A DNA stretch of 17,805 nucleotides, taken from positions 1 through 17,805 of the forward strand of contig JBHLPR010000038.1 of NCBI GenBank assembly GCA_048939245.1. Reading direction: 5' to 3'. Under the pieces are notes generated by a model. It was given only the letters and a program-made list of their open reading frames with translations. It made no database searches and was not told the DNA's origin. This DNA is from Promethearchaeota archaeon. GTDB taxonomy: Archaea > Asgardarchaeota > Hermodarchaeia > Hermodarchaeales > Hermodarchaeaceae. The translations under genes and the position numbers were made by a program. Shown here piece by piece: positions 1 through 17,805 of this stretch; position 1 is the stretch's first letter; every line of letters starts with the position of its first letter.

Positions 1-10
1 GAAGCAAGGC

Positions 11-18
11 TTTATATA
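11..18 (+). promoter_or_regulatory. Archaeal TATA box (TTTATATA) for the first SSB gene
   Basis: TTTATATA at 11-18 preceded by purine-rich GAAGCAAGG (BRE-like). It implies a start site near 40 and a ~110-nt 5' leader. Confidence 0.6.
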
Positions 19-150
19 CTGGCGTTGGATTGGCTGGTGTATCAGCACCGAAATGTGAATTGTGGTTGGGCGAGATTCCAGATATGGTTGAGCCCCGAGT
101 TACGTTCTCTTTTGGGAAGCCTGATTTGATTTAGATATGTGGTACCGAAA

Positions 151-654
151 ATGAGCTACGATCGAGAGCCTGTTGAGGCAACAGTCGCAGATTTGCGACC
201 CCGTATGAAAAGTTTGAACATCACCTTCAAGGTCGTCGAAAAAGGTGAAGAACGTGAAGTCACCTCCCGTCGTGACGGCGAAACGCATCGCGTATTAGAT
301 GCCGTGGCCGGCGACTCCACGGGCACCGTGGTCTTAAGTCTGTGGGACGACATGATTGACACAGTAGAAGCAGAAAAAAGCTACCGACTAGAAAATGGTT
401 ATACCAGCTTATTCCAAGGACATCTCCGATTAAACATCGGACGTTACGGTGAACTCAAAGACGCAGAAACTGAAGTTGACGAAATCGATATGGATAATGA
501 CCTCTCTGCCGCTGAACACGAACGCCCACCTCGTCGCTCCTACGGCGGTTACAGCCGTCGAAGCTATGGCGGTGGTGGAGGAGGCAGAGACTATCGTCGC
601 GGTGGCGGCGGCTCACGGCGTGGTAGCCGAGACCGCGGACGCAGCCGTTACTAA
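151..654 (+). CDS. ssb: Single-stranded DNA-binding protein (crenarchaeal-type single OB fold) with acidic linker and Gly/Arg/Ser/Tyr-rich C-terminal tail
   Basis: OB-fold motifs VADLRP..LNITFKV, HRVLDAVAGDSTGTVVLSLWDD, LENGYTSLFQGHLRLNIGRYG. Tail RRSYGGYSRRSYGGGGGGRDYRRGGGGSRRGSRDRGRSRY. ATG at 151 preferred over GTG at 139. Confidence 0.92.
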   Translation: MSYDREPVEATVADLRPRMKSLNITFKVVEKGEEREVTSRRDGETHRVLDAVAGDSTGTVVLSLWDDMIDTVEAEKSYRLENGYTSLFQGHLRLNIGRYGELKDAETEVDEIDMDNDLSAAEHERPPRRSYGGYSRRSYGGGGGGRDYRRGGGGSRRGSRDRGRSRY

Positions 655-672
655 AACCAAATTAATGCAAAC

Positions 673-721
673 GGAGGTTCAGCCACAATAATCTGGCCTA
701 GCCTCCAATTTCTTCTTTTTT
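673..721 (+). terminator. Hairpin plus U-tract terminator after ssb
   Basis: Imperfect stem GGAGGTTCAGCCA...TGGCCTAGCCTCC (673-706) followed by AATTTCTTCTTTTTT. Confidence 0.6.
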
Positions 722-750
722 AGAATTTACTTGTAGACTAAGATCAATAT

Positions 751-1221
751 TTAGTCAGATTTTCGGTCAATTCGTGACCATTTAAACCCACGGCTCCGGC
801 GAACTGGCACTTCTCGCCGAGTGTTGGATTTTTTATGACCCTTCGAACGAGTGGATGCAGGATGCGTTTTTGCTGATAGATTTCGCTTGGTATTTACTTC
901 AGGTATAGTATGCTCAGATAGCTCGAGTTTTCCATTTCGTCCTAAGCTTACTTGAATATGGCCTTGAAACAGTCCTGATTGTCCGTTGACAAGTCGGAAA
1001 GCTTTCCCGTCTTCGACTTGTGAAATCTCATCATCCCAGAGTGTAAGGCGCATCAATCCAGTTTCATCCCCGATGAGGATATCTGCAACACGGTGGTTCG
1101 AATCGTCATGTCGGCTTTTCACTTTGCGAACGGCTTCAGTCTTGATGACCTGAAAATGTATCGTAATTCCTCGTTGAAAGGGTTGAAGGTTTTCTAATTT
1201 CTGTGTACTTGCATTTGGCAC
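751..1221 (-). CDS. Second SSB-like single OB-fold paralog with basic K/R-rich tail
   Basis: LENLQP..ITIHFQV, HRVADILIGDETGLMRLTLWDD, LVNGQSGLFQGHIQVSLGRNG align with the first SSB. GTG start. Confidence 0.88.
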   Translation of the reverse strand: MPNASTQKLENLQPFQRGITIHFQVIKTEAVRKVKSRHDDSNHRVADILIGDETGLMRLTLWDDEISQVEDGKAFRLVNGQSGLFQGHIQVSLGRNGKLELSEHTIPEVNTKRNLSAKTHPASTRSKGHKKSNTRREVPVRRSRGFKWSRIDRKSD

Positions 1222-1666
1222 TACAATGACCTTTGGTTAGTTTGCTAATCTGAAGTTCAGAAAGCCTCCGAGACCCACAGACTAACCAGAAATTATTAGA
1301 TAGCAGTCAAGAGCCGCGTAACTTCTTAATAACCAGACTAGCGGAGCAATTCGCAACATCCTTTAAATATCTAACCGACTTCAAGACCGGCTAAGAGCTA
1401 AAATACACAGAAATACAGAGTGCTTAGTCCATTCATCTGATCTATCTAATGTTTATAACAACATGCTAAATTGAGCCGCTATTTTGTCTCAAAGCACCCT
1501 AAAAAATTACGTGTTCGAATTGAGCATTATTTCTGAAATGAAAATAGATTCTTGAAAAATTAACTTCTGTCTGCGGAAAAAGGAATAAAACAGGCTAGTT
1601 TCCGTTTGAATTCGAACCACATGGTTTCTATAATCTTTTATCATGAGATTTTTTGTTGAATAATGG

Positions 1667-2872
1667 GTGAACCCCATGGTATCTCGTGTTCCCCAGCTCA
1701 TTGGTTTTTTTCTTCTTTGCTCCGTGTTATTCGTCTTACCTTTCTCCCCTGCAACCGTAACAGGTCATTCATATTCGAACATTTGGCCCACTCAAGAATG
1801 GACTACAGCGACACCAGATTCTCAAGGGATTAATGGTACACGGTTGCAGGAGATGGAAACGGCGATTTCAAGTAGAATTTGGCGAAATGATATCATCTCA
1901 TTACTCATTGTCCGAAACGGTCACTTAGTGTATGAAAACTACTTTGGCGATCCCGACCGTGTGAATATTGCAAACGAGATTCACTCCTGTACAAAAAGTG
2001 TCACATCGATCCTGGTGGGTATTGCCCTCGCCCAAGGTCTCATCAGCAGTGTAGACGATTATGTGTTGGACTATTTCCCCGACCGTACTTTCGATAATAT
2101 GGATGAACGAAAAGAAGCCATTACTATTCGGCACCTTCTTACCATGACCTCAGGACTCCCCTGGGACGAATCATCTTATCCCTGGGGGCACCCCCTTAAC
2201 GATTACAGCGCTATTGTCAACAGTAGCGATTGGGTACAATGGATGCTCAACCGCTCCATGGAACATGCACCAGGCGAAGTGTGGACCTATAATACAGGAG
2301 GAGCCCATGTTCTTTCCGCCATTGTGTCTGAAGCCTCAGGAATGAACACCACCACTTTTGCAGATGAATTTCTTTTCACCCCGTTAGGCATCACGTGGTT
2401 TGTGTGGCCTGGAGATTCCAATGGTCACGCTATGGGAGGCTCTGATCTCTACCTGATTCCACGCTTCATGGCAAAGATTGGTTATCTCATGTTACGCGGA
2501 GGTCAATGGGAAGACCAACAGGTTGTACCAACCTCCTGGGTGCTAGAATCCTCTGCCAACCATCATAATTTCATCCCAAATAGCCCGAATTCCGATGGAT
2601 ACGGGTACCTGTGGTGGACCTATCCCCTTTTAGGCGCCTATTGTGCTCGTGGCTATTTAGGTCAATATATTTGGATTATTCCTGGCTACGACCTTGTTAT
2701 TGTTATCACAGGTAATAATAATGCCATCGAAGACCACTGGATTGTAGAACAGCACATCATTCCTGCAACCACGCCAGTCCCAGCAATTAATCCTGTTATC
2801 GTCCTTGTCCCAATCGGAGTAGGAATTAGCATTGTAGTGATAGTGAGTATTGTATATTGGAAACGTCGTTAA
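1667..2872 (+). CDS. Membrane-anchored serine hydrolase, beta-lactamase class C / NylB-like family
   Basis: SxxK motif SCTK, HLLTMTSG, PGEVWTYNT, GYGYLWW and ARGYLGQ motifs. N-terminal signal-like segment and C-terminal TM helix ending WKRR. ATG at 1676 is an alternative start. Confidence 0.9.
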   Translation: MNPMVSRVPQLIGFFLLCSVLFVLPFSPATVTGHSYSNIWPTQEWTTATPDSQGINGTRLQEMETAISSRIWRNDIISLLIVRNGHLVYENYFGDPDRVNIANEIHSCTKSVTSILVGIALAQGLISSVDDYVLDYFPDRTFDNMDERKEAITIRHLLTMTSGLPWDESSYPWGHPLNDYSAIVNSSDWVQWMLNRSMEHAPGEVWTYNTGGAHVLSAIVSEASGMNTTTFADEFLFTPLGITWFVWPGDSNGHAMGGSDLYLIPRFMAKIGYLMLRGGQWEDQQVVPTSWVLESSANHHNFIPNSPNSDGYGYLWWTYPLLGAYCARGYLGQYIWIIPGYDLVIVITGNNNAIEDHWIVEQHIIPATTPVPAINPVIVLVPIGVGISIVVIVSIVYWKRR

Positions 2873-2938
2873 CACTAACTAGTCGTTACCTTTACAGAAA
2901 AGATTTAACCTGGGAATTCTCTCAACTCGTTTAGAGGA

Positions 2939-3310
2939 ATGGTGATGTCAAGGCGTGAGGTAGATTCTTGGCCAGAAGAACTCATCCTTATCCCCATAAT
3001 CTTCACGTTGAGTGGGATTTTTTTCACTCTCATGGTAGCCACGCCTTCTCTACCGCCTCCCTACTACATTCTCCTCAACTCACTCTATGGAAGTCTAGGA
3101 GTAATTTTCATTGCCATCGGTGTCTGGCAACTTTGCTGCCTTCGAATCGTCATCCAAGCCAAAAAATACAATGAAGAACCAGATTATCAAAGTACCAATC
3201 GAACTTTTTTCATCGCCTTTCTTCTCCTTCTCCTCATACTCTTCGCTCTCAACTTAAGCAATAGCTTTATGATTGGAATTCCAGTTCCACCCCCTCTCCC
3301 ACCGCTCTAG
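2939..3310 (+). CDS. Small integral membrane protein (about 3 TM helices), unknown function
   Basis: Three hydrophobic stretches, proline-rich C-terminus, GAGGA upstream of the ATG. Confidence 0.7.
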   Translation: MVMSRREVDSWPEELILIPIIFTLSGIFFTLMVATPSLPPPYYILLNSLYGSLGVIFIAIGVWQLCCLRIVIQAKKYNEEPDYQSTNRTFFIAFLLLLLILFALNLSNSFMIGIPVPPPLPPL

Positions 3311-3351
3311 AAGCATCGAATTCCTGAGTCATTTTGCCATTCGAATTTAGG

Positions 3352-4140
3352 TTACTTCCGCCCAACAACAAAAAAGATGGACGCACTAGCAACCCCAGTT
3401 TCTTTTGCGCGGAGTTTGAGCTTTTCAGCTTCCGCCACGATTTCTGGCAATCTTTCGCTAGATTTCAACCGGTCAAGTGTCTTATCCATGCCTTTGAGAA
3501 AAGACGCGATTATGGATTCAGATTTAGGATCTTCACATTCAAAGCGTTGCGAACAAAAAAGGCAGTACACACGACGCGAAGAATCCAAGACCTCTAAGTT
3601 AGTGAAGCGAAGCGCTTCAAGCATGTTCACGATTTGATTTTGCGTCATGGTCTCGTGATGGGTGATTCCCTGCACGCGATCGATTTTTGCGGTCCAATGA
3701 TGTTCTAAAATATCAGTGTGTTGAGCATCAGTTTGTTTGCCATCACGATACATTTCTTCAACAAGGAAATGCCCACCTGGCTTGAGCACCCGATTCATCT
3801 CGGACAAAACCTTTGGCACATTAGCTAAATGATGCAAAGAATTCGCAATACACACAGTATCGAAGGAGGCATCTGCAAAGCCCAGATGATTCGCATCCAT
3901 CTCCATGAACTGGACCGGCTGTTTCTGAAATGTTTCTTGGGCTTTTTCCAAATCCTTGCTTGTGACATCAATGCCAATAAAATTGTCATAGGATTCCAAT
4001 GCCTTCATGAGTGCCTCGATAAAGTTGCCTTTACCGGTCCCTACGTCTAAGACTCGTCCTCCTGAAATTCTGGAAAGGCACTCTGCAATTGCCAGAGCAC
4101 CAGATGCTTCCAGATTCGGTAAGGCTTTCAAGACTCTCAC
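3352..4140 (-). CDS. Class I SAM-dependent methyltransferase (UbiE/Methyltransf_11/31-like)
   Basis: VLDVGTGKG motif I, GIDV, MDA, FADASFDTV, LHH, EMNRVLKPGG. Also a CLFC..FEC cluster. The true start is uncertain. Confidence 0.9.
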   Translation of the reverse strand: MRVLKALPNLEASGALAIAECLSRISGGRVLDVGTGKGNFIEALMKALESYDNFIGIDVTSKDLEKAQETFQKQPVQFMEMDANHLGFADASFDTVCIANSLHHLANVPKVLSEMNRVLKPGGHFLVEEMYRDGKQTDAQHTDILEHHWTAKIDRVQGITHHETMTQNQIVNMLEALRFTNLEVLDSSRRVYCLFCSQRFECEDPKSESIIASFLKGMDKTLDRLKSSERLPEIVAEAEKLKLRAKETGVASASIFFVVGRK

Positions 4141-4213
4141 CAGATAATGCTATTATCAAAAGAAGTCGGATTCTAATTCTTTATGCACAGAAAGCACCTA
4201 TCTAATAAAGATA

Positions 4214-4867
4214 CTAGTCGGGTAGATGGATAGCGAACGTGCACTCGTCACCACCGTTGACAATTGTGGTGATAACTTCAACGCGAACGGGTTTGCCCAG
4301 GATGCCTTCCCAGAGGGTTTTATACCAGCCAGAGCCGCAGAAACAGAAGGTCTTGGAAATGGGAGTCGGTGAGGCTTTCACCCATCCACAATGGCAGTAG
4401 GCACGCCGTTTAGCTTCAGGCGTGGTTGAGGCTTCAAAGCGCTGGGGAGCGTAGGGGATTTTGGTTACATAGATAATATTTCCTGCACGCTTTGGATATT
4501 CATAATAGGATAAGCCATACCAAGAACTATCCGTCTGCATGTATTTCAAGAGTTCATCAATATCGCCGTGTCGTTCATATTCCCGTTTGAGTTTCTTAAT
4601 ACGAGCCTGCGGAAAGCGATGAGAACAGCATTGCATGATTTGCTGTCGAGTGCTCTCATCATCGACTAGGGCATCGAGCCTTTCCATTGCCCCTTTCATC
4701 CAATTCGCTTTTCGCTTCGGACTACTTCGAGCAGAAACCGGCTGCCCATCGTCGAATACCTTTTGGGCACCAGATCGGCCAACAAATTGTTCAAGCGCCG
4801 CCTTGAATTTATCCAACCAGGTCATACCCAGTTGGTGCGTATATGTCTTTATAAACGCAGTTGCCAA
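4214..4867 (-). CDS. Cys-rich hypothetical protein with V4R-like C-terminus (DUF6144-like)
   Basis: YCHCGWVK, FCFCGSGWYKTLWEGILGKPVRVEV and GGDECTFAIHLP resemble V4R/DUF6144 proteins. The family name is from recall, not a search. Confidence 0.7.
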   Translation of the reverse strand: MATAFIKTYTHQLGMTWLDKFKAALEQFVGRSGAQKVFDDGQPVSARSSPKRKANWMKGAMERLDALVDDESTRQQIMQCCSHRFPQARIKKLKREYERHGDIDELLKYMQTDSSWYGLSYYEYPKRAGNIIYVTKIPYAPQRFEASTTPEAKRRAYCHCGWVKASPTPISKTFCFCGSGWYKTLWEGILGKPVRVEVITTIVNGGDECTFAIHLPD

Positions 4868-4928
4868 CCAGCGAATAGATTCTTGAAGACAAACATAATA
4901 TCAAGCCACAAAGGAGATCAGGAAGAGC

Positions 4929-5423
4929 ATGTCACAAAACAGATTATGTATTTTTATTGACGCCGGCAATGTGTTTCATGCGGCAGATGCACTCAAAATC
5001 CGGGTCGATTTTGCGCAACTTGTTACCGAATTGACTGGTGACCGAAAACTCATTCAAGCCTACTATTATGGCGCCAGTGCCAACACACCCACTCAACAAC
5101 GCTTTTTCGATAAATTAGGGCATTTAGGGTTCGAAGTCAAGACGTTGCCCCTCCGACAATATCAGGGTACGCCTTTTGAGAAAGGCATTGATGTGATGCT
5201 CGTCACCGACATGCTCACTTTTGCCCACCATGATACCTATGACATTGCCCTCCTCGTTTCAGGCGACAAAGACTTCACCTATCCTGTCCAAAGCATCCAA
5301 ACAATGGGAAAAGTCGTCGAAGTTGCCGCTTTCGAACACGCCTTTGCCAAGGAACTCCGACAAGCTGCAGACACCACTATCCTCCTCAATCATCTCATTC
5401 CCAAAATCCAACGACCAAAATAA
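4929..5423 (+). CDS. NYN (LabA/DUF88) PIN-fold putative RNase
   Basis: IFIDAGN, YYY, EKGIDVMLVTDML, LVSGDKDF, GKVVEV and ELRQAAD are the characteristic NYN motifs. Confidence 0.92.
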   Translation: MSQNRLCIFIDAGNVFHAADALKIRVDFAQLVTELTGDRKLIQAYYYGASANTPTQQRFFDKLGHLGFEVKTLPLRQYQGTPFEKGIDVMLVTDMLTFAHHDTYDIALLVSGDKDFTYPVQSIQTMGKVVEVAAFEHAFAKELRQAADTTILLNHLIPKIQRPK

Positions 5424-5515
5424 GCGGCTGAAAAAAAAGAGCCATTCAAAAAGGAATCTACTTGGTCAGCATGATTTTAGTCGGTGACTATCAAATACAA
5501 AGAAAAAAATGACGG

Positions 5516-5944
5516 CTATAGCGTAGGTTCGGGAGGTGAAAGGAGAAGAAATAGATCTTGTGAGGGAGGATCTTCTACTACTGTCCACGCATTCCATACC
5601 CCTTCTTCCGCGATGATTGCTAGGCGAAATCCTGCATGACTTAGCTTGAGGAGATATTCTAAATGACGAATCTGGTCACGCAATACTTTCTGTAATTGTG
5701 GAGTATGATTGGGAGACTGGTCGTTAGCAGCTCCTGTAACACTCAAATCGTGCACCCAAGTAGGGAAGGATACTTCGACAATGATTTTGCAACTAGCGGA
5801 GCGCTGTGGAAGCTGGGCAAAAATGACTTGAACCCAATCCGTTTCGTAGATAGGGAGAACACGTTCATCTTCATGTTCAACACCGCTCATCTTCGATTGG
5901 GTCATTAGGTCTTTATGCGCTTGCAGAAACTCCGAATACTTCAT
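5516..5944 (-). CDS. Hypothetical protein
   Basis: 142-aa ATG-started ORF with GGAG upstream and no conflicting long ORF. Confidence 0.7.
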   Translation of the reverse strand: MKYSEFLQAHKDLMTQSKMSGVEHEDERVLPIYETDWVQVIFAQLPQRSASCKIIVEVSFPTWVHDLSVTGAANDQSPNHTPQLQKVLRDQIRHLEYLLKLSHAGFRLAIIAEEGVWNAWTVVEDPPSQDLFLLLSPPEPTL

Positions 5945-5994
5945 TGCTTTACTCCCAATTCTCGCTTACTCGAGTCCAGACCTTTCCGTTGGTT

Positions 5995-6027
5995 AAAAAA
6001 CGGATGGAGGGGAGGCTAGGCCTCCCC
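5995..6027 (-). terminator. Hairpin plus U-tract terminator after 6056..6832
   Basis: Perfect 8-bp stem GGGGAGGC-CTA-GCCTCCCC on the minus strand, followed by TCCATCCGTTTTTT. Confidence 0.65.
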
Positions 6028-6055
6028 AGATAGATTACGAAGAGGTCTGAAGTCA

Positions 6056-6832
6056 CTATGGTCCTACTTTCTTCGGTCGGAGAAGAAGAACAAGACCGAG
6101 AATGAGGATGATAACCGCGACACCAATAATGGCGAAGGCAATGGTTTCAATTGGTATAATTCTAAGACCACCATTTTCATGATTTACACCATTTCCACCA
6201 TTTTCGACAGGTCTTCTATCAACTGTGTCACTGACGACAATTTCATCGATCCATGTCCCTGGCTCGCACTCGACGTAAAAGTATTCTGAAGACGAAAGAG
6301 TAGTATCTTGAGTATACATAACAAGGTCATCTTCAATCCAGATGTGAATAAAGTCGGTTTCATTACGTGTTATCACAACGGATACCGACCCCTCCAGATA
6401 CTCATAGCTTCGTCGTAACGGACGAAAGGCCCCGCCACTTTGTCGGATTATACGCCAGCAACCTTCAGTAGGATCACGGACAAAGGCGTACCCATTATCT
6501 GGCCAATTAGAAGACGGATTGATATCTGAGGCCATGAAGAAGATGATAATACGATCAGTAAAACCTCCCGTCGCATCGGGGTTGCATTCGAAACTCCATG
6601 TGCCCATTGCCACTGAGCTGCCATAAGTGACATCGTTGAAGGACTCATCACCAGAACCTTCGAGCCGATTGCCAGCGCAGGTGAAAGCACCACGAAGTAT
6701 GGTCCAACCAGGTGGGAGCACTCCTCCATCAAAATTTTCAGACCATGGTTGCGCCAGAGACGGCGAAATAGTGGCTAGGCTAAGAATGCCCAGCAGGACT
6801 CCAAGAGCTACAATTTTCCATTTCAACTTCAT
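6056..6832 (-). CDS. Secreted, C-terminally anchored protein with probable beta-sandwich (concanavalin/lectin-like) domain
   Basis: Signal peptide MKLKWKIVALGVLLGILSLA, WSENFDGG..GWTI, GTWSFE, IDEIVVSD, low-complexity linker, TM helix and RPKK. The fold is inferred. Confidence 0.75.
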   Translation of the reverse strand: MKLKWKIVALGVLLGILSLATISPSLAQPWSENFDGGVLPPGWTILRGAFTCAGNRLEGSGDESFNDVTYGSSVAMGTWSFECNPDATGGFTDRIIIFFMASDINPSSNWPDNGYAFVRDPTEGCWRIIRQSGGAFRPLRRSYEYLEGSVSVVITRNETDFIHIWIEDDLVMYTQDTTLSSSEYFYVECEPGTWIDEIVVSDTVDRRPVENGGNGVNHENGGLRIIPIETIAFAIIGVAVIILILGLVLLLRPKKVGP

Positions 6833-7156
6833 TGATAACTACTTCCTGGGGGTCTCCTTTCCAATCGTAAAGGCAATCCCACCAGATGAAGGGCGATGAA
6901 TTGTGAGAGGATTTGTTAAATGTCTCTAGAAACCTTGTTCAATTCCTTCAAGGCGCTATTTGCCTCCAAGGCTTGACCCCATCGATTCCAAAAAGGCATC
7001 AACTAGGATAAAAGACCGCGTAACCACAAGAATTAACAAAAATACGAAAACATGCCTCGAAATCGATTTTTTCGAAACCAACAGGGTGATAAACGGAAAT
7101 TAGTTAATCCGTTCAAAGGAATCACGTGGTGTGTAATCAAGTCCTGTGGTGCAAAA

Positions 7157-8149
7157 TTAAAATTCCACGCGATGATTAGCCACGTCCACCCCAACCAGTT
7201 TGGCCAAGCGAATGTGACCAAGTCCAACAAAAAATGTCTGCGGCCGCACAATAACTGACCCCACTCGCTTTGCGAACTCCGCCTTTTTCGTCTTATTCGT
7301 GATGGCGTCAACTGTTTGCATATCTTTTGCCGTACAAAAATGGAGTAGCCTGGGTTGGTTAGCAAACAACCAGGTATTCCAGTATTCGAAGGGATTGTGT
7401 TCCATCACCCATCTTGTAATCTCATGAGGAGACGCCTTGGTTTCATCAAAATCGACGACGATATTAAACGGGATTACACCACCAGCACTCATCTTGGTAA
7501 AGATGGTGAAATACAGTCCACCCCCGTTTATCAGCTCCTGAAGCACTTGTCGGACGCGTCGTGCAGAGAGGTTAATCTCTTTAGCAATCTCTATAGCTGA
7601 TACCCGCGCATCATCCAAGAGGCTGCGAAGAACCTGTAATTGGGGCTTGGTGAAGGTAACTTTGTTACCCCGATAGGTGTACTGAGAACCCGAGAGTAGG
7701 GGCGTTGGTGATACTGGATACATGAAATTAATCATCACTTCCTCCACGCTCTTCAGTCCTCGAAGGAAGCGTCCCAAGTCAAACAGTCCCACTGGGCCAA
7801 TGACTTGCCCAATCACCCAGATTCTTTGAGGACCAATCCTTAAGACAATAAACACCGAAGGGTGGGCACCGATTCGATCGTAGAAGGTTTCATCTTGTTC
7901 CATTCCATCCGTATTCACTTCGGCAATGCAATAATCGGCATCCATCGTGGCCAACGATAACAGCACGTAGGGTCGACTTAGGAACCCCTCTTCTCTGAGT
8001 AGGGTTACGCGTTTTTTCACACTGGTCGCTGTCAGCCCTAGTTTCTTGGCAATACCGCGATATGTTGCCCGACAATTCCCATAGAGCTCAACTAAAATAC
8101 CCTTATCCACTACGTCCAACGGCACCCTTTGAACACCCCAACCACTCAT
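7157..8149 (-). CDS. Lrp/AsnC-type transcriptional regulator with two wHTH + ligand-domain repeats
   Basis: LDVVDKGILVELYGNCRATYRGIAKKLGLTATSVKKRV and a second HTH QVLRSLLDDARVSAIEIAKEINLSARRVRQ. GGTGA RBS upstream of the ATG. Confidence 0.9.
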   Translation of the reverse strand: MSGWGVQRVPLDVVDKGILVELYGNCRATYRGIAKKLGLTATSVKKRVTLLREEGFLSRPYVLLSLATMDADYCIAEVNTDGMEQDETFYDRIGAHPSVFIVLRIGPQRIWVIGQVIGPVGLFDLGRFLRGLKSVEEVMINFMYPVSPTPLLSGSQYTYRGNKVTFTKPQLQVLRSLLDDARVSAIEIAKEINLSARRVRQVLQELINGGGLYFTIFTKMSAGGVIPFNIVVDFDETKASPHEITRWVMEHNPFEYWNTWLFANQPRLLHFCTAKDMQTVDAITNKTKKAEFAKRVGSVIVRPQTFFVGLGHIRLAKLVGVDVANHRVEF

Positions 8150-8287
8150 TATTCACCGTTAGGTAATAAATATCCAATAGTTGACCCACATACCAAGTAT
8201 TGTAAATCAGAAGATCAATGTCGCTCACACTGACAACCCCCAAAAGAAGAGAGATAGAGAAGACAAGCCGCCTAAACAATCGGCCAC

Positions 8288-8347
8288 TTATAAGCAGTAA
8301 TAGAAAACACAACCACCTTGCTCTCAGTATTCCTTTATCGTGACTCA
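8288..8347 (-). repeat. Actin 3'-end fragment, copy A (degenerate): *VTIKEY*EQGGCVFYYCL*
   Basis: 20 codons in exact register with copy B, with two internal TGA. Followed after 12 nt by TTAGGCGGC and a pyrimidine tract. Confidence 0.8.
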
Positions 8348-8418
8348 CAATCGCTCACCACCTCCAGACCAAGAGCATCAACCACGGTACATGGCGATTT
8401 TGAGCCATGCGAGAGATA

Positions 8419-9261
8419 TTAGGGTGTGAATTGGACGTGAACAAAGGATGCGATATTAAACCAGTCACTTAGCCGCATCATCATACGGGTTTTCCATTTC
8501 CATTTGGGATTCTTTGTGATGCGACTAAACATGGGAAACCAATCAAGGACTCGTAATCGTTGTGACCAGTGAGGAATTTGTTTCCGTGCGTTGCCCAATC
8601 CAAAGTGGAGGTCAATTCCTTCGATGCCATATGACTGAAAGCGTCGCCTAAGCAGACGAAGCCCCAACCTTGAGGGCATATCAAAGATGAGTTCGCCGTG
8701 TGGTAATTGAAGCGCCATCGTCTCAAGAAGCCTAGTCACTTCGTTTTCAGGGAAATAATGAAACAGCCCCCCAGCAAAACAGAGTATACCTTTCTCCGGA
8801 ATCACCCGAATGTCGTTCAGCCACGATGTATCAAACACCGACTTGGCGAGGTAAATATTCCGATTAGATTCTGGCAGTAGCTGCCGACGATATGCGATTG
8901 CCTCCGGCAAATCCAAATCATACCATAGGATGCGCCCATTATCGACTCGAAAAAAGGTTGTATCCAATCCACACCCGAGATTCACAATAGTTGTCGCTGG
9001 ATGGTCTTCGAGAAACCGTTTGATCACCTCATCAAAGGTTCGAGCGCGTATCAAAAATGTGAGTCCATAAAATTCGTCAACAAACTGCTCCATAGCGTCA
9101 AATTCTGCCTTGGCGTCTGGGTGTATTGCTTTCACCTGCTTAATTAGTTGAACCGATTGCTCATCGGCTAACAATTCCGGGTATTGCTGACTGTAGGTTG
9201 CCCTTGCCCATAAGGGACCTATCATCGTTGATTCAAGCTTTACCCTAACCTTCTCGGACAA
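8419..9261 (-). CDS. Class I SAM-dependent methyltransferase, LCM/TcmP-like
   Basis: TMIGPLWARA, IRARTFD, IVNLGCGLDT.F.R.DNG, WYDLDLPE, GGLFHYF, ELIFD. TTG start with GGAG upstream. Confidence 0.9.
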   Translation of the reverse strand: MSEKVRVKLESTMIGPLWARATYSQQYPELLADEQSVQLIKQVKAIHPDAKAEFDAMEQFVDEFYGLTFLIRARTFDEVIKRFLEDHPATTIVNLGCGLDTTFFRVDNGRILWYDLDLPEAIAYRRQLLPESNRNIYLAKSVFDTSWLNDIRVIPEKGILCFAGGLFHYFPENEVTRLLETMALQLPHGELIFDMPSRLGLRLLRRRFQSYGIEGIDLHFGLGNARKQIPHWSQRLRVLDWFPMFSRITKNPKWKWKTRMMMRLSDWFNIASFVHVQFTP

Positions 9262-9398
9262 AGAAAAAGTCTCCGTTCATTTTGTAACCCAATACCGTGG
9301 TAGTTTCTAACATATCAATTTAAAATTATTACAACGGCATAGTAGCCTATACATATCTAAGTTAGAGTTAAAGAGGAAGAGCTCATTAGTATGCGAAC

Positions 9399-10376
9399 AT
9401 GTTAGTATTATTAACTGGCGCCTTTGGAAATATTGGAGAAAGTACGCTGTTAGCTCTGTTCAAGCAGAACCACCAGATTCGATGCTTTGATTTGCAAACA
9501 ACACAAAACGAAAAAACTGCCAAGAGTTTGCAAAAGTATGGCGATTTTGAAACAGTTTGGGGTGATGTCCGAGATGTCGACACGACAAGGAACATCGTTG
9601 AGGGCGTCGACTGCATCATTCATTTAGCGGCAATCCTTCCACCTCAAAGTGAAAGAGACCCCGATTTCACCACGACCGTGAATGTTGGGGGAACATTACA
9701 TCTAATCGAAGCGGCAGAAGCGTTGCCAGTAAAACCCAAATTCGTCTATGCTAGTTCCATATCCGTTTTGGGGCCCTGCATGCATCTCCCTCCACCACGA
9801 ACAGCGGATGACCCCCTTCACCCTACTGACACCTATACCACCACGAAAGTCAAATGCGAAGAAGCGCTTCGGGCCAGTTCACTGCCTTGGACCATCCTCC
9901 GTCTAGTCGCGGTCCCCGGCTTACGCATCAGTGGCGAAGCTGACCCGATGTTATTCGAAATTCCCCTCGACCAACGCATCGAATTTGTCCATACCCGCGA
10001 TGTCGGCACCGCCTTTGCCCATGCAGTCACTGCCAAGACCTTGAACAAAGTCCTTCTCATTGGAGGCGGTAAATCCAGCCAGATGCTTCAACGCGAATTC
10101 ATTGCTAAAATCCTCAACGCCATGGGAGTCGGAATGCTACCAGAGTCCGCCTTTCGCGTTGCAACCAAGCCTGAAGAGTGGTACTACACTGATTGGGTAG
10201 ACACAACCGAATCCCAACAGCTCCTACAATACCAACACCACACCTACGACCAATACATTGACGACCTCAAACGCACCATCGGATTCAAACGCTACCTCGG
10301 CCGACTCTTCCGAGGCTCAGCCCAAAAACGCCTCCTCGCCCAATCCCCCTACTATCAAGAATCGAAGGATCATTAA
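9399..10376 (+). CDS. NAD(P)-dependent epimerase/dehydratase (extended SDR)
   Basis: TGAFGNIG Rossmann motif, GDV, IIHLAA, VNVGGT, YASS, catalytic YTTTK, ILRL, FVHTRDV. Confidence 0.92.
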   Translation: MLVLLTGAFGNIGESTLLALFKQNHQIRCFDLQTTQNEKTAKSLQKYGDFETVWGDVRDVDTTRNIVEGVDCIIHLAAILPPQSERDPDFTTTVNVGGTLHLIEAAEALPVKPKFVYASSISVLGPCMHLPPPRTADDPLHPTDTYTTTKVKCEEALRASSLPWTILRLVAVPGLRISGEADPMLFEIPLDQRIEFVHTRDVGTAFAHAVTAKTLNKVLLIGGGKSSQMLQREFIAKILNAMGVGMLPESAFRVATKPEEWYYTDWVDTTESQQLLQYQHHTYDQYIDDLKRTIGFKRYLGRLFRGSAQKRLLAQSPYYQESKDH

Positions 10377-10393
10377 GCTTCACTTATTCAAAT

Positions 10394-10437
10394 AGAAAAG
10401 AGAGCAGTGGAGAGGATGCAACCCTGTTTCTCCGCCG
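10394..10437 (-). terminator. Probable hairpin plus pyrimidine-tract terminator between convergent genes
   Basis: Minus strand GCGGAGA...TCTCCAC stem followed by TCTCTTTTCT. Confidence 0.4.
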
Positions 10438-10459
10438 TGATTGTAAAGTTTCATTTGAA

Positions 10460-10726
10460 CTATCTATTTCCCTGCCACTTTCTGTATAGTAAGCTACAGC
10501 AATAGAAAATGCCGAAGATACCGACCACTAGAATGATAATGCCCAAAATTTGAAGCATCAACCCTATGGGCTCTTGATACCAGTAGATCAAAAAATAACC
10601 CTGAAATACTAGTGAGCTCCCGCCACAACCCACTACGATACCACCAATCAAGGAAACAACCAGTAGCACGATCATTATTCCGCATCTATCCCCTGTTTCA
10701 TCATTCCTGTACCCCATGAAACCCAC
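10460..10726 (-). CDS. Small membrane protein (2 TM helices)
   Basis: Two long hydrophobic segments and a basic C-terminus. The start codon is uncertain. Confidence 0.6.
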   Translation of the reverse strand: MGFMGYRNDETGDRCGIMIVLLVVSLIGGIVVGCGGSSLVFQGYFLIYWYQEPIGLMLQILGIIILVVGIFGIFYCCSLLYRKWQGNR

Positions 10727-10912
10727 CCTTTTAGTAAGCAGTCATTTTGCAGTTCTTAGGCAAGCCCAACACACCCAGTCCTACTACACCCCCGCCTAAA
10801 TATCATTCGAGAAATCGCGATGAATTACATGAACAAGTGAATTACAAAATCCACTCAAACGAAATAATAAAAAACAGGGAGGAAAAGCCGTCCATACGAT
10901 AGTTTTCGCCAG

Positions 10913-10972
10913 CTAGAAGCAGCGATGGATGACCCCAGCACCCTGCTCCAGATATTCCTTTTTGGTTACCCA
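10913..10972 (-). repeat. Actin 3'-end fragment, copy B (intact): WVTKKEYLEQGAGVIHRCF*
   Basis: 10 of 19 residues identical to the eukaryotic actin C-terminus [20 protein letters not shown], ending at a stop at the equivalent position. Followed by GGACGGCTTTTCCTCCC and a T-tract. Confidence 0.9.
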
Positions 10973-11086
10973 AATTGATACAACTCGGATAAAGGCAGAC
11001 ACTACTGCCGAGTGTAGGGAAGAATCTACCGACCACAGAAGAAAGAATATTAATAATTCACAGACCATACTTCAACATTGATTATA

Positions 11087-11374
11087 ATGACAAAAAAACT
11101 AAAAAACCCGAAAGGAAAGCTCACAGGTCCCGCCAGCGCCATTATCTTAATTGAAGTCTTACCAAAAGAACACCTCAACGTTCTACAGGTCGTCAAAGCC
11201 GACCTCGAAAAAATCGAAGGCATCAAAGACATCCACGGCATCTTTGGCACCTGGGACCTCTCAGCCATCCTAGAAGAGGCATCCTTCGAGGACCTCAAAA
11301 CCAAAGTCATTGACGAAATACGCGCCGTTCCCGGCGTCGGGAAAACTCAAACACTCCTTAGATTCCCTCTATAA
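11087..11374 (+). CDS. Stand-alone Lrp/AsnC ligand-binding (RAM) domain protein
   Basis: AIILIEV, KIEGIKDIHGIFGTWDL, IDEIRAVPGVGKTQTL. ATG at 11087 (TTG at 11078 is an alternative). Confidence 0.88.
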   Translation: MTKKLKNPKGKLTGPASAIILIEVLPKEHLNVLQVVKADLEKIEGIKDIHGIFGTWDLSAILEEASFEDLKTKVIDEIRAVPGVGKTQTLLRFPL

Positions 11375-11450
11375 GGTATAATGAGCGCCGTATTTGCACC
11401 ACCCACCACAACCATAAAACCTCACCCCCCACTCACCAAACAAAAAACGC

Positions 11451-11484
11451 AAAAAAAGAGAGAGCGGGGGAGGCACAGCATCCC
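11451..11484 (-). terminator. Hairpin plus U-tract terminator after 11489..11806
   Basis: Minus strand GGGATGC-TGT-GCCTCCC then CCGCTCTCTCTTTTTTT. Confidence 0.6.
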
Positions 11485-11488
11485 AAAA

Positions 11489-11806
11489 TTATTTGAGGTC
11501 ACTCACATCAATGCTAGGTCGGAGTAACCGAATGCTGATATCATCGAGAAGGCCGGAAGCAATAGCCATCAGTTTTTGCACTTCCTCGTGTCCATAGAAC
11601 TTTGCGAATTTCTCCATGCTCTCAAAGGGGAACCAATACATGATTCGTCCAGTATTGTCTGCCCACAACGTTACGTCAGGACTAATCAAGCCCTTTTTCG
11701 TCCATTCCTCTGCTTTTTCAGCCACCTTCTTTTGAAGATCCAACAGTTGTTTCCCGCGAGCCTCATCCTTAGGTGAACGATACTCAACACACAACACGCA
11801 TTTCAT
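11489..11806 (-). CDS. Hypothetical protein (possible ferredoxin-like alpha+beta barrel)
   Basis: Strong GGAGGTGA RBS (11812-11819) supports the ATG at 11806 rather than 11851. Alternating strand/helix pattern with FESMEKFAKF. Confidence 0.75.
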   Translation of the reverse strand: MKCVLCVEYRSPKDEARGKQLLDLQKKVAEKAEEWTKKGLISPDVTLWADNTGRIMYWFPFESMEKFAKFYGHEEVQKLMAIASGLLDDISIRLLRPSIDVSDLK

Positions 11807-12002
11807 TGATCTCACCTCCATTCCAGTGATCATCGAAGTGGAAAAGCCCATGTAGGTAAATTGACTGATTCCATTCTGCCCTCCAGAGGCTAGCCACCCT
11901 TTAGATGCATACAGAATATATACCCGAGGTTTTACGAATTTTCACCCGACAAAAATCCAGAGGCTATTGAATCCAAGACACAGGATTTTATTAAACCAAC
12001 CA

Positions 12003-12040
12003 CTAGGGAAGCTGCGATGGATTACGCCAGTACCCTCTTT
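12003..12040 (-). repeat. Actin 3'-end fragment, copy C (short, degenerate): KEGTGVIHRSF, then CC, then TAG
   Basis: GAG GGT ACT GGC GTA ATC CAT CGC AGC TTC aligns with copy B. The stop is displaced by 2 nt and the 5' part is eroded. Confidence 0.72.
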
Positions 12041-12146
12041 TCCTGAATTAATTCACCATATTTACACCCAGACGACAAACCTTCATTTCAGAATGTGAAA
12101 CTCCTCTCAACGTTGCCTAACAGGTTACTGAGAATTAAATTAGATT

Positions 12147-13352
12147 TCAAATGCGAATTTCTTCGCCTACTCTCACATGACGATAGGCGGCCCCAAAGTG
12201 TTCATGAAACATTCTGAGACTGAGTGGCGAACTATCATGTGGTGATAAGGCCACAATCTTGGGTTGTTGTTGTTTCAAGAGCGCAATATTTGCTTGCAGC
12301 TCTTTTGTTGTAATAGGATTCCATGGTTCTTTTCCTGTGCCAAAATACGAATAGGGGCTCATTCCTGCAATTTCAATTGGACCGCCTTCAACGGGGTAAT
12401 GGAGTCCGCCAATTATACCATAAAGTGGTACATCAAATAACGCTGCAACCCGGTCAAGAAGCTTAGGTAAGGTTTGATGACCACAGCCTACAATTAATAC
12501 GATGCCTTTCTTTTCCACATTAACGACCAGTGCCTGTTCTGGTTCTAGCCCGGAGCCTAAGAAAAACATGGCATTCGCGATACACCCACTGGTCGTCACA
12601 CCGGGTCCGATAACTCGTGGATCTTTTGTATGGATTGGCTTTATTCCAGGATACTTCATCGGCACAGGAGTGTAGACTTTGATATGTGATAAATCAAGTT
12701 GTGTGCCACTCAACGAAAACGTCATCTTTTCTGTCCATTTGCTTCCTCCAGTATGATCCCCATGATTGTGGGAAATCACAATCGTGTCAATGTTACTCAC
12801 TTCAATATCCAACTGCTTCATATTCTGTAAGAGTGGTGACGGGTCTTCTTGTCTTGGATTCAATCCCAAATCAAACAGAATCGTGTTCTCATCTGTGCGG
12901 ACCAGATACGATACCCCTAGTTCTTTCCGCAAATTATCCCGACGTGCATGCCAATCTATCAACGGTAAAATCGATAGATGCTTGGTGGTGCCGACATCTG
13001 TTAACTTAGAATACGTGCTCTGCTTCCACTCCTCCAATGCTCTCTGTTTCCCCTGACGAAACTTCTTCAATTCTTTCTCTAGCTTCTTATCTTCAAACAG
13101 ATACTGCAGTCTGACCTTCAGTCCGGCTTCAGTTAAGGGGGCCAACAACTGTTTTATAACAACCTCAGGTGGAACGATGGTTTCACCAAGCTCAAAGACC
13201 ATACAACTCGTAATACCATGCACTGGTGCAGGCATCGACGATGGCGGAACAACGAATTTAACATCCTTACTCTTAGACACGCGATCCTTCCACGATTCAA
13301 TATACTCCTCCAAATCCTCTAGAGGAACTTCAACAAACACAATAAACCGCAT
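12147..13352 (-). CDS. Metallo-beta-lactamase-fold hydrolase (class II-like, MJ0301-type) with an extra ~110-aa N-terminal domain
   Basis: ELGVSYLV, ILFDLG, SHNHGDHTGG (HxHxDH), EQALVV, GCGH, GGLH, PH motifs. ATG at 13352. Confidence 0.88.
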   Translation of the reverse strand: MRFIVFVEVPLEDLEEYIESWKDRVSKSKDVKFVVPPSSMPAPVHGITSCMVFELGETIVPPEVVIKQLLAPLTEAGLKVRLQYLFEDKKLEKELKKFRQGKQRALEEWKQSTYSKLTDVGTTKHLSILPLIDWHARRDNLRKELGVSYLVRTDENTILFDLGLNPRQEDPSPLLQNMKQLDIEVSNIDTIVISHNHGDHTGGSKWTEKMTFSLSGTQLDLSHIKVYTPVPMKYPGIKPIHTKDPRVIGPGVTTSGCIANAMFFLGSGLEPEQALVVNVEKKGIVLIVGCGHQTLPKLLDRVAALFDVPLYGIIGGLHYPVEGGPIEIAGMSPYSYFGTGKEPWNPITTKELQANIALLKQQQPKIVALSPHDSSPLSLRMFHEHFGAAYRHVRVGEEIRI

Positions 13353-13510
13353 AACCCATCCCAACTAATCCTAACCCAAGATAGATAAAAATCCATAACC
13401 TCTAAGACATACCTCACCCCCACCAATAACAGATCTCCAGACGCCTAAATTCTAGTCAAAGGTTAATCAAGAAGAATAAGCAGAGGTAAGCCTCCTAAAA
13501 CACAGCCACG

Positions 13511-13567
13511 TCAGAAGCCGCGATGGATCAGATCAGCACCCTGTTCCATGTATTCCTTATTGGTCAT
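13511..13567 (-). repeat. Actin 3'-end fragment, copy D: MTNKEYMEQGADLIHRGF*
   Basis: In register with copy B. Followed after 12 nt by a TTAGGAGGCTTACCTC hairpin and a pyrimidine tract. Confidence 0.88.
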
Positions 13568-13580
13568 CTTATAATTCAAC

Positions 13581-13611
13581 AAAAAAGAGAAAGGGGGAGG
13601 CAAGACCTCCC
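13581..13611 (-). terminator. Hairpin plus U-tract terminator after 13643..14833
   Basis: Minus strand GGGAGG-TCTTG-CCTCCC then CCTTTCTCTTTTTT. Confidence 0.65.
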
Positions 13612-13642
13612 AGGTAACAGCTAGTTGTTCTCTAACCTTGGA

Positions 13643-14833
13643 TCAAGGTCCAAGAACAGTATTATGATAAAACTTGACATCATCGGAGCAAAGATTTAGG
13701 ATATCGACTGATTCGGGACCTCTAAGGATTATTATGTTGCAGAATACAAATCCTTGGAGGGTTATGGGCCCATTTTCAAGATATGAGTCATCCACAAGCA
13801 GCATTCCGGTTGCGCCATCAGCACATTCGATGCTATTGCGATAGATTAGGATCGTTGCTAACACAGGATCCCATTGCTCGATGTAAATTCCAACGCCTCC
13901 GAAGATGGAGGGCAGTGTACCAATTCCCTGCATCTTATTCTTTGCAATGATGCATAAAGAGTTCCCGGGATGAACTTCCATACCCCACGCGACACTGTCA
14001 AAAGTATTGTGTTGGATCTTGAGTAGAGAGTCTTTGAATACACCTAAGTCAACGATACCACAGCATATCGATTTGAAGCTACAATGCTTCACTGAGAAAA
14101 CGCCCTTGAGTTGGTTAATGTAGAGGAAGTTGGAACCGCTGATTTGGATTCCGTTTGCAGCACTGGATCCAAACCCGAAGTAGGCATCACTTAGAATTCC
14201 TTCCATTTCCAACCGGTGACAGAACAGGTTGAAGTAAGAGACTTCATCTTCAATAAGCTCCAGTCGCGATATACCTGCAACCCAGAGAGGATTAATAGAG
14301 GTAGCCGTTAGCCACTCTGCTCCAGGAATATGCCATACTTCAGATTCACCTACAACACGAATGGTCATGTCGGAGATCTTGATGTTATATGGGTGGCGTT
14401 CTGTACTCTCGGTGTCTGCATCTTGGTAGAAGAGAAACATCTGAGCAAACCCAACCTGTTGTGGACCTTCAAGGCCAAAGATTGGATCTGAGAGAAGGGG
14501 GAATGGTTGGTCTTCGGTGTTTTGGATGATGGTTTTTCCAGTCCCAGCCCCCTTGAATGTACCGTCGAAGTTCACGACAACAATTTCTTTATTCAGATAG
14601 AACGTTCCGCGACCTAATCGAACTGTACTCCCTCGATGTTCGACTGCTTCGTCAAAGGCAGCTTGTATCCTTAGCGTATCAGTGATACCAGAAGCGTCCC
14701 CAGAAGCCGATACAAAATAGGTTCGATGTCCTCGGTGAGCGACAGTGGTTCCTACATTGATGCTAGCGAGGGCTAAAAGAAAACACAGTCCGATTGCAAT
14801 TGTAATCACTTTACGAGTTTTTAATCTCAACAT
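13643..14833 (-). CDS. Secreted right-handed parallel beta-helix (pectin lyase-like) protein
   Basis: Signal peptide. TDTLRIQAAFD..TVRLGRGTFYL..GAGTGKTII cap motif. Repeated I.HN.F / I.KN / I.RN.I turns. GGAGGG RBS supports the ATG at 14833. Confidence 0.82.
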   Translation of the reverse strand: MLRLKTRKVITIAIGLCFLLALASINVGTTVAHRGHRTYFVSASGDASGITDTLRIQAAFDEAVEHRGSTVRLGRGTFYLNKEIVVVNFDGTFKGAGTGKTIIQNTEDQPFPLLSDPIFGLEGPQQVGFAQMFLFYQDADTESTERHPYNIKISDMTIRVVGESEVWHIPGAEWLTATSINPLWVAGISRLELIEDEVSYFNLFCHRLEMEGILSDAYFGFGSSAANGIQISGSNFLYINQLKGVFSVKHCSFKSICCGIVDLGVFKDSLLKIQHNTFDSVAWGMEVHPGNSLCIIAKNKMQGIGTLPSIFGGVGIYIEQWDPVLATILIYRNSIECADGATGMLLVDDSYLENGPITLQGFVFCNIIILRGPESVDILNLCSDDVKFYHNTVLGP

Positions 14834-15034
14834 TATTCCCTCCAGCTGGTCGCCCCTCCAATTGGGCAACCAGACAGAGTGGCTCAAGAATGGCTTGCCT
14901 GGGATTTCTATGCAAGTGAACCAGGTGGTTTCAAAACGGCATCAAACAGATGAAAGAGAACCCGATATTAAACTAATCAGTTGAAGAACGGAAAACGAAC
15001 GGGGTGAAGTAGACCTAAAATAGCCTTCTAAGCG

Positions 15035-15979
15035 CTAGACACCAGCGTCATCGATAAGCTCTTGCAGCCGAATAGAGCTCATTCCCACAAACTTTCTCTG
15101 CGGATACATAACCTGAGCTTCCGCCCATTGAGTAAAAGGTGCTTGTTTAACGGATTCACTGATTAGCTCAATATCGTGAAGTTTCTTTGCAGTACAAAAA
15201 TGGATTAAAGTGGGTTCATCAGCAAAAATGAAGGAATTCCAATACTCAAATGGATACTGCTCATGGAACCACTTTACAATTTCATGCGGAGGGATGCTGT
15301 CCTCTTTAAGCCCGATAAGAATCCAGAAGCTATTGACACTCCCCTTACCAAAAATGGGACGAATGGTCAGAAGAACTCCTCCGCCTTCCCGAATTTCTTT
15401 TAGTATTTGACGGACTCGACGGGGGGTTAACCCGGTCAGCGATGCAATCTCAGAAGTTGGCATTCGTGTATCTTCAATTAAACATTTGAGGACACGTAAT
15501 TGTGAATGAGTAAAGGTAACCTTTCGTCCACGGTAAACATACTTATGTTGGGGTGGTAGAGCCGTTGGGAACACAGGTTCCAATATATGCAACTTCACCT
15601 CCGTTACAGAATCGAATCCCCGGAAGAACTTCACCAATTCCACAACACCTGTGGTACCACTCACTTCACCCCCCACATCAAACACGCGAGGTCCTACTCG
15701 AGCTACTTCCAAGACCATATGATTGCTTCCAATCGCATCAATAAACTCGTCATCATGTTCAGATCCGTCGGTGGTTATCCACGCAAGAAAAAAGTCGGCA
15801 TCAAGCATTTCTAGCCTTAACTGTGGGATGAATTGTTGAATTACCCCTGATTCAATGAGCTTATCCACACGCTTCTTCACCGCTGTACTCGACATACCCA
15901 CCTGACGAGCTAGCGATCGATACGATGTTCTACAATTGCCCATTAACGTCGCGATAAGCCGTTTATCCACTAGATCCAC
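15035..15979 (-). CDS. Lrp/AsnC-type double wHTH regulator, paralog of 7157..8149
   Basis: VDLVDKRLIATLMGNCRTSYRSLARQVGMSSTAVKKRV. Shares YRG.KVTFT..QL.VL, PHEI..W..E..PFEYWN and LIHFCTAK with the paralog. GTG start after GGTGA is chosen (15988 is an alternative). Confidence 0.88.
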   Translation of the reverse strand: MDLVDKRLIATLMGNCRTSYRSLARQVGMSSTAVKKRVDKLIESGVIQQFIPQLRLEMLDADFFLAWITTDGSEHDDEFIDAIGSNHMVLEVARVGPRVFDVGGEVSGTTGVVELVKFFRGFDSVTEVKLHILEPVFPTALPPQHKYVYRGRKVTFTHSQLRVLKCLIEDTRMPTSEIASLTGLTPRRVRQILKEIREGGGVLLTIRPIFGKGSVNSFWILIGLKEDSIPPHEIVKWFHEQYPFEYWNSFIFADEPTLIHFCTAKKLHDIELISESVKQAPFTQWAEAQVMYPQRKFVGMSSIRLQELIDDAGV

Positions 15980-16144
15980 GGCAATCACCCTAAACCCATC
16001 ACTAGCAACTGTAATACTTTCATCCTGTAAATATCCATCCAATATGCAAAAATCATCTGCGATAACACACCAGCGCCATGCTCCAAATATTCTTTCTTCG
16101 TCACCCAAATGCTTCTTTAAGAACCGTCTAGAAAACATCCCCCG

Positions 16145-16786
16145 ATGACACGCTCGATTGACATCAAAATCGTAGACATCACTAGGACGCCTCAATTTGA
16201 GACACTACTCTATCGATGCCTTGCTCCAATGCCCTCAAAGAAATATCAAAACCGCGTCGACTATCTTAACAAAGCCATCCCCAACGGATTTCGAAAGAAA
16301 ATCCTCATCTTCAATAGCGTGCCGGTTGGCCAAATTGAATATGTTCCCATCGAAGCCTCAGGGTACCCCATCCACGGAAAAGAGATGATTGTCCTCCATT
16401 GCCTCTGGGTATTACGAAAAGCCCAAGGCCACCGACTCGGACAACACCTCATAGACGCTATGATCCAAGACCACCCAGAAACCAAAGCCTTCGTTACCAT
16501 CGGACTCACCAACCACTGGAGCCCCTGGCTCAAAAAACACCACCTAGAACTCTACGACTTCACATCCATCAACTCCATCAACGTCTCCCACAAAACCAAA
16601 CACATCGGCGAATGCTTTACCATCCACCTCATGTGGCGCCCAAACCCAAGAGCGAACAAGCGCCCCACCTGGAACCCCACACATCTTCTTAAAGGCATCA
16701 CCTTTTGCATGGCACACCCCCTCTACCACCCACAACACCTGCAGATGCAAGATATCCTCCAACGCTGCAAAAAAAGGAACGAGTAA
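16145..16786 (+). CDS. GNAT-family N-acetyltransferase (YoaP-like)
   Basis: PVGQIEYVP and LHCLWVLRKAQGHRLGQHLI (acetyl-CoA-binding motif A). Confidence 0.82.
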   Translation: MTRSIDIKIVDITRTPQFETLLYRCLAPMPSKKYQNRVDYLNKAIPNGFRKKILIFNSVPVGQIEYVPIEASGYPIHGKEMIVLHCLWVLRKAQGHRLGQHLIDAMIQDHPETKAFVTIGLTNHWSPWLKKHHLELYDFTSINSINVSHKTKHIGECFTIHLMWRPNPRANKRPTWNPTHLLKGITFCMAHPLYHPQHLQMQDILQRCKKRNE

Positions 16787-16817
16787 GACACCACGCCTCC
16801 TAATCAATAAAGACCGT

Positions 16818-16874
16818 TTATAAGCAACGATGAATAATGCCAGCGCCTTGTTCCATGTATTTGTTCATCACTCA
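16818..16874 (-). repeat. Actin 3'-end fragment, copy E: *VMNK-YMEQGAGIIHRCL*
   Basis: TAC ATG GAA CAA GGC GCT GGC ATT ATT CAT CGT TGC TTA TAA aligns with copies B and D. TTAGGAGGC follows after 14 nt. Confidence 0.88.
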
Positions 16875-16909
16875 TCGCGAATACTTTGATCCGTTTAGGC
16901 GTTTCGAGA

Positions 16910-17770
16910 TCACATAATCGTAACAATGTAGAAATCGTGATAGGACACAAAGAGGGGCTGTCCTAAGGAATCCACAACTACCCGTTGATAAAACCAGAAC
17001 TCGTCGTACCACCCATATGACCCCCTACCTCTCCGAATGATAGAGAGTTGCATATCAACGAAATACACATCCGTGAAATTCAACTGCAGATAGAGTGGTC
17101 CAACATAGCTGCCTAACCGCTCATATTCAAAACCAGCGTAACCAGACATTTCCCAATACCCTCCCCGCCAGAAAGATGAAGAACTAGATGAATCAAAACC
17201 ATACGGACCCCACCGTTGCACGATAAGACCATCATGGGAGGCAAAAACAACAGGCATATGATTCCCCCCAGATTCCAGCGCGGTCGCATTCAATGTCATA
17301 TTCATAGCCAGAAAATACGTACAGTTTGCCACATACGAAATTACTCGTCTACCCGGCGTAACATACGGATTGAACGTATGATTGATGGTCATATAACGAA
17401 ACAAGGTCGCATTTGACAGAAAGCTCGCTTCACTAATGGGAACTACCGAGTACTCGAGAACCCCTTGATAAAAACTCGCGTCTGAAAAATTGCTTACCCC
17501 ACCGACGGGAATCAAAGAGTACTCAAAGGTTTCTGCCATCATCAGCGCTGCAGCTTCATCCGGCGTATCGAACCAGCGACGCTCCATATACACAAACGAG
17601 CCCGGCCACTGCGTTCCAACACCCCACCACCACGCCCATAACGGAAGCAGAATAATCCCTAATACCACCACAAACACAAAACATACAGCAACAACCCACT
17701 TCCAATGAAGCTTACCTTTACCCTTTATCACCACCCAACCCACCAACACTAACCCTAACTCCCCCCTCAC
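16910..17770 (-). CDS. Hypothetical N-terminally membrane-anchored extracellular protein
   Basis: Basic patch plus TM helix, then an aromatic, beta-rich domain with several N-x-S/T sequons. The start codon is uncertain. Confidence 0.7.
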   Translation of the reverse strand: MRGELGLVLVGWVVIKGKGKLHWKWVVAVCFVFVVVLGIILLPLWAWWWGVGTQWPGSFVYMERRWFDTPDEAAALMMAETFEYSLIPVGGVSNFSDASFYQGVLEYSVVPISEASFLSNATLFRYMTINHTFNPYVTPGRRVISYVANCTYFLAMNMTLNATALESGGNHMPVVFASHDGLIVQRWGPYGFDSSSSSSFWRGGYWEMSGYAGFEYERLGSYVGPLYLQLNFTDVYFVDMQLSIIRRGRGSYGWYDEFWFYQRVVVDSLGQPLFVSYHDFYIVTIM

Positions 17771-17805
17771 TTATAAACAACCATTCTAAGCCCCCCCCAC
17801 AAGGC

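What the first reader, a model, noticed from the sequence alone, without database searches (positions are those of the whole stretch)
8288..16874. The actin fragments diverge like coding alleles, not like neutrally decaying copies
Seen: many differences between copies are synonymous: Tyr TAT/TAC, Glu GAG/GAA, Gln CAG/CAA, Gly GGT/GGC, Ile ATC/ATT, Arg CGC/CGT, Val GTC/GTA/GTT, Thr ACC/ACG. All three stop codons are used (TAA, TAG, TGA). Superimposed decay is also present: internal stops in A and a displaced stop in C. Inference: each copy was once the working end of an actin gene in a different lineage, so the array is a record of foreign actin ends. Each integration would swap the host actin's last ~19 residues (L/M, V/I/L, F/L variants). 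In eukaryotic actin the C-terminus lies in the region contacted by profilin.
Basis: partly seen in the sequence, partly recalled or inferred. Interest (0 to 1): 0.8.

Follow-up and report, generated by a model that had tools for sequence, protein, structure and literature searches.

The report
Stack of displaced Asgard actin tails
Behind the actin gene of these Asgard archaea lies a pile of imported genes, each separated by an old end of an actin gene from a close relative; a DNA-cutting enzyme next to actin probably drives the swaps, which change the actin DNA but not the protein.

Summary
Confirmed: the window (a Hermodarchaeota MAG) holds six, not five, minus-strand copies of the actin 3' end. 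Against the resident gene, on another contig, differences pile up at third positions (33 of 51; 27 silent against 19-27% expected; P<1e-4). Across the genus the split is 202 silent to 109 replacement. Silent sites that are fixed among resident actins change no faster than first and second positions (12%), so copies are congener alleles plus neutral decay. Stubs of an older first-slot gene sit behind several copies, so those copies were once working ends. Not supported: protein swapping. All ten congener residents encode the same 19 residues, so no profilin effect follows. Best mechanism: a LAGLIDADG endonuclease behind actin cuts near ATG|TGG, the copies' 5' limit, and homologous repair from a relative installs a new tail plus cargo, pushing the old tail down. 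Endonuclease relatedness tracks silent alleles only at that site (rho 0.50, P=0.006, n=10). No cut was shown. Thorarchaeota actin and Hermodarchaeota metG have such arrays without this enzyme. The scan reported the array and first-slot enzyme earlier on another genome (e1-5395689). Closest known: fungal mitochondrial gene-end-replacing endonucleases and Dehalococcoides ssrA islands.

The parts
8243..8347 (-). Actin-tail copy (19 codons + TAA + worn terminator); most decayed, two internal stops; most distal copy
8419..10726 (.). Cargo: LCM-type methyltransferase (-), NAD epimerase (+), small membrane ORF (-); homologues lie in congeners' arrays in other orders
10868..10976 (-). Actin-tail copy, near intact (4 silent, 1 replacement: Leu for Met), TAG, distinct terminator spacer
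11078..11851 (.). Cargo: Lrp/AsnC ligand-binding protein (+) and 120-aa ORF (-), converging on a terminator of the repeat type (11450-11485)
12003..12036 (-). Partial actin-tail copy (about codons 10-19), stop displaced by 2 nt, no terminator; the same junction occurs in G008
12147..13364 (-). Cargo: metallo-beta-lactamase-fold ORF (N-terminal part probably a separate small gene)
13466..13566 (-). Actin-tail copy (from codon 3; 5 silent, 4 replacement), TGA, worn terminator; a second repeat-type terminator lies just upstream (13595-13611)
13643..15980 (-). Cargo: 414-aa ORF without Pfam hit and a double-HTH AsnC-type regulator (start inferred near 15980)
16067..16109 (-). Left-half actin-tail copy (codons 1-14; 6 silent, 2 replacement); the same cargo junction occurs in G007 and G009
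16145..16786 (+). Cargo: GNAT acetyltransferase ending convergently in the next copy's terminator
16773..16869 (-). Actin-tail copy (from about codon 4-7; 7 silent, 2 replacement over codons 7-19), TAA; nearest to congener G005 (score 43 against 25 for the own resident)
16910..17770 (-). Cargo ORF. The array continues outside the window: C25:18806 and 20018, then C68:1253 and 1834, a 147-aa ORF, the LAGLIDADG ORF (C68:2427-3557+) and the resident actin (C68:3626-4714-)

Best explanation
The region is an accretion array anchored at the 3' end of the single bona fide actin. SHOWN: the repeat is the last ~19 codons plus stop and terminator; copies lie only downstream and on one strand; they carry congener alleles plus about 12% neutral decay; several are followed by stubs of an older first-slot gene; a double-motif LAGLIDADG ORF is first wherever the resident was assembled; the same cassettes recur in other orders and beside other repeat alleles. 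INFERRED: DNA from a congener enters; its endonuclease cuts the resident actin near ATG|TGG (Met-Trp, about 60 nt before the stop) unless the silent allele there is immune. The left end is repaired by homologous recombination on the donor's actin, with co-conversion up to about 95 codons upstream, and copies donor tail, terminator, endonuclease and cargo. The right end, nibbled by 0-30 nt, is rejoined behind it, so the old tail and old first cassette move down the array. Once present, the ~105-bp repeats act as homology for host recombination, which deletes, moves and mixes cassettes. Only protein-identical tails survive as residents, which explains the silent excess.
For: Silent excess and decay control. 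Hard 5' limit of copies at about -7 to +1 of the Trp codon with an eroded tail to +29. Old-endonuclease stubs behind displaced copies in G000, G004, G005, G008 and L110. LAGLIDADG fold, pLDDT 87, top hits I-SmaMI, I-AniI-type and I-Tsp061I; both acidic motif residues kept in all 10. First slot in G000, G004, G005, G008, G011, G014, L110, L113, L239, L240 and L242; sister-genus G016 has neither enzyme nor copies in 5.7 kb downstream. Endonuclease distance tracks silent alleles in the 24 nt centred on ATG|TGG (Mantel rho 0.50, P=0.006) but not in codons 5-19, which lie closer to it (0.01), nor upstream (0.09, 0.04, -0.23). Bulge-helix-bulge mini-introns sit at that site in G011 and 3 nt upstream in a Thorarchaeota actin. 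Resident mosaicism and raised silent divergence in the last ~95 codons. Decay rises with distance from actin, rho -0.45, P=0.0035. Precedent in PMC3630166.
Against: No cleavage is shown. Eighteen of 44 Thorarchaeota-type actin loci, and the metG tail in this genus, have the same kind of array with no such endonuclease, so the enzyme is not required, or has been lost, or another nuclease acts there. The co-variation test has n=10 related sequences, I had seen the pattern by eye first, and the unconstrained window scan gives family-wise P=0.09. Raised silent divergence near the 3' end coincides with weaker codon bias. Homologues in Borrarchaeum do not sit at duplicated gene ends. The G005 enzyme has an internal stop. 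How a new cargo gene first joins a tail is not explained. Contigs C68 and C25 are not joined in this MAG.
Confidence: 0.52

Rival explanations
1. Nuclease-independent route: small circles (tail + cargo), formed by recombination between neighbouring repeats, move between relatives and integrate by a single homologous crossover in the resident tail or in any copy. The endonuclease cassette is a selfish passenger that only keeps the first slot.
For: Thorarchaeota and metG arrays lack the enzyme. The same cargo|repeat junction is reused with different repeat alleles and neighbours. Repeat alleles are almost unlinked to cargo on either side, silent distance 0.40 and 0.49 against 0.49 at random, as expected for crossovers anywhere in the repeat. 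Near-intact copies occur far from actin.
Against: It does not explain the hard 5' limit at one codon (metG has its own limit about 72 nt before the stop), why only 2 of 2023 gene ends do this, or the enzyme-site co-variation. No circle was shown.
Confidence: 0.22
2. A site-specific integrase supplied in trans by an undetected virus or integrative element uses the actin tail as its attachment site. Copies are attR sites and cassettes are cis-mobilizable remnants, as at Dehalococcoides ssrA.
For: The architecture matches tandem accretion (PMC3146451); sharp 5' limit; cassettes reuse their junctions.
Against: No tyrosine recombinase lies in any array: G000 has one, XerA-like, on another contig, and 6 of 7 array-bearing Thorarchaeota MAGs gave none. 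No resolvase-type serine recombinase in 5 MAGs. No shared arm left of the copies, and ragged limits even in fresh copies. A fixed crossover would tie each tail to the cargo behind it, which is not seen. All genomes are incomplete MAGs.
Confidence: 0.17
3. One reading: each event installs a C-terminus of different amino-acid sequence from another lineage, altering the profilin-contact region.
For: Leu for Met occurs in a near-intact copy (10916) and in the sister genus G016; at metG the tail alleles do differ in amino acids.
Against: Ten of 10 congener residents have identical last 19 residues. Replacement changes in copies run at the decay rate and include stops. Thorarchaeota copies match their own host's residues.
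Confidence: 0.05
4. The copies are local duplicates or retro-copies of the host's own actin end that decay neutrally.
For: The common right end at the terminator and ragged left ends resemble 5'-truncated cDNA; Thorarchaeota copies are closer to their own resident (1.5 against 2.5 silent differences); three window copies are marginally nearest to own.
Against: Strong silent excess confined to sites polymorphic among residents; shared haplotypes; homology runs 35-190 nt past the terminator into the antisense gene; no reverse transcriptase found in 5 MAGs; no copies elsewhere in the genome.
Confidence: 0.03

Closest known systems
Fungal mitochondrial mobile-ORF gene-end replacement (Allomyces atp6; Glomus atp6, atp9, cox2, nad3; Ophiostoma rps3; PMC3630166, PMC4019555, PMC6279837)
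   Same: Free-standing LAGLIDADG ORF right behind an essential gene; foreign replacement C-terminus in front of it; native end displaced downstream; donors are relatives.
   Different: Archaeal chromosome and actin; the enzyme is antisense and convergent on the terminator, not co-transcribed; up to 16 displaced ends instead of one or a few; unrelated cargo genes between them, reshuffled among species; the swap is silent at protein level.
Tandem accretion of genomic islands at a gene's 3' end (Dehalococcoides ssrA islands; Streptococcus cis-mobilizable elements; PMC3146451)
   Same: Many direct repeats of one essential gene's 3' end, all downstream, separating strain-specific cargo; some islands lack any mobility gene.
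   Different: There 16 islands carry a serine-integrase module, and a 15-bp motif precedes a 20-bp repeat. Here no recombinase was found in any array, the repeat is about 105 bp with coding alleles, left limits are ragged and no shared motif precedes them.
Integrons and CALINs, also known in Asgard archaea (PMC9668308)
   Same: Array of one- to three-gene cassettes that change order between genomes; older units lie further out.
   Different: No IntI; repeats are actin coding tail plus terminator and do not fold better than shuffles; cassette genes face both ways.
Free-standing ('intronless') homing endonucleases of T4-like phages (PMC2790892, PMC13096335; abstracts read only)
   Same: An enzyme outside its target gene is mobilized with flanking DNA by break repair; SegB can also drive segmental amplification.
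   Different: Those convert or amplify existing segments; they are not described as leaving a serial record of displaced gene ends with captured cargo.

Membership tests
Gene-end-replacing homing endonuclease (fungal mORF type) | Free-standing homing-endonuclease ORF directly behind the target gene | tested here: met
   LAGLIDADG fold; first slot in all 11 loci of the genus with an assembled resident
Gene-end-replacing homing endonuclease (fungal mORF type) | Target gene stays intact with a replacement 3' end; earlier end displaced downstream | tested here: met
   Displaced tails with congener alleles and stubs of older enzymes
Gene-end-replacing homing endonuclease (fungal mORF type) | Metal-binding acidic residues in both LAGLIDADG motifs | tested here: met
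   Asp in motif 1 and Glu in motif 2 in all 10; G005 has an internal stop
Gene-end-replacing homing endonuclease (fungal mORF type) | Enzyme cleaves the target at the duplication boundary | not testable with these tools
   Indirect only: co-variation at the boundary (family-wise P=0.09) and mini-introns there
Gene-end-replacing homing endonuclease (fungal mORF type) | Enzyme present wherever the displaced ends are | tested here: not met
   Not found in Thorarchaeota actin arrays or metG arrays
Tandem genomic-island accretion (ssrA-island / CIME type) | Direct repeats of the target gene's 3' end bounding tandem cargo, all downstream | tested here: met
   (36 downstream same-strand hits, 0 reverse, 1 upstream in 0.93 Mb)
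Tandem genomic-island accretion (ssrA-island / CIME type) | Site-specific recombinase encoded in at least some islands | tested here: not met
   No PF00589 in arrays; no PF00239 in 5 MAGs; MAGs are incomplete
Tandem genomic-island accretion (ssrA-island / CIME type) | Fixed crossover point with a conserved element-side arm | tested here: inconclusive
   Hard 5' limit but ragged, no shared arm seen; tails unlinked to downstream cargo
Integron / CALIN | IntI integrase with attI | tested here: not met
   The only tyrosine recombinase in G000 is a XerA-like gene on C82
Integron / CALIN | attC sites folding as single-strand hairpins | tested here: not met
   z-scores -1.1 to +1.4 against shuffles; no Rfam match
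Retro-copies (processed pseudogenes) | Copy ends at the transcript end, matches the host allele, and a reverse transcriptase is available | tested here: not met
   Homology beyond the terminator; not host alleles; no PF00078 in 5 MAGs

The most novel reading that the evidence does not exclude
Asgard archaea use an integrase-free gene-capture platform in which an actin-targeting meganuclease and host recombination serially replace the actin tail, archive earlier tails and shuffle cargo. The Met-Trp site is contested DNA: silent recoding and bulge-helix-bulge mini-introns in the actin mRNA both protect it, in Hermodarchaeota and in Thorarchaeota.
Probability: 0.3. Interest if true: 0.88.

Novelty: new variant of a known kind. 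Interest (0 to 1): 0.72.

Why it matters
If right, a homing-endonuclease trick known from fungal mitochondria has been scaled up into a chromosomal gene-capture array at the signature eukaryote-like gene of Asgard archaea, with no integrase. It gives a testable target: one enzyme family and a 24-bp site with natural allele pairs. It shows repeated DNA exchange between species of one genus, and it warns that the last ~95 codons of these actin genes are recombinant as phylogenetic markers. It may also explain why these actin genes often break in assemblies. It does not show altered actin function. No paper found in the searches describes it (the library is partial).

Tried and rejected
Exact-pattern scans of viral contigs for Hermodarchaeota- and Thorarchaeota-type tails, and a scan for the enzyme, found nothing; this does not show absence. 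No RNA holder listed. Laid contigs gave a few short-sided joints between repeats, such as 11485 to 10914 with 34 letters on the short side; these fit other repeat copies in other strains and are not evidence of circles. IS110 transposase: one hit, in G014 only, off the array. The phylum-wide search with the last 35 residues was cut before the weak matches and was not used. Borrarchaeum homologues of the enzyme are solitary ~510-aa ORFs without duplicated gene ends. The 147-aa partner ORF has no Pfam hit and no Atlas hit above 0.83. Four JGI contigs with the enzyme had no DNA. A pseudo-palindrome around ATG|TGG in G000 is not kept in congeners, so a dif-like XerA site was dropped. Sigma-70 and terminator scans were at chance level overall. 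A Mantel test with only the 13-residue strand after motif 1 was weak. Searches failed on slips.
Full report
Setting. The window is G000:C25:1-17805 of a 2.5-Mb, 88%-complete MAG. Its actin is 94-100% identical to those of Hermodarchaeota MAGs. The bona fide actin (best solved relatives: Asgard HC1 actin and eukaryotic actins) is on contig C68, not in the window. A profile search finds the actin tail only on C68 (resident plus 2 copies) and C25 (8 copies), all on one strand. C68 and C25 are not joined here, but congeners run without a break from actin into homologues of the window's genes (G011, L110, L113).

Observation. Six copies lie in the window (see parts). The unit is the last ~19 codons, the stop, a 20-nt spacer, a hairpin and a T-run. 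Differences from the resident fall at codon positions 13/5/33, with 27 silent and 24 replacement changes against 19-27% silent expected under four transition biases (P<=5e-5). To limit ascertainment bias I also took 46 genus-wide copies by unweighted identity over fixed codons 8-19: 57/40/214, 202 silent to 109 replacement. The decisive control is. Third positions that are fixed among resident actins change in 12.2% of copies, the same as first and second positions (11.7%). The copies are therefore not under protein selection now; the silent excess sits only where living alleles differ. Copies keep the residents' linked Ile-Arg codon haplotype (P=7e-4). They are no closer to their own host than to other congeners (0.40 against 0.41). 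These genomes are kin and share cassettes, so the P values overstate independence.

All ten congener residents encode the same last 19 residues. Replacement changes in copies include stops and run at decay level, and TGA occurs once in 58 copies. That the actin C-terminus contacts profilin is established knowledge (from memory), but a silent swap cannot alter it. Donors are near relatives: Thorarchaeota copies carry their own host's residue at the variable tenth codon in 26 of 27 cases. Resident genes are recombinant (PHI-like P=2e-4), with silent divergence of 0.32-0.44 in the last ~95 codons against 0.12-0.29 upstream, not just in the last 20; codon bias is also weaker there.

Distribution. 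Eleven of 14 other genomes of the genus have copies, up to 16. Among 156 Asgard actin loci there are 36 downstream same-strand hits, none reversed and one upstream; outside Hermodarchaeota they are all of Thorarchaeota type, in 18 of 44 such loci, with the same silent excess (53 to 57). Of 2023 ORF ends in G000, only actin and metG have downstream tail copies. The metG array recurs in congeners; in G004 the resident metG is followed by the sequence that follows the distal copy elsewhere, as expected of an empty site.

Anatomy that bears on mechanism. (1) Copies start no further upstream than about the Met-Trp codons and are eroded by up to 30 nt. (2) The first ORF behind actin, antisense and convergent on the terminator, has a double LAGLIDADG fold with both acidic residues. 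It is first in all 11 loci of the genus with an assembled resident, and neither it nor copies were found in sister-genus G016. (3) Stubs of older alleles of this ORF, 35-190 nt long, follow displaced copies in five genomes, including a divergent type in G008. Those copies once stood directly behind actin. (4) Cassettes (median 1.4 kb) recur in other orders with the same cargo|repeat junction but other repeat alleles and neighbours. Repeat alleles are nearly unlinked to cargo on either side, and decay increases with distance from actin. (5) Enzyme relatedness predicts silent alleles in the 24 nt centred on ATG|TGG (rho 0.50, Mantel P=0.006) but not in the nearer codons 5-19 or upstream. The window was fixed, but I had noticed the pattern by eye, n is 10, and the free scan gives P=0.09. 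Meganucleases read 22 bp and cut the central four (PMC6294521). (6) G011, whose enzyme is only 23% identical, has a 30-nt insertion inside the ATG codon that fits a bulge-helix-bulge intron and restores the frame when removed; a Thorarchaeota actin has one 3 nt upstream. (7) No tyrosine recombinase lies in any array, and resolvase-type serine recombinase and reverse transcriptase were not found in five MAGs; IS110 gave one off-array hit.

Mechanism. Most likely (0.52) the enzyme cuts a non-immune resident near ATG|TGG, homologous repair from a congener's DNA installs donor tail, enzyme and cargo, and the nibbled right end is rejoined behind; the repeats then serve host recombination for shuffling. 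The cut, the immunity and the route of DNA entry are inferred. The main objection is that Thorarchaeota and metG arrays lack this enzyme. That leaves a nuclease-free homologous route with the enzyme as passenger (0.22) and an unseen integrase in trans (0.17). Local duplication or retro-copying (0.03) and amino-acid swapping (0.05) are largely excluded.

Comparison. It works like the mobile-ORF gene-end replacement of fungal mitochondria (PMC3630166; PMC4019555), and it is built like the tandem ssrA islands of Dehalococcoides (PMC3146451). It is not filed as a member of either: the enzyme is missing from some arrays and no integrase is found. It is not an integron (PMC9668308). The two Asgard mobile-element papers checked do not mention it. 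The scan noted the array and first-slot enzyme before on another genome (e1-5395689). I reached both points before reading that note and do not count it as support; new here are the allele tests, the enzyme stubs, the site co-variation, the Thorarchaeota and metG arrays and the mini-introns.

Verdict. Observation confirmed; interpretation partly supported; new variant of a known kind; interest 0.72.

Noticed in passing
L104/L204 (G011:C32, actin 3' part), L013:~3250, L179, L181, L184, L243 (G019, Odinarchaeota-like, 1.4 Mb), L244: Eight 28-34-nt insertions in Asgard actin genes; seven have a full 4-bp central helix between two 3-nt bulges, and removal restores the frame in all. Probably bulge-helix-bulge mini-introns in actin mRNA; five lie in the last 45 codons. 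They would make such actins look frameshifted in annotation.
   Followed up: partly
L230 (G000:C11:34573-41759, - strand); L232, L233, L234: A second, smaller array behind metG (methionyl-tRNA synthetase): 2-3 tail copies starting about 72 nt before the stop, cargo between, no endonuclease adjacent.
   Followed up: partly
L044, L053, L056, L057, L060, L082, L088, L169-L171, L174, L175, L177, L181, L182, L184, L185: Thorarchaeota-type actins with 1-3 downstream tail copies, cargo in the first slot and no enzyme of this family.
   Followed up: yes
L231:208-1491 (G000:C117): A 428-aa HTH + LAGLIDADG_3 ORF facing two paralogues of the 147-aa ORF that accompanies the actin enzyme; a related module with unknown target.
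   Followed up: partly
L214, L215, L216, L218-L222 (Borrarchaeum-type family f15): Solitary ~480-525-aa homologues of the actin enzyme, up to four matches per genome, in unrelated neighbourhoods; one is split.
   Followed up: partly
window 139-1221: Tail-to-tail pair of single-OB-fold SSB genes; homologues lie in the variable region of congeners, separated and in other orders.
   Followed up: no
window 6080-6110, 11450-11485, 13595-13611: Terminators of the same hairpin type as the actin terminator behind cargo genes, without the coding tail.
   Followed up: no
L008:3272-4183 (G000:C25:19013-19924): One cassette encodes a Ras-family small GTPase with an N-terminal zinc-ribbon-like part, a eukaryotic-signature protein moving as cargo; also present in G005 and L113.
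   Followed up: no
genus-wide copies, codon 18: The same Cys-to-Gly transversion recurs in 6 of 46 copies and in no resident, which suggests copy-to-copy spread or a shared old copy.
   Followed up: no
L113:5040-7915: Cassettes next to the enzyme carry nuclease-like cargo (BglII-type, NERD, PLD domains).
   Followed up: no
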